A stretch of 64,000 nt of DNA from an uncultured Chloroflexia bacterium. GTDB lineage: Bacteria > Chloroflexota > Limnocylindria > Limnocylindrales > CSP1-4. The notes under the pieces are model-generated. The model was not told where the DNA came from. It ran no database searches and saw nothing but the letters and a program-made list of their open reading frames with translations. The first letter of the stretch is position 1. Every line of letters begins with the position of its first letter. Location of the stretch: positions 64,001 to 128,000 of the forward strand of contig CAVQJC010000010.1 in the NCBI GenBank assembly GCA_963712745.1. Reading direction: 5' to 3'. Position numbers and translations under genes: made by a program. Of this stretch, positions 1 through 64,000 are shown in pieces.

Positions 1-1
1 C

Positions 2-877
2 ATCGTCGCCCGCGAGCTGGGCGTGAACATCCACACCACCAGCGGTCCGGCTATCGAGCGGCCGGGGGACCTGGCCGCCATCCTCACCAACATCGACGAG
101 CGCGACGTGCTCTTCATCGATGAGATCCACCGCCTCAACCACGCGGTCGAGGAGATCCTCTATCCGGCCATGGAGGACTTCGCCATCGATGTCATGATCG
201 GCCGGGGACCCAGCGCTCGCAGCCTGCGGCTCTCGCTCAAGCCGTTCACCGTCGTCGGCGCCACCACGCGGGCCGGCCGCATCGGGGCCCCTCTGCGCGA
301 CCGCTTCGGGGCGATCTACCGCCTGGACTACTACGCGGACGCGGAGCTGGCGGAGATCTTGCGCCGCTCGGCGGGCATCCTCGATGTCGAGATCGACGAG
401 GCGGCAGTGCAGATGCTGGCCTCGCGCGGGCGGGGCACGCCTCGCGTCATCAATCGCCTGCTGCGACGGACGCGCGATTTCGCCGAGGTCAAAGGCGACG
501 GTCGCATCACGCGAGACCAGGCCACGGCGGCCATGGAGGCACTGGACATCGACGATGCCGGCCTGGATACCACCGACCGCCGCCTGCTCGCGGCCATCGT
601 CCAGAAGTTCGGATCCGGCCCGGTCGGCGGCGCGGCCATCGCCGCGGTCATCGGCGAGTCGGTGGAGACCGTCGAGGATGTCTACGAACCGTTCCTGCTG
701 CAGCTCGGCTTCCTCGACCGCACGCCGCAGGGCAGGATGGCCACGGAGCTGGCCCGCGAGCACCTGCGACGTCTGGGCTACGAGGTGCCGCCACCTCGCC
801 GGGCGGAACGCGATGACCCGGGACTGTGGGACGGCGTCACCAGCGAGGGCCGCAACGAGGCCGAGGGGGGCCCGTGA
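2..877 (+). CDS. ruvB: Holliday junction branch migration helicase RuvB (5' part lies outside the window)
   Basis: [12 protein letters not shown], Walker [17 protein letters not shown]...LRDRFG, RGTPR and YEPFLLQ...RTPQGR motifs; frame open from position 2. Confidence 0.97.
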
Positions 878-1887
878 CAGGACCGCTGGCCGTACCGCCG
901 GCGGCGATCCCGCCGGCCGGCGACTTCGCCCTCAGGACCAGGGGCCTGCACAAGCGCTACGGAGCGCGGCCGGCCCTGCAGGGGCTTGACCTGGCCGTGC
1001 CCCGCGGGGTGGTCTACGGCTTCCTCGGCCCCAACGGTGCGGGCAAGACCACGCTAATGCGCCTGCTGGTGGGGCTCATCCGCCCGGACGCCGGAGACAT
1101 CGAGATCCTGGGCCGGCCGTACACCTGGCGTCAGCCCCAGCGCCTCCATGATGTCGGCGCGCTGGTCGAGTCGCCGACCTTCTACAGCTACCTCTCCGGC
1201 CGCGACAACCTGCGCGTGTTGGCGGCCTCGGGCGCCCGCGTGCCGACGGCTCGTGTCGATGAGGTGCTGGCGCTGGTGGGCCTCGCCGAACGCGGCCGTG
1301 ACAAGGCCGGCCGCTACTCGCTGGGCATGAAGCAGAGGCTGGGCATCGCCGCGGCCCTGCTCTCGGACCCGCAGCTGTTGCTGCTGGACGAGCCGGCCAA
1401 CGGTCTCGACCCCGGTGGCATCGTGGCCATGCGCGAGACGCTGCGCCATCTGACTCGACAGGGCAAGACGGTCTTCATCTCGAGCCACATCCTGCCGGAG
1501 GTCCAGCAGCTGGCGGACATGGTGGGAATCGTCAATGAAGGACGGCTCATCCGCGAAGGCAGCCTCAGCGAACTCCTCAGCGAAGGAGGACACGTCCAGG
1601 CCCGAGTATCGGAAGCGGATCTGGACGCGGCTCGGGCGGCCCTGAGCGGCTTCGGCGCACCGAGCAGTGCGCGCCCGGCGGATATCCCCGGTGCCGCCTG
1701 GATCGACGTACGCATCCAGCCCTCGCGCGCCGCGGAGGTCAACCGGGCCCTGGCGGAGGCCGGCGTCTACGCCAGCGAGATCAGCTCGGGCAGCGACCTC
1801 GAGTCCATCTTCCTGTCGCTCACGGCCACGCCAGCGGCCACCGACACGCCCGGGACGCCCGCGGTCGGCTGGGGGGAGCGCGGCTAG
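874..1887 (+). CDS. ABC transporter ATP-binding protein (BcrA/CcmA-like exporter family)
   Basis: GPNGAGKTT, signature [18 protein letters not shown]; GTG start overlaps the ruvB stop (GTGA). Confidence 0.93.
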
Positions 1888-2703
1888 ATGGCCCTGCTGT
1901 ACATGGCGCTGGTCAAGCTGGTCCGCCGGCCGGCCACGTGGGTCGTGTTCGCCATCCTCGCGGGCCTCATCGTGATGGTCTTCCTCGGCCTCGCCGCTTC
2001 GGCCGGCCAGATGGAGTCCCTCGGCGACGAGTTCCAGGTGCGGCTGCTGCTCGGCTTCCCCAACGCCTACCTCATGGTGGTGGGGGTCATCGTCGGTTTC
2101 GGGGGCCTGCTGGCGGTCGCCTTCGGGGCCGCCATCATCGGGGCCGACTGGGCCTGGGGCACCATCCGCGCCATCGTCGGGCGTGGCGAGGGCCGGGTGC
2201 GTTACACCCTCGTCACGTTCCTGGCCATCGCCATCGTGCTCGGCGTGGGCGTGCTCGTGACCTTCGCCATCGGGGCGCTCGCAGCCGTGGCCGGGGCGGA
2301 GATCGCGGGCATCGGTAGCGAGGGCGCGACCGACCCCGACACGCTGGCCACGCTGCCGGACCTGCTGCTTCGTACCTGGCTGGGTGTCGTCCAACCGGCA
2401 GCCATCGGCTTCGCCATCGCCATGCTCTTCAAGAGCCAGCTCGCGGGCATCGGCGCCGGGCTGGCCTTCTACTTCGCGGAGATGTTCCTGTTCCTCGTGC
2501 CGCTCCTGCGCGACGTGCTCATCTACGGTCCCTTTAGCGTGGCCGGCGCGGTCGTGCCCACGACCGAGGAGTTCGGCACTGGCGGGTTCGGGGACCTGCC
2601 CACGCTCGACGCGGACGCGGCTGTGCTCTGGTCGGTGGGTTACCTGGTGCTGGCTCTCGCCATCGCCTCCATCGCGGCCTGGCGGGCGCAGATCACGCAG
2701 TGA
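1888..2703 (+). CDS. ABC-2 type transporter permease
   Basis: About 6 hydrophobic helices, 'DWAWGTIR' motif, directly abuts the ATPase gene. Confidence 0.88.
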   Translation: MALLYMALVKLVRRPATWVVFAILAGLIVMVFLGLAASAGQMESLGDEFQVRLLLGFPNAYLMVVGVIVGFGGLLAVAFGAAIIGADWAWGTIRAIVGRGEGRVRYTLVTFLAIAIVLGVGVLVTFAIGALAAVAGAEIAGIGSEGATDPDTLATLPDLLLRTWLGVVQPAAIGFAIAMLFKSQLAGIGAGLAFYFAEMFLFLVPLLRDVLIYGPFSVAGAVVPTTEEFGTGGFGDLPTLDADAAVLWSVGYLVLALAIASIAAWRAQITQ

Positions 2704-3890
2704 GCACCCCCACGCGCCGCTCGTCGGCGCTCAGCTTCGAGGTGCTCGCCACCGCGCAAGGGGAGGGCACCCGCGCTCGGGCCGGCCGCTTGCGGACGCC
2801 GCATGGCGAGATCGAGACGCCCGTCTTCATGCCGGTGGGCACCAACGCCACGGTCAAGGCCCTGGATCCCGACGACCTGCATGAGGTCGGCGCCAGCATC
2901 GTGCTCGCCAACACCTATCACCTCTCGATCCGTCCCGGACACGAGCGCATCCGCCAGCTCGGCGGGCTCCACCGCTTCATGGGCTGGGACCGACCCATCC
3001 TCACCGATTCGGGGGGCTTCCAGGTGGTCAGCCTGGGCCAGCTGCGCAGGATCGACGACGAGGGCGTCGAGTTTCGATCGCATCTCGACGGAGCGCTCAT
3101 CGACTACACGCCCGAGTACGCCATCGCCATCCAGGAGGCACTGGGGCCGGACATCGCGGTCTGCCTCGACCAGCCGGTGCCGCCTCACGCGTCGACCCGG
3201 TCCGAGGTGGCCGAGGCCACGGCTCGGACCCACCGCTGGGCAGAACGCTGCCTCGATGCCCACACGCGGGCGGACCAGGCACTCTTCGGCATCATCCAGG
3301 GCGGCCTGGAGCCGGACCTGCGGGCTGAATCGACAGAGGTCATCTCGGGGCTGCCGTTCGACGGCGTCTGCATCGGCGGGCTGGCCGGTGACGAGACCCC
3401 CCGGCAGCGACGCGCCGCGCTCGACGTGGTGGTGCCGTTGCTGGCCGATGACCCGCGCCCACGGTACCTGATGGGCCTGGGGTCGCCCATGGACCTGCTC
3501 GACGCGATCGATGCCGGCGTGGACATGTTCGACTCGGTGCTGCCGGCTCGCGTGGCACGTAACGGCTCGCTGTGGGTGCCCGACGGCCGACTGAACATCC
3601 GCAACGCACGCTTCCTCGACGACCCTCGACCGGTGCAGGAGGGTTGCCCATGCCGTCTCTGCCGCACGTTCTCGCGAGCCTACCTGGCCCATCTCCTGCG
3701 CGCGGACGAGATGCTCGGCTACCGCCTCGCAACTTGTCATAACCTGACCTTCACCATAGACTTCATGCGTAGGATCCGGTCCGCGATCGCGGCCGGCACC
3801 TTCCCCGAGACGATGCGGGAGTTGCGTGCCACAGGAGCTGGCACCAACGGCGCTGAAAGTGTCGCTGAAGGGAGGGTGAAGTCCGAGTGA
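2700..3890 (+). CDS. tgt: tRNA-guanine(34) transglycosylase
   Basis: TPVFMPVGT, NTYHL, TDSGGFQ, RYLMG, DMFD and the Zn-binding CPCRLC...HNL. Confidence 0.96.
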   Translation: MSTPTRRSSALSFEVLATAQGEGTRARAGRLRTPHGEIETPVFMPVGTNATVKALDPDDLHEVGASIVLANTYHLSIRPGHERIRQLGGLHRFMGWDRPILTDSGGFQVVSLGQLRRIDDEGVEFRSHLDGALIDYTPEYAIAIQEALGPDIAVCLDQPVPPHASTRSEVAEATARTHRWAERCLDAHTRADQALFGIIQGGLEPDLRAESTEVISGLPFDGVCIGGLAGDETPRQRRAALDVVVPLLADDPRPRYLMGLGSPMDLLDAIDAGVDMFDSVLPARVARNGSLWVPDGRLNIRNARFLDDPRPVQEGCPCRLCRTFSRAYLAHLLRADEMLGYRLATCHNLTFTIDFMRRIRSAIAAGTFPETMRELRATGAGTNGAESVAEGRVKSE

Positions 3891-3938
3891 AACCCCGCCG
3901 CCCACACTAGGCGGCACAAGTTGGAGGCGTGAGGATCG

Positions 3939-4097
3939 ATGGCAGGAAAAGTCCCCTCTCGCCGTGAAGCGAAGAAGCCCAAGAAGTCGAAGAAGGCGAA
4001 AGCCACGCTCGAGCCGCTCTCCCAGCCGCCGATGCCGTCCGTCGAGGTGATCAAGCCGAAGCGGAAGCCCAAGGAAGAGGAGGAGCGGCCCGAGTAG
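3939..4097 (+). CDS. Small Lys-rich hypothetical protein (52 aa), below the ORF-track cutoff
   Basis: MAGKVPSRREAKKPKKSKKAKATLEPLSQPPMPSVEVIKPKRKPKEEEERPE; GGAGG/GAGG upstream; fills the tgt-recA gap. Confidence 0.7.
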   Translation: MAGKVPSRREAKKPKKSKKAKATLEPLSQPPMPSVEVIKPKRKPKEEEERPE

Positions 4098-4147
4098 GGA
4101 CCGCCGCCAGACCGGCTCTCGGGTGACAGCCATGGAGGACACCAGGC

Positions 4148-5239
4148 ATGACCGTCACCAGCGCCGGTCGGTCGACCGGGAACAGCAAGATCGGTAAGAA
4201 CGGGGCCGGAGACGGCCAGCAGAAGGAACGTCAACAGGCGGTCGATGCCGCCATCATGTCCATCGAGAAGCAGTTCGGGCAAGGCTCGATCATGCGCCTC
4301 GGATCGGACGCACGGCAGCAGATCGACTCCATCCCCACGGGTTCCATCGCCCTCGACCTGGCGCTGGGCGTGGGAGGCGTCCCGCGCGGCCGCGTCACCG
4401 AGATCTTCGGCCCCGAGTCATCGGGCAAGACCACGGTCTGCCAGCACGTCCTGGCGGAGGCCCAGAAGCTCGGGGGCGTCGTCGCCTTCATCGACGTCGA
4501 GCACGCCCTGGACCCGATCTACGCCCGGGCCTGTGGCGTAGACGTGGACAACCTGCTCGTCAGCCAGCCTGACACCGGCGAGCAGGCGCTCGAGATCACC
4601 GAGACCCTCATCCGCTCCGGTGGCGTCGACTGCGTCGTGGTCGACTCTGTGGCCGCGCTCGTGCCGCGGGCGGAGATCGAAGGTGAGATGGGCGACTCCT
4701 TCGTGGGTATCCAGGCGCGCCTCATGAGCCAGGCCCTGCGCAAGCTCACCGGCATCGTCAGTCGCTCCAACACGGCGCTCGTCTTCACCAACCAGCTGCG
4801 CGAGAAGATCGGCGTCATGTTCGGCAGCCCTGAGACGACGCCCGGTGGCCGCGCGCTCAAGTTCTACTCCAGCGTCCGTCTCGACATCCGCCGCATCGAG
4901 ACCATCAAGCAGGGCCAGGATGCGATCGGCATCCGCGCCCGCGTCAAGGTCGTCAAGAACAAGGTCGCCGCCCCCTTCCGCGTGGCCGAGTTCGACGTCA
5001 TGTACGGCACGGGCATCTCGCGCGAGGGCGGGCTGCTCGACGTCGGCGTAGCCTCGGACGTGGTCACCAAGTCGGGTGCCTGGTTCAACTACGGTGAGAC
5101 GCGCCTGGGCCAGGGCCGCGAGCAGTCAAAGGAGTTCCTGCGCGCGAACCAGGACATCGCCCAGCAGCTCGAGAACCAGATCCGCGCCAAGGTCGCGGAC
5201 ATCGACATCCCCGTGGAGGGCATCAAAGAGGCCGAGTAG
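4148..5239 (+). CDS. recA: Recombinase RecA
   Basis: [44 protein letters not shown]; GGAGG RBS. Confidence 0.99.
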
Positions 5240-5827
5240 GTGGCCCATCGAGCGCGTTCGGCGGGGGAGCGGCGGGAAGCTGCCGAGGCCCGACGTGCTC
5301 GCCGTGCCGCGGTCACCGATCCCGATGTGGTCATGGAGGCCGCGGCTGCCTTCCTCGCGGTCCGCTCCCGCTCGGTCGAGGAGACGCGCCGACGCCTCAA
5401 CCACCTCGGCTATCCCGCCCCGCTCTGCGACCAGGTCGTCGTGCGTCTCGTGGAGCTGGAGTATCTCGATGACGAGGCGTTCGCGCGCGCCTGGGTGGAA
5501 AGCCGCGACAGGGCCCGGCCGCGCGGTGCCCTGGCGCTTCGCCGTGAGCTACAGCGCAAGGGCATAGCTGACGACACCATCGCGACCATCCTTGCCCAAC
5601 GGACGGAGGGGGCCGTTGCCCGCGTGGATCCCCAGACTGGGTCCACCGGCGACCCCGATCGCGAAGCCGCTCGCAAGCTCATCGAACGCAGGGCCTCCTC
5701 GCTCCACCGTGAGGCCGATCCTCGCCGCCGACGTCAGAAGGCGTACGCCTTGCTCGCTCGCAACGGTTTCTCCCCGGACGTGTGCCAAGAGGTCGCTGCC
5801 ACGGTCGCCGAGGACAGCCGTGGGTGA
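5240..5827 (+). CDS. recX: Regulatory protein RecX
   Basis: Immediately after recA; RSVEE.RRRL, YLDDEAFARAWV, ELQRKGI, LARNGF. Confidence 0.92.
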   Translation: MAHRARSAGERREAAEARRARRAAVTDPDVVMEAAAAFLAVRSRSVEETRRRLNHLGYPAPLCDQVVVRLVELEYLDDEAFARAWVESRDRARPRGALALRRELQRKGIADDTIATILAQRTEGAVARVDPQTGSTGDPDREAARKLIERRASSLHREADPRRRRQKAYALLARNGFSPDVCQEVAATVAEDSRG

Positions 5828-5839
5828 CCATCGGGGCGT

Positions 5840-5869
5840 TTGACGCTCCACTCCGTGCACCGCTAGGCT
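5840..5869 (+). promoter_or_regulatory. Putative sigma-70 promoter for rny (TTGACG-N18-TAGGCT)
   Basis: Near-consensus -35/-10 hexamers in the recX-rny gap. Confidence 0.5.
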
Positions 5870-5988
5870 TCTTCTTCTGACCATCCTGGTCGAGCGGTTC
5901 CAAGGGAGTAATGGCCGCTCAGCCGCCGCAAGGTGGCCTACCCAGAGACTTTGACACCTCCAGCCTCCGGGCTGGACGGGAGGGAAAC

Positions 5989-7521
5989 GTGAACGAACCC
6001 GTCGTCATGGCGGTCGTCATCCTCGTGGTGGCCGTCGGCGGGCTCGCAGTCGGATTCATCGGGCGCGGCATCGTGGCCAACCAGGCCATCAAGTCGGCGA
6101 CCGATAAGTCCGAGCGCATCGTCGCCGAAGCGCGAGCCCAACAGAAGGATCTCATCCTCCAGGCGAAGGAGGAACAGGTCCGCCTCCAGCGCGAGGTGGA
6201 CGAGGAGGGACGCGCCAAGCGCCTCGACCTGCAGAACCTCGAGCGTCGCCTCTTGCAGCGCGATGAGCAGCTCGACCAGCGCACGGACATGCTCGAAGAG
6301 CGCGATCGCAAACTGCTGATCCGCGAACAGGAGCTTGGCGCGCAGCGCGCGGAACTGAGTGCGGCGAAGGCCGAGCAGGTCGCAGCGCTCGAACGCGTCA
6401 GCGGCCTCTCCGCCGATGAGGCCAAGGCCACCCTCGTCGAAGAGGTCCGCGAGGAGGCCGAGAAGGACGCGGTGCGGCTCGTTCGTGCCATCGAGCGCTC
6501 TGCTCGCGAGGGCGCCGAGGACAAGGCTCGCGATGTCGTCATCACCGCTATCCAGCGGGTGGCCGTCGACCACACCGCTGAAGCCACGGTCACCGTCGTA
6601 CCCATCCCCTCCGACGAGATGAAGGGCCGCATCATCGGTCGCGAGGGCCGCAATATCCGTGCCCTGGAGCAGGCCACCGGTATCGACCTCATCATCGACG
6701 ACACGCCTGACTCGGTCATGCTCAGCGGCTTCGACCCGGTCCGACGCGAGGTCGCTCGTATCGCCCTGACCAAGCTCGTCCAGGACGGACGCATCCATCC
6801 CGGCCGCATCGAGGACATCGTCAACAAGGCCCAGGCTGAGGTCGACGTCGTCATCCGCGAGGCCGGCGAATCGGCCGCCTACGACGCAGGCGTCCCGGGC
6901 CTGCCCACCGAGATCCTGACCTTGCTCGGCCGGCTGCGTTACCGCACCTCCTTCGGTCAGAGCGTGCTCAACCACGTCAAGGAGACCTCCCACCTGGCCG
7001 GCATCATCGCGGCCGAGCTCGGTGCCGACGTCCAGGCCGCCAAGCTGGGCGGCTTGCTCCATGACATGGGCAAGGCCATCGACCACGAGGTCGAGGGTCC
7101 TCACGCCGCCATCGGAGCCGAGATCGCCACGCGCCACAATCTCTCGCCCAAGGCCGTGAACGCCATCGCGGCGCACCACATGGAGGTCGACTACACCTGC
7201 CAGGAGGCGCCCATCGTGCAGATCGCCGATGCCATCAGTGCCTCGCGCCCGGGCGCTCGTGGCGAGACCATGGATACCTACGTCAAGCGGCTGACCGAGC
7301 TGCAGGAGATCGCCGATGGCTTCCCCGGTGTGGAGAAGTCGTTCGCGGTGCAGGCCGGCCGCGAAGTCCGCATCCTCGTGCGGCCCGACGAGATCGATGA
7401 TCTCGCGTCAGGCCGGCTGGCGCGGGACATCGTGCGCCAGATCGAGGAGACGCTCACCTACCCTGGCCAGATCAAGGTGACGGTCATCCGCGAGACCCGC
7501 GCGGTCGAGTACGCCAAGTGA
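5989..7521 (+). CDS. rny: Ribonuclease Y
   Basis: N-terminal TM, coiled coil, KH ([13 protein letters not shown]), HD domain (LLHDMGK), [12 protein letters not shown]; GTG start after GGGAGGG. Confidence 0.97.
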
Positions 7522-7567
7522 CGTCGCCGCGCTCGGGCGGCGACAGGGCAGGGGCTGGCGACTGCAG

Positions 7568-8437
7568 ATGAGTCGCCGCGAGAAGACCCGCACGCTCGCG
7601 GCGGACCAGCTGCCGGCGCTGCCGCTGCTGCCGGATCCGGGCACGTTGCGCGTGCTCATGATCGGCGATGCCATCGGCAAGCCCGGGCGACAGACGCTCG
7701 AACGCGAACTCCACGGCTTGCGTGCCGAGCGCGGGATCGATTTCGTCACGGCCAACGGCGAGAATCTCGCCGGCGGCATGGGCCTGACCATGTCCACCGC
7801 CGGTGCGCTCTTCGACGCTGGCGTCGACGTCATCACCAGCGGCAACCACATCTGGGACAAGCGCGAGCTCATGCCCGCGCTCGATGGTGAGCCTCGCATC
7901 CTGCGACCGCTCAACTACGGCACGGAGGGCGTGCCGGGTCACGGGTGGGGTACGTTCCATGCCGCGGACGGCACGGAGGTCGCGGTCGTCAACGCGCAGG
8001 GCCGCAGCACGATGATCCCCATCGACAACCCCTTCACCGAGATGGACAAGCTGCTCGAGGGTGGCGCCGACACCCTGCCTCCGGTCTGCCTTGTCGACTT
8101 CCACTGTGAACTGACCAGCGAGAAGAACGCCTTCGGGCTCCACCTCGACGGGCGGGTCAGCGCGGTCGTGGGCACCCACACGCATGTGCCGACCGCCGAC
8201 CAGCGCATCCTCTCCCGGGGCACCGCCTACGTCAGCGACCTGGGTATGACCGGACCGCTCGACAGCGTCATCGGCTTCGAGCCCGAGACGGTGCTGCCGC
8301 GCTTCCTGAACGGCCTGCCCACCCGCTTCGCGGTAGGCACGGGCCCGGTCGTCTTCAACGCGGTCCTCATCGACATCGAGCCGTCCTCCGGCAGGGCCCA
8401 CAGCATCGAGCGCATCAGCCGCATCATCGAAGTGTGA
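7568..8437 (+). CDS. ymdB: YmdB-family (TIGR00282) metallophosphoesterase
   Basis: GDAIGKPG, NGEN, SGNHIWD, DFHCE..SEK, GTHTHV, DLGMTG; follows rny. Confidence 0.93.
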   Translation: MSRREKTRTLAADQLPALPLLPDPGTLRVLMIGDAIGKPGRQTLERELHGLRAERGIDFVTANGENLAGGMGLTMSTAGALFDAGVDVITSGNHIWDKRELMPALDGEPRILRPLNYGTEGVPGHGWGTFHAADGTEVAVVNAQGRSTMIPIDNPFTEMDKLLEGGADTLPPVCLVDFHCELTSEKNAFGLHLDGRVSAVVGTHTHVPTADQRILSRGTAYVSDLGMTGPLDSVIGFEPETVLPRFLNGLPTRFAVGTGPVVFNAVLIDIEPSSGRAHSIERISRIIEV

Positions 8438-9330
8438 CCACGCTCCGGCGCAATACCGTCGACCTGCACACCCACACCGCCCGATCGGATGGGGTGCAGG
8501 AACCGCTCGAGCTCTACGAGCAGATGCGCCGCTGGGGTTCGACGCTGGTGGCCATCACCGACCACGACACCCTCGCGGGGGCCAGGGAGCTGCTGGCGGC
8601 CGGCTGCGGCGCGGCCGGTACCAGCGGGCCCCGCATCATCGTCGGTGTCGAGATCAACACCATGGTCGATGACGAGATCGAGGCGGTCGGCGGCAGCGAA
8701 GACCGCCTGGGCGAGCTCCACCTGCTCGGCCTCGGCGTGGACCCCGAGGATGCCGCCCTCGGATCGCTGCTGGAGCGACAGCGCCGGGCTCGTGAGCGCC
8801 GCTTGCAGCTCACGCTCGATCGCCTGCGTGAGCTGGACATGGACGTCGGGGGGCACCTGCCGCAGGCGGAGGGCGGCATCGACTCCCTCGGTCGTCCCCA
8901 TGTCGCTCGCGCGCTCGTCTCGGCCGGCCATGCCGAGTCCGTCCAGGACGCCTTCGCCCGCTACCTCGTGCCGGGCATGCCTGGCTACGTCAGACGCCAA
9001 GGCATCGGTCCGCGCGCTGCCATCAAGGCCATCACCGCAGCCGGGGGCATCGCCTCGCTGGCCCACTCCCCGTGGGCGCCCGACGAGCCCGAGATCATCG
9101 ATGAGCTGGTGGACTGGGGCCTGGCTGCGCTGGAGGTCCACTACCACTACTGGGACGAGGAGGTCGTCGAGCGCATGGGTGCCTTCGCCGATGCCCGCGG
9201 TCTGCTCCGCACCGGAGGCTCCGACTACCACGGCGACGACGTCAGCTACCAGGAGGCCCAGGCGTACGTCTACGTCCCCGAGTCCGTCGGGGAGCGACTG
9301 CTCGCGGCGCTACCATTCGAGGGCCCATGA
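8434..9330 (+). CDS. PHP-domain phosphoesterase (TrpH/YciV-like)
   Basis: DLHTHT..SDG, ITDHD, GVEI, GRPHVARAL, LAH, GGSDYHG. Confidence 0.9.
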   Translation: MTTLRRNTVDLHTHTARSDGVQEPLELYEQMRRWGSTLVAITDHDTLAGARELLAAGCGAAGTSGPRIIVGVEINTMVDDEIEAVGGSEDRLGELHLLGLGVDPEDAALGSLLERQRRARERRLQLTLDRLRELDMDVGGHLPQAEGGIDSLGRPHVARALVSAGHAESVQDAFARYLVPGMPGYVRRQGIGPRAAIKAITAAGGIASLAHSPWAPDEPEIIDELVDWGLAALEVHYHYWDEEVVERMGAFADARGLLRTGGSDYHGDDVSYQEAQAYVYVPESVGERLLAALPFEGP

Positions 9331-10469
9331 GACTCTCCATCTTCGGCGCGCGAGGCGTGCCCGCCCGCTGGGGCGGCTGGGACACCATCGTCACCGAGCT
9401 CGGCCCGCGCCTCGTGGAGGCCGGACACGAGGTGACGCTCTATGCCATGCCCCGCTACACCGGCGACGAGGTCGGGCCGGACTACGAAGGCATGCGCGTG
9501 GTGCGGCTGCCCACCATCTACGGCAAATCCACCGAGACGCTCCTGCACGAGCTGTTCAGCAGCCTCTACGCGCTCACCCGGCCCGGGCAGGACGTCTACT
9601 ACGTGCTCGGCTGCCGCACGGTGTGGGCCTACCTGCCGCACCGCCTGCTTGGCCGTCGTATCGTCTTCAACACCGACGGGCTCGACTGGAAGCGTCGCAA
9701 GTGGGGTCGTTTCGCCCGCGCCTATCTCCGGGCCAACTACTGGCTCGCCCGCCGGATGGCCTCCTGCCTGGTCTCGGACAACAAGGAGCTACAGCGGCTC
9801 TACCGCGAAGAATACGGGGCCGAAAGCGCCTTCCTGACCAATGGCGGACACGTCCACCAGGTCGCCGATGAGACCCGCCACCGCCAGATCCTCGCTGAGC
9901 ATGGTGTGGAGCCCGGTGGCTACTACCTGCAGGTCTGCCGCATCGAGCCCGAGAACAACACGGACGTCGTGGTGCGCGAATTCATCGGCTCTGATGCTGC
10001 GGGCCCACTCCTGGTGGTAGGCGGCGCGAACTACGAGAGCGAGTACTTCGAAGCCCTCAAGGCCGCCGATGACGCCCGGGTCCGCTTCCTTGGGCCCGTG
10101 TACGAACCCGAGCACATCGAAGCGCTGTTCCTGGGCGCCAGGGCCTACATCCACGGCCACGAGGTCGGGGGCACCAATCCCTCGCTGGTGACCGCCATGG
10201 GCTGTGGCCGCATCGTGCTCGCCCACGCGGTGCCCTTCAATCGCGAGGTCCTGGGCGGAAACGGCCTGCTCTGGACGAAGACACCGGGCTCGCTGCGAGC
10301 GTGCATCAACGAGGTCGAGCTCGACGCACCGGCGCTGCAGGCCCAGGCTGCGGTAGCCTGCCGCGAGCGTGTCCGCGACTACTACGCCTGGGATAAGTGT
10401 GCCCGCGACCATGACCGCTTCTTCCGCTGGTTGGCCGGCGAGGTGGAGGACTATGCCGATTCGTTCTGA
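9327..10469 (+). CDS. GT4 glycosyltransferase (DUF1972-type)
   Basis: GARGVPARWGG, NTDGLDWKRRKWG, RIEPENN, HGHEVGGTNPSLVTAM. Confidence 0.88.
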   Translation: MRLSIFGARGVPARWGGWDTIVTELGPRLVEAGHEVTLYAMPRYTGDEVGPDYEGMRVVRLPTIYGKSTETLLHELFSSLYALTRPGQDVYYVLGCRTVWAYLPHRLLGRRIVFNTDGLDWKRRKWGRFARAYLRANYWLARRMASCLVSDNKELQRLYREEYGAESAFLTNGGHVHQVADETRHRQILAEHGVEPGGYYLQVCRIEPENNTDVVVREFIGSDAAGPLLVVGGANYESEYFEALKAADDARVRFLGPVYEPEHIEALFLGARAYIHGHEVGGTNPSLVTAMGCGRIVLAHAVPFNREVLGGNGLLWTKTPGSLRACINEVELDAPALQAQAAVACRERVRDYYAWDKCARDHDRFFRWLAGEVEDYADSF

Positions 10470-12072
10470 TCGACCGGCGCTGCCGATGCTCGAGACGCCG
10501 CCGCCCGCGACGTCAGCGCCGCGCCTGCCCTCCGGCCCCGCTGACGCCGTCTCCGAATACGCCACCGACACAGCCACGCTGCCGAGCTTCCACGTCTGGA
10601 CGCTGGGCTGCCAGATGAACATGTCCGATTCGGAGGAGATGGCCGGGGCGCTGCTCGCGGCCGGCTGTGCCGAAGCGCCGGGACTCGAGTCGGCCGACCT
10701 CATCGTCATCAACACCTGCTCCATCCGCGAGGCCGCCGAGCAGAAGGTCATCGGCCGCATGGGCCTGCTCTCCAGGCTGAAGGAGACCAGGCCCGGCCTG
10801 CGCGTGGTGCTGACCGGGTGCTCTGTCCGTGCCGACAACGAGCGCATCCTCGAGCGGCGCTACCCCGCGGTCGACCTGTTCCTGCGCCCCGACGAGGAAC
10901 CGGAGCTGACGGCGCGCCTCGGTCTCGGTGGTCCGACCACGCCTCAGGCGCTGGGAGCACCCGGGTTCGAGCGGGTCGGACGCTCGGTGGCCGCGGTGGC
11001 CGACCGCCTGGCGGGCACGCGGGCGGCAGCGGTGGAGGAGGGGCACATCGCTCGCGGCCGGGGCGTCAAGGCCTGGCTGCCGATCGTGTACGGCTGCGAC
11101 AAGACCTGCACCTACTGCATCGTGCCCTTCGCCCGAGGCCCCGAGCGCAGCCGGCCGTTCGACGACATCGTGGCCGAGGCCCGCACGCTGGCTGAGGCCG
11201 GCTTCGGGGAGATCACGCTGCTGGGCCAGAACGTCAACTCCTACGGCCACGACCTGCCACCCGATCCCCGTTTCGCCGGTCTCGACAGCCAGCGCACGCT
11301 GGGGCGAAGGCAGGACCGTGACGGCCGGCCCGACATCGCCGCGCTCCTTCGCGCCATCGATGCCATCAGAGGCGAAGACGGCCGTCCTCGCATCGGACGC
11401 ATGCGCTTCGTGACCTCCCATCCGTGGGATCTGACCGACCGGCTCATCGAGGCCATGGCCGAGTGCGAGTCGGTCTGCGAGCACCTGCACCTGCCGGTCC
11501 AGTCGGGCGACGACGAGGTGCTCCGGCGCATGGGCCGGCAGTACAGCCTCGGGGCCTACCTCGAGCTGGTCGGCCGGCTGCGGGAGGCTGTGCCCGGCAT
11601 CGCCCTCACGACCGACGTCATCGTCGGCTTCTGCGGCGAGACCGAGACCCAGTTCGAGGCCACGCTCGAGCTCCTGCGCAGCGTGCGCTTCGAGCAGGTC
11701 TTCGCCGCCGCCTACTCACCGCGGCCGGGAACGCCGGCCATGCGCCTGCCCGACGATGTACCCGCGGCCGAGAAGAAACGGCGTCTCAACGAGTTGCTGG
11801 CGGTGCAGGAGGAGATCGGCCTGGCCCTCAACGAGACCTGGCTCGGCCGAAGCACCGAGGTGCTCGTCGATGAGGCCCGCCAGCCTCGCGCTCACGACCA
11901 CGAGGATGGCGATCGGCGCAGCCCTCGCCTGGTCGGACGCAACCGCGAGCACAAGCTCGTCCACTTCGATGGTCCCGAGTCGCTGGTGGGCACGCTCGTG
12001 ACGGTGACCATCGAGCGGGCAGGGCCCTACGCGCTGTCCGGCCGTCGCGAGGAGGAGCCCGACCACGCCTGA
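10453..12072 (+). CDS. miaB: tRNA-2-methylthio-N6-dimethylallyladenosine synthase MiaB
   Basis: TLGCQMN..DSE, NTCSIRE.AE, radical SAM CDKTCTYC, GQNVNSYG, TSHP, TRAM domain; ATG after GGAGG. Confidence 0.95.
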   Translation: MPIRSDRPALPMLETPPPATSAPRLPSGPADAVSEYATDTATLPSFHVWTLGCQMNMSDSEEMAGALLAAGCAEAPGLESADLIVINTCSIREAAEQKVIGRMGLLSRLKETRPGLRVVLTGCSVRADNERILERRYPAVDLFLRPDEEPELTARLGLGGPTTPQALGAPGFERVGRSVAAVADRLAGTRAAAVEEGHIARGRGVKAWLPIVYGCDKTCTYCIVPFARGPERSRPFDDIVAEARTLAEAGFGEITLLGQNVNSYGHDLPPDPRFAGLDSQRTLGRRQDRDGRPDIAALLRAIDAIRGEDGRPRIGRMRFVTSHPWDLTDRLIEAMAECESVCEHLHLPVQSGDDEVLRRMGRQYSLGAYLELVGRLREAVPGIALTTDVIVGFCGETETQFEATLELLRSVRFEQVFAAAYSPRPGTPAMRLPDDVPAAEKKRRLNELLAVQEEIGLALNETWLGRSTEVLVDEARQPRAHDHEDGDRRSPRLVGRNREHKLVHFDGPESLVGTLVTVTIERAGPYALSGRREEEPDHA

Positions 12073-13012
12073 CCTGCCGCCGCTCATCGTCATCGCCGGC
12101 CCGACCGCCACCGGCAAGACCGCGCTCGCGGTCGCGCTTGCGCAGGAGCTGTCAGACGCCGAGATCGTGTCGGCCGATTCACGACAGGTGTACCGCGGCA
12201 TGGACATCGCCACGGCCAAGCCCACGCCCGCCGAGCTGGCCGCGGCGCCCCATCACTGCCTCGACCTGGTCGACCCGGATGAGCCCTTCAGTGCCTCGGA
12301 CTACCAGCGTGCCGCTCTCGACGCGCTCCACGGCATCGCCGAGCGCGACGGCCTGGCGCTGCTGGTGGGCGGCACCGGCCTGTACCTGCGGGCGGTCGCC
12401 CGTGGCTTGCCCCTCGATACCGGCGGCCGTGATCGGGAGCTACGGGCAGAGCTCGACGCTCGCCTCGAGCGCCTCGGGCTGGAGCCGCTCGCCAAGGAGC
12501 TCAAGGAGCGAGACCCGGTCGGCGCCGAGGCGGTCGATCTGCGGAACCCGAGGCGGGTCGTGCGGGCGCTTGAGCGCGCCATGGTCACCGGGTCGGCCAC
12601 GCCGCCCGAACCGACCGGCTACCCCGCACCCGTGACCTGGCTGGGCCTGAGGCGGGAAGCCGCAGAGCATCGCCGCGCCATCGCCAGCCGTATCGACGTT
12701 CACTTCGCGGCCGGGCTGCTCGAGGAGGCGGCTCTCCTGCTCGAGCGCTATCCCGAGGACCTGCCTGCCTTCAGCGCGATGGGCTACCGCGAAGCCTTCG
12801 ACGTCATCGCTGGCCGGATCGGTGTCGAGGAAGCCAAGGCTCGCGACGCCCAGCGCACATGGAGCTACGTGCGACGGCAGGGCACCTGGTTCCGGGCGGA
12901 GCCGGACATCACCTGGGTCGCGGCAGGAGCGGGAGCCCCCGAGGCGGCGGCCGACATCCTTGCGCCGTTCCTCCGGGGCACGGGCCGTGACGTCTATGCT
13001 GGTGCCCGATGA
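12065..13012 (+). CDS. miaA: tRNA dimethylallyltransferase MiaA; start appears non-canonical (ACG at 12065 or CTG at 12074)
   Basis: P-loop GPTATGKT lies upstream of the listed ORF start; SADSRQVYRGMDIATAKP, VGGTGLY, RRQGTWF. Confidence 0.93.
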   Translation, partial: TPDLPPLIVIAGPTATGKTALAVALAQELSDAEIVSADSRQVYRGMDIATAKPTPAELAAAPHHCLDLVDPDEPFSASDYQRAALDALHGIAERDGLALLVGGTGLYLRAVARGLPLDTGGRDRELRAELDARLERLGLEPLAKELKERDPVGAEAVDLRNPRRVVRALERAMVTGSATPPEPTGYPAPVTWLGLRREAAEHRRAIASRIDVHFAAGLLEEAALLLERYPEDLPAFSAMGYREAFDVIAGRIGVEEAKARDAQRTWSYVRRQGTWFRAEPDITWVAAGAGAPEAAADILAPFLRGTGRDVYAGAR

Positions 13013-14319
13013 ACCGTTCCACACCGATCGACCTGACCCCCGAGGTCGAACGCGCCTTCCTCATCGCCGTCGATACCGGGGACGACGCCGGCTGGACGGC
13101 GGAGGAATCGCTGCAGGAGCTGGCCAGCCTGGCCGACACCGCCGGTGCCGAGGTGGTCGGGGCCGAGTGGCAGAACCGGCGTCACATCGACCCCAACTGG
13201 TACCTCGGCAAGGGCAAGGCACACGAGCTCCTCGAGGCCATGCGCGACACCGGCTTCACCATGCTCATCGCGGACGACGAGCTCAGCCCCAAGCAGCAGA
13301 AGGCGCTCGAGGAGTCGCTCTCGGTGAAGGTCCTCGACCGCAGTGGCCTGATCCTCGACATCTTCGCCCAGCATGCCCGCACGCACGAGGGGCGGCTGCA
13401 GGTCGAGCTGGCTCAGCTCGAGTACCAGTTGCCCCGATTGACGCGGATGTGGACGCACCTCTCGCGCACCGGCGGCGGCATCGGCACGCGCGGCCCCGGT
13501 GAGACCCAGCTCGAGACGGACCGCCGCGTCATCCGCGGACGGATCAAGAAGCTCAAGGAGCGGGTCGAGCACGTACGCCAGCAGCGTGAGACGGCCAGTC
13601 GCTCGCGCGATCGCCGGCTGGTGCCCAGCGTGGCCATCGTGGGCTACACCAACGCCGGCAAGTCATCCCTGCTCAATGCCCTTGCCGGCCGCGAGGCGGC
13701 ACGAGCGGAGGACCAGCTGTTCGCCACGCTCGACCCCACCAGTCGGGGCGTCAAGCTCGGGGACGGGCAGTCGGCCGTGCTCACCGACACCGTGGGCTTC
13801 ATCCACAAGCTGCCGCACCAGCTCGTCGACGCCTTCCGGGCCACGCTCGAGGAGGTCGTGCGGGCCGATCTGCTGCTCGAGGTCGTCGATGGGGCTGACG
13901 CCCACGCACGCGAACACCGCAAGACCGTCCAGACCGTGCTCGAAGAGCTCGGCGCGGGCGACAAGCCGCGCGTGGTCGCGCTCAACAAGGCAGATCTATA
14001 CGACGCGGCCCATGCCGGAGCGGATGTGCCGGCACCGGCTCTGGGCGACGTCGTACCCGTATCCGCCCTCACCGGCTACGGCCTGGACATGCTGCGGCTG
14101 TCGCTCTCGAGCGCCATCGCCCGGCTGTGGGAGGAAGTCGACGTGAGCCTGCCCTATGCCGAGGGCGAACTGCTGGCGCGCGTGCGCGAGCGCGGCACCG
14201 TTGAGGTCGACTACCGCAACGCGGAGGTGCACATCAGCGGGCGCGTGGTGCCGTCGCTGGCTGGGGAGCTGCGTGCGGCTGCGGCGCGCTGGCATCAGGC
14301 ACAGGAGGAGGCCCCGTGA
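13009..14319 (+). CDS. hflX: GTPase HflX
   Basis: LILDIFAQHA, RGPGETQLETDRR, GYTNAGKS, FATLDPT, DTVGF, NKAD. Confidence 0.97.
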   Translation: MNRSTPIDLTPEVERAFLIAVDTGDDAGWTAEESLQELASLADTAGAEVVGAEWQNRRHIDPNWYLGKGKAHELLEAMRDTGFTMLIADDELSPKQQKALEESLSVKVLDRSGLILDIFAQHARTHEGRLQVELAQLEYQLPRLTRMWTHLSRTGGGIGTRGPGETQLETDRRVIRGRIKKLKERVEHVRQQRETASRSRDRRLVPSVAIVGYTNAGKSSLLNALAGREAARAEDQLFATLDPTSRGVKLGDGQSAVLTDTVGFIHKLPHQLVDAFRATLEEVVRADLLLEVVDGADAHAREHRKTVQTVLEELGAGDKPRVVALNKADLYDAAHAGADVPAPALGDVVPVSALTGYGLDMLRLSLSSAIARLWEEVDVSLPYAEGELLARVRERGTVEVDYRNAEVHISGRVVPSLAGELRAAAARWHQAQEEAP

Positions 14320-14606
14320 GCCAGCCCGTCAATGTCATCTGCCGACTCACACCCGAGGGCTGGGCCTGCGAGGTGCGCGTCGGGACCGACCCTGGCGCCA
14401 CGCGCCATACCGTGCTCGTCAGCCAGGGTGACCTGGCGCGTCTCGCAGCCGGCCACTACGACCCCGAGGAGCTGGTGGCTGCCTCGTTCGCGTTCCTGCT
14501 CGAGCGTGAGCCCAGGGAGTCGATCCTGCGCCGCTTCGAGCTACCGGTCATCGAGCGTTACTTCCCCGGCTACGAGACCGAGATCCGCCGCCACCTGGGC
14601 TCGTGA
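14316..14606 (+). CDS. Conserved hypothetical small protein
   Basis: GTGA overlap with hflX, GAGGAGG RBS, globular 'SFAFLLEREPRESIL..F.L.VI.RYFP.YE' sequence. Confidence 0.8.
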   Translation: MSQPVNVICRLTPEGWACEVRVGTDPGATRHTVLVSQGDLARLAAGHYDPEELVAASFAFLLEREPRESILRRFELPVIERYFPGYETEIRRHLGS

Positions 14607-14613
14607 CTCTCGG

Positions 14614-16068
14614 TCAGTCGGCCGCGAAGCTGACCGCTTCTGGCTCGATCATCTCGCGGTGAAGGAGCTCGTGCAGCTCCTCCACACGCTCCGCCTGCGA
14701 TTCCTGGCCGGCCAGGTTCTCGAGCCGGTATGGATCCTGGGTGATGTCGTAGAGCTCCCGTTCGCCGGTGCCGAGTTCGGTGTAGACCCAGTAGGCCGCG
14801 TCGGAGTAGGACCCGGTCGTGTGGATGCCGTACCAGGGCGGCATGTCGCCGGCCGGGTGCAGGTTCTCGGTGTAGACGAACGGCCGCTCGAGCGTGTCTG
14901 CCTCGCCGGTGATGAGCGGTAACAGGCTCAGGCCGTCGGTTTCGGGCATCGTGCAGCCGGCGATCTCGCACAGTGTCGGTGCGATGTCCACGTTGGAGAC
15001 CGGTTCGGTGACCACGCGCCGCTCGTCGCCGGTCACGGCCGGCCACAACAACTGCATGGGCACCGGAGCGGCGTAGGGCCAGTACTTGCCCCTCGGCAGT
15101 CGGTGGTCGCCGAGGAGGAATCCGTTGTCCGAGGTGAAGATGATGAGGGTGTCGTCGAGTCGGCCCGCGTCCCGCAGCGCATCGGTGAGCTTGCCCACCG
15201 CCCAGTCCACGCTGAGCATCTCCTCGCAGCGCTTGCGCAGGTCGAAGCCACGCTTCTCGAGAAGAGGCCGGTCCTGGACGTACGCGGGCTTATCGGAGAC
15301 ATCCGCCTCGTTGTACGAGGGTCCGCGCCAGGGCCGCACATCCGCGCACTTCGGACTGCCCACATGGCGTTTCATCGCGATGTTCGGCACGTGCCCGCTA
15401 TAGAGCGAAGCCACCGCCAGGATGGGCTGGTCCTCGGGGGCGTCGCGGATATGGCCCGCGAGCCGCTCGGTGGTCACCTTGGTCGAGTGATCGCCGGGTC
15501 GAGTGCCCTGCTTGGACACGCCCTCGGGCGTCCACAGCCGATAGTCGTAGAAGTGCTTGTACCTGTCGCCGCCCCGGCGCCAGATGACATCGAACTCGTC
15601 CCAGCCCCCGGCGTAGTCGCGCACGTCCTTCTTCTTCGAGGTCGAGATGCCGTTGACGTACTTGCCCGCGAAAAGGGTGTGGTACCCGACGTCCTGCAGC
15701 TCCGTGGCGAGTGTGACGGAGGCGTCGAAGTCCTCGATGGCGTTGTCGTTCCGGGTGACACCGGTGTTGTGCCCATGTCGTCCCGTCAGCAGGGTCGCCC
15801 TGGACGGCCCACACAGCGGCGTCGAGCCGATCGAGTTCGTGAATTCGACGCCCTCGGTGCAGAACCGCGCGAGCCGAGGCGTCCTTTCCGCGTCACACCA
15901 CAGGCTCCGCTGGTTGACGCTGACGTCGTCCAGGTACATGAGCAGGATGTTGGGGCGGGAGACGTCATCGCTCGCGGCCAGCGCGGGAGCGTGCCACGAG
16001 CCCGTCGAGAGCAGGGCCAGCCCGAAGCCGATGCCGAGGGCCTTCTTGACGCTGACGCCGGTCTCCAT
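14614..16068 (-). CDS. Secreted formylglycine-dependent (Cys-type) sulfatase
   Basis: Signal peptide, RPNILLMYLDD, LCGPSRATLLTG (CxPxR), GKY, FTSDNG, ELYD...DPY. Confidence 0.9.
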   Translation of the reverse strand: METGVSVKKALGIGFGLALLSTGSWHAPALAASDDVSRPNILLMYLDDVSVNQRSLWCDAERTPRLARFCTEGVEFTNSIGSTPLCGPSRATLLTGRHGHNTGVTRNDNAIEDFDASVTLATELQDVGYHTLFAGKYVNGISTSKKKDVRDYAGGWDEFDVIWRRGGDRYKHFYDYRLWTPEGVSKQGTRPGDHSTKVTTERLAGHIRDAPEDQPILAVASLYSGHVPNIAMKRHVGSPKCADVRPWRGPSYNEADVSDKPAYVQDRPLLEKRGFDLRKRCEEMLSVDWAVGKLTDALRDAGRLDDTLIIFTSDNGFLLGDHRLPRGKYWPYAAPVPMQLLWPAVTGDERRVVTEPVSNVDIAPTLCEIAGCTMPETDGLSLLPLITGEADTLERPFVYTENLHPAGDMPPWYGIHTTGSYSDAAYWVYTELGTGERELYDITQDPYRLENLAGQESQAERVEELHELLHREMIEPEAVSFAAD

Positions 16069-16271
16069 CGCGGGGAAGCATAGGCCAACTCCACCTAGCC
16101 GGCTCCCCGCCGGGATGTCGCAGCCGACCCAGCTCTCCGGTCGGCCGTCTTTGCACAAGGACAGGATGCCGCTCCAGCAGCCGCAGAGGCAGGGAGTGCT
16201 ATCGTGGAGCATGCGTGGTGCACGAATGTGGATCGGCGCACCGCAACGGGACCTCTCCCAGGGAGTCGGCC

Positions 16272-16460
16272 ATGGATCTCATCCTCGCCTATATCGACCC
16301 GGGCTCAGGGAGCCTCGTCATCCAGGCGCTCATCGCCGGCCTCGTGGCTGTGCCCATCTTCTTCCGTCGCCACATCGCCCGCATCGTGCGCACGGTCCGC
16401 GGTCAGACCGAGGCGGCGCCGGAGCCCGCCGCACAGGACGACGCCAGCAAGGGTGCCTGA
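16272..16460 (+). CDS. Small membrane protein with AYIDPGSGS motif (62 aa)
   Basis: GGGAG RBS; MDLILAYIDPGSGSLVIQALIAGLVAVPIFFRR...; stop overlaps the next gene's start. Confidence 0.8.
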   Translation: MDLILAYIDPGSGSLVIQALIAGLVAVPIFFRRHIARIVRTVRGQTEAAPEPAAQDDASKGA

Positions 16461-17850
16461 CCCGGACGTCGGCCGCGACCCCGGTTCCTATCGCGACCCC
16501 GCCGGCTTCGTCTTCCGCCGGGACTCGGTCGTCTACCGCCAGATCGAACCGTCCTTCGCGGCCGATTGGGATTACTACCTCGCTTCTGGCCTTCACGACC
16601 GCCTGTCGGCCGAGGGTGTCGTCGTCAACGATGAAGAGGTGGATCTCGGACTGGCCGCTGCGCCACCCGCCTACCGGGTCATCCGGCCGGACCCGATCGA
16701 GGTCATCTCCTACCCCTACGAGTGGTCCTTCAGCCAACTCCAGGACGCTGCGCTACTGACACTGCGGGCACAGGCCAGGGCGACCGAGGCCGGCATGACC
16801 CTGCGAGATGCCTCGGCCTACAACATCCAGTTCTACCGGGGCAGGCCCATCCTCATCGACTCGCTTTCCTTCGAACGCGCCGACTCGGGCCGGCCCTGGG
16901 CGCCATATCGCCAGTTCTGTGAGCACTTCCTCGCACCACTGGCGCTGATGGCCAAGGTCGACGTCCGCCTGGGGCGCATGCTGCGAGATCACCTCGAGGG
17001 CATCCCGCTCGACCTGGCCGCGCGACTCCTACCCGGTCGCACCCGGCTGTCATTCGGCCTCGGACCCCACATCCACCTCCATGCGCGCGCGCAACGCCAG
17101 CATGCCGACGACGCCTCGGCACCCGGAGCCGGTGCTGAGGCCACGATGTCGCCGAAGAAGCTGGCCACGCTCATCGAGAGCCTGCGCGACACGGTGAGTG
17201 GGCTGTCGTGGGAGCCCGCGGGCACGGCCTGGGCGGACTACGCCGACAACACCAGCTACGGGGACGCCGCCACGTCAGCCAAGTCCCAGGCGGTAGGGGA
17301 GGCGTTGAGCGTGGTCGGCGGCGGACGCGCCTGGGATCTTGGAGCCAACACCGGCCGCTACAGCCGCATCGCGGCCGACGCCGGCTACCAGGTCGTGGCG
17401 CTCGATATCGACCCGGCGGCGGTCGAGCGCGGCTACCTGGCCGTGAAGTCCGACGGTCGCGAGGACATCCTTCCGCTACTCGCCGACATAACCGACCCCA
17501 GTCCCCCCCTGGGGTGGGGGAGTGCCGAACGAGCCGGACTGCTCGACCGGATCCACGCCGACGTGATCCTCGCCCTCGCGCTCGTCCACCACCTCGCGAT
17601 CGGCTCGAACGTACCGCTGCCGATGATCGCCGCGTTGTTCGCGCGCCTTGGCCCGCACGCGATCGTCGAGTTCGTGCCCAAGGAGGACGCGATGGTCCAG
17701 CGATTGCTTGCGTCGCGCCGCGATGTCTTCGACGACTACACCATCGATGGCTTCAGGGCCGCGTTCGCTGCGCACTTCAGCGTCGTGTCCGAGACAGCAC
17801 TCGAAGGCAGTAGCCGTACGCTGTTCCACTTCGCGCGCATGGATCGGTAG
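16453..17850 (+). CDS. NoeA-like protein: N-terminal kinase-like region plus class I SAM-dependent methyltransferase
   Basis: SYRDPAGFVF, ISYPYEWSFSQL.DAAL, LRDASAYNIQF...PILID; C-terminal WDLGANTG, ALDID, LALALVHHLAI, EFVPKED. Confidence 0.85.
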   Translation: MPDPDVGRDPGSYRDPAGFVFRRDSVVYRQIEPSFAADWDYYLASGLHDRLSAEGVVVNDEEVDLGLAAAPPAYRVIRPDPIEVISYPYEWSFSQLQDAALLTLRAQARATEAGMTLRDASAYNIQFYRGRPILIDSLSFERADSGRPWAPYRQFCEHFLAPLALMAKVDVRLGRMLRDHLEGIPLDLAARLLPGRTRLSFGLGPHIHLHARAQRQHADDASAPGAGAEATMSPKKLATLIESLRDTVSGLSWEPAGTAWADYADNTSYGDAATSAKSQAVGEALSVVGGGRAWDLGANTGRYSRIAADAGYQVVALDIDPAAVERGYLAVKSDGREDILPLLADITDPSPPLGWGSAERAGLLDRIHADVILALALVHHLAIGSNVPLPMIAALFARLGPHAIVEFVPKEDAMVQRLLASRRDVFDDYTIDGFRAAFAAHFSVVSETALEGSSRTLFHFARMDR

Positions 17851-18034
17851 TCGGAACGCGCGAGGCCTGAGGCATCGAGACGACCGGACCGCCACCCATG
17901 CAGCCGCGATGGAGCCAGGCAGGCGTCTGCATCTGGGGCACTGAGCTCTACGAGACCCGATCGCCGCGTGAGCATCGCTCATCAGCCAGCAAGCGCAGTC
18001 GGGTCACCAGCGCCCACGCTGTACGCTGTCTCGC

Positions 18035-18826
18035 ATGAAGAGAGCCTACGTTCGCGCCTCGGGGGTCATCATCGCAGCCGTATCGCTCGTGCTCGGAGCC
18101 GCCGCACCCGCCAGCGCCGGCCCGTTGCACCAGTTCAGCGAGATCCAGGCATCGGACGTGGTCATCACGCCCGACCCGAGCGGTCGTTCGGCCGTGCTCG
18201 AGGTCGATACGACCATCGACGTGGCCTGCTCGGTGATCTACGGGCTCGACGAGTCATTCGGGCAGATCGCGGTCGACAGCGACATGGATGGGGGCGCGCA
18301 TGCCGACCACCACCCCGTGATGGGAGGGCTGGCTCCCGACTCCGAATACGCCTACCGCCTGCAGGGCACGGCTCCTGACGGCGCCATCTATGTCAGCGAC
18401 GTGATGTCCTTCCGAACACCGGCAGCACCGATCGGTGGTCCAGTCGATGTGGCACTTGGTGCCACGATAACCGGCGTCAGCTCCGAGTGGTCCGACGCAT
18501 TCGGCGCCGCCAATGCCTTCGACGGCGACGCCACCACCGAATGGTCGAGCCGCGGCGACGGCGATGACGCCTGGGTCGAGATCGACCTCGGCTCAGCGCA
18601 GCGCATCGACGCGGTCGAGTTCCGCACGCGTTCCATGACCGACGGCACGGCCATCACCGAGACCTACGCCATCACGGCCGACGGCGTGGAGATCGGCCGG
18701 TTCGAGGCGGACGTGCCAAGCGAGGTCGACCTCGAGGCCCAGGTGCTGCGCTTCGATGTCGTCACCTCGAGCGGAGGCAATACCGGAGCTGTCGAGATCC
18801 TGGTACTGGCGGATGTCGGTGGCTAG
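18035..18826 (+). CDS. Secreted protein with an Fn3-like domain and a discoidin/F5-8-type (CBM32-like) domain
   Basis: Signal peptide ending ASA; GLAPDSEYAYR; NAFDGDATTEWSS...WVEIDLG. Confidence 0.8.
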   Translation: MKRAYVRASGVIIAAVSLVLGAAAPASAGPLHQFSEIQASDVVITPDPSGRSAVLEVDTTIDVACSVIYGLDESFGQIAVDSDMDGGAHADHHPVMGGLAPDSEYAYRLQGTAPDGAIYVSDVMSFRTPAAPIGGPVDVALGATITGVSSEWSDAFGAANAFDGDATTEWSSRGDGDDAWVEIDLGSAQRIDAVEFRTRSMTDGTAITETYAITADGVEIGRFEADVPSEVDLEAQVLRFDVVTSSGGNTGAVEILVLADVGG

Positions 18827-18924
18827 GAGCATCAGGCTCGTCCGCCGCTGAAGCGGCTCGCCAGTCGGTCCTCGGCGGCGGCGATGCAGGCACTCCGGCG
18901 ATCGAGGCTGCGGGTGGCCTCACG

Positions 18925-19836
18925 TCACCAACCCCCCGGCACCTGCCGTTCCAGGTCATCGAGCTGCGACCGCGCGAGGGGACTCTTGGCGTCGCCCTGC
19001 TGCGTGCAGATCCAGCGTGCTCCCAGCTGGGCGCGTCCGACTGCCCGGTCGAGCGGAAGTCCGTCCATGACCCGCGCCACCAGGAAGCCCACCGCGAGGT
19101 TGTCGCCAGCGCCGTTGGTGTCGACGATGGGAGCCAGCGGCAGCTCGACAGCCGGGAACGCATCGACTCGACCGTCGTGGGCGACGAGGCAGCCGTCGGT
19201 GCCGGCACCGACCACCACCACGAGACCTGATCGCCGCGCAGCGAGATGACGCGCGGCACTGCCGGGATCGTCGAGATTCACAGCCGACATGAAGAGCACG
19301 TCGGCTGTGGCCACGAAGTCGGCCCGGTACGGGTCGTCAAGGTCCGCCACGTCCTGCAGGTCACAGGAGACGGTGGCGCCGGCCTCGCGCGCCAGCGGCA
19401 GGATGCTACGGGCCCATTCGTCGAGGTGGACGTGGACGACGCTTGCGCCCTGTAGTGCCGCCCGGCAGGCCTCGATGTCGACTTCGGTGCTGCTGGAGCC
19501 ACGAGGGTCGAAGTAGTTGCGGCGCGAGCCGTCGGCCTCCACGATGTTCACGCTGCGATGCGTGCCGGCAGGGTCGCGCAACTCGGTGACGGCGACGCCG
19601 GCTGCTGAAAGCTCGTCGCGTACCCAGGCGCCTGCCCGGTCGTCACCCAGGGCGGCGATAGCATGAGTCCGGACACCCAGAGCCGCGGCTGCCAGCGCGC
19701 TGTAACAGCCGGCCTGGCCCAGTCCATCTGTGGTCTGCGCAAACGTCATCTCCGTGCCAACGCGCTCGCCGACCGGATAGACGTTGGTGTCGATGCCGAA
19801 CGCACCCACGACGACGAAACCTTGGTCCACTCGCAT
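18925..19836 (-). CDS. PfkB-family carbohydrate kinase
   Basis: VVGAFGID N-terminus and VDTNGAGD signature; TATCGT 7 nt upstream of the ATG. Confidence 0.9.
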   Translation of the reverse strand: MRVDQGFVVVGAFGIDTNVYPVGERVGTEMTFAQTTDGLGQAGCYSALAAAALGVRTHAIAALGDDRAGAWVRDELSAAGVAVTELRDPAGTHRSVNIVEADGSRRNYFDPRGSSSTEVDIEACRAALQGASVVHVHLDEWARSILPLAREAGATVSCDLQDVADLDDPYRADFVATADVLFMSAVNLDDPGSAARHLAARRSGLVVVVGAGTDGCLVAHDGRVDAFPAVELPLAPIVDTNGAGDNLAVGFLVARVMDGLPLDRAVGRAQLGARWICTQQGDAKSPLARSQLDDLERQVPGGW

Positions 19837-19906
19837 GGACGACACGATAGTGGTGTGCGCCGGACGTGTGCAGCGTGCGCCACCTCACGCTCTCGCCAGC
19901 TTGGCG

Positions 19907-20368
19907 TCACTTCCGATAATGCAAGTTATGTAACATTCGCCCTCGCGCGGGGGAGATCCGGGGCGAGCGCACCGCTGGACGGACCCCTTGGCTCGGTCTC
20001 GACAACGCCGAGACCTGCTTCGCTTGGCTGGCGGTACTCGCCGCCACACGCTCGCAACCGAGATCGCGTCTGCGGCTGCGGGAGACCGCTTGTACTTCCT
20101 CGGCTGTCAGCGCGGGCCTGTCGGCATCGACAAACGGATGCAGCTGACCGGCATCCGTGGCGGAGCCCCAAGCGTCAGCTGCGACAGTAGCGGGAACTGT
20201 CGAACGGTGGTCACCGACACTGGCGTGGTCCAGGTCCGCCGGTCGGGCCCCCTGCCCTCCATCAGGGTCGATGCCGGCGTCAACCGTCTCGTCCTCGAAG
20301 GCTTCCCGGTCGGCGACGGCTTCCGTATCCGCTGAGTCCCGGGGTCTCTGGAGGCCCGGGATCCGCAT
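19907..20368 (-). CDS. Possible acidic hypothetical protein or gene remnant reading through dif
   Basis: Open frame with an Asp/Glu/Ala-rich N-terminal half; no recognisable domain. Confidence 0.3.
   Translation of the reverse strand: MRIPGLQRPRDSADTEAVADREAFEDETVDAGIDPDGGQGARPADLDHASVGDHRSTVPATVAADAWGSATDAGQLHPFVDADRPALTAEEVQAVSRSRRRDLGCERVAASTASQAKQVSALSRPSQGVRPAVRSPRISPARGRMLHNLHYRK
19909..19936. other. dif site (XerC/XerD chromosome dimer resolution site)
   Basis: ACTTCCGATAA-TGCAAG-TTATGTAACAT: 11-6-11 layout matching the dif consensus; AT-rich island near the switch in gene orientation. Confidence 0.85.
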
Positions 20369-20415
20369 CGCCAGACGGTCGCGGCCTGAGCCGCGGTCGT
20401 AGAAGGGACCAACAC

Positions 20416-20431
20416 TTGCGTAATTGCGCAA
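20416..20431. promoter_or_regulatory. Near-palindromic operator candidate TTGCGTAATTGCGCAA
   Basis: Imperfect 16-bp inverted repeat about 60 bp upstream of the rhodanese gene. Confidence 0.4.
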
Positions 20432-20491
20432 CTACTGGAATGATAGCTCGGACCGACTACTCCGACCACGCCGCGTTTCCTGGGGGTTCAC

Positions 20492-20896
20492 ATGTCCCGT
20501 CGCCTCGTCCTGCTCGCCGCCCTGGCCCTGGTGGCCATGTTCGCTTTCGTCGCCTGCGGTGATGACGGCGCAGCCGGGGCGCCCGGCGCGTACACCGTCA
20601 AGCCCGCAGAAGCTGCCCGTATGATCGATGGCGGTGAGCGCACTACCATCGACGTACGAACCCCAGCTGAGTTCGCCGACGCCCACGTGGTCGGCGCCCT
20701 CAACATCGATGTCGATAGCGCGGACTTCGAGAGCCGCATCAGGGAACTCGACCCCGATGAGCCGTACCTGGTCTACTGCCGCTCGGGTAACCGGTCCGCG
20801 GTGGCCGCCGACAAGATGGAAGACGTCGGCATCATGGACATCGCCGACGCTGGTGGACTGGCCGACCTCGCGCGCGCAGGCGTTCCCATCGAGTAG
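20492..20896 (+). CDS. Rhodanese-like domain lipoprotein
   Basis: Lipobox FVAC; IDVRTPAEF, GALNI, YCRSGNRS active-site loop. Confidence 0.9.
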   Translation: MSRRLVLLAALALVAMFAFVACGDDGAAGAPGAYTVKPAEAARMIDGGERTTIDVRTPAEFADAHVVGALNIDVDSADFESRIRELDPDEPYLVYCRSGNRSAVAADKMEDVGIMDIADAGGLADLARAGVPIE

Positions 20897-20923
20897 CCAG
20901 GCCGGCCCGGTCGCCCGGGCCGG

Positions 20924-20989
20924 TGGTGTCTTTGCGTGAAGACAGGCCGGCCGCTGGTGTCTTTGCGTGCAGACAGGCCGGCCGCTGGT
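20924..20989. repeat. 31-bp direct tandem repeat (x2) containing an internal hairpin
   Basis: TGGTGTCTTTGCGTG(A/C)AGACAGGCCGGCCGC at 20924 and 20955; TGTCT...AGACA stem. Confidence 0.85.
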
Positions 20990-21000
20990 ACCGTGTGGCG

Positions 21001-21522
21001 GTGGCAGCAGCGGCCGATATCCGCATCAGGCGCATCCGCCCGGGCGACGGGCTGATCCTGCGCGAGCTGCGGCTGCGCAGCCTGGCTGACGCACCCGATG
21101 CCTTCGGCCAGCCGCTCTCGGAGGCCCGAGTGCGGCCCGAGGGCGAATGGGACCGCAGCGCGCGACAGTCGTCGCGCGGCAACAACCGCATCTGGCTCAT
21201 CGCCGAGACCAGTGAGCGCACGGTAGGACTCGTCCAGGGCCGCCGGCGCCGCCCCTCGACGCTGCTCCTGTTCAGCATGTGGGTGGACCCGTCCGCCCGC
21301 CGCCTGGGTGTGGGACGTATGCTCATCGAGAGCCTGGAGGCCTGGGCCGTCGGGTGGCACGCGGCCCAGACCATCCTGTGGGTCCTGGGTGCCAACGAGT
21401 CCGCCATCGAGTTCTACCGCGACCTCGGCTTCACGCCGGTCCGCGGAGGCCACGATGCCGAGTCCGGCGCTCGATTCGGCGCTCTCGCTATGCGCCGAGA
21501 GATCGACGCACCCGCACCCTGA
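21001..21522 (+). CDS. GNAT-family N-acetyltransferase
   Basis: LRLRSLADAPDAF, SMWVDPSARRLGVGRML, NESAIEFYRDLGF. Confidence 0.9.
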   Translation: MAAAADIRIRRIRPGDGLILRELRLRSLADAPDAFGQPLSEARVRPEGEWDRSARQSSRGNNRIWLIAETSERTVGLVQGRRRRPSTLLLFSMWVDPSARRLGVGRMLIESLEAWAVGWHAAQTILWVLGANESAIEFYRDLGFTPVRGGHDAESGARFGALAMRREIDAPAP

Positions 21523-21634
21523 CTCGCCCCGATCGCGGCCGTTGACCGAACGCACCATCAGATGGTGCGTTCATGGACCACTCCGTGCCGTCGGTTCTGG
21601 GCGCGTCGCCGATAGGTCGTCTGTGCGACCCGTG

Positions 21635-23932
21635 CTATGAGCTCAGGGGATTGTCATCGACCGACAACCACGCGCGGTCGACTGCGACGTGGATCACCGA
21701 CGGTCGGCGCGATGTGATGGCCTCGCGGAGCGCCGGCAGGAATTCGGCATCACTGCCCACGGTGAACCCGAGGGCGCCGTGGGCACGAGCCACGGCCGCG
21801 AAGTCGATGGGGCCAAGCTCGGTGGACGTGGTGGGTCGGCCCTCGCTCATCTGCTGCACCGCGATCGAGCCGTACCTCTGGTTGTCGAACACGACGGCGA
21901 TGGGATGGGCTCCTTCGCGAACGGCGGTCTCGAGCTCGGCCATGGAGACCGCGAAACCGCCGTCGCCGCAGAGTGCGACGGCGATGCGGTCGGGGTCCAT
22001 GAGTGACGCCGCGATGGCAGCCGGCAGCCCGAAGCCCACCGTGCCGGAGGTCGCGCCGAGGAACGAGCCGGCTCGGCGGAAGTGGAAGTTGCGGGCGACG
22101 AAACCGGCCAGGTTGCCGGCGTCTGTGGCGATGGTGGCGTTGTCGGGCAGGGCCGCTCGCAGCATCGCGATGATCCGCCCCGGGTGGGCACCGGGACCAT
22201 CCCAGGTCCCCTGCCCCAGCGCGGTGGCGGCACGATAGGCCTCCCGGTCCGCGGCGTTGCGAGCCTCGCGACGATCGCGCATCTCGTTGTCCAACGCCGC
22301 CGCACGGAGATCGGACCAGGCCGAATCGAGAAACCGTGACGCGTCGGCCGTGATCGACAACGTGGGAGCCGTTGATCCGCCCCGGGCCGGGCGGGGTTGG
22401 ACATCGACATGGATCCAGCGGGTCGCGGGCGCGGGGATGCGATAGCCGTCGGTGGTGATCTCTGACAGCCGTGTGCCGATGAAGAGGATGACGTCGGCGT
22501 CGGCGAGCCGCTGCGTGACCGTCGGTGCAGCCCAGGAGCCGGCCATGCCCAGGTAGTTGGCGTGATCGTTGGGGAAGACGTCCGGACGGCGCCAGGCTGC
22601 GATGACAGGCACCGCCAGGGCCTCCGAAAGGGCCACCAGGCGCTTGGTGGCGCGGGCGCGGAGAACGCCGGCGCCGGCCACGATGACGCCGCGCTCCGAT
22701 GCCGCCAGCATCTTCATGGCCCGGCTCACAGTCGCACGGTCGGCAGCCGGACCACGCGCCCCGGGCGGCTTTGGCAGCGGCTCGTCGAGCAGCTCGACGT
22801 CGTGACGCTGGATATCGATCGGTATCGACAACAGGATGGGTCCCGGTCGGCCGGTGTTCATCCGGTTCCACGCCTTCGCCAGTACCGCAGGTGTCTCAGC
22901 GGGCGCGTCGATCTGGGCAGCCCAAGCGGCCAGCGACCCGAAGCTGCCGACGAGGTCGGCCTCCTGGAATGCCTCGCGGCCGATGAGCGACGCCTCCACC
23001 TGCCCGGCGAGGGCGACCAGTGGAGCCGAGTCCTGCTGGGCGGTGTGGATGCCGACAGCAGCGTTGGCCGCTCCCACCGCGCGTGAGACCACCACGATCT
23101 GCGGACGGCCGGTGGACTGCGCGAGCGCCTCGGCCATGAAGGCCGCGCCGCCCTCGTGGCGAGCGGTCACGACACGGATACCTGCGGTGGCTAGGTCGTC
23201 GAGCAAGGGCAAGATCGGCTCCGCCGGCACCGTGAAGCAGTAGCGTGCGCCGGCGGCGTGCAACTGCCGGGCGATCTCCTGTGAGACAGTGCGGCGGACG
23301 GTCGGGGGAGGTGGCGCCGGCTCGGGCGTGTCCTCCGGCGCCGGCTCGGGCGCCGCTTCCGCTTCCACGACGGCCGAGGACGGCTCATCGGGGGCAGGGC
23401 CGACATCGAGCCCCGGCGTGTCCTCCGGCGCCGGCTCGGGCGCCGCTTCCGCTTCCACGACGGCCGAGGACGGCTCATCGGGGGCAGGGCCGACATCGAG
23501 CCCCGGCGTGTCCTCCGGCGCCGGCTCGGGCGCCGCTTCCGCTTCCACGACGGCCGAGGACGGCTCATCGGGGGCAGGGCCGACATCGAGCCCGGGCGTG
23601 TCCTCCGGCGCCGGCTCGGGCGCCGCTTCCGCTTCCACGACGGCCGAGGACGGCTCATCGGGGGCAGGGCCGACATCGAGCCCGGGCGTGTCCTCCGGCG
23701 CCGGCTCGGGCGCCGCTTCCGCTTCCACGACGGCCGAGGACGGCTCATCCACCAGGGATGGCTCGGGCACGACCGGCTCGTCGAGCGGCTGATTCGCAGG
23801 CTGCTGCTCAGGCCGGCGGTCGGGGCTGGCCGTGGCCTCGACGGGAGCGGGCTCTGGCGTCACCGGCGGCTCGGCAGGATCGGTCGGCATGGTCGGCTGC
23901 GCGGAGAGCCGCTCGTTCTGGGGATCGGTCAA
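21635..23932 (-). CDS. Thiamine diphosphate-dependent enzyme (acetolactate synthase-like) with a long acidic Pro-rich N-terminal extension
   Basis: ARHEGGAAFMAEA, GRPGP, DAGN, ThDP motif GDGGF...DNQRYG; TTG start. Confidence 0.9.
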   Translation of the reverse strand: MTDPQNERLSAQPTMPTDPAEPPVTPEPAPVEATASPDRRPEQQPANQPLDEPVVPEPSLVDEPSSAVVEAEAAPEPAPEDTPGLDVGPAPDEPSSAVVEAEAAPEPAPEDTPGLDVGPAPDEPSSAVVEAEAAPEPAPEDTPGLDVGPAPDEPSSAVVEAEAAPEPAPEDTPGLDVGPAPDEPSSAVVEAEAAPEPAPEDTPEPAPPPPTVRRTVSQEIARQLHAAGARYCFTVPAEPILPLLDDLATAGIRVVTARHEGGAAFMAEALAQSTGRPQIVVVSRAVGAANAAVGIHTAQQDSAPLVALAGQVEASLIGREAFQEADLVGSFGSLAAWAAQIDAPAETPAVLAKAWNRMNTGRPGPILLSIPIDIQRHDVELLDEPLPKPPGARGPAADRATVSRAMKMLAASERGVIVAGAGVLRARATKRLVALSEALAVPVIAAWRRPDVFPNDHANYLGMAGSWAAPTVTQRLADADVILFIGTRLSEITTDGYRIPAPATRWIHVDVQPRPARGGSTAPTLSITADASRFLDSAWSDLRAAALDNEMRDRREARNAADREAYRAATALGQGTWDGPGAHPGRIIAMLRAALPDNATIATDAGNLAGFVARNFHFRRAGSFLGATSGTVGFGLPAAIAASLMDPDRIAVALCGDGGFAVSMAELETAVREGAHPIAVVFDNQRYGSIAVQQMSEGRPTTSTELGPIDFAAVARAHGALGFTVGSDAEFLPALREAITSRRPSVIHVAVDRAWLSVDDNPLSS
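23325..23749. repeat. 90-bp in-frame tandem repeat (about 4.7 copies)
   Basis: Units start at 23325, 23415, 23505, 23595 and 23685; each encodes DEPSSAVVEAEAAPEPAPEDTPGLDVGPAP on the - strand. Confidence 0.95.
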
Positions 23933-23933
23933 G

Positions 23934-24026
23934 CTATTGCACCAAGGTGAAGATGAGCGAGGCGATGATGAAGATGGCGATGACGGCGAGGATGAGGCGC
24001 ACGCCCCGGCTCTGGGTGTCGATCAT
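23934..24026 (-). CDS. 30-aa single-pass membrane microprotein
   Basis: MIDTQSRGVRLILAVIAIFIIASLIFTLVQ; fills the yajQ-ThDP enzyme gap exactly; GC3-rich codons. Confidence 0.72.
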   Translation of the reverse strand: MIDTQSRGVRLILAVIAIFIIASLIFTLVQ

Positions 24027-24032
24027 GGATAC

Positions 24033-24530
24033 CTACCGGTAGTTCTTGAACTGCAGTGCGACAGGGTAGTCCTCTGCCTCTTCCTTGAGGCGAGCGATGA
24101 CACGCTGTAGCTCGTCCTTGGACTTGCTCGTGACTCGGACCGCTCCGCCCTGGATCTGACCCTTGGCCTTGGGGAACTCGTCGCGGATGAGCCTGGTGAT
24201 CTTCTTGGCGAGGTCCTCGGGCAGGCCCTGACGAAGACCGGCGACCTGCTTGTACATCATGCCGCCGGCGGGCACGATCTCACCCCAGTCGAAGATCTTC
24301 AACGAGAGCCCACGTCGCACGGCCTTGGAGCCGATGAGATCCTGGACTGCCGCCGAGCGCATCTCCGAGTCGGTCACCACGGTGATGTCCTTGTCGCTGA
24401 GGTCGACCTGCACCTTGGAACCCTTGAAGTCGTAGCGCGTGGCGACCTCACGCCTGACCTGGTCGAGGGCGTTGACCAGCTCCTGGCGGTCGAACTCGCT
24501 GACGACATCGAATGAGACGCTGCTGGCCAT
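24033..24530 (-). CDS. yajQ: YajQ-family nucleotide/c-di-GMP-binding protein
   Basis: SFDVVSE, NALDQ...RYDFKG, QIQG...RVTSKSKDELQ, LQFKNYR. Confidence 0.95.
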   Translation of the reverse strand: MASSVSFDVVSEFDRQELVNALDQVRREVATRYDFKGSKVQVDLSDKDITVVTDSEMRSAAVQDLIGSKAVRRGLSLKIFDWGEIVPAGGMMYKQVAGLRQGLPEDLAKKITRLIRDEFPKAKGQIQGGAVRVTSKSKDELQRVIARLKEEAEDYPVALQFKNYR

Positions 24531-24534
24531 CGCT

Positions 24535-24963
24535 CTACTCCCCTGCCCCGCCTGCCTGCTTCTTGTAGCTGCTGTCGGTCCCGACCACCCGCGTCACCGG
24601 CCACTCTCGAATGCGTGCGATGAGCCCATCATCATCGACCTCGATGGCGCTGAACCCACGCACGCGGACGCGTTCGGCCGAGGCACGGAGCGTCAGAGCT
24701 CCGTGCCAGTTGCCCAGCACGGTGCGACCGGAGACCCATACGTGCTCCGCGTCGAACTCGATGTGGTCCTGCGTCGCGACGATCTGATTCACATGCTCGC
24801 GGATAGCGACCGCGCCGGTCAATGGCTGGATGAAGGGGTCGATGCGATACTCGGCCTCCTCGCTGAAGAGTTCGAGCACAGCGTCAGGATCACGCCCTTC
24901 CCAGGCGCGCTTCCAGCGGGCAAACAGGTCCTGCCCGTCGCCGGGCGTCAGAGTCTCGGGCAT
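24535..24963 (-). CDS. NTF2/SnoaL-like family protein
   Basis: AWEGRDPDAVLELFSEEAEY..DPF, GLIARIREW; TAGAAT 7 nt upstream of the ATG. Confidence 0.85.
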   Translation of the reverse strand: MPETLTPGDGQDLFARWKRAWEGRDPDAVLELFSEEAEYRIDPFIQPLTGAVAIREHVNQIVATQDHIEFDAEHVWVSGRTVLGNWHGALTLRASAERVRVRGFSAIEVDDDGLIARIREWPVTRVVGTDSSYKKQAGGAGE

Positions 24964-24973
24964 CAGGGGCATT

Positions 24974-26482
24974 CTACTCGGCGCTACCGTCGCCCAACAG
25001 CGTGACCAGGCGCTCCGCGATGACGTAGGAGCGCCCGCCGCCCATGGCCAGCACCACGTCGCCCTGCTGCACCTGCTCAGCGAGGTAGTCGGCCGTGCTC
25101 TCCGGACTGCCGGGCGCCGATACCTCCTGGCCGGAGATGCGGGCGACGGCCGCAGCCAGCTCGGCCGCACTCGCGATGGTGGTGTCCGGATCTCGTCCGG
25201 CCCAGATGTCGGCGATGACGACGTGGTCGGCCATGGCGAGCGCCTCGGCCAGGTCGTCGAGCATGGCGGCGGCGCGATGGTAGGTCAGCGGCTCGTGGGC
25301 GAGCCACAGGGTACGGCCGGGATACCGACTGCGGACGGCCTCGACGGTGGCACGGATGGCCGTCGGGTGATGCCCGTAGTCATCGATGACGAGCACACCC
25401 CGCGGCTCACCCTTGACCTCGAAGCGGCGGCCGACGCCCTCGAAGGATGCCAGCCCATCGGCGATGTCATGTCCGCCCAGGCCGAGCAGCGCGCCTGCCG
25501 CAGCGACGCAGGCGGCGTTGGCTGCGTTGTGCGCACCCGCCAGGCGCAGGGGAGCGGCCACCTGCGTGTCGGGTCCGGGCAGGCCGTCGAGCCACAGGAG
25601 CGTGCCGCTCAGTCGGTATCGGACCTTCGGTGGCTCGATCCCCGGCACGTCGGCCTCAGCCGGCGCCACCCGCACCAGGCGATCGCCCCAGTCGGCCAGT
25701 CGTCCGGCCAGTTCGGCACCTCCGGCATCGCCCACGTTGACCACCACCCGGCGCCCCTCGGAGCCGGGCGCTCGCAACCACGCCTCGAACGTGTCCACCA
25801 CCGCGGATCGGTCGGCGAAGACGTCCGGGTGGTCCCATTCGGCGTTGAGCACGACCGCCACATCGGGCCGGTAGGGGTCGAAGTTGCCGGCGTATTCGTC
25901 CGCCTCGACGACGAACGCATCACCCCTCCCCCAGCGAGCCGTGGCCGGGATGCCGCCGGTCAATCCGGCCGGCAGCAGCGCCCCCACGAAGGCAGCGGGG
26001 TCCCGGCCGGCCGTGGCAAGCATGTGCAGGAGCCAGCCCGCCGAGGTGGACTTGCCGTGCGTGCCGGCCACGGCCACGAGCCGTCCGCCCTGGCTCGCCG
26101 CCGCATCGGCTACGGTCTGCTGCCAGGCCTCGACGGGGATACCCGCCTCGCGTGCAGCCACCAACTCGGGGTGGTCGGGCTGTACCGAGGTCAGCGCCTT
26201 GGTCACAGCCAGCCGTGCCGGGGGTGGCGTGATCGTCACGTGTCCCCTCGAGTGCCGGTCGGCAACGACGATCGAGCGCGCCGTCAACGCCGCGGTGTAG
26301 GGCGAGGGCGCGCCGGGGTCGCAGCCGTCGGGCGCGCCGCCGGCCTCGTGGGCCAGCAAGGCCGCGGCCGAGGCACCCGCGCCGGCTGCACCGATGACGT
26401 GGATCCGCTCACCGGGGGCGATGGGTCGAGCCGGTCGAGCCGGCGCGAGTCCGCGTCCGACGTCGTTCGCGCCGCGAATCAT
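24974..26482 (-). CDS. murC: UDP-N-acetylmuramate--L-alanine ligase (MurC-like)
   Basis: VAGTHGKST, VEADEY, DHPD, GAHNAAN, FEGVGRRFE, DDYGHHPTAI. Confidence 0.85.
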   Translation of the reverse strand: MIRGANDVGRGLAPARPARPIAPGERIHVIGAAGAGASAAALLAHEAGGAPDGCDPGAPSPYTAALTARSIVVADRHSRGHVTITPPPARLAVTKALTSVQPDHPELVAAREAGIPVEAWQQTVADAAASQGGRLVAVAGTHGKSTSAGWLLHMLATAGRDPAAFVGALLPAGLTGGIPATARWGRGDAFVVEADEYAGNFDPYRPDVAVVLNAEWDHPDVFADRSAVVDTFEAWLRAPGSEGRRVVVNVGDAGGAELAGRLADWGDRLVRVAPAEADVPGIEPPKVRYRLSGTLLWLDGLPGPDTQVAAPLRLAGAHNAANAACVAAAGALLGLGGHDIADGLASFEGVGRRFEVKGEPRGVLVIDDYGHHPTAIRATVEAVRSRYPGRTLWLAHEPLTYHRAAAMLDDLAEALAMADHVVIADIWAGRDPDTTIASAAELAAAVARISGQEVSAPGSPESTADYLAEQVQQGDVVLAMGGGRSYVIAERLVTLLGDGSAE

Positions 26483-27030
26483 GTGCCAGCTGGTTCCGGG
26501 GCGAGCCACTCGAGGAGCAGTTCGAGTGCAGCCGCCGCACTCTGCTCCTTGTTCGCCTCACGCTCGCCCTGCCAAAGGTGGCGGCGCACATCGTGGCCCG
26601 CCGGACCGGCCACGGCCACGTAGGTCAGCCCGACGGGCTTCGACTCGGACCCTCCGCCGGGACCCGCGACACCGGTCACGGCCATAGCGTAGTCGCAGCC
26701 GATCCGTTGGCGAGCGCCTTCAGCCATGGCCACGGCCACCTGCGCTGACACCGCACCGTGACGCTCGATGGCCTCAGGGGCCACGCCGAGCAGCCCGGTC
26801 TTGATGGCATCGGCATAGCTGACGATACCTCCGAGGTAGTAGTCGGACGAACCCGCCACCGAGGTGATGGCATGGCCGATCAGCCCTCCGGTACAGGACT
26901 CGGCCGTGCCCACGCTGATGTGTCGCGCGAGCGCGACCTGCTGGAGGCGAGACGCGAGTGCCGTGAGCGGTCGTTGGTCCGACCTGTTCAGTCGACCGTC
27001 TTCGGCTTGTGACCCTGCTTGATCCGCCAT
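26479..27030 (-). CDS. cinA: CinA C-terminal domain protein (NMN deamidase PncC); start uncertain
   Basis: AESCTGG, GSSDYY.GG..SY, HGAVS, TGVAGPGGG..KPVG. Confidence 0.9.
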   Translation of the reverse strand: MADQAGSQAEDGRLNRSDQRPLTALASRLQQVALARHISVGTAESCTGGLIGHAITSVAGSSDYYLGGIVSYADAIKTGLLGVAPEAIERHGAVSAQVAVAMAEGARQRIGCDYAMAVTGVAGPGGGSESKPVGLTYVAVAGPAGHDVRRHLWQGEREANKEQSAAAALELLLEWLAPEPAGT

Positions 27031-28385
27031 TCCTTCGCCACTGCCTTGCTGCCGACCGATCCGTACTCGATGCCATCGACGGTCACCTTCGCGGCCTTGG
27101 CGTTACCGACACGCAGGACGATGTCAGGGTCGACGCGCCACGACCGCTTCTGGCCGGGCGTGAGCAGGACCCGCTCATCGATGACGTCGCCCTCGGGGGT
27201 GGTGATCCGCACGCGCGTCTGCCCACCGACAGCCTCCACCTTGATCGTCATCTTGTCGTTGAGCGACTTGACCGGTACCTGGGCGTACGCCGGGTAGCCG
27301 CCATCGATCGAGGCTGAGACCGAGGCGAACCACTTGCCCTTGGGCACGTAGAACGTGCCCCGGAAGACACCGTTCTCGTCGACCGGCAGGACCTTCTCAG
27401 GCGGCGCCGTCTTCTCGCGGTCGGTCTTGCCCCGCCACTGGAAGCTGATGGTCACGTTGGGCGCATCGCTCGTGCCCACCACGTTCACCTTGCCGTCCTT
27501 GGTCGAGAGGCCGGACACGGGCTCGATGAGGGTCAGTTCAGCCGACGGGATACCGGTGATGTTGGTGTCCTCGACGCCCTCCGGCAGGGCCGGCGCGATG
27601 TCCCCCTGGGGCAGGCTGCCGTCCTCGACGGGAACGCTGACGATAACCTTGAGCGGCGCGGAATCGCGCGCGGTCTCGGGGTCGCGACCCATGATGGTGA
27701 AATGGTTCTCGCCCTTGCTCACCGGCAGGCTCAGGCTCCAGTCACCCCGGCTGTCGGCGGTGTCGGTGCGCACGATGGGCTCCGCTCCGACCGCGTCCGT
27801 GCCGGTGGCGGTGATGGCCGCATTGGGCGTCCCGCTGCCGTCGATGCGCACGAAGTCCATGTCGGGCGGGAGCTGGCGGATGGCCGGGCCAGAGAGCGTG
27901 ATCTCCGGGTTCTGCGTGAATCGGATCAGCTGCAGCCCGACATAGCCGACGAAGGCGAACACGATGGCCGCGAGCACGAGTGCGACGACGAGACCGCTGG
28001 TGAGCTTGAAGCCACGGCTGGGAGTGGTGATGGGCTGGGGCGGCGGCTTGACGCTGGGCACGTCCGCAGAACGCGGCCGGTCGATCTCCTTGTGCCAGCG
28101 CGCGAGCATTTCGTCCGCGTCGAGGCCAAGGTAGGTCGAGTAGTTGCGCAGGAAGCCCTTGGCGTAGACCGGTGCCGGCAGGTCCCCGACATCGCCGCTC
28201 TCGAGCGCCATGAGGTGGCGCGCGCGGATCTTCGTCTCGCGCTCCGCGCGCGCGAGATCGACACCCTTGCGCTGGCGGGCGGTCTGCAGGATCTCACCGA
28301 CATCAGGGGCACGCTGGGTCTCATACGACCACGTGTCCCCACTCGTCGCTCGAGTCCCGGCGCGTGCTTCTTGGCGCGCGGTCAT
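26988..28385 (-). CDS. RodZ-like membrane protein (HTH, TM, Ig-like regions, DUF4115-like C-terminus)
   Basis: GEILQTAR...TKIRARHLMALE...YAKGFLRNYSTYLGLD; a TM helix; RVGNA near the C-terminus; downstream of ftsK. Confidence 0.85.
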   Translation of the reverse strand: MTARQEARAGTRATSGDTWSYETQRAPDVGEILQTARQRKGVDLARAERETKIRARHLMALESGDVGDLPAPVYAKGFLRNYSTYLGLDADEMLARWHKEIDRPRSADVPSVKPPPQPITTPSRGFKLTSGLVVALVLAAIVFAFVGYVGLQLIRFTQNPEITLSGPAIRQLPPDMDFVRIDGSGTPNAAITATGTDAVGAEPIVRTDTADSRGDWSLSLPVSKGENHFTIMGRDPETARDSAPLKVIVSVPVEDGSLPQGDIAPALPEGVEDTNITGIPSAELTLIEPVSGLSTKDGKVNVVGTSDAPNVTISFQWRGKTDREKTAPPEKVLPVDENGVFRGTFYVPKGKWFASVSASIDGGYPAYAQVPVKSLNDKMTIKVEAVGGQTRVRITTPEGDVIDERVLLTPGQKRSWRVDPDIVLRVGNAKAAKVTVDGIEYGSVGSKAVAKEWRIKQGHKPKTVD

Positions 28386-28507
28386 CCGGCGATGGAGCCC
28401 TCACTCGTACACGGCTTCCGCCACGACCACGGCAGTCGCGACGTTCCGCCAAGTCTACTCGCTCGGGAACCCTCGCGGACGACGAGTTCGGTGAAGAATC
28501 ACCAAGA

Positions 28508-30946
28508 TCAGAGAGCGTCCGCGTCGTCGGGACCCTTGAGCCAGTTCTCGGGTCCGTAGACCGCTCGCGGCACGGCCGGGTTGCGCGGGTCCTGGGGACC
28601 CACGATACCCACCCGCTCGAGTTCGTCGATGATGCGGCTGGCCCGGTTGAAGCCGACCTTCAGCTTGGTCTGCATCATGGAGGTGCTGGCCTTGCCGGTG
28701 AGGACGACCAGCTCCGCAGCGCGCGGCGTGAGCTCGTCCTCTGCCAGCCTGGCCAGCCAGGCGAACTCGCCATTCTCACCGTCGTCGCCGTCGCCGCTGC
28801 CCGAAAGGATATCGGGGTCGTAGGGCGGCTCGGGTTCCTGCTCGCGCCAGAAGTCTGCCACCGCCTTGACCTCGGCATCGGAGACGAAGACGCCCTGGAT
28901 GCGGACAGGTCGCGGCAGGTCCGCGGGCTGGTAGAGCATGTCTCCGCGGCCGATGAGGTCCTCCGCGCCCGGCTGGTCGAGCACGGTGCGGCTGTCCACG
29001 TTCGAGGCCATGGCGAAGGCGATGCGACTGGGCACGTTGGCCTTGATGAGGCCGGTGACCACGTTGACGCTGGGACGCTGCGTAGCCAGCACCAGGTGGA
29101 TGCCCACCGCACGCGCCTTCTGGGCCAGCTTGACGATGGGCTCCTCCACCTTGCGGCCCTCCTGGATCATGAGATCGGCCAGCTCGTCGATCATGAGCAC
29201 GATGTAGGGCATGCGGTCGATGGGGTCGAGCTCGGGCGACGCATTGTAGGAGGCGATGTTGCGCGAGGTGGACTTGGCCAGCTTCTTGTAGCGCTCCTCC
29301 ATCTCGCCCACGGCCCAGGCCAGGGCCGAGCGGGCCTCGTGCGCCTCCATGATCACGTCCGTGAGCAGGTGCGGGATGCGGCCGTACGGCGCCAGCTCGA
29401 CACGCTTGAGGTCGACCAGCACGAACCGCACCTCGGTCGGACGGGCGCGCATGAGGATGCTGGTGACGATGGCGTTGACGCAAACGCTCTTGCCCGAGCC
29501 GGTGGCGCCCGCGATGAGCAGGTGGGGCATGCGCCCGAGGTCCACCGCATAAGGCTTGCCCGAGACGTCCCGGCCGAGCGCGAAGGTCAGGTCGCTGGTG
29601 GCCTCGGACATCTGGGCGTCTTCATAGACGGCGCGGAAGCCGACCATCTCCGAGGCATGGTTGGGGATCTCGATGCCGACCACGTCGCGCCCGGGGATGG
29701 GCGCCTCGATGCGGATACTGCGGGCGGCGAGCGCCATGGCCAGGTCGTCGGCGAGGCCCTCGATGCGGCTGAGCTTGATGCGCGCGTCGGGCCGGACTTC
29801 ATACTGCGTGACCACCGGGCCGGTATTGGTGCCCACGACCGTGGCCGGGATCGCGAAGGAGCGCAGCTTCTCCTCGATGATGCGCACGTTGGTCTCGTGG
29901 TCGTGACGCTCCGCGTCGGCCTTCTCGGTGGCGGGGTCGAGCAGGGTCACGCTGGGCAGCCGCCACTCCTTCTGGTGCAGCCTCAGCCTGGCGACCTCGG
30001 CACGGTCGGGATGGGCGTCGGCCTTCTCGGCGCTCTGGTAGTCGGCCAGGGCCGGCTTCTCGAGGGCCTGCTGGTCCAGGGTCGCCGTCGCGCCGCCGAC
30101 CGCGGTCGCGGTCGCTCCGCGTGGCTTGACCGCGACGGCCGACGCCGGTGCGGCCTCCGCCACCGCCGCCGCAGCAGAGGCAACGTTGTGCTTGCTGCCG
30201 CCGATCCAGACCGTCTGGCTCACCGGTGCCGGCGAGGGCATCGGCTCCGGCAGCTCCGGTGGCGGCTCCGTGGCGGCCCTGGCCCGGCCGTGGGCGGCAC
30301 GGGCCACCGGGATAGCCACGGCCTCGTGCGGTTCGGGCCCGCTTCGCCTGCGCCAGGCCTGGGCAGCGTTGGCGGCGCCGGCCGTGATCATCATCCAGGC
30401 CGCCCGGCCGCCATCGATGAAGGGGGTCACGAAGGCGACCAGCGTGATGTTGAAGAGCAGCAGGATGCCCACCAGCACGATGCCCACGAGGATGACGAAG
30501 GCACCGAGCGGGCTGACCAGGTCGGACAGGGTCGAGGCCAGGGCCTCCCCCAGCGCTCCCCCACCCTGCTCCAGGTCGTTGGCGCTGTCGCCCTTGCCGC
30601 TGAACAGATGGATCAGTCCCTGGCCGCCGACGAAGACGATGAGCCCACCGACCGCCACGGTGATCCAGCTGTAGTCGACGCTCGGCGCCCGCTCCACGAG
30701 TACGCCGGCCACGATGAGCAGGATGCCCAGCAGCCAGGCGCCCTGGCCGAAGAGCGGCCGCAGGAACCCGTCGACGTAGCCGTTGAGCAGTCCACCCCCG
30801 GGCAGGAACAGGGCGATGAGAGTGGTGGCCCCGATCAGGATGAGCGCCACTGCGGCGACCGAGCGAAGCGTCCCCGGCGAGACGCGTGGTGCCTGGTCCT
30901 TCCTTGCGCGGGAACTGCTGCGGGTGCTCTTCTTGCGTTGGGCCAT
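28508..30946 (-). CDS. ftsK: DNA translocase FtsK
   Basis: N-terminal TMs, PHLLIAGATGSGKS, IDELADLM, ATQRPSV, GAEDLIGRGDML, gamma domain (VGFNRASRIIDELE). Confidence 0.97.
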   Translation of the reverse strand: MAQRKKSTRSSSRARKDQAPRVSPGTLRSVAAVALILIGATTLIALFLPGGGLLNGYVDGFLRPLFGQGAWLLGILLIVAGVLVERAPSVDYSWITVAVGGLIVFVGGQGLIHLFSGKGDSANDLEQGGGALGEALASTLSDLVSPLGAFVILVGIVLVGILLLFNITLVAFVTPFIDGGRAAWMMITAGAANAAQAWRRRSGPEPHEAVAIPVARAAHGRARAATEPPPELPEPMPSPAPVSQTVWIGGSKHNVASAAAAVAEAAPASAVAVKPRGATATAVGGATATLDQQALEKPALADYQSAEKADAHPDRAEVARLRLHQKEWRLPSVTLLDPATEKADAERHDHETNVRIIEEKLRSFAIPATVVGTNTGPVVTQYEVRPDARIKLSRIEGLADDLAMALAARSIRIEAPIPGRDVVGIEIPNHASEMVGFRAVYEDAQMSEATSDLTFALGRDVSGKPYAVDLGRMPHLLIAGATGSGKSVCVNAIVTSILMRARPTEVRFVLVDLKRVELAPYGRIPHLLTDVIMEAHEARSALAWAVGEMEERYKKLAKSTSRNIASYNASPELDPIDRMPYIVLMIDELADLMIQEGRKVEEPIVKLAQKARAVGIHLVLATQRPSVNVVTGLIKANVPSRIAFAMASNVDSRTVLDQPGAEDLIGRGDMLYQPADLPRPVRIQGVFVSDAEVKAVADFWREQEPEPPYDPDILSGSGDGDDGENGEFAWLARLAEDELTPRAAELVVLTGKASTSMMQTKLKVGFNRASRIIDELERVGIVGPQDPRNPAVPRAVYGPENWLKGPDDADAL

Positions 30947-30952
30947 GCGGCG

Positions 30953-32635
30953 CTAGACCTCCACGATGACCGGGAAGACGAGCGGGCGCCGGCGGGTCTG
31001 CTCGTAGAGGTAGTTCGAGAGACCGTCCTTGATCTGGGCCTTGAGCAGGCCAGGCTCGGAGAAATGCTCGCCTGGTCGCTCGATGGACGACGCGATCCGG
31101 AGAGCAGCTCCAGCCACCAGCTTCTCGTCGGCCTTGGACACGAAACCACGGGTCACGACCTCAGGGGCTCCTACCAGCGTGCCGTGCTGCTTGTCCACGG
31201 TAACGACCACGAGGAACATACCGTCCTTGGCCAACGCGCGGCGGTCACGCAGCACGATGTCCCCGACCTCACCGACCGAGACGCCGTCGACGTAGACCTG
31301 ACCGGCCTCCACCCGCTCTCCACGGCGCGCTGAGCCATCGGCGAGGAACTCGATAGGCTGGCCGTTCTCGAGGATGAGGATGTTCTCCGAGTCGACGCCC
31401 ACTTCGGCCGCCAGCCGACCGTGCTGCACCAGCATCCGGAACTCGCCGTGGACCGGGATGATGAACTTGGGCCTGGTCAGGTTGAGCATCAGCTTCAGCT
31501 CCTCCTGGCTGGCGTGACCGGAAACATGGGCCCGCTTGATGGCGTAGTAGTAGACGTTGGCACCGGCCTTGAAGAGGTTGTCGACCGTGCGCGCCACCCC
31601 TTCCTCGTTCCCGGGGATGGGGCTGGCGCTGACGATGACCGTGTCTCCGGGCGTGATCTCGACGAAGCGGTGATCGCGGTTGGCCATACGTGCCAGGCCG
31701 GCCATGGGCTCGCCTTGGGATCCGGTCGTCATGATGGTCAGCTTGTCGTCGGCGATGCCCCTGATCTTGCCCTTGTTGACCAGGCCGGTACTGGGCGGAC
31801 GGAGGTAACCGAGGTCCGCCGCGATACGAGTGTTCTGCTCCATGGAGCGCCCGATGACCGCGACCTGGCGACCGAAGTTCTCCGACGCGTCGAAGACCTG
31901 CTGGACGCGCGCGATGTTGGAGGCGAAGGTGGCCACGATGACGCGACCCTCGAGTCCTTCCATGATGTCGTGGAAAGCCTCGCGGACCGTGCTCTCCGAG
32001 GGCGTCCAGCCGGGCACCTCGGCACGCGTCGAGTCGGACATCAGGCAGAGAACGCCTTCCTCGCCGAAGCGGGCGATGGCCTGGAAGTCGACCGGCTTGC
32101 CGTCGACCGGGGTCTGGTCGAACTTGAAGTCGCCGGTATGGACGATGTCGCCGAAGGGCGTGCGGATGCGCAGGCCCATGGCGTCGGGGATGGAGTGGCC
32201 GACGCGGAAGGCCGTGACCTCGAAGTGGCCCAGCTCGACGGTCTCACCGGGGTCGAGTGCCTTGAGCGGATTGTTGCGGAGCTTGTGCTCCTTGATCTTG
32301 TTGCCGAGCAGGCCGCGGGCCAGGGTCGAGGCGTAGACCGGCACGCCAGGGAACTCGGGCAGCACGTACGGCAAGGCACCGACGTGGTCTTCGTGAGCAT
32401 GGGTGATGACGAAGGCCCTGACCTTCTCGCGCTTCTCGCGCAGATACGAGATATCGGGGATGACGATGTCGATCCCGTACATCTCCTCATCGGGGAAGGC
32501 CAGGCCGCAGTCGACCACGATGATCTCGTCGTCGAACTCGAACACGGTCATGTTCTTGCCGATCTCGCCGATGCCACCGAGCGGGGTGACGCGCAAGACG
32601 TCCTGGCTCGTGGTCGGAGCACGTTTGACGGTCAT
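30953..32635 (-). CDS. rnj: Ribonuclease J
   Basis: PLGGIGEIGKN, THAHEDH, HTGDFK, FASNIAR, TGSQGEP, HVSGHA, PVHGE. Confidence 0.97.
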   Translation of the reverse strand: MTVKRAPTTSQDVLRVTPLGGIGEIGKNMTVFEFDDEIIVVDCGLAFPDEEMYGIDIVIPDISYLREKREKVRAFVITHAHEDHVGALPYVLPEFPGVPVYASTLARGLLGNKIKEHKLRNNPLKALDPGETVELGHFEVTAFRVGHSIPDAMGLRIRTPFGDIVHTGDFKFDQTPVDGKPVDFQAIARFGEEGVLCLMSDSTRAEVPGWTPSESTVREAFHDIMEGLEGRVIVATFASNIARVQQVFDASENFGRQVAVIGRSMEQNTRIAADLGYLRPPSTGLVNKGKIRGIADDKLTIMTTGSQGEPMAGLARMANRDHRFVEITPGDTVIVSASPIPGNEEGVARTVDNLFKAGANVYYYAIKRAHVSGHASQEELKLMLNLTRPKFIIPVHGEFRMLVQHGRLAAEVGVDSENILILENGQPIEFLADGSARRGERVEAGQVYVDGVSVGEVGDIVLRDRRALAKDGMFLVVVTVDKQHGTLVGAPEVVTRGFVSKADEKLVAGAALRIASSIERPGEHFSEPGLLKAQIKDGLSNYLYEQTRRRPLVFPVIVEV

Positions 32636-33415
32636 CTAGAACAGTCCGATCTGGTCGTTGCTGATGTGCATGGGTTCATCCTCGGGTGGTTCCGGCATCG
32701 CTGCCGGTGTGCTGGCTTCGGCGCTGGTCTCCTGGGTAGGCTCGGAACCGGCGACAAACCGATCGCGCTGGGGCGAAGCGGCTGCAGCCGTCACCGTCTG
32801 ATCGTCGGCGGCGCTATCGGCACGCCCAGAGCGAGCGCGGATCAGGACTTCGGGTATGGCCGCCATGTCTCGCTGCATCGTCTCCTTGAGCGAGCCCTGC
32901 CGCAGGGCGGCCGCGGGGTGGTAGAGGGCGTAGCCGGTGGCCGCGCGGGCACCGGTCGAGGGGTCGATCGGCCGCTCGGTGCCATGGACGCGGCTGATGC
33001 GGTCCCCGGGCATGAACGTCTGCAGGCTGAAACGCCCGAGAGTGACCAGGAGCGCCGGGTCGAGCACCTCCAGCTGACGCTGCAGGAAGGGCTGGCAGGC
33101 GGCGATCTCGTCGGGTTCGGGATCGCGGTTGTTGGGCGGACGGCACTTCACGACGTTGGTGATGAAGATATCCTCGCGGCGCCAACCGATCATGGCCAGC
33201 AGCTCCTCCAGCAGTGCTCCGGCTGCGCCCACGAAGGGACGACCCTGCCGGTCCTCGTTCTGGCCCGGGCCCTCGCCCACGAATACCACCTCGGTATCGG
33301 GGCTCCCCTCCCCCGGGACGGCGTTGTTCCGCCCCTGTGCGAGGCGGCAGCTCGTGCAGGCACGGACCTCGCTGGCGATGTTCTCGAGCGCTGCCTGTCG
33401 TTCCTCGGTCGTCAC
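32636..33415 (-). CDS. Uracil-DNA glycosylase, family 4
   Basis: CTSC, GEGPG..ED..GRPFVG, NVVKCRPPNNR, YHPAAAL. Confidence 0.93.
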   Translation of the reverse strand: MTTEERQAALENIASEVRACTSCRLAQGRNNAVPGEGSPDTEVVFVGEGPGQNEDRQGRPFVGAAGALLEELLAMIGWRREDIFITNVVKCRPPNNRDPEPDEIAACQPFLQRQLEVLDPALLVTLGRFSLQTFMPGDRISRVHGTERPIDPSTGARAATGYALYHPAAALRQGSLKETMQRDMAAIPEVLIRARSGRADSAADDQTVTAAAASPQRDRFVAGSEPTQETSAEASTPAAMPEPPEDEPMHISNDQIGLF

Positions 33416-34479
33416 GCGGCCCCGGCAGCGCGCTCCGACGCCTTCCTCAGCCAGCCGTTCTGGACGACCACCTCGGCGATCTCGACGGCATTGGTGGCGG
33501 CGCCCTTGCGCAGGTTGTCGGAAACGACCCAGAAGGCCAGGCCCTTCCCGGCCGGCAGCGAGGCATCGGCACGGATGCGCCCGACGTAGACCTCATCGCG
33601 GCCGGCGCCCTCGATGGCCAGCGGGTAGACATTCTCAGCGGGGTCGTCGCGGACGAGGACACCGGGCACCTGCGCGAACAGCTCGCGAGCCTGGTCGGGC
33701 GACATCGAGCCGGTCAGCTCGACGTGGACGGCCTCCGAATGCGAGGTGATGACCGGCACGCGCACCGCGGTGCACGAGACGGGAAGGTCTGGCAGATGCA
33801 GGATCTTGCGTGTCTCGACGACGACCTTCCACTCCTCCTTGGTGTAGCCGTTGTCAAGGAAGACGTCGATGTGTGGCAGGACGTTGAATGCGATCTGGTG
33901 CGGGTAGACCGACGCCACCAGCTCCTCACCCGCGACGTGCGCACGGACCTGGTCCTCCAGCTCGACGACGGCCTTGTTGCCGCTGCCGCTGACGGCCTGG
34001 TACGTGTCCACGATGACGCGCTCCATACCCACGCTGTCGCGCAGTGCCTTGAACAGGGGCATCAACTGCATGGTCGAGCAGTTGGGGTTGGCGATGATGC
34101 CCTCGTGATCGGCTGCATCCTCGTCATTGACGCCGGCCACCACCAGCGGCACGCCCGGCTCCATGCGCCACTGGCTGGAGTTGTCGACCACGACCGCGCC
34201 GCGCGCGGCAGCCGCGGGCGCGAACACCTTGGAGGTGCCGCCGCCGGCAGAGAAGATGGCGATGTCGACGCCCTCGAACGCCTCGGGCGTGGTGACCGCC
34301 ACCGGCCAGGCGCGGCCACCGAAGTCGACGGTACGACCGTCCGCGCGGGAGGCCAGCGGGCGGAGTTCGCCGATGGGGAAACCCCGCTCGGCGAGGATCT
34401 CGATCATGGTTCGGCCCACCAGGCCAGTGGCGCCGACGACGGCGACGGTGAGGGGCCGGTGAGAGGACTCGATGGGCAT
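33412..34479 (-). CDS. asd: Aspartate-semialdehyde dehydrogenase
   Basis: GATGLVG, DNSS, ANPNCST, YQAVSGSG, DNLRKGAA. Confidence 0.97.
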   Translation of the reverse strand: MPIESSHRPLTVAVVGATGLVGRTMIEILAERGFPIGELRPLASRADGRTVDFGGRAWPVAVTTPEAFEGVDIAIFSAGGGTSKVFAPAAAARGAVVVDNSSQWRMEPGVPLVVAGVNDEDAADHEGIIANPNCSTMQLMPLFKALRDSVGMERVIVDTYQAVSGSGNKAVVELEDQVRAHVAGEELVASVYPHQIAFNVLPHIDVFLDNGYTKEEWKVVVETRKILHLPDLPVSCTAVRVPVITSHSEAVHVELTGSMSPDQARELFAQVPGVLVRDDPAENVYPLAIEGAGRDEVYVGRIRADASLPAGKGLAFWVVSDNLRKGAATNAVEIAEVVVQNGWLRKASERAAGAA

Positions 34480-34601
34480 GGTGCTATTCCTATGGGACTT
34501 CCATCGAGGGCACGTGACGATGATACCGCGTCGGTGGCGCGCCCTCGAGCGTGTCTACGCTACCGTGGAATGGTGATTCGTGATCGTCTCTTGCCGACGC
34601 C

Positions 34602-35928
34602 TTGACCTCGACCACCCGCGACCGACCCCGCAGCGGCAGATCCGCGGTTCGACACGCACCCGTGCGCGTGGCCATCCTCATCAACAACACCTACGTCGCC
34701 GACGCGCGCGCCTGGAAGACCGCGGTCTCGCTGGGCAAGGCCGGCTACCACGTGACCGTCATCGCGCGCTGGGGCCCTGGCCTGGCCACCACCGAGCAGC
34801 TCGACCATCACACGGTCACCCGCATCCGTCAGCCCGAGGTGCTGCGCTGGCTGCCCGCTCCGAGCCTGCCCGAGACCGGCGACGACCCACGTGGCCGCAC
34901 CGGCGGCCTGCGACGACGCATCCGTGACACGGCCGGACGAGCGAGCCAGGCCTTGCGCTACCTGCGTATGTCACGCGCCTGGTCGAAGGTCATCGCCAGC
35001 CAGGTCGAGGGCTTCGACGTGTGGCAAGCTGAGAGCGTCATCACGCTCTCGCAGGCCGTGGCCCTGCGCCAGCATTTTGGCGGCGTCGTCATCTACGACG
35101 CCAATGACATCGACAGCGAGGCCGGTCGCATGGCCAGCCTGCCGGGACCGTGGAAGCAGCTGCTGCGCCGGCACGAGCGGCGACTCGCGCGCGCGGCCGA
35201 TGCGGTCGTGACCGTGTCTGACCCCTACGCCCAGATACTCGCGCGCATCCTGGGTCGGCCCGTCGATGCGGTCGTGCGCAACGCCGCGGTCGTCGACGAC
35301 CTGCACGCAGAGCCGCAGGCCAAGGACGTCGAGCGCAGCGACCGCTTCCACGAGCAGTTCGAGCTGCCACCGGAGCGGCGCATCGTGCTCTACATCGGGC
35401 AGGTGATGCGTGGACGCGGGCTGCGCCAGCTCTTCGAGGCCATCGCGCTGGTGGAGGATGCCGACCTCGTGGTGGCCGGCTTCGGACCCGACTACGAGCG
35501 TTACCGCACGATGGCCGCAGCGCTGCCCCATCGTGATCGGTATCCACTTCGCTGGCTCGGTACCGCCTGCGGAGATCGCCGACTGGACACGCGGCGCGGA
35601 CGTCGCCGCGATGCCGGTGCAGCCGGACACGCTCAACCACCGCTTCAACACGCCCACCAAGCTTTACGACGCCATGGGCGTGGGCGTGCCGGTGGTGGCC
35701 AGCAAGCTGCCGGGCATCTCTCCCATCGTGAACGAGACCGGCTGCGGCGTGCTCTGCGACCCGACCGACCCGGCCGACCTGGCACGAGCCATCCGTGACA
35801 TCATCGATGCGCCCGAGGCCGACCGACTGGCGCTGCGACTGCGCTGCCTCGGCGCCGCCCGCCACCGCTACGCGTGGCAGCACCAGGCCCGGGAGTTGCT
35901 GCGTGTCTACGACGACTTGGGGGTCTGA
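34602..35928 (+). CDS. GT4 glycosyltransferase, split by a 1-bp insertion near 35541
   Basis: ORF 34602 (DARAWK, YIGQVMRGRGL) continues in ORF 35410 (IHFAGSVP, TPTKLYDAMGVGVPVVAS). Confidence 0.85.
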
Positions 35929-35934
35929 CACGAC

Positions 35935-37023
35935 GTGAAGGTCCTGTTCCTGCCCGACTACTCGGAGGCCAACGCCTACCAGCGCGCACTCAGTGAGGGA
36001 CTCGAAGGACTGGGCGTGACGGTCAGCGGCGACCCCACCCGTGCTCGCCGAATCCTGCCCATCGCAGAGGCGCTGCGGCGCCATGGCCGTCCCGACATCC
36101 TCCATTTCCACTGGACCGAGCCCTACATCGCCGGCGGGAGCAGCCGCGTAAGCCGGCTGAAGGCACGCCGCACGCTGGTCGAGCTGCGTCTGGCCAGGCG
36201 CGCCGGTGTGCGGCTGGTGTGGACGGCCCACGACCTCTTCCGCCACGACCGCCGCGAGGATCCCAACGAGCTTGCCTTCATGCGCTCGCTCTTCGGGCTG
36301 GCGGACACGGTCATCGTGCACTGCCGCGCCGCCGCGGACGGACTGCTCGAGACACTGGCCCTGGGCGAGGCCGGCCGCCACAAGATCGCGGTCATCCCCC
36401 ACGGGCACTACCGCGGGGCCTATCCCGACACCATCAGCCGCCAGGACGCTCGCCGGCGGCTGGGGCTGCCCGCGGAGGGCAAGGTCATCTCGTTCGTCGG
36501 CTGGGTGCGCTCCTACAAGGGCGTGTGGGAGCTGCTGGAGGCCTTCGCCGGACTCGACGAGCCGGAGGCACGCCTGGTCATCGCCGGACGCGCCATCGAC
36601 GGAGCGTACGCAGCACGGTTGACCGCAGCCGCCAAGGGTGACGAGCGCATCCTGCTCGACCTGGACTTCATCCCCGACGAGGACCTGCAGGTATACCTGC
36701 GCGCCGCCGACGTCGTAGCCACGCCCTTCCTCGAGATCTTCACCTCCGGCTCGGTGCTGCTGGCCATGTCCTTCGAGCGTGCCGTCCTGGCACCTCGCCG
36801 CGGCTGTGTCACCGATGTGCTGGACGAGCGTGGGGGCATCCTCTACGACGCAGACGACCCGCAGGGCCTCGAGGGCGCACTGCGGGTCGCGATGACGGCG
36901 GATCTGGAAGCGATGGGCCGCCATAACGGCGACAGCCTTGATCGTTTCGATTGGTCCCGGGTCGCCATGGCGACCCGGGATGCCTACGAGGCCGTCCTCA
37001 CCGAGAGCGACCCCGCCGGCTGA
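35935..37023 (+). CDS. GT4 glycosyltransferase
   Basis: NAYQ, HFHW, WTAHD, IPHGHY, GWVRSYKG, TSGSVLLAMSF. Confidence 0.9.
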   Translation: MKVLFLPDYSEANAYQRALSEGLEGLGVTVSGDPTRARRILPIAEALRRHGRPDILHFHWTEPYIAGGSSRVSRLKARRTLVELRLARRAGVRLVWTAHDLFRHDRREDPNELAFMRSLFGLADTVIVHCRAAADGLLETLALGEAGRHKIAVIPHGHYRGAYPDTISRQDARRRLGLPAEGKVISFVGWVRSYKGVWELLEAFAGLDEPEARLVIAGRAIDGAYAARLTAAAKGDERILLDLDFIPDEDLQVYLRAADVVATPFLEIFTSGSVLLAMSFERAVLAPRRGCVTDVLDERGGILYDADDPQGLEGALRVAMTADLEAMGRHNGDSLDRFDWSRVAMATRDAYEAVLTESDPAG

Positions 37024-37033
37024 GCGGTCGAGG

Positions 37034-39631
37034 CTAGCCCTCGCCCCCGTTCTTGGCCAGGTGGCGCTGCATGGCCGCCTTGCGGCTGAGGTTCACACGA
37101 CCCTGGCGATCGATCTCGATGACCACGACCATGATCTCGTCGCCGACCTGCACGACATCCTCGACGGTGGGCACGTGGTAGTCGGCCAGCTCGCCGATGC
37201 GCACGAGGCCCTCCTTGCCCGGCAGGATCTCGACGAACGCGCCGAAGCCCATGATGCGCGTGACCTTGCCCAGGTACAGCGCGCCGACCTCGACCTCGCG
37301 GGTGAGTGACTCGATCCACTGGATGGCCTTGGCGGAGTGCTCCGAGTTGACGGCCGCGATCTCGACGCTGCCATCGTCTTCGACGTTGATCTCCGTGCCG
37401 GTCTCTTCCTGGATCTTGCGGATCGTGGCACCACCCTTGCCGATGATGTCGCGGATCTTCTCAGGGTTGATCTTGATGGTGATGATGCGCGGCGCGAAGT
37501 CGCTGACATCGCCGCGAGCGGACGGCAGGACCTCGGTCATCTTGCCCAGGATGGTCATGCGCGCGGTGTAGGCCTTCTCCAGGCCCTGGCGGATGATGTC
37601 CTCGTTGATGCCCTGGACCTTGATGTCCATCTGCAGGGCCGTGACGCCGTCAGCGGTGCCGGTGACCTTGAAGTCCATGTCACCGAAGAAGTCCTCCTTG
37701 CCGAGGATGTCGGTGAGGACCGTGAAACGGTCGCCATCGGTGACCAGACCCATGGCCGCGCCGGCGACCGGAGCCTTGATGGGCACGCCCGCATCCATGA
37801 GCGCCAGCGTCGAGCCACAGGTCGAGGCCATGGACGTTGAGCCGTTGGACGTGACGCACTCGGAAACGAGACGGATGACGTAGGGGAACTCTTCCTGGTC
37901 GGGCAGGACCGGGACGAGGGCCCGCTCGGCTAGCGCGCCGTGACCGATCTCGCGCCGGCCAGGGCCGCGCATGAACTTGTTCTCACCGGTGCTGTACGGC
38001 GGCATGTTGTAGTGGTGCAGGTAGCGCTTCGATTCTTCGGGGCTGATGGTGTCGATGCGCTGCACATCGCTCGAGGGGCCCAGCGTGGCCACGGTGAGCG
38101 CCTGTGTCTCGCCACGCGTGAACAGGCCCGAGCCGTGGGCGCGTGGCAGCAGACCGACCTCCACCGAGATGGGCCGGATGGTGTCCACGTCGCGACCGTC
38201 GATGCGCAGGCCCTCGTCGAGGACGAGCTCCCGGACGGTCTTCTTGTGCAGCAGCGTGGTCAGGCTCTTGCTCATGCCGGAGGCCACGAGGGCCGCCTCG
38301 AACGCAGCGTCGGCGACATCGGCGTCACCACCACCCTTGCGCATGCGCACCGAGTCGGCCACGGCCGACTTGAAGGCGTTGACGCGGACCGGCAGGTCCT
38401 CGGCCATGCGCTGCAGCAGGGCAGCGGTGGCCTCGGCATCGGCCAGGGCGCGGTGAGTGGGATCGACCGAAAGCTCGAAGAACTCGACCAGGTCGGCCAG
38501 CTTGTGGGCGTCGAGATCGGGGTAGCCGGCCCGTGCGAGCACCAGCGTGTCGAGGTACTGACCGGGTTCGATGCGGGTACCGTCGGCGAGGGCAGCTTCG
38601 ATGAAGCTGATGTCGAAGCCGACGTTGTGGCCAACGAGGATGTCGTCCCCGGCGAAGTCGAGCAGCTGGGCGGCCGCCTCGGATGGACTGGGGGCGCTGG
38701 CCACGTCGGCGTCGGTCAGGCCGTGGATCTGCTTGCCCACGATGCCGCGAGTGGGCTTGACGAGCGTCTCGAAGCGGTCGGTCACATTGCCGCCGGCGAG
38801 TCGCACGGCACCGATCTCGACCAGCTCGCCGGTCCGCGCGTCCTTGCTCGTGGTCTCGGTGTCGAAGACGACGAAGGACTCGCCCGATTCGACCGCGTCG
38901 ACGAAGTCGATGACGGAATCCACGGCAGGTTCGAGATACGGGATCTGCTTGGCCTTGCCGACCATGGCCTGCAGCTCCTCCTGGAGCTCGATCACGGGCA
39001 GCAGGCTCTTGTGGCCGAACATGATGGCGTCGGCCATGACCGACTCCGGCAGGATCTTGGCGCCAGCCTCGACCATCATGATGGCGTCGCGGGTACCGCT
39101 GACGATGAGGTCCAGCTCGGACTCATCCATCTGGCTGGCCGTGGGGTTGACCACGAACTCACCACCGATGCGACCGATGCGCACCGCCGCGATGGGGCCC
39201 AGGAAGGGGATCTCGCTGATGGTCAGCGCGGCCGATGCGGCGATGGTGCCGATGGTGTCAGGGTTGTTCTCCTGGTCGGTGGAGAGGACCGTGAGAACGC
39301 ACTGCACGTCGTCCTTGTAGCCCGTGGGGAAGAGCGGACGAATGGGACGGTCGGTGAGGCGGGCGGCGAGGATGGCTGCCTCCGACGGGCGAGCCTCGCG
39401 CTTGATGAAGCCGCCGGGGATCTTGCCCGCGGCGTACATCCGCTCTTCGAAATCGATGGTGAGCGGGAAGAAGTCGAGACCGGCGCGGGGGTCGGCCCGA
39501 TTGGCCGTACCCAACAGCATGGTGTCGCCGTACTGCACGGTCACGGACCCGCCAGCAAGCCGAGCAAGCTTGCCCGTCTCGATGGTGAGCGTGCGACCGC
39601 CGAATTCGGTCGTGAGAGTGGTTACCGTCAT
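37034..39631 (-). CDS. pnp: Polyribonucleotide nucleotidyltransferase (PNPase) with an inserted DEDDh exonuclease domain
   Basis: DFFPL...IPGGF, RLTDRPIRPLF, HGSGLFTRGETQ, RREIGHG, SNGSTSMAS, GDMDFK, KH and S1 domains; 865 aa because of the insert. Confidence 0.97.
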   Translation of the reverse strand: MTVTTLTTEFGGRTLTIETGKLARLAGGSVTVQYGDTMLLGTANRADPRAGLDFFPLTIDFEERMYAAGKIPGGFIKREARPSEAAILAARLTDRPIRPLFPTGYKDDVQCVLTVLSTDQENNPDTIGTIAASAALTISEIPFLGPIAAVRIGRIGGEFVVNPTASQMDESELDLIVSGTRDAIMMVEAGAKILPESVMADAIMFGHKSLLPVIELQEELQAMVGKAKQIPYLEPAVDSVIDFVDAVESGESFVVFDTETTSKDARTGELVEIGAVRLAGGNVTDRFETLVKPTRGIVGKQIHGLTDADVASAPSPSEAAAQLLDFAGDDILVGHNVGFDISFIEAALADGTRIEPGQYLDTLVLARAGYPDLDAHKLADLVEFFELSVDPTHRALADAEATAALLQRMAEDLPVRVNAFKSAVADSVRMRKGGGDADVADAAFEAALVASGMSKSLTTLLHKKTVRELVLDEGLRIDGRDVDTIRPISVEVGLLPRAHGSGLFTRGETQALTVATLGPSSDVQRIDTISPEESKRYLHHYNMPPYSTGENKFMRGPGRREIGHGALAERALVPVLPDQEEFPYVIRLVSECVTSNGSTSMASTCGSTLALMDAGVPIKAPVAGAAMGLVTDGDRFTVLTDILGKEDFFGDMDFKVTGTADGVTALQMDIKVQGINEDIIRQGLEKAYTARMTILGKMTEVLPSARGDVSDFAPRIITIKINPEKIRDIIGKGGATIRKIQEETGTEINVEDDGSVEIAAVNSEHSAKAIQWIESLTREVEVGALYLGKVTRIMGFGAFVEILPGKEGLVRIGELADYHVPTVEDVVQVGDEIMVVVIEIDRQGRVNLSRKAAMQRHLAKNGGEG

Positions 39632-39757
39632 CTGTCCTCCAACGGGACGACCGACGGACCGAGGCGCGTTGGGATGTGTTACGCGGACCTCACCTGAGGT
39701 CTCCTGGCGTATGCGAGTGGTAGTGCGTGCGGGCCGCGCCCGCCGGGGCCATGTCGC

Positions 39758-40027
39758 CTAGCGGCGCAGGCCGAGCCGTTCGATGACGGACTGGTACCGG
39801 GCAGCATCCTTGCGCATGAGATACGCAAGCAGGCGGCGTCGCGTGCCAACGAGCTTGAGCAAGCCGCGGCGCGAGTGGTGATCCTTGGGGTAGCGTCGTA
39901 GATGCTCGGTCAGCCCCGCGATCCGCTCCGTGAGCAGTGCGACCTGGACTTCCGGCGATCCGGTGTCACCTTCCTTGGTGGCGTAATCGGCAACGACGCC
40001 TGCCTTCGTTTCCCGCGTCAGCGGCAA
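39758..40027 (-). CDS. rpsO: 30S ribosomal protein S15
   Basis: [23 protein letters not shown]; TTG start after GGAGG. Confidence 0.98.
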
Positions 40028-40676
40028 CTGGTCCTCCAGCCTATCCATATACCTATCTGTTACCGCGCGGCAGCATAGCACAGTGTCTCAGGATAGGCGT
40101 GCACCTGGACGCGCGATAAGGCGGCGAGCCGCCGCATAGTCTGTGGTTCGCGCGGGCGCCCGTCGCTTGGTTGAAGAGCATTGTGACCTATCAGGCCCCG
40201 CTGCGCAAAGCCGGGGGTCGTTCCAGGATCTGCCAGTGCACGGCTGCTGCCTGGCTCAACTGCCTCACCATCATCAGGCACGAGCGGCGCCGGGCCAGTC
40301 AGGCGCGTCATGTCGAGATCGCGGTTCATCTTGCACTTGCCGGTCATGCCCTCGACCTTGATCGTGCCGGTCATGATCATTGCCTTGACGGCTGCCCTGG
40401 CCAACCAGTCGGCCGTCCGACCGCCTCTCGATCGATCGCTCATCGCGGCTGGGCTTGACCTTGATCCTGGACGCGCCCGCACCTGGCAGGGCTGTGTTGT
40501 CGCCCGGACGCAGAGGCTTGTGGTCGGCCCGCACGCTACCCTGTCCACGACAGGAGGACGAGAATGGCGACCAGCGGCCCGGGCATGGGCGTTGTGCACG
40601 TTGTCGACGCCGACCACGCGTGCGCCGTCGGGGTCGGGCGTGAACGCGAAGCACGCATGCCGGTGCTCGGCGCGCG

Positions 40677-42305
40677 GTGACCGACGACCCCCTGGCCTCT
40701 GCGCCAGTCGTGCTCAACGGCGCCGAGCTGACCGTCCCCGACGTGGAGTCGGTGGCACGCGGTGAGCGGGACGCGGTGCTGGCCGACGATGCCCGAGCGC
40801 GCGTGGCCGAGGCGCGCGCGGTCGTCGAGCGTTTGGTCGCCTCCGGTGAGGTCGTCTACGGGGTGACGACCGGTTTTGGCGCCCTGGCCTCGACGTTCGT
40901 GCCCGCAGCGCGGGCTCGCGAGCTGCAGGAGCGGTTGCTGTCGAGCCACGCTGCCGGAGTCGGTGAACCGCTGCCGACAGAGGTAGTGCGCGCGATGTTG
41001 CTGCTGCGTGCCAACACCCTGGCGCTGGGCCACTCCGGCTGTCGGCCGGAACTCATCGATCGTCTGCTGGAGCTGCTGCGTCTTGGCCTCCACCCGGTCG
41101 TGCCGGCCCAGGGCAGCGTCGGCGCATCGGGAGACCTCGCCCCCCTGGCCCATCTGGCACTGCCGGTCATCGGCCGCGGCCGGGTCGAGGTCGAGGGCCA
41201 GGAGTTGCCGGCGGCAGAGGCCCTCGCCGCAGCCGGCCTCGAACCGCTGTCGCTGGAGCCCAAGGAAGGCCTGGCTCTGCTCAACGGCACCCAGATGATG
41301 AGTGCCATCGGCGCGCTCGTACTGGCCGCTGCCGACCGGCTGGCCCGGACCGCGAGCGTGACCGCTGCCATCTCGGTGGAGGCGCTGCGCGGCACCGAGG
41401 TCGCGTACTCCGCCGCGCTCCAGCACACGCGCCCGCACCCCGGCCAGGTCCAGACGGCGGCCGAGCTGCGTTGGCTGCTGCGCGACTCGACCATCCAGTC
41501 GGCTCATCATGGCCACGACCACCGCGTCCAGGACCCCTACTCGCTGCGCTGCGTCCCGCAAGTCCACGGTGCAGCGCGCGATGCGCTCGACAACCTCCGC
41601 CGGGTGCTCGACATCGAGCTCAACTCGGCCACCGACAACCCACTCGTCTTCCCCGAAGGCGGCAACGTGCCCGAGGACGCTCTCGCCACCGGCCGCGGCC
41701 TGGTCATCAGCGGTGGCAACTTCCACGGCGAGCCCATCGCGCTCGCGCTCGACTACGCCAAACTGGCCATCGCCGAGATCGGCTCGATCAGCGAACGACG
41801 GGTGGCCCTGCTACTGGACCCTCGCCTCAACGATGGGCTGCCGGCGTTCCTGGGCACCTCGGCCGGGCTCGACTCGGGCTTGATGATCCTGCAGTACACC
41901 GCGGCTGCCCTCGCCTCCGAGTCCAAGGTGTTGGCCCATCCGGCCTCGGCCGACTCGATACCCACCTCGGCCAACCAGGAGGACCATGTCTCGATGGGCT
42001 CGATCGCCGCGCGCAATGCACAGGCAGTGCTCGAGCACAGCGAACGCATCGTGGCCATCGAACTCATCTGCGCCTCGCAAGGGCTTGACCTGCGACTCGA
42101 CTTGCAGCCGGATACGGCACCAGGCACCGGCGTGGCGCAGGCGCATGCGCGCGTGAGAGCCGTCATCGAGCGCCTCGAGCGCGACCGCGAACCCGGGCCG
42201 GACCTTGAGGCCGCGTTCCGCCTCGTCCACGACGGTGCGCTCGTCGACCTGGCCACCCCGCCAGCGACCGTGGGCACGTCGTGGCTGGGACCCGACCCTC
42301 GATGA
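40677..42305 (+). CDS. hutH: Histidine ammonia-lyase (MIO-dependent)
   Basis: YGVTTGFG, SHAAGVG, GSVGASGDLAPL, QDPYSLRC.PQVHG, GGNFHGEP, NQEDHVSM. Confidence 0.92.
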   Translation: MTDDPLASAPVVLNGAELTVPDVESVARGERDAVLADDARARVAEARAVVERLVASGEVVYGVTTGFGALASTFVPAARARELQERLLSSHAAGVGEPLPTEVVRAMLLLRANTLALGHSGCRPELIDRLLELLRLGLHPVVPAQGSVGASGDLAPLAHLALPVIGRGRVEVEGQELPAAEALAAAGLEPLSLEPKEGLALLNGTQMMSAIGALVLAAADRLARTASVTAAISVEALRGTEVAYSAALQHTRPHPGQVQTAAELRWLLRDSTIQSAHHGHDHRVQDPYSLRCVPQVHGAARDALDNLRRVLDIELNSATDNPLVFPEGGNVPEDALATGRGLVISGGNFHGEPIALALDYAKLAIAEIGSISERRVALLLDPRLNDGLPAFLGTSAGLDSGLMILQYTAAALASESKVLAHPASADSIPTSANQEDHVSMGSIAARNAQAVLEHSERIVAIELICASQGLDLRLDLQPDTAPGTGVAQAHARVRAVIERLERDREPGPDLEAAFRLVHDGALVDLATPPATVGTSWLGPDPR

Positions 42306-42337
42306 CGCGAGGCTCTCGCTCGCTACTCCGGTAGCTG

Positions 42338-43304
42338 TCAGTCCGAGGCCGTGCCGGCGGCACGGCGAGTCAGCACCTCGCGTGCGCGCGCCACGTCGTC
42401 GCCCATCTTCTCGACCAGCTCGTCGACCGAGTCGTAGCGTCGCTGGCCGCGGTATCCACTCGCAGAACTGCACCCGCAGACGCTCTCCGTAGAGGTCCTC
42501 CTCCCGGTCGAGCAGGTGCACTTCCATGAGCCGCACGCGCCCGCCGAAGGTGGGCTGCGTCCCGAGGGAGATGACGGCATCGGCGCGGTCTCGCGGCTCG
42601 AGCACCGACGGGCCGCCCCATGAGGCCCTGGCGGCATAGATCCCATCCGGAGGCAGGGCCACCGGTTGGCTGAAGTCGAGATTGGCGGTGGGGTATCCGA
42701 GTTCACGGCCTCGCTGCTCCCCGTGCACCACCGAGCCCACCAGCGCGAAGGGCCGGCCCAGCAACTCTGCCGCCGTGCTCAGCTGACCCTCGGCCACGAG
42801 CTCGCGCGTGCGCGCACTCGAGACACGTGCGCCACCCGATTCGAGCGTCGGCGCCTCCACCAATTCCCAGCCGCCCACCGCGCCCATCTCGCGAAGGACC
42901 GGCAGCGTCCCACCACGGTCCCGCCCGAAGGCGGAGACCCTGGTCATCACCAGCGCCGCCAGGTTGCGTCCGCCACCAAGCCGCTCTACGAACTCCTGCG
43001 CCGTGGTGCGGCGGAAGACCTCGTCGAAGCGTTGCAGCACGACCAGGCCGCCGATCTGTCGGGTGATGCGTTCGATGCGTTCTCGGCGATCCATGAGCAT
43101 GTCCGGTGCGCGCCCGGCCACGACCGCATCAGGGTGCGGGTCGAAGGTGACCACGACCGGCATCGCGCCCAGCCGGCGCGCTGTCTCCTCGAGCACACGA
43201 AAGACCTGTTGGTGGCCGCGATGCACCCCGTCAAAGACGCCGACCGTGACGGCCAGACGCGTGTCCTTCGGCAGGGCGTCGATGCCGAGGAGGTAGTCGA
43301 CCAT
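42338..43304 (-). CDS. ribF: Bifunctional riboflavin kinase/FAD synthetase, split by a 1-bp insertion near 42451
   Basis: GVFDGVHRGH, TFDPHP, VSS, RGRELGYPTAN, EVHLLD; the C-terminus RGQRRYDSVDEL...D is in the neighbouring frame. Confidence 0.9.
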
Positions 43305-43306
43305 GC

Positions 43307-44272
43307 CTAGCCCGCGGCCTCCGGCGAGATGAAGACCTTGTCAGGGTAGAGCCGCCCAGCCTCCACGTGCGCCATGGCCACGAGCACCCCGCGCTCGTCG
43401 AGCACGCGCACGATATCGGCCGCCCCGAGCACGCTCGAAGGGTCCAGGGGGCCGGAGACCGTGCCCCGGACGCGGATGATCTGCCCCCGGGCGATGGCCT
43501 CGCGGTCGCGTTCCGGCACCTGCACCATGGGGATGTGGTCGAGCCCGGCGTCGGGCGAGAGCAACAGCGCTTCGATGTTGCCCGCTGCCAGCTCCTGCTT
43601 GAGCCGGTCGAGCGAATGCGCGGCATCGAGGGTGAAGGGACCGCTGGCGGTCCGCGTGAGGGCGCCCAGGTAGCCACCGCAGCCGAGTTCCCGACCCAGG
43701 TCGCGAGCGAGCGAGCGTACGTACGTGCCGGCACTGCAGCGAACCTCGAGCTCGGCCATCGGCCGATAAGGGTCGGCCGTGTCCCAGTCGGTGAGCGTGA
43801 GCTCGTGGATGGTCACGCTGCGCGCTGTCAGCTCCGGCTTCTCCCCGCCCCGCGCCAGCTCGTAGGCTCGCTTGCCTCCCACGTGGACAGCTGAGTGATC
43901 GGGCGGTATCTGTTCGATCTGGCCTCTGAACCCGGCCAGGGCGGCCTCGACGGCCCCGCGACTCGGAGGCGGCCCGTCCGTCGCTGTCATCTCGCCGTCG
44001 ATATCGTCGGTCGTCGAGCTGGCGCCGAAGACGACCGAGGCGCGGTAGCCCTTGGTGTCCCCGCGGTGGTAGTCGACCATGCGCGTGGCGCGGCCGAGGA
44101 ACACCGGCAGCACGCCCATCGCGAACGGATCGAGCGTGCCGCCGTGACCGACGCGCCGAACCCCCGTCAGGCGACGCACCGTATCGATGACGTCGTGGGA
44201 GGTCGGGCCCGCGGGCTTGGAGACGACGATGATGCCGTCGATGCGGGGTCCGTCGTCGCGCCGCCGCCCCAT
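43307..44272 (-). CDS. truB: tRNA pseudouridine(55) synthase TruB
   Basis: KPAGPTSHD, GHGGTLDP, CSAGTYVRSL. Confidence 0.96.
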   Translation of the reverse strand: MGRRRDDGPRIDGIIVVSKPAGPTSHDVIDTVRRLTGVRRVGHGGTLDPFAMGVLPVFLGRATRMVDYHRGDTKGYRASVVFGASSTTDDIDGEMTATDGPPPSRGAVEAALAGFRGQIEQIPPDHSAVHVGGKRAYELARGGEKPELTARSVTIHELTLTDWDTADPYRPMAELEVRCSAGTYVRSLARDLGRELGCGGYLGALTRTASGPFTLDAAHSLDRLKQELAAGNIEALLLSPDAGLDHIPMVQVPERDREAIARGQIIRVRGTVSGPLDPSSVLGAADIVRVLDERGVLVAMAHVEAGRLYPDKVFISPEAAG

Positions 44273-45294
44273 CAGCGAGCCGAGAGCTCGTCGAGCAGCT
44301 GCTGTGCCAGGCCCAGGACTGCGGGCACGGCCTCGTCGATGGGGCCGTCGAAGGTGGCCCCCGCGGCACGCGCGTGTCCGCCGCCGCCGTAGACCCCGGC
44401 CAGCCTGGTGGCATCCACGCCTTCGTCACGCGTTCGGACCGAGAGGCGGACCGAGCCGGCGACATCTTTGAACAGGATCGTGACCTCGGCTGTAGCCGAC
44501 TGGGCAAGCAGGTCGATGAGCCCCTCTGACATCTCCTGGGTCGCGCCCGTGACCTGGTAGTCATCCTCGCTCGCCACCGACCAGGTCAGGCGGCCATCGG
44601 CGGAGGTCTCGAGGCGCGCGAGCACCCGCCCGAACAGCCTCAGCTGGGCGTTGGGCTTGGTGCGATAGATGCGCCGCGCGATCATCGGCAGATCGGCACC
44701 GGCGGCCACCAGCTCGGAGGCCACGCGCAGCGTGCGCGGCGTGGTATTGGAGTGGGCGAAGTTGGCAGTGTCGAAGACCAGCCCGGCGGTCAGGTCCTGG
44801 GCGATGTCGCCGCCAGCCGCGTCGTAGCCGAGCCCGAGATGAGGCATCAGCAGCGAGACCTGCTCGCAGGTAGCCGCTGCCTCGGCATCGACCCAGTCGG
44901 TGGTCCCGAACCCCGGGTTCGAGACGTGATGATCGATGTTGACGATGGGCACTCGCGCGAACAGCCCCGCATCCTGGGTCGCGACCGCTCCCACCCGGGC
45001 AAGGTCACCGCAGTCGCAGACGACGATGAGGTCGGGGTCGAGATCAGGCTCGGGCGCCGTGCGGAAGCGCTCGACCTGGGGCATGAAGTCGTACATCTCT
45101 GGGACCGGGTCCGCGCACACGAAGTTCGTGCGCGCGCCGAGCGACTCGAGGGCAAGGCCGATCGCCAGCGCCGAGCCGAGCGCGTCGGCATCGGGGTTCT
45201 CGTGGCACGTGAGCATCACGCGCTTGGCAGCGAGCAATCGCTCCGGCACCTCTGCGGGCACAGCCTCGAGGTCCGACGCAAGCAGGGAGCGCAT
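44272..45294 (-). CDS. nrnA: DHH-family phosphoesterase (nanoRNase NrnA-like)
   Basis: HENPDADALGS, NIDHH, DT, GGGGHARAAG. Confidence 0.9.
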   Translation of the reverse strand: MRSLLASDLEAVPAEVPERLLAAKRVMLTCHENPDADALGSALAIGLALESLGARTNFVCADPVPEMYDFMPQVERFRTAPEPDLDPDLIVVCDCGDLARVGAVATQDAGLFARVPIVNIDHHVSNPGFGTTDWVDAEAAATCEQVSLLMPHLGLGYDAAGGDIAQDLTAGLVFDTANFAHSNTTPRTLRVASELVAAGADLPMIARRIYRTKPNAQLRLFGRVLARLETSADGRLTWSVASEDDYQVTGATQEMSEGLIDLLAQSATAEVTILFKDVAGSVRLSVRTRDEGVDATRLAGVYGGGGHARAAGATFDGPIDEAVPAVLGLAQQLLDELSAR

Positions 45295-45298
45295 GCCT

Positions 45299-45814
45299 TC
45301 AGCGACCACGTCGTTTCCTGGCTTTGCGCAAAGACACCCGGTCAACGCGACGGCGGTAGCCCGGAGGCAGAGGTTCCGCTACGACATCGGGATCGGCCGG
45401 GTCGTTGAGCGATGTCGGCGTGGGCAGCGCGGGCACCTCGGGGGCCGGCTCATCCACGTGACCGCCGCTGCCCTCGAACTCCGCTTCGACCTGCTCGAGT
45501 AGCTGCATCACGCGGGTACCCCGCTGGGCGCTGTCATCCTCGCGCAGGTGCAACTCGGGAATGCGCCTGAGGTGCAGCTTGCCCAGGTTGTGGCGCACGA
45601 AGGGCATGGCCCGGCCGAGCGCTGCCATGGTGGCTTTGCGCTGATCGTCATCCCCGATGACCGAGGCGAACACGGTGGCATGTCGCAGGTCGGGCGTGGT
45701 CTCGACGCTGGTGATGGTCACGAAGCCCACCCGCGGATCATGCACCTCGCGCTGGACGATGGCGCTGATCTCTTCCTGCAGGAGGTGGTCGACGCGCCTG
45801 GTGCGCTCGCTCAC
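45299..45814 (-). CDS. rbfA: Ribosome-binding factor A with a C-terminal extension
   Basis: DPRVGFVTITSV..TPDLRHA, RRIPEL..DDS. Confidence 0.95.
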   Translation of the reverse strand: MSERTRRVDHLLQEEISAIVQREVHDPRVGFVTITSVETTPDLRHATVFASVIGDDDQRKATMAALGRAMPFVRHNLGKLHLRRIPELHLREDDSAQRGTRVMQLLEQVEAEFEGSGGHVDEPAPEVPALPTPTSLNDPADPDVVAEPLPPGYRRRVDRVSLRKARKRRGR

Positions 45815-45817
45815 GTG

Positions 45818-47705
<1,888 letters not shown>

Positions 47706-47716
<11 letters not shown>

Positions 47717-48026
47717 GGGTGCCTCCTGTGATCATTGCAGGAGCCCCGTGGTCGGCCGCGGTGGCCAGCGCCGCCACGTCACCGTGCTCCAGTCGTGTCC
47801 TCAGTTCATCGGGTAGAGAGGTTCGCAGCGCCCGCTGCAGCGACGAACGCCGCAGGGCCAGCTCCCAGCAGGAGCCGTCGGCGCATAGGTAGGCGCCGCG
47901 TCCTTCGAGCGACCCGGCAGGGTCGAGCTGCACAGCGCCGCTGGGCCGTCGGACGATGCGAACAAGAGCGGCCTTGTCACGGCGCGTTCGGCAGGCGACA
48001 CAGGTTCGCTCCGGAACGTGTCGCAC
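47706..48026 (-). CDS. ylxR: YlxR/RnpM-family RNA-binding protein
   Basis: [20 protein letters not shown]; lies between nusA and infB. Confidence 0.92.
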
Positions 48027-48046
48027 CTCCGCGACCGCTGCCCCCG

Positions 48047-49381
48047 CTACTGCTGCACCTCCGCGGTCTCCGTCTGCGCCGCTGCCGCTTCGTCGGCCCC
48101 GGCAGGCTCCTCGGTCTCGGTGGCCTCACCGGTGTCCTCGGTCTCGGTGGCCCCGGCAGGCTCCTCGGCCGGGCTGGGCTCCGGCGTCTCCGTGGCAGGC
48201 TCCTCGGCCTGAGCCTCGTCGGCCTGGGTCTCGTCAGCTGCGTCAGCCGTGGCCGGGCCGGCCGCAGCTGCCCCCGACTCCTCGATGTCCGGCTCTCCGG
48301 GCTCGGCCACCGCTTCGGGCAAGGCCACGCCACCGCCGTTCTCCGGGGTAGTCCCCGACTCGGAGCGGATGTCGATGCGCCAACCGGTCAGCTTGGCGGC
48401 CAGCCGGGCATTCTGGCCCTCCCGGCCGATAGCCAGCGAGAGCATGCGCTCCGGCACGGTCACCGAGGCGATACGTTCATCCTCGTCGATCTCGACGCCC
48501 ACGACCTGGGCCGGGCTGAGCGCGTTGGCCACGAAGACGTCGGCATCGTCAGACCAGGGGATGACGTCGATCTTCTCGCCGCCCAGCTCGGCGACGACGG
48601 CCTGCACCCGGCCGCCGCGCTGGCCGACCGTGGCCCCGACCGGGTCAAGGCCCTCCTGGCGGCTGGCTACGGCCATCTTGCTGCGGCTGCCGGCCTCGCG
48701 CGCGATGGCGCGGATCTCGACCGTGCCGGCCTGGATCTCCGGCACCTCTAGCTCGAAGAGCCGGCGCAGGAAGTTCTTGTGGGTGCGGCTCACGTAGATG
48801 AGCGGCCCGCGGGTGGTCCGGCGGACCTCCAGCACATAGGCCTTGACGTGCTGGCCGATGCGGTAGTGCTCGGTGGCCGACTGGTCGGTGGTGCGCAGGA
48901 TGGCTTCAGCCTTGCCCAGGTCGAGGATCACCCCCGACGGCTCGACGCGTCCCACCGAACCGGTGATGATCTCGCCCTCGCGGTGGGCGAACTCGTCGAA
49001 GAGGGTCTCACGCTCGGCTTCGCGCAGGCGCTGCCGCACGACCTGCCCGGCGACCTGAGCGCCGACTCGGCCGAAGTGGGTGGGCTCCAGCTGCTCATAC
49101 TCGACGAGGTCGCCGAGAACGGCCTTGGGATCGTGCTCCTGGGCCTCGGCGATGGACCACTCGATGGTCTCATCCTCGACCTCTGAGACGACCAGGCGAG
49201 CGCGGTAGATGCGCATCTCGCCGCTTTCGGCATCGAGGCTGACGTAGACGTCCTCGTAGCCCGGCGCCACCCGGCGGTAGGCGCTCTGGATGGCGTCCTC
49301 GACCGTACGGATGAGCTGCTCGCGAGGGACGCCCTTCTCAGCATTGAGCTGCAGGAGCGCGCCGATGAAGTCCCGGCTCAT
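48047..49381 (-). CDS. nusA: Transcription factor NusA with an acidic tail
   Basis: FGRVGAQ, AREAGSRSK, GEKIDVI, LSLAIGREGQNARLAAKLTG. Confidence 0.97.
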   Translation of the reverse strand: MSRDFIGALLQLNAEKGVPREQLIRTVEDAIQSAYRRVAPGYEDVYVSLDAESGEMRIYRARLVVSEVEDETIEWSIAEAQEHDPKAVLGDLVEYEQLEPTHFGRVGAQVAGQVVRQRLREAERETLFDEFAHREGEIITGSVGRVEPSGVILDLGKAEAILRTTDQSATEHYRIGQHVKAYVLEVRRTTRGPLIYVSRTHKNFLRRLFELEVPEIQAGTVEIRAIAREAGSRSKMAVASRQEGLDPVGATVGQRGGRVQAVVAELGGEKIDVIPWSDDADVFVANALSPAQVVGVEIDEDERIASVTVPERMLSLAIGREGQNARLAAKLTGWRIDIRSESGTTPENGGGVALPEAVAEPGEPDIEESGAAAAGPATADAADETQADEAQAEEPATETPEPSPAEEPAGATETEDTGEATETEEPAGADEAAAAQTETAEVQQ

Positions 49382-49422
49382 TCGTCGCCCTCCTTTCAGT
49401 TGGTTCGCTCAACCGCCGTTCA

Positions 49423-49450
49423 CAACAAAACGTGGGGGTCACCCACGTTC
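49423..49450 (-). terminator. Attenuator-like hairpin in the nusA operon leader
   Basis: On the - strand AACGTGGG-TGACC-CCCACGTT followed by TTGTTG; lies downstream of an extended -10 (TGaTATACT, 49476-49484). Confidence 0.7.
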
Positions 49451-49481
49451 AAGGCGGCCTGGCGGACAGACCGAGAGTATA

Positions 49482-50183
49482 TCACCCCATCGTCTGCTTT
49501 CCCTCGGTACCGGTCTCGAAGTCGTAGCCATGCTGTTCCAGTTCTCGAGCATACGCTCGAGCCACGATCTCGCGCGAACGTGACGTGTAGATGGTCCGAT
49601 AGTCGCGGTCGCGTCGCGAGGTCGTGGGATTGCGGTGCGGCAGCGGATGCGGCTCGCTCACCCCGACCCTGCGCAGGGCTTCGTCGAGCCCGAGCTGCAT
49701 GGCCTCGAAACGGATGACGTGGTCGGCTCCGGCGGTCCAGTCGAGAGGAACCATCGGCCGGCGTCCGAGGAGCCGGTAGAAGCGGTTCGGCGTGTAACGC
49801 CGGACGACGAAACGCTCGAAGTCAGGTGCGGAGAAGTCGCCGCTGATGCCGGGCAGGCGTCGGATGAAGCGCTGTGAAGCGGAGACCGTGCCCGCCTCGC
49901 GGTTGCGCGCGTACTCGGTCAGGACCAGGTCGAACGGGTTGCGTACGCCGACCACGACGAGCAGGCCTTCGCGCTCCGCCGGCGTGATAAGCCCGGCCTC
50001 GAGCAGCTGGGCCATTGTCTGGTGCTTCTGGCGCAGGACGATGCGACCGCGCGCATCGCGGACTCGATCCTCGAGCAGCTTGACGCCGCCGAATTCCTCG
50101 CGCAAGAGCGTGCCCAGGGAGGTCGACCCGGTATGCGGGGCCTGAAGGAAAAGCAGGCCGATGTCACGACAGAGGATGGCCAC
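49482..50183 (-). CDS. Sulfotransferase-family-like protein
   Basis: FLQAPHTGSTSL (5'-PSB-like), VVGVRNPFD (3'-PB-like), DHVIRFE, LPHRN. Confidence 0.7.
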   Translation of the reverse strand: MAILCRDIGLLFLQAPHTGSTSLGTLLREEFGGVKLLEDRVRDARGRIVLRQKHQTMAQLLEAGLITPAEREGLLVVVGVRNPFDLVLTEYARNREAGTVSASQRFIRRLPGISGDFSAPDFERFVVRRYTPNRFYRLLGRRPMVPLDWTAGADHVIRFEAMQLGLDEALRRVGVSEPHPLPHRNPTTSRRDRDYRTIYTSRSREIVARAYARELEQHGYDFETGTEGKQTMG

Positions 50184-50210
50184 GACCGATCGCGCTCCGG
50201 CGCCCCTGGG

Positions 50211-51671
50211 TCAGTAGGCGCGGGCGAAGAGCACGCGGCGCTCGCTGGGTTCGCCGTCCACGACGCACGTGCCGGGCTCGTCGGGCGAGTCGAACGGGAT
50301 GACCCGGATGGTTGCGCCATTCTCGTTGGAGACCGCCTTCTCGCACGCGGCCGAGCCGCACCACGGCGCGAGCAGGAAGCCACCGGATGCGTCAAGCACT
50401 TCGGTCATCTCGCCGAGCGTGTCCACCGAATGGGTATTCTCCACCTGGAAGTCCCTGGCCCGCTCGAAGACCTCTGCCTGGTAGGCCGCGAGCCGCCTGG
50501 GCAGCTCGTCTGCCAGAGCAGACAGCGGCACGGAGTCCTTGGCCCGGTCGAGGCGGCGGACGAGCATGGCGGACTCGTTGGCTACGTCGCGCGGTCCGAT
50601 CTCGAGACGGAAGGGCACGCCCCGCAGCTCCCAGTGGTTGTACTTGAAGCCAGGCGTCTCCTCGCGCCAGTCGACCTTCAGGCGCAGCGGGCCTGAGACC
50701 GTCGCTACCTCTGCGAGCGAGGCCTGTAGTCGCTCGATGGCGACCGCCACCGCCACACGGTCATCCTCGCTGCGGAAGATGGGTACGACGACGACCTGGG
50801 TGGGCGCCACGTTGGACGGCAAGACCAGGCCCGAGTCGTCGCCGTGGGCCATGATCGTGGCTCCGACCATGCGCGTGGAGAAGCCCCACGAGGTGCCGTA
50901 GGGATGGACCCGCTCGTTCTTCTGGTCAAGGAAGGTGATGCCGGCTGCCTTGGCGAAGTTCTGGCCGAGCATGTGGCTGGTGCCGGCCTGCAGCGCCTTC
51001 TTGTCACGCATCATGGCCTCGACCGCATGCGTGTAGTCGGCCCCGGGGAACGTCTCGGCCGGGCTCTTGCGACCCTGGATGACCGGGATCGCCAGCCACT
51101 CCTCGGAGACCTTGACATAGCCGGCCAGACCGGTGGCCACTTCCTCGGCCGCCTCCTCCTCCGTGGCGTGGAAGGTGTGAGCCTCCTGCCACAGGAACTC
51201 GGCGGTGCGCAGGAACAGGCGCGTGCGCATCTCCCAGCGCACGACGTTGTTCCAGGAGTTCATCAACAGCGGCAGGTCCCGGTAGGACTGGATCCAGTCT
51301 TTCACGACCTCGGCGATGATGGCTTCGCTGGTGGGCCGGATGGCCAGGGGTTCCTCGAGCTCGTTGCCGCCCGCACGGGTGACCCAGGCGACCTGCGGGT
51401 CAAAGCCCTCGACGTGGTCGGCCTCGCGGTCGAGCAGCGACTTGGGCACGAAGAGCGGGAAATAGACGTTGTCGTGCCCGGTGGCCTTGATGTAGCGGTC
51501 CAGCTCGTCGCGCATCGACTCCCAGATGGCGAAACCGTAGGGACGGATGATCATGCAGCCCCGCACCGGCGAGTAGCTGGCCAGCTGCGCCTTCAGGACG
51601 ACGTCGTTGTACCAGCCGGGGAAATCCACCGACTGAGCGGTCAGCTCACTGACGAAACCGGACTTGGACAC
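50211..51671 (-). CDS. proS: Proline--tRNA ligase (archaeal/eukaryote-like type, no editing insertion)
   Basis: RPTSE, VVRWE..TRLFLRT.EFLWQE, SWGFSTR, C-terminal FARAY. Confidence 0.96.
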   Translation of the reverse strand: MSKSGFVSELTAQSVDFPGWYNDVVLKAQLASYSPVRGCMIIRPYGFAIWESMRDELDRYIKATGHDNVYFPLFVPKSLLDREADHVEGFDPQVAWVTRAGGNELEEPLAIRPTSEAIIAEVVKDWIQSYRDLPLLMNSWNNVVRWEMRTRLFLRTAEFLWQEAHTFHATEEEAAEEVATGLAGYVKVSEEWLAIPVIQGRKSPAETFPGADYTHAVEAMMRDKKALQAGTSHMLGQNFAKAAGITFLDQKNERVHPYGTSWGFSTRMVGATIMAHGDDSGLVLPSNVAPTQVVVVPIFRSEDDRVAVAVAIERLQASLAEVATVSGPLRLKVDWREETPGFKYNHWELRGVPFRLEIGPRDVANESAMLVRRLDRAKDSVPLSALADELPRRLAAYQAEVFERARDFQVENTHSVDTLGEMTEVLDASGGFLLAPWCGSAACEKAVSNENGATIRVIPFDSPDEPGTCVVDGEPSERRVLFARAY

Positions 51672-51737
51672 AGGGCCTCCTGGTGGGTCGATGGTGCGGG
51701 CGTTGGAGAATCGTAGCGCAGCGGCCCGGCCGCGGCG

Positions 51738-52970
51738 CTACCCGACCGGCGCGCCGTAGCGGCGATCGACGTAGTCCTCGAGGATGCCGATGAACTCGTC
51801 GACCAGGCCATCACCACGGAGCGTCTCGCGGAGCGCGCCGTCGATGAAGACGGGCGCCTTGGGCTCTTCGAACGTGCCTGGCAGGCTGATGCCGATGTCG
51901 GCGTGCTTCGACTCGCCGGGCCCGTTGACCACGCAGCCCATGACCGCCACCGACATGTCCTCCACACCGGGATAGCGCTCGGACCAGGCGGGCATGCGTT
52001 CGGCGATATGAGCCTCGATCGACTGGGCCATCTCCTGGAAGAACGTGCTCGTGGTTCGGCCGCAGCCCGGACAGGCCGAGACTTGCGGGCGGAACGAGCG
52101 CATTCCCAGCGACTGCAGCACCTGCATCGCGACCCGCACCTCCTCGGTGCGATCGCCTCCGGGCTGGGGCGTGAGCGAGACGCGGATGGTGTCGCCGATG
52201 CCCTCGTCGAGCAGGATGGCCAGGCCGGCCGTCGAGGCCACCGTGCCCTTCATGCCCATGCCCGCCTCCGTCAGACCCAGGTGCAACGGGTAGTCACAGC
52301 GGCGGGCCAGCTCGCGGTAGACGTCAACGAGGTCGCGCACGCCGCTGACCTTGGCGCTGATGATGATGCGATCGTGTGCCAGAGCGGTGGCTTCCGCCAG
52401 CTCGGCCGAGCGCAGGGCCGACTGCAGCATGGCCTCGATCATCACCTCGCGCGCCTCCAGCGGCGCGGCGGTGCGGGCGTTGGCGTCCATCAGCTCCGTC
52501 AACAGGTCGGCGTCGAGCGAGCCCCAGTTGACACCGATGCGGACCGGCCGGTCCTGATCGACCGCGACCCGCACGATGGTGGCGAAGTTCTCGTCGCGAC
52601 GCTTGGAGCCGACGTTGCCGGGGTTGATGCGGTACTTGGCCAGGGCCCCCGCCATCTCGGGGTGCTCGACGAGCAGCTGGTGGCCGTTGTAGTGGAAGTC
52701 GCCGATGAGCGGCACGCCGATGCCGAGATCGTCGAGCTTGCGGCGGATGACCGGCACGGCCTGTGCGGCCGCGTCGTTGTTGACGGTGATGCGCACGAGC
52801 TCGGAGCCTGCGTGCGCCAGGGCCGCCACCTGCAGCGCCGTGGCATCGGCGTCGGCGGTATCGGTATTGGTCATCGACTGCACCACCACCGGCTCGCCGG
52901 AACCGATGCCGACGCCGCCGACATCGACCCGGATCGTCTGACGCCGCTGCGGCCGGGCGTCAGGGCTCAT
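51738..52970 (-). CDS. ispG: HMBPP synthase IspG
   Basis: [46 protein letters not shown]. Confidence 0.97.
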
Positions 52971-54236
52971 GCCAGCATCCGTTGGATATCGGAGAACGTG
53001 ACCACCACCAGGAAGACCATCAGGGCTACCCAGCCGGTGAAGTAGACCAGGCGCTCGGTGGCCGGGCTGACGCGGTTGCCGCTGGCCGCCTGCACCACGC
53101 CCATGACCATGCGGCTGCCATCCAGTGGCGGGATGGGCAGCGCGTTGATGACCGCCAGGTTGGCCGAGAGCAGACCCACGAACCAGAGCAGGAAGACCGG
53201 CGGCAGAGAAGTGCGCACGTTGCCGACGACGTCAACGATGCCCACAGGGCCGGCCACATCATCGAGGCCGTCACCGGAGCCGCTGAGCAGCGAGACGAAG
53301 ATGTTGCCGACCGCGCGCAGGATGAGCGTGGAGGTCTCGACGGTCATGCGCACGCCGATGGCCGCCGCATCGAGGAACCCGTTCTGCTGCTCACCGAAGT
53401 CGGCCGGGCCCTGGCGGAAGCCGAGCGCACCCAATCCGGCCTCGATCTCTTCGGCCGAGCGCAGGGTGGCCTCGATCTCATCCACGCTGCCGTCGGCGCG
53501 CTCGATGGTGAGAGCGACGGTCTCGCCCGGCCGGTCGGCCAGGTACTGGATGGGCGTGATGCGGCCGCTGGCGGCCGCATCGGTGCGGGCAAGGTCGTCG
53601 AACACGGGGAAGGTCTGGCCGTCGATGGCCACGATGAGGTCGCCGCTCCGGTCGTACACGGGATACGGGATCGACCTCGCCGGTGGGGTTCCCATCGTCG
53701 TCCAGCACGGTGAACAGGTCGTACTCGATGAGCTGGCCGCCGACGAGGCCAGCCGCGGACGCCGGCGAGTCGGGCATGACCTCGGCCATGCGCACCTTCC
53801 ATGTCGGCTCTGCCATGAAGGCGATCAAGGTGAAGATGATCCAGGCCAGGACGAAGTTCACGAGAACGCCCGCGACGAGGATGAGCAACCGCGTGATGAG
53901 CGGCTGGTTGGAGAACGCGCGCGGATCGAGCGACTCGACGTCGTCGGCCCGCTCGGGCTCGAGCGTCGCCTCCTCGTCGGCCTCGGGAGTGCCGTCGGCG
54001 GGGCTGACCTCCTCCCCTTCCATGCGCACGAAGCCGCCGATGGGCAGCCAGTTGAGCGTGTAGGTGGTGTCCCCGCGCTTGAAGAGAACGCGGGCCCGCG
54101 GCGGGAAGCCGATTCCGAACTCGTGGACCTTGACACCGGCCATGCGTGCCGCCACGAAGTGACCCAGCTCGTGGACCAGCACGAGGCCGGTCAGCAAGGT
54201 CAGCAGGATGACGATGTTGACGAGCATGTCGATCAT
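52967..54236 (-). CDS. rseP: M50 intramembrane metalloprotease RseP, split by a 1-bp insertion near 53675
   Basis: HELGH, LPIGGFV and AGVLVN in ORF 53478-54236; PDZ remainder and [10 protein letters not shown] in ORF 52967-53695. Confidence 0.9.
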
Positions 54237-55465
54237 GCCGCCGTCCCTTCGGGGGCCGAGCGCGCCCAGGCACGGACCTCGGCGTCGATGGCTTCGAGCT
54301 CTTCGAGCCCGGGAGCGTGGCGGACGCTGAAGCGCTCGACGGCGGTCTCCACCAGGCGGGCCATACCCGGGTAGCTGAGGCTGCCGCCGAGGAAGCGCTC
54401 GACCGCGACGTCATCGGCCGCGATGAGCGCGGCGGTCGCGCCAGGACCGGCCTTGCCCGCAGCGCGTGCGATGGGGACCGCCGGGAAGCGGGCTTCGTCG
54501 GGGGCGGCGAAGGTCATCAGGGGATGCTCCGTGAGATCGAGTCGTGGGGCCGGTCCGGCCGCACGCCGGGGGTAGGTGACGGCGTACTGGATGGGGATGC
54601 GCATGTCGGGCAGGCCCAACTGGGCCTTGAGCGAGCCATCGATGAACTCGACGAAGGAGTGGACCAGGCTCTGGGGGTGGATGATCACGTCGATGTCCTC
54701 GTAGGGCACATCGTATAGCCAGTGCGCCTCGATGACCTCCAGGCCCTTATTCATGAGCGTGGCCGAGTCGATGGTGATCTTGGCGCCCATGACCCAGTTG
54801 GGGTGCTTGAGCGCATCCTCTGGGCGCGCACCGGCCATGCGCTCGGTGCTCCAATCGCGGAACGGGCCGCCGGAAGCGGTGAGGATGAGCCGCGAGACGA
54901 CATCAAGCTCCTCGCCCACGAGGCACTGCCAGATGGCCGAATGCTCGGAGTCGATGGGCCGCAGCCAGGCCAGCGGCGAGGCCTTCGGGTCGGCCGGGTC
55001 ACGGCCCTCGGCTTCGGCTGCGCGGGCGCGGGCCAGGGGCATCACCAGGTGTCCAGCGGATACGAGCGTTTCCTTGTTGGCCGTGGCCACGACCTTGCCC
55101 GCCGCCAGCGCGGCCAGCACCGGACGCAGGCTGACGACACCGCCGGTGGCGATGATGACCAGGTCGACGTCATCTCTGACGGCCATCTGCGTGAGGGCGT
55201 CGTCCGCATCGAGTCGGGCGGTCCCGTCAGGCACATCCAGCCTCGCCGCAGCATCCGGGTCAGCCAGCGAGGCCACGCGTGGACGGAGCAGCGCGGCCTG
55301 TTCGGATAGCTTCGCCGCGTCTCGGCCGGCCGCCAGGGCCACCACGTCGAACGATCCCGCCTCCGCGGACGTCAGCACGTCCACGGTCTGGCGGCCGATG
55401 GAGCCGGTCGAACCCAGCAGAGCCACGCCCGTGCGCTCGTTCCGCTCCCCCGTTGGAGCGTCCAT
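54233..55465 (-). CDS. dxr: 1-deoxy-D-xylulose-5-phosphate reductoisomerase
   Basis: LGSTGSIG, ANKE, PIDSEH, TASGGPF, HPNWVMG.KITIDSATLMNKGLE. Confidence 0.97.
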   Translation of the reverse strand: MDAPTGERNERTGVALLGSTGSIGRQTVDVLTSAEAGSFDVVALAAGRDAAKLSEQAALLRPRVASLADPDAAARLDVPDGTARLDADDALTQMAVRDDVDLVIIATGGVVSLRPVLAALAAGKVVATANKETLVSAGHLVMPLARARAAEAEGRDPADPKASPLAWLRPIDSEHSAIWQCLVGEELDVVSRLILTASGGPFRDWSTERMAGARPEDALKHPNWVMGAKITIDSATLMNKGLEVIEAHWLYDVPYEDIDVIIHPQSLVHSFVEFIDGSLKAQLGLPDMRIPIQYAVTYPRRAAGPAPRLDLTEHPLMTFAAPDEARFPAVPIARAAGKAGPGATAALIAADDVAVERFLGGSLSYPGMARLVETAVERFSVRHAPGLEELEAIDAEVRAWARSAPEGTAA

Positions 55466-56295
55466 CACGAGCCGACGATGAGCAGGTAGGCGTAGACGAC
55501 CGGTGCGGCGAAGAGGAAGGAGTCGGTGCGGTCGAGGATACCGCCGTGCCCGGGGATGAGGTTGCCCGAATCCTTGGCCCCGGCCGTGCGCTTGAGCATC
55601 GACTCCGCCACGTCCCCGGACTGGCCGGCGATGGCCACCAGCAGGCCCATCAAGAGGCCGCCGACGAGCAGTTGTCCCGCGGCCGAGGCCAGCACGCCAC
55701 CGACGATGACGGCGGCTACCGTCCCGCCGATCACACCACTCCAGGTCTTGTTGGGCGAGATGTGGTTGAGGAATCGCCCCTTCTTGAAGGTGCGACCCGA
55801 GAGGTAGGCGAACGTGTCGAAGGACCAGACTGTCAGCACCAGCACCAGCAGCCAGGTCTGCCCGGCGCTGAAGTAGCCATGTAGCAGGGCGCCTTCGGGG
55901 ATGGCTGGAGCGGCCACCAGGATGGCCGCCATGAACGCCAGCAACGAGGCGTATACGGCCCCGAAGCTGCCGCCGACCCAGGCCAGGAAGCCGTCGCGGA
56001 CCTCCGGGCGACGGAAGGCATCCATGGCGAGGATGACCAGCACAGCGGCCATGTAGACCGCGACCCAGCCGGCGTCGACGACGTCGAGGCCCATGGCCAG
56101 CACCAGCATCGGAGGCAGGACCACGCCGGGCAGGAGTCGCACCGGAAAGCCCGCGGGGGGCAACAGGCGGAAGGCCTCCACTGCAGCGAGCAGGGAGAGC
56201 GCGGCGATGCCCAAGGTGAGCCACGGCTGGCCGGCCACGAAGAAGACGATGACGACGACGGCGATGACTGCCGCGGAGATGGCCCGCTCACGCAT
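55465..56295 (-). CDS. cdsA: Phosphatidate cytidylyltransferase
   Basis: DTFAY..G, ISPNKTW.G, GD..ES..KR...KDSG..IPGHGG.LDR.DS. Confidence 0.96.
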   Translation of the reverse strand: MRERAISAAVIAVVVIVFFVAGQPWLTLGIAALSLLAAVEAFRLLPPAGFPVRLLPGVVLPPMLVLAMGLDVVDAGWVAVYMAAVLVILAMDAFRRPEVRDGFLAWVGGSFGAVYASLLAFMAAILVAAPAIPEGALLHGYFSAGQTWLLVLVLTVWSFDTFAYLSGRTFKKGRFLNHISPNKTWSGVIGGTVAAVIVGGVLASAAGQLLVGGLLMGLLVAIAGQSGDVAESMLKRTAGAKDSGNLIPGHGGILDRTDSFLFAAPVVYAYLLIVGS

Positions 56296-56306
56296 GGGCT
56301 GAGGTC

Positions 56307-57050
56307 CTAGCGCCCGAAGCGGCGGGCACGGCTGGCGTACTCGGCCACCGCCGCGTCGAGCTCAGCCGGTCCGAAGTCGGGCCAGTAGCGGTCACAGAAG
56401 TAAAGCTCGGCGTAGGCCGCCTGCCACAGCAGGAAGTTGCTCACGCGCTGGTCGCCTCCGGTACGGACGAGCAGGTCCGGATCGGGCAGGCCGGCGGTGT
56501 AGAGGTAGTCGGAGAGGGCCTGCTCGTCGAGATCGGCAAGGTTGTTGCCATCATCGACGTAGGCCCGCACAGCATCGACGATCTCCGAGCGCGACGAGTA
56601 GTTGAAGGCCACGTTGAGGACCATGCGTTGCCCGCCGGCGGTGGCCAGGATGGCCTCCTCGATCGAGGCACGCGTGGCCGGGGGGAGCTCCTCCAGCCGG
56701 CCGGCCAGCCGGACCTGGACACCTTCCTCGATAAGCTTCGGAGTCTCGTCGCGGATGGCGGCCTCCAGCAGGCCGATGAGCGTCTCGATCTCGTGGTTGG
56801 AGCGCCGCCAGTTCTCGCGGCTGAAGGCGTAGATGGTGAGAGCCTCTATGCCCAGCGCGACAGCGTGCTCGACGATGGGCCGGATGGCCTCGACGCCGGC
56901 GGCGTGCCCCTGAGCCTCGGGCACACCGTGCTCGCGAGCCCAGCGGCGATTGCCGTCCATGATGATGGCGACGTGCCGGGGCACACGCCCACCCTGGGCC
57001 GGGCGGACGTTCGCTTCGTCCATGCGCTGCGTCACCGACGGTGCGGCCAC
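56307..57050 (-). CDS. uppS: Polyprenyl (undecaprenyl) diphosphate synthase
   Basis: HVAIIMDGNRRWA, FSRENWRR, RTGGDQRVSNFLLWQ. Confidence 0.96.
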   Translation of the reverse strand: MAAPSVTQRMDEANVRPAQGGRVPRHVAIIMDGNRRWAREHGVPEAQGHAAGVEAIRPIVEHAVALGIEALTIYAFSRENWRRSNHEIETLIGLLEAAIRDETPKLIEEGVQVRLAGRLEELPPATRASIEEAILATAGGQRMVLNVAFNYSSRSEIVDAVRAYVDDGNNLADLDEQALSDYLYTAGLPDPDLLVRTGGDQRVSNFLLWQAAYAELYFCDRYWPDFGPAELDAAVAEYASRARRFGR

Positions 57051-58974
<1,924 letters not shown>

Positions 58975-59003
58975 GCTCGTGGCTATCCCTTTCGTTGGTG
59001 CTG

Positions 59004-60074
59004 CTAGGAGGCCGCCTCGGCGGTAGCCTCCTCCTTCTCTTCGGTGTCATCGGCCGGGGTCGGCTCGGCGGCAGCCTCCGACACTGCGGCGACCGGAGCT
59101 TCGGCCGCGGGCTCCTGGGCCGCGGGCTCCTCTGCCGCGGGCTCCTCTGCCCTGGCCTCCTGAGCCGCGGGCTCCTCTGCCGCGGGCTCCTGGACCGCGG
59201 GCTCCTGGGCATCGGCAGCGGGGGCGGCCTCAGCGGTCTCTTCGCCCGGCAGGACGGCTTCGTCCTCGTCGGGCTCAGGTGCGAAGCTGTAGGTGCCACC
59301 TGCAGCGACCGCGGCGACCATCTCGTCGCTGGCGGTCTCAGCATCGCTGACCTCGGCGCCCAGCGGCGGCTCCTCGGCGGCACGAGCGGCGCGCTGGCCC
59401 ATGCCCTCGATGGCGGCATCGGCCACGAGCTTGCAGAGCAGTCGGATCGAGCGGATGGCGTCGTCGTTGGCGGGGATGATGAAGTCGATCAAGTCGGGGT
59501 CGACGTTGGTATCACCGGTGGCGATGACCGGGATCTCCAGGCGGCGCGCCTCGGTCACGGCGATCTTCTCGCGCACCGGGTCGACCACGAAGATGGCGCC
59601 CGGCAGGCGACGCATCTTGCGCACGCCGCCGAGCTTCAGCTGCAGACGAGCCATCTCGTCAGTGAGGCGCGAGGCCTCCTTCTTCGACAGCCGGTCGAGA
59701 TCGCCGCTGGTCTGGCGGGCCTCGAGCTGGTCAAGCAGGCCCACGCGCTTGCGGATGGTCACGAAGTTGGTGAGCATGCCGCCCAGCCAGCGGTGGTTGA
59801 CGTAGGGCATCTCGGACCGCGTAGCTTCGTCGCGGACCGGCTCCTGGGCCTGCTTCTTGGTGCCCACGAAGAGGATGTAGTCGCCGTTCGAGACGGTGTC
59901 GCTGACGAAGTCGAGCGCATTCTCGAGAAGCTTGGCGGTCTGGGCCAGGTCGATGATGTGGATGCCGTTGCGCTCCGCGAAGATGTACGGCTTCATCTTG
60001 GGATTCCAGCGGCGAGTCTGGTGCCCGAAGTGGACACCAGCTTCAAGCAGCTGGCGCATCGAGATGGACGGCAT
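59004..60074 (-). CDS. rpsB: 30S ribosomal protein S2 with a long acidic repeat tail
   Basis: AGVHFGH...[22 protein letters not shown]. Confidence 0.98.
59100..59210. repeat. 15-bp coding tandem repeats (E/Q-E-P-A-A) in the rpsB tail
   Basis: GCCGCGGGCTCCT-containing units repeated about 6-7 times. Confidence 0.85.
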
Positions 60075-60094
60075 GGGGCGTGGACCTCCTGTAC

Positions 60095-60183
60095 GGTTCT
60101 GCCTCCGCGTGCCTCATAGTCCGCAGACCGTCGGCCATGATGGGCCGCACGGCACCCCTGCGGGGAGCGGTACGCGTGTGTGA
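60095..60183 (-). ncRNA. rpsB leader (t44 / S2 autoregulatory RNA)
   Basis: The - strand reads CACACACGC...GGGGTGCC...GGTC...ATGAGGCACGCGGAGGCAGAACC, matching the conserved S2 leader pattern; lies between TGaTATCCT and the rpsB RBS. Confidence 0.75.
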
Positions 60184-60295
60184 TACGCAGCGGATGCTGC
60201 GCTCCGGACTCGTCAGAGCGAGCCCGCGGGAGGATATCACGAAGGGGCCCGAACCCGTCCCCGATGCCCAAGTGACACCGGCGAGGCAGCCACGT

Positions 60296-60739
60296 TCAGG
60301 GCGGGACCAGACCGCACAGGTGAGACTCGACCGACCAGGCACCTCCGCTGGTTCGGCCGAGCGTGACCAGGTCCACACGCCATCGCGGAGCGCCGACCCG
60401 ATCGATATCGAGCGCACCATGGCCAGCACGACGCAGCCTCATGGTCGCGCGGTAGAGCCGGGCGACCTTGCGCGCATCGACCGATTCGACGGCCTGCCCG
60501 TAGCGGCGACCCGAGCGCGATCGAACCTCCACCACCACGACCGTCTCGCGGGGCCGCGGATCGAGGGCGATGATGTCGAGCTCGTCCTGGCCGACGCGGA
60601 TGTTGCGCGCGAGGATCGTCCAGCCCAGGCTTTGCAGGTAGGCAGCCGCGGCCGCTTCGGCGGCCGCCCCCACGGCCCCCCGCGGTCCGGCCGGCGGCTG
60701 CGCTGAGGGCGCGGGTCGTCCCCGTGGTGGTCGGGCCAT
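60296..60739 (-). CDS. yraN: YraN-family putative endonuclease
   Basis: G..AE..A..YL...G..ILARN, ELDII, VEVRSR, ESVD.RK; follows rnhB. Confidence 0.88.
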   Translation of the reverse strand: MARPPRGRPAPSAQPPAGPRGAVGAAAEAAAAAYLQSLGWTILARNIRVGQDELDIIALDPRPRETVVVVEVRSRSGRRYGQAVESVDARKVARLYRATMRLRRAGHGALDIDRVGAPRWRVDLVTLGRTSGGAWSVESHLCGLVPP

Positions 60740-60784
60740 GGGGTGATGGTGAGACCGGGCCCATGGCGGCTGCTTACCTCTTGC

Positions 60785-61492
60785 TTAGCTCTGACTCGAC
60801 CGGCTCTCCCGCGGGTCGTCGTCGCGCTCGGCCAGGGTGCCGTCGAGGTCCAGGCTGAGCTGGTCACCTTCGAGGATGGCGCGGATGCGCTGGTAGGTGC
60901 GCCGGTGGTGGGGGCTGATACCCAGTGTCCGCAGGCCGGTCACATGGTCCCGAGTGGCGTAGCCGGCGTTGTGCTCCCAGCCATAGCCTGGATAGCGCAG
61001 CGCCAGCCGAGCCAGCAACCGGTCACGGGTGACCTTGGCGATGATCGAGGCACAGGCGATGGCATAGGACGAGGCATCACCCTTGACGATGGGCGTATAC
61101 GGCCCGATGTGTTCCTCAATGCCCGTGATCTTCTGGCCATCGATGAGCACATGGTCGTAGGGCGGCAGGCGGCGGAGGGCACGACGCATGGCCAGATGGG
61201 CGGCGTTGCGCACGTTGAGGGTCTCGATCTCGGCGACGGAGGCGGCGCCGATGCCCCAGGCCAGGCTGCGCTGCTTGATCTCGTCCGCGAGGCGCTCCCG
61301 CTGGGCTGCGCTGAGCGTCTTGGAGTCGCGCACGCCCTTGACCTTGCGGGCGTGGGGCCTGACCAGCACGGCAGCGGCCACGACCGGCGCGCAGAGGGCC
61401 CCGGTACCGACCTCATCGACGCCCACGACCAGGCGCGAACCGTCGCGCCAGAGCGCGAACTCGGCCTTGAGGTGGGGCTGACGGGGCGACAC
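60785..61492 (-). CDS. rnhB: Ribonuclease HII
   Basis: GVDEVG, DSKTLS, LIDG, KGD, ASIIAKVTRD, GY. Confidence 0.94.
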   Translation of the reverse strand: MSPRQPHLKAEFALWRDGSRLVVGVDEVGTGALCAPVVAAAVLVRPHARKVKGVRDSKTLSAAQRERLADEIKQRSLAWGIGAASVAEIETLNVRNAAHLAMRRALRRLPPYDHVLIDGQKITGIEEHIGPYTPIVKGDASSYAIACASIIAKVTRDRLLARLALRYPGYGWEHNAGYATRDHVTGLRTLGISPHHRRTYQRIRAILEGDQLSLDLDGTLAERDDDPRESRSSQS

Positions 61493-61588
61493 TGCCCGAT
61501 GCTACCGCCGTCCTGGACAGGCAGAGCTCCGGGCGAACCCGATCAGGCGAACGCCGGGAGCGACCGCAGCCCCGCCGCGGCGACGGGA

Positions 61589-61933
61589 CTAGGCGCGGCG
61601 CTCGCGGAGGGTGGCGGCCTTGCCGACGCGCTTGCGCAGGAAGTAGAGCTGCTTGCGGCGGACGACGCCGTGCCGCACGATCTGGATCTTCTCGATGCGC
61701 GGCGAGTTCACCTTGAAGGTGCGCTCCACGCCGACGCCGCTGCGCAGGGCGCGGACGGTGATGGAGCGGGTGATGCCGCCACCACGCATACGCATGACGG
61801 TGCCCTCGAAGACCTGGATGCGCTCGCGATTGCCCTCTACCACCTTCACCGAGACGCGCACGGTGTCACCGGGCTGGATCTCCGGCAGGTCGGTTCGGAT
61901 CTGGTCGGCGACGATCTCGTCGAGAACGGTCAC
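61589..61933 (-). CDS. rplS: 50S ribosomal protein L19
   Basis: [33 protein letters not shown]. Confidence 0.97.
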
Positions 61934-62065
61934 TTGGGTCACTTCCTGGTGCTGGTGCCACGACCGCATCGAATGCAGTGGGCATGCGTGGGCGGGGTCT
62001 ATCCGGCTGGGTCGATGGCGGAGTATAGCAGGCCCGTCGTCCGACGCGGTCAGCCGTGTGATTGC

Positions 62066-62755
62066 TCAGCCGGCTCGGTCGGCCTCCCCGGGCAGCAGGT
62101 CCGGCCGGTTCCGTCGCGTCCGCTCGAGGGCCTGCTCATGGCGCCACTCGTCCACGGCGCCATGGTTGCCCGACACGAGGATCTCCGGCACCGACACCCC
62201 GCGGAACTCCGGCGGGCGCGTCCACTGCGGGTACTCGAGCAGGCCCCGCGAGAATGACTCCTCCTCGGTTGAAGCTTCGTCGATGGCTCCCGGCAACAGG
62301 CGCAGCACCGCGTCGATGACCGCCAGCGCCGGGATCTCGCCGCCCGACACGACGTAGTCGCCGACGGAGAGCTCCAGGTCGACCATCGCGCGCACACGGT
62401 CGTCCACACCTTCGTAGCGCGGGCAGATGAGAACCAGGTGAGCACGTTCGCTGAGATCCTGGGCGCGTGCCTGGCGGAACACCTCACCGCCAGGGTCGAG
62501 CAGGATGCGGAAAGCAGCGGAGCCCTCGGGTGCGACCGCATCGAGCGCATCGGCGAGCGGTTCAGGGCGCAGGATCATGCCGGCACCACCGCCGTAGGGG
62601 TAGTCGTCGACCGAGCGGTGCTTGCCCAGGCCCCACTGGCGCAGGTCGTGGGCGCACAGCTTGGCGAGCCCGCGCTCGAGGGCGCGGCCCGGGATCGATT
62701 CGGCCAGGGGCCCGGGGAAGATGGCGGGGAATAGCGTGATGACGTCGATGCGCAT
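62066..62755 (-). CDS. trmD: tRNA (guanine37-N1)-methyltransferase
   Basis: [42 protein letters not shown]. Confidence 0.97.
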
Positions 62756-63414
62756 CAGGCCGGGTCCTGCGAGCCCGCGGGTTCCTCGGGCACCGCTTCG
62801 GAGGCCGGAGCCCCGGCCTTGGCCTTGCGCGAGGACCTGGCCGCCTTCGCAGCCTTGCGATCGCGGCGAGTGAGCTCGTGGCGGCGGCGGCGACGTGGTG
62901 GCTTGTCGGGCAGGTCCAGTGCGACGGGGTCGATGACGAAGCGGCCGGCCGGGGGGTCGAAGTCGACGACCACGTCCCTGGTGCCAGGCACCAGGATCTC
63001 GCCCAGCGGTCCACCCTGGACCACGTAGACCTCCCCTCCTCCGGCGCGGAAGACGTCGGCCACCTTGCCCAGCGCGTCTCCGGCGGTGGTCACCACCTCG
63101 AGGCCCTGGACCTGGTGCCAGTAGTAGCTTCCCTCGGGCAGCGGCTCGCCCGGTTCGGCCTCCAGGTAGCGGCCGCGCAGGTGTTCGGCCGACTCGCGCG
63201 ATGGCAGCTCCGAGAAACTGACGAGGAGCCCCAGCCTGGCCGGCCCCGTCCAGTCGATGGTCAGCGCCCGGGCGTCGCCCTCGGCGAACACGACGGAGCC
63301 GACGGCGAACCGATCGGGGTCGTCGCTCAGGACCTCGACACGGACGGCGCCTCGAAGCCCGTGGAGTCCGTGCACGAGACCGACCGTGACACGCTCGTCA
63401 GCGGGCGTCGCCAC
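62755..63414 (-). CDS. rimM: Ribosome maturation factor RimM
   Basis: HGLRG, YYWHQ..GLEV, PRC barrel; position in the rpsP operon. Confidence 0.92.
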
Positions 63415-63420
63415 GTCGCG

Positions 63421-63654
63421 CTAGACGATCTCCAGGGAGATGGGCTGGCCCTCGCGCGTGGCGACGACCTTCAGCAGGGTGCGCAGGGCCTTGGCCACGG
63501 AGCCGTTGCGGCCGATGACTTTGCCCATGTCGTCCTCGGCGACGGTGAGTTCGATGACCTGCCCGCCATCCTCTTCGTGGACCTCGACGCTGACCGCGTC
63601 GGGATCATCGACCAGGGACTTGGCTACGTAGGTGACCAGATCGACTGCTGCCAT
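63421..63654 (-). CDS. khpA: KH-domain RNA-binding protein KhpA
   Basis: LVDDPDAV, DMGKVIGRNG..AKALR. Confidence 0.93.
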   Translation of the reverse strand: MAAVDLVTYVAKSLVDDPDAVSVEVHEEDGGQVIELTVAEDDMGKVIGRNGSVAKALRTLLKVVATREGQPISLEIV

Positions 63655-63656
63655 GG

Positions 63657-63911
63657 CTACTTGAGGTCAGGCAGGATGCCGACCTGTCGGAAGAGCCGCT
63701 CCACGGTGGCGGAGGGCTTGGCGCCCTGTGCCATCCACTTGGTGGCCTTCTCAGCGTCGACGTTGATCTCGACGGGCTCGGCGCGCGGGTTGTAGTGACC
63801 CAGCGTCTCGATGGAGCGACCGTCACGGGCATTGCGGCTATCGGCAACGACGAAGCGGTAGCTGGGCTGCTTCTTCGCGCCGACTCGGGTGAGACGGATT
63901 CGGACTGCCAA
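63657..63911 (-). CDS. rpsP: 30S ribosomal protein S16
   Basis: [36 protein letters not shown]; TTG start after AGGAGG. Confidence 0.98.
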
Positions 63912-64000
63912 GGTGTTCTCAGAAACCTCCTGTGGGGCGACGGCGTTGCCGCGACGATGAAGTCCCGCGGGCATGGGCACGCCGGGCACCGCTAGGCGAT

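What the first reader, a model, noticed from the sequence alone, without database searches (positions are those of the whole stretch)
38414..38875. PNPase carries an intact DnaQ-like DEDDh 3'-5' exonuclease in place of most of its alpha-helical domain
Seen in the sequence: between RNase PH1 (ending ...QAMVGKAK) and PH2 (starting ...GLRIDGR) sits a ~155-aa domain with ExoI FVVFDTETT, ExoII VGHNVGFD, YLDTL and ExoIII HRALADA. All D-E-D-H-D catalytic residues are present, the frame is unbroken, and the PNPase catalytic motifs (SNGSTS, D.FGDMD), KH and S1 are also intact. Established: canonical PNPase is about 700 aa, phosphorolytic, and has only a small helical domain at this position. Inference: a two-chemistry exonuclease with three hydrolytic sites on the trimer. 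These might clear short or blocked products, trim structured RNA 3' ends (RNase T/oligoribonuclease-like), or act on ssDNA in repair. I know of no characterised enzyme with this architecture.
Basis: partly seen in the sequence, partly recalled or inferred. Interest (0 to 1): 0.9.

Follow-up and report, generated by a model that had tools for sequence, protein, structure and literature searches.

The report
PNPase with built-in DinG-type exonuclease
The cell's only polynucleotide phosphorylase carries a complete, conserved hydrolytic 3'-5' exonuclease domain of the kind normally found on DinG helicases, an uncharacterised enzyme design that merges two nucleic-acid-trimming chemistries in one protein.

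Summary
The 865-aa ORF at 37034..39631 (-) is the genome's only PNPase and sits in an rpsO-pnp arrangement. A full-length DEDDh exonuclease domain (PF00929, residues 254-406) is nested between its two RNase PH cores. It is not an assembly chimera: the same architecture occurs in three families of a Chloroflexota class. All 128 examined sequences keep D257, E259, D340, H393 and D398, and codon analysis shows purifying selection.

The domain is inserted into the alpha-helical linker domain and does not replace it. It belongs to the DinG/PolC/DnaQ branch of DEDDh, not the RNase T/Orn branch.

The new finding is evolutionary. The insert arose once. Genomes that carry it lack the DEDDh-DinG helicase protein found in sister families and in much of the phylum, and most of these genomes have exactly one DEDDh domain.

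The best reading is that a DinG-type dual RNase/DNase 3'-5' exonuclease is now hosted by PNPase, giving a phosphorolytic plus hydrolytic enzyme. Activity, substrates and trimer geometry are untested. My literature searches and the PDB showed no description of this architecture.

The parts
37034..39631 (-). pnp gene, 865 codons plus stop: the genome's only PNPase
   Evidence: (only one PNPase-length match in G000)
38948..39631 (-). RNase PH1 core (residues 1-228), ends ...QAMVGKAK
   Evidence: RNase_PH, RNase_PH_C 145-208; secondary structure
38873..38947 (-). first part of the all-alpha linker domain (residues 229-253; helix 238-248)
   Evidence: alignment with insert-less relatives
38414..38872 (-). 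inserted DEDDh 3'-5' exonuclease domain (residues 254-406); catalytic codons D257 38861-38863, E259 38855-38857, D340 38612-38614, H393 38453-38455, D398 38438-38440
   Evidence: PF00929 E 5.5e-29; PDB 2p1j E 7.2e-24; invariance in 128 of 128; dN/dS 0.225; pLDDT 85-95
38213..38413 (-). remainder of the all-alpha linker domain (residues 407-473; helices to 429, 437-451, 455-473)
   Evidence: PF03726 match 457-481 (21.5 bits, below the 24.6 cut-off), where several insert-less relatives align from residue ~397-422 onward
37517..38212 (-). RNase PH2 core with the phosphorolytic site (residues 474-705; SNGSTS 595-600, FGDMDFK 649-655)
   Evidence: (S598, S600, D651, D653, K655 in 132 of 132 rows)
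37310..37483 (-). KH domain (residues 717-774)
37079..37294 (-). S1 domain (residues 780-851)
39758..40081 (-). rpsO (ribosomal protein S15) directly upstream: the usual rpsO-pnp arrangement
   Evidence: PF00312 E 9.4e-35
44272..45345 (-). context only: DHH/DHHA1 (NrnA-like nanoRNase candidate) gene upstream, next to truB (43307..44272)

Best explanation
This is the organism's housekeeping PNPase. A catalytically intact DinG-type DEDDh (DnaQ-fold) 3'-5' exonuclease domain was inserted once, between the first and second helices of its all-alpha linker domain. The insertion happened in the common ancestor of three families of a Chloroflexota class that database sources label Candidatus Limnocylindrales. 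The inserted domain is rigidly mounted, because its last helix runs straight on into linker helix 2. It sits on the ring face opposite the KH/S1 RNA entrance, next to the side pore that the helical domain forms to the phosphorolytic site. In these lineages the separate DEDDh-DinG helicase protein is gone, and the PNPase insert is in most genomes the only DEDDh domain. I therefore read the enzyme as a merger of two 3'-5' exonucleases that work as separate proteins elsewhere. One is Mg-dependent and hydrolytic: the DinG-type dual RNase/DNase, releasing NMPs. The other is phosphate-dependent and phosphorolytic: PNPase, releasing NDPs. Both act on single-stranded 3' tails. The likely substrates are unprocessed or defective rRNA and decay intermediates, and possibly ssDNA tails or the RNA of R-loops. 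Shown: the architecture, its conservation, its single origin, its DinG-type affinity, and the reciprocal gene pattern. Inferred: that both sites are active, what the substrates are, and that the insert took over the DinG exonuclease's job. My odds: real and catalytically competent about 0.85; functional replacement of the DinG exonuclease about 0.55; RNA quality control as the main in-vivo role about 0.35, against about 0.2 for a mainly DNA or R-loop role.
For: Architecture. Catalytic residues D257, E259, D340, H393, D398 are invariant in 128 of 128 insert-bearing sequences, and the PH2 site residues in 132 of 132 rows. Purifying selection: median dN/dS is 0.225 for the insert over 55 within-genus pairs, against 0.08-0.13 for the cores and 0.35 for the flanking helices. 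Insertion rather than replacement. Single origin: the insert clade has 100/98 support on the domain tree; on a PNPase tree built without the insert columns, the 20 insert-bearing rows form one clade (100/100) and the insert state changes once. DinG-type affinity: the insert clade sits in an 81/85-supported group of 39 rows that is otherwise almost all N-terminal domains of ~900-1000-aa DinG-type proteins. A clade with the class's own DinG domains is not rejected (p-AU 0.278). Reciprocity: a full DEDD-DinG protein is in f3 19 of 19 and f5 1 of 1 genomes, whereas in f1 17 of 17 plus the window's own genome and in f4 16 of 20 only its DEDD part matches, inside PNPase. The helicase part is in 0 of 5 insert-bearing genomes at E<=1e-3. 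PF13307 is in 0 of 5 insert-bearing against 5 of 5 insert-less class genomes. PNPase is insert-less in f3 8 of 8 and f5 1 of 1. DEDD-DinG is in 63 of 91 genomes of other classes. One PF00929 domain per genome: 13 of 18 f1 (including the window's own), 17 of 20 f4, 14 of 19 f3. No RNase II/R domain in 0 of 41 class genomes, with the control ringing in 11 of 14. Literature: Listeria DinG is a dual 3'-5' RNase/DNase that degrades unprocessed rRNA, does not need its ATPase motif for this, and is suggested to be followed by RNase R and PNPase (PMC12774634: abstract and passages). B. subtilis DinG degrades ssDNA and the RNA of hybrids, and PNPase is named as a redundant processor of 3' tails (PMC12525004: passages). 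The helical domain lies opposite KH/S1 and lines a pore to the active site (PMC2723993: passages). PNPase has ssDNA 3'-5' activity in repair (PMC2709576, PMC3241651, PMC5379764: search listing and abstract starts only).
Against: No activity was measured. The 81/85 support for the DinG-type grouping is moderate, and the ultrafast bootstrap had not settled. In the careful tree the insert is sister to all sampled DinG domains, not specifically to those of its own class. An earlier quick tree put it elsewhere. DinG loss is common in the phylum (28 of 91 other-class genomes had no match at 1e-25), so its loss on the same long branch as the insertion could be coincidence. Family f2 keeps a second, ~200-aa stand-alone DEDDh. 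Five of 18 f1, two of 20 f4 and five of 19 f3 genomes have more than one PF00929 match, and one f4 genome (G097) has none, so 'one per genome' is a tendency. The window's genome is only 84.55% complete. The trimer and the distance between the two active sites could not be modelled or measured. The position on the ring is inferred from the published position of the helical domain.
Confidence: 0.55

Rival explanations
1. Built-in nanoRNase: the DEDDh domain sits by the product side of the ring and hydrolyses the 2-5-nt limit oligonucleotides that PNPase cannot finish, as Orn or REXO2 do as separate proteins.
For: The domain lies on the helical-domain face, next to a pore to the active site. No Orn-type or other PF00929 gene was found in the window's own genome. 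PNPase/REXO2 cooperation is described in mitochondria (PMC7261184: search listing only).
Against: A DHH/DHHA1 NrnA-like gene lies a few kb upstream of pnp in the window. Short DHHA1 frames are present in insert-bearing and insert-less families alike (41 of 41 genomes have DHHA1 matches). The domain is of DinG/PolC/DnaQ type, and no Orn or RNase T model is among the 25 NCBIfam families shown of the 28 matched. Insert-less sister families manage without it.
Confidence: 0.12
2. Road-block remover for RNA decay only: a hydrolytic helper that lets PNPase pass 3' ends it cannot phosphorolyse (structured stems, damaged or modified 3' nucleotides, low phosphate). It compensates for the missing RNase R and has no link to DinG's role.
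For: RNB domain found in 0 of 41 class genomes. The gene is in the rpsO-pnp housekeeping context. The insert is retained in 1.0-1.4 Mb genomes.
Against: Insert-less families f3 and f5 also lack RNB (0 of 13 and 0 of 1), so the lack of RNase R does not explain who has the insert. The reciprocal pattern with DinG would be left unexplained.
Confidence: 0.2
3. Mainly a DNA enzyme: PNPase here serves as the ssDNA-binding platform for a repair or replication-stress exonuclease (3' tails at breaks, stalled forks, R-loops).
For: The closest solved relatives act on DNA (PolC exonuclease 2p1j and 9qpc, DinG 8zef, Cas2-DEDDh, DnaQ). B. subtilis DinG and PNPase both process ssDNA 3' ends.
Against: Listeria DinG acts on rRNA in vivo although it prefers DNA in vitro. 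KH/S1 and the housekeeping operon point to RNA. Nothing in the sequence discriminates between the two sugars.
Confidence: 0.2
4. The insert is the replicative proofreader (epsilon-like), parked on PNPase, because no other DnaQ-like domain is present.
For: It is the only PF00929 domain in the window's genome and in most relatives. TIGR00573 (dnaq domain model) scores 82 bits, over its 71.5 cut-off.
Against: The dnaQ equivalog models are far below their cut-offs (TIGR01406 74-78 bits against 222.7). There is no free C-terminal polymerase-binding tail because the domain is nested. In sister families the single DEDDh is on DinG, not on a polymerase. From my own knowledge, not tested here, many bacteria proofread with the PHP domain.
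Confidence: 0.03
5. Assembly or annotation artefact, or a decaying insertion without function.
For: None found.
Against: Independent assemblies across three families carry it. Contigs from other runs bridge the junctions. The catalytic residues are invariant in 128 of 128 sequences, and dN/dS is 0.225.
Confidence: 0.01

Closest known systems
Canonical bacterial PNPase (e.g. E. coli, C. crescentus; PDB 7ogl, 4aim, 3gcm)
   Same: PH1 - helical domain - PH2 - KH - S1 order. The equivalog model scores 948 bits. The phosphorolytic residues are kept. The rpsO-pnp context is kept. The best fold matches are all PNPases.
   Different: About 160 extra residues form a complete DEDDh exonuclease fold inside the helical domain. 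No solved PNPase (all <=730 aa) and none of the 134 matching genomes of other Chloroflexota classes in the sample has it.
Firmicute-type DinG (N-terminal DEDD exonuclease + XPD-like helicase; S. aureus 8zef, B. subtilis, L. monocytogenes)
   Same: The exonuclease domain is of the same DEDDh sub-group (tree; PDB match 8zef E 2e-13; NF005981 107 bits). It is probably a dual RNase/DNase acting on 3' tails.
   Different: There is no helicase domain in the protein or in the genome. The host is a phosphorolytic ring nuclease instead of an SF2 motor.
PolC (DEDDh exonuclease nested inside the PHP domain of a polymerase)
   Same: The same DEDDh fold is used as a nested insertion in a larger nucleic-acid enzyme. 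It is the closest solved sequence relative (2p1j E 7.2e-24, 9qpc E 9.8e-19). Nested RNase_T within PHP is seen in P0138 and P0170.
   Different: The host is a template-dependent DNA polymerase. Here the host is an exoribonuclease and template-independent polymerase.
Eukaryotic/archaeal exosome with hydrolytic partners (RNase PH ring plus the DEDD-type Rrp6 and Rrp44). This comparison is recalled, not tested here.
   Same: A PH-fold ring is combined with a DEDD-superfamily hydrolytic 3'-5' exonuclease, so it works like a ring plus a hydrolytic nuclease.
   Different: In the exosome the partners are separate subunits and the eukaryotic ring is inactive. Here the link is covalent, the ring keeps its active-site residues, and the DEDD domain is the h type, not the y type.
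Oligoribonuclease / RNase T (DEDDh exoribonucleases)
   Same: Same superfamily and the same Pfam family, PF00929.
   Different: They are not the nearest sub-families by NCBIfam or PDB searches. Orn and RNase T are free-standing dimers.

Membership tests
PNPase (polyribonucleotide nucleotidyltransferase, TIGR03591) | Equivalog model above its curated cut-off | tested here: met
   947.8 bits against 525.05, in two stretches split by the insert
PNPase (polyribonucleotide nucleotidyltransferase, TIGR03591) | Two RNase PH cores, then KH and S1 | tested here: met
PNPase (polyribonucleotide nucleotidyltransferase, TIGR03591) | PH2 phosphate- and metal-binding residues (the roles of these residues are recalled from the E. 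coli enzyme) | tested here: met
   S598, S600, D651, D653, K655 present in 132 of 132 aligned rows
PNPase (polyribonucleotide nucleotidyltransferase, TIGR03591) | All-alpha linker domain between PH1 and PH2 | tested here: met
   Four helices are kept around the insert. The non-DEDD linker length equals the canonical 79-91 aa. The Pfam PF03726 match is sub-threshold (21.5 against 24.6 bits).
PNPase (polyribonucleotide nucleotidyltransferase, TIGR03591) | Homotrimeric ring and phosphorolytic activity | not testable with these tools
DEDDh (DnaQ-like) 3'-5' exonuclease, PF00929 | Full-length family match above cut-off | tested here: met
   102.2 bits against 24, profile 1-164/164
DEDDh (DnaQ-like) 3'-5' exonuclease, PF00929 | Exo I D-x-E, Exo II D, Exo III H-x4-D | tested here: met
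   D257, E259, D340, H393, D398 in 128 of 128 sequences. They align to the motifs of 2p1j.
DEDDh (DnaQ-like) 3'-5' exonuclease, PF00929 | Metal-dependent hydrolytic 3'-5' activity | not testable with these tools
   Needs an assay.
Firmicute-type DinG exonuclease-helicase | DEDD domain of the DinG sub-group | tested here: inconclusive
   It groups with DinG-type domains at 81/85 support. AU tests do not reject a clade with the class's own DinG domains.
Firmicute-type DinG exonuclease-helicase | XPD/DinG helicase domains (DEAD_2, Helicase_C_2) | tested here: not met
   None in the protein. PF13307 is in 0 of 5 insert-bearing genomes but in 5 of 5 insert-less relatives.
DnaQ epsilon proofreading subunit | Equivalog-level match and a free polymerase-binding tail | tested here: not met
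   TIGR01406 scores 73.9-77.5 bits against 222.7. The domain is nested, so it has no free C-terminus. Only the general domain model TIGR00573 passes (82 against 71.5 bits).
Oligoribonuclease / RNase T | Best match to Orn or RNase T models | tested here: not met
   Neither is among the 25 NCBIfam families shown of the 28 matched by the insert, nor among the 10 PDB sequence matches.

The most novel reading that the evidence does not exclude
A bacterial 'mini-exosome' with intramolecular active-site switching. A 3' end threaded through the KH/S1 face reaches the PH2 site. When phosphorolysis stalls (damaged or deoxy 3' nucleotide, stable stem, low phosphate), the end is passed through the side pore lined by the helical domain to the rigidly mounted DEDDh site. 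There it is clipped hydrolytically and then returned, much like the pol/exo shuttling of proofreading polymerases. In the synthetic direction the same site would edit the tails that PNPase adds. The evolutionary corollary is that a helicase motor (DinG) was replaced by a ring exonuclease as the carrier of the same nuclease domain.
Probability: 0.15. Interest if true: 0.85.

Novelty: new variant of a known kind. Interest (0 to 1): 0.72.

Why it matters
PNPase is among the best-studied RNA-decay enzymes, and every characterised form is purely phosphorolytic. A natural PNPase that carries a conserved hydrolytic DEDDh site would be a new enzyme design: two 3'-5' chemistries on one ring, with NDP and NMP products and both phosphate-dependent and phosphate-independent action.

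The reciprocal pattern with DinG turns a recent and still surprising claim into a testable evolutionary prediction. That claim is that the DinG exonuclease works in RNA quality control alongside PNPase and RNase R. In this clade the two have been fused and the helicase discarded.

The pattern also suggests that in exonuclease-bearing DinG proteins the nuclease, not the helicase, is the part under selection. The clade is abundant in soils, sediments and fresh waters and has no cultured model, so the enzyme can be studied only through recombinant protein.

Tried and rejected
Chimeric assembly: rejected.

Read laying: only short Logan contigs (about 100-310 bases) at low depth were available, and no single contig spans the whole 1101-base stretch. 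Bins without cover in some runs say nothing. X16 comes from an RNA library, but this does not show transcription.

'Replacement of the helical domain': rejected.

NanoRNase as the main role: down-weighted.

Lack of RNase R as the reason for the insert: rejected as a discriminator, because insert-less families lack it too.

Quick domain tree: its deep topology was unreliable. A constrained search found a tree 95.6 log-likelihood units better, so I replaced it with a careful search that adds outgroup DinG domains.

Direct descent from the class's own DinG: neither shown nor rejected (p-AU 0.278).

In-frame TAG codons reported inside DinG matches: they lie upstream of the real start codons, because my query P0272 included untranslated upstream residues. 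This is an artefact.

ESM Atlas: all scores were about 0.80, the level shuffled proteins reach, so it was uninformative.

PDB fold search of the whole model: it returns only canonical PNPases.

Complex prediction was not used. The trimer exceeds its 1000-residue limit, and I make no binding claim that a smaller job would test.

I did not survey phyla outside Chloroflexota genome by genome. An independent, distantly related DEDD insertion in the PNPase of another phylum would not have appeared among the 150 best of 28015 hits.

Supplementary files of the papers were not opened.
Full report
THE OBSERVATION. The window holds one unbroken 865-codon ORF at 37034..39631 on the minus strand. Pfam finds RNase_PH twice, RNase_PH_C, KH_1 (717-774) and S1 (780-851). 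Between the two PH cores it finds a full-length RNase_T/DEDDh domain (PF00929, residues 254-406, E 5.5e-29, profile 1-164 of 164). The NCBIfam PNPase equivalog TIGR03591 scores 947.8 bits (cut-off 525) in two stretches interrupted by the insert. Ribosomal protein S15 (rpsO) lies directly upstream at 39758..40081. No second PNPase was found in the genome. This is therefore the housekeeping pnp gene.

IT IS NOT AN ARTEFACT. In a draw of 41 genomes of two families (including the window's own), 30 gave one uninterrupted match across the whole 865 residues. Ten gave the gene in pieces at contig ends or frame breaks, and one gave no PNPase match. A search of 5.8 billion proteins with residues 225-485 found 475 proteins at E<=1e-3. 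The 120 best listed are almost all 860-870 aa with PF00929 plus PH, KH and S1. Their sources name them as Chloroflexota or Candidatus Limnocylindrales MAG proteins, annotated either as PNPase or as 'DNA polymerase III epsilon family exonuclease'. Short contigs from independent public runs bridge both junctions (X2 38855-39166 with 1 difference; X1 38838-38945 and 38167-38384 with 0; X3 38361-38530 with 9).

CONSERVATION. I aligned 132 sequences: 128 with the insert and 4 without. D257, E259, D340, H393 and D398 are invariant in 128 of 128. N336 is kept in 125 of 128 and D361 in 128 of 128. The PH2 residues S598, S600, D651, D653 and K655 are kept in 132 of 132. Over 55 within-genus pairs, median dN/dS is 0.225 for the insert. 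It is 0.121 for PH1, 0.080 for PH2 and 0.131 for KH-S1, and 0.35 for the two flanking helical segments. The insert is thus under purifying selection, looser than the cores and tighter than the linker.

INSERTED INTO THE HELICAL DOMAIN, NOT REPLACING IT. An AlphaFold2 model built on a 62-sequence alignment has mean pLDDT 84.6 and pTM 0.77, with the insert at 85-95. It shows helix 238-248, then the alpha/beta DEDDh fold from 253. The last helix of that fold (395-429) continues without a break into the linker and is followed by helices 437-451 and 455-473. In an alignment of 39 PNPases, the columns spanning residues 229-473 hold 241-247 residues in the 20 insert-bearing rows and 79-91 in the 19 insert-less rows. 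The non-DEDD part (~92 aa) is therefore as long as a normal helical domain. Several insert-less relatives also align from residue ~397-422 onward. According to the E. coli structure paper (PMC2723993, passages read), the helical domain lies on the face of the torus opposite S1/KH and forms part of a pore that gives a second route to the active site. By inference the DEDDh domain sits there. No solved PNPase has such an insert: all PNPase chains returned are <=730 aa.

WHAT KIND OF DEDDh. The best NCBIfam models for the insert are PRK07883-type DEDD exonuclease proteins (151.7 bits), the PolC exonuclease, the DinG exonuclease and the general dnaq domain model. No Orn or RNase T model appears among the 25 families shown. 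The closest solved sequences are a T. maritima PolC-type exonuclease (2p1j, E 7.2e-24), PolC (9qpc), S. aureus DinG (8zef), Cas2-DEDDh and DnaQ epsilon. Among 1.84 billion cluster representatives, 28015 match at E<=1e-3. The best 150 are PNPase fragments or full lengths (>=49% identity), then stand-alone, DinG-, PolC-, BRCT- and GIY-YIG-linked DEDDh proteins at about 30-49%.

DISTRIBUTION. Using the insert alone as query (E<=1e-20) in the class, families f1 (35 of 35), f2 (5 of 5) and f4 (39 of 40) match in frames of about 830-1265 aa. The PNPase context was verified directly for the genomes, and is inferred from frame length and score for the rest. Families f3 (8 of 8 checked) and f5 (1 of 1) have an ordinary PNPase: the match splits into about 1-230 and about 450-855, in frames of 737-814 aa. 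In a phylum-wide draw, all 15 genomes of f1, f2 and f4 (including the window's own) gave a contiguous match. Of the 136 genomes of other classes, 134 matched. 130 of the individual match rows were not printed; in those that were, the match is split and skips the insert. On a PNPase tree built without the linker and insert columns, the 20 insert-bearing rows form one clade (100/100). The f3+f5 rows form the neighbouring clade (100/100), and the insert state changes once. The simplest reading is one insertion in the common ancestor of f1, f2 and f4.

THE RECIPROCAL PATTERN WITH DinG. The DEDDh matches in f3 and f5 lie in a ~900-aa protein with RNase_T at the N-terminus followed by DEAD, DEAD_2 and Helicase_C_2, which is a DinG-type exonuclease-helicase (P0272). 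With this protein as query, f3 (19 of 19) and f5 (1 of 1) give full-length matches. In f1 (17 of 17 plus the window's own genome) and f4 (16 of 20), only its first ~180 residues match, at 38-47% identity, and the match lies inside PNPase. f2 gave 0 of 3 at E<=1e-15. The helicase part alone finds nothing in 5 of 5 insert-bearing genomes at E<=1e-3, four of which are 91-98% complete. The family model PF13307 is found in 0 of 5 insert-bearing genomes and in 5 of 5 insert-less class genomes. Elsewhere in the phylum the DEDD-DinG protein is common: 63 of 91 genomes of other classes at E<=1e-25, against 0 of 10 insert-bearing genomes in the same draw. Most genomes of the class hold exactly one PF00929 domain. 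That is 13 of 18 f1 (the window's own included), 17 of 20 f4 and 14 of 19 f3. f2 has the insert plus a ~200-aa stand-alone copy.

ORIGIN OF THE DOMAIN. A careful maximum-likelihood tree of 68 DEDDh domains recovers the PNPase inserts as one clade (100/98). It places that clade in an 81/85-supported group of 39 rows. The rest of the group consists of 14 DinG domains from other Chloroflexota classes, 5 from f3, and six ~900-967-aa DinG-like representatives plus one 303-aa one. The insert clade is sister to 25 of these (89/84) (the bootstrap had not fully settled). A clade of inserts plus the class's own DinG domains is not rejected (p-AU 0.958 on the first data set, where the constrained search beat a poor free search; p-AU 0.278, delta lnL -15.4, on the careful tree). 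The insert is thus most likely a DinG-type exonuclease domain. Whether it came from the lineage's own dinG is open.

WHAT BEARS ON FUNCTION. No RNB (RNase II/R) domain was found in 0 of 41 class genomes, while the control rang in 11 of 14 reference genomes. PNPase is therefore probably the main processive 3' exoribonuclease in the whole class. This does not distinguish carriers from non-carriers. A DHH/DHHA1 NrnA-like gene lies at 44272..45345 next to truB, and similar short DHHA1 frames lie a few kb from pnp in both groups. A nanoRNase candidate therefore already exists.

The literature bears on function in three ways. Listeria DinG is a dual 3'-5' RNase/DNase that degrades unprocessed rRNA in vitro and in vivo. 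Its ATPase motif is not needed for this, and the authors suggest RNase R and PNPase complete the job (PMC12774634: abstract and passages). B. subtilis DinG degrades ssDNA and the RNA strand of hybrids, shows no robust helicase activity, and PNPase is named as a possible redundant processor of 3' tails (PMC12525004: passages). PNPase itself has a 3'-5' ssDNA activity used in repair (PMC2709576, PMC3241651, PMC5379764: search listing and abstract starts only).

INTERPRETATION. The shown facts fit a merger. The nuclease half of a DinG-type protein now rides on PNPase, with which it shares substrates (single-stranded 3' tails) and pathways (rRNA quality control, 3'-tail processing) in Firmicutes, and the helicase half has been discarded. 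The enzyme would then release NDPs at three PH2 sites and NMPs at three DEDDh sites per trimer. It would work with or without phosphate, and on RNA and probably DNA. The hand-off route through the helical-domain pore, the substrates and the activity itself are inferences.

The main weak points are these. The tree support for the DinG affinity is moderate. DinG loss is frequent elsewhere in the phylum (28 of 91), so it could have coincided with the insertion by chance. The window's genome is 84.55% complete. There is no biochemical evidence.

NOVELTY. Five full-text searches found no description of a PNPase with a DEDD/DnaQ-type insert (and one search returned no paper at all). The PDB holds none. 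Databases already contain hundreds of such sequences under routine names, so the sequences are not new, but the architecture appears uncharacterised.

Noticed in passing
whole class (41 genomes sampled, including the window's genome): No RNB (RNase II/R) domain was found in any of 41 genomes of the class, while the control rang in 11 of 14 reference genomes. The class seems to lack a processive hydrolytic 3' exoribonuclease.
   Followed up: partly
window's genome G000 and class relatives: Most genomes have a single PF00929 domain (in PNPase or in DinG) and hence no stand-alone DnaQ epsilon-like gene. How replication is proofread here was not examined.
   Followed up: no
window 40677..42305 (+): An aromatic amino acid lyase (PF00221, E 4e-192, histidine/phenylalanine ammonia-lyase type) lies on the opposite strand between rpsO and truB, interrupting the usual nusA-infB-rbfA-truB-rpsO-pnp neighbourhood.
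   Followed up: no
window 43307..45345 (-): truB (43307..44272) and a DHH/DHHA1 NrnA-like gene (44272..45345) overlap by one base at 44272. The same NrnA-like gene lies a few kb from pnp in insert-bearing and insert-less families.
   Followed up: partly
G018:C57:119232-121795 (relative, same genus): There is a second PNPase-with-insert copy in three frame-shifted pieces with one TGA (72-93% identity), beside an intact copy on C88. It could be a pseudogene, a strain mixture or contamination (the genome is listed with 4% contamination).
   Followed up: no
family f2 genomes G025-G029 (1.0-1.4 Mb): These strongly reduced genomes keep the ~160-aa insert in PNPase. Unlike most f1 and f4 genomes, they also carry a ~200-aa stand-alone DEDDh gene.
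   Followed up: no
proteins P0188, P0215, P0233: This is a small family of 356-377-aa proteins with a C-terminal DEDDh and a ~140-aa N-terminal part without a Pfam match. It appeared as sister of the PNPase inserts in the quick tree but not in the careful one.
   Followed up: partly
proteins P0095 and P0016: Two proteins with this architecture carry source labels from other lineages (Candidatus Sulfotelmatobacter sp.; Anaerolineae bacterium). These are probably binning or labelling issues rather than spread outside the clade.
   Followed up: no
loci L043, L044, L047, L055, L056: The '1 TAG inside' flags on DinG matches in several families are stop codons just upstream of the real start, caused by my query's untranslated leading residues. 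This is not recoding.
   Followed up: yes
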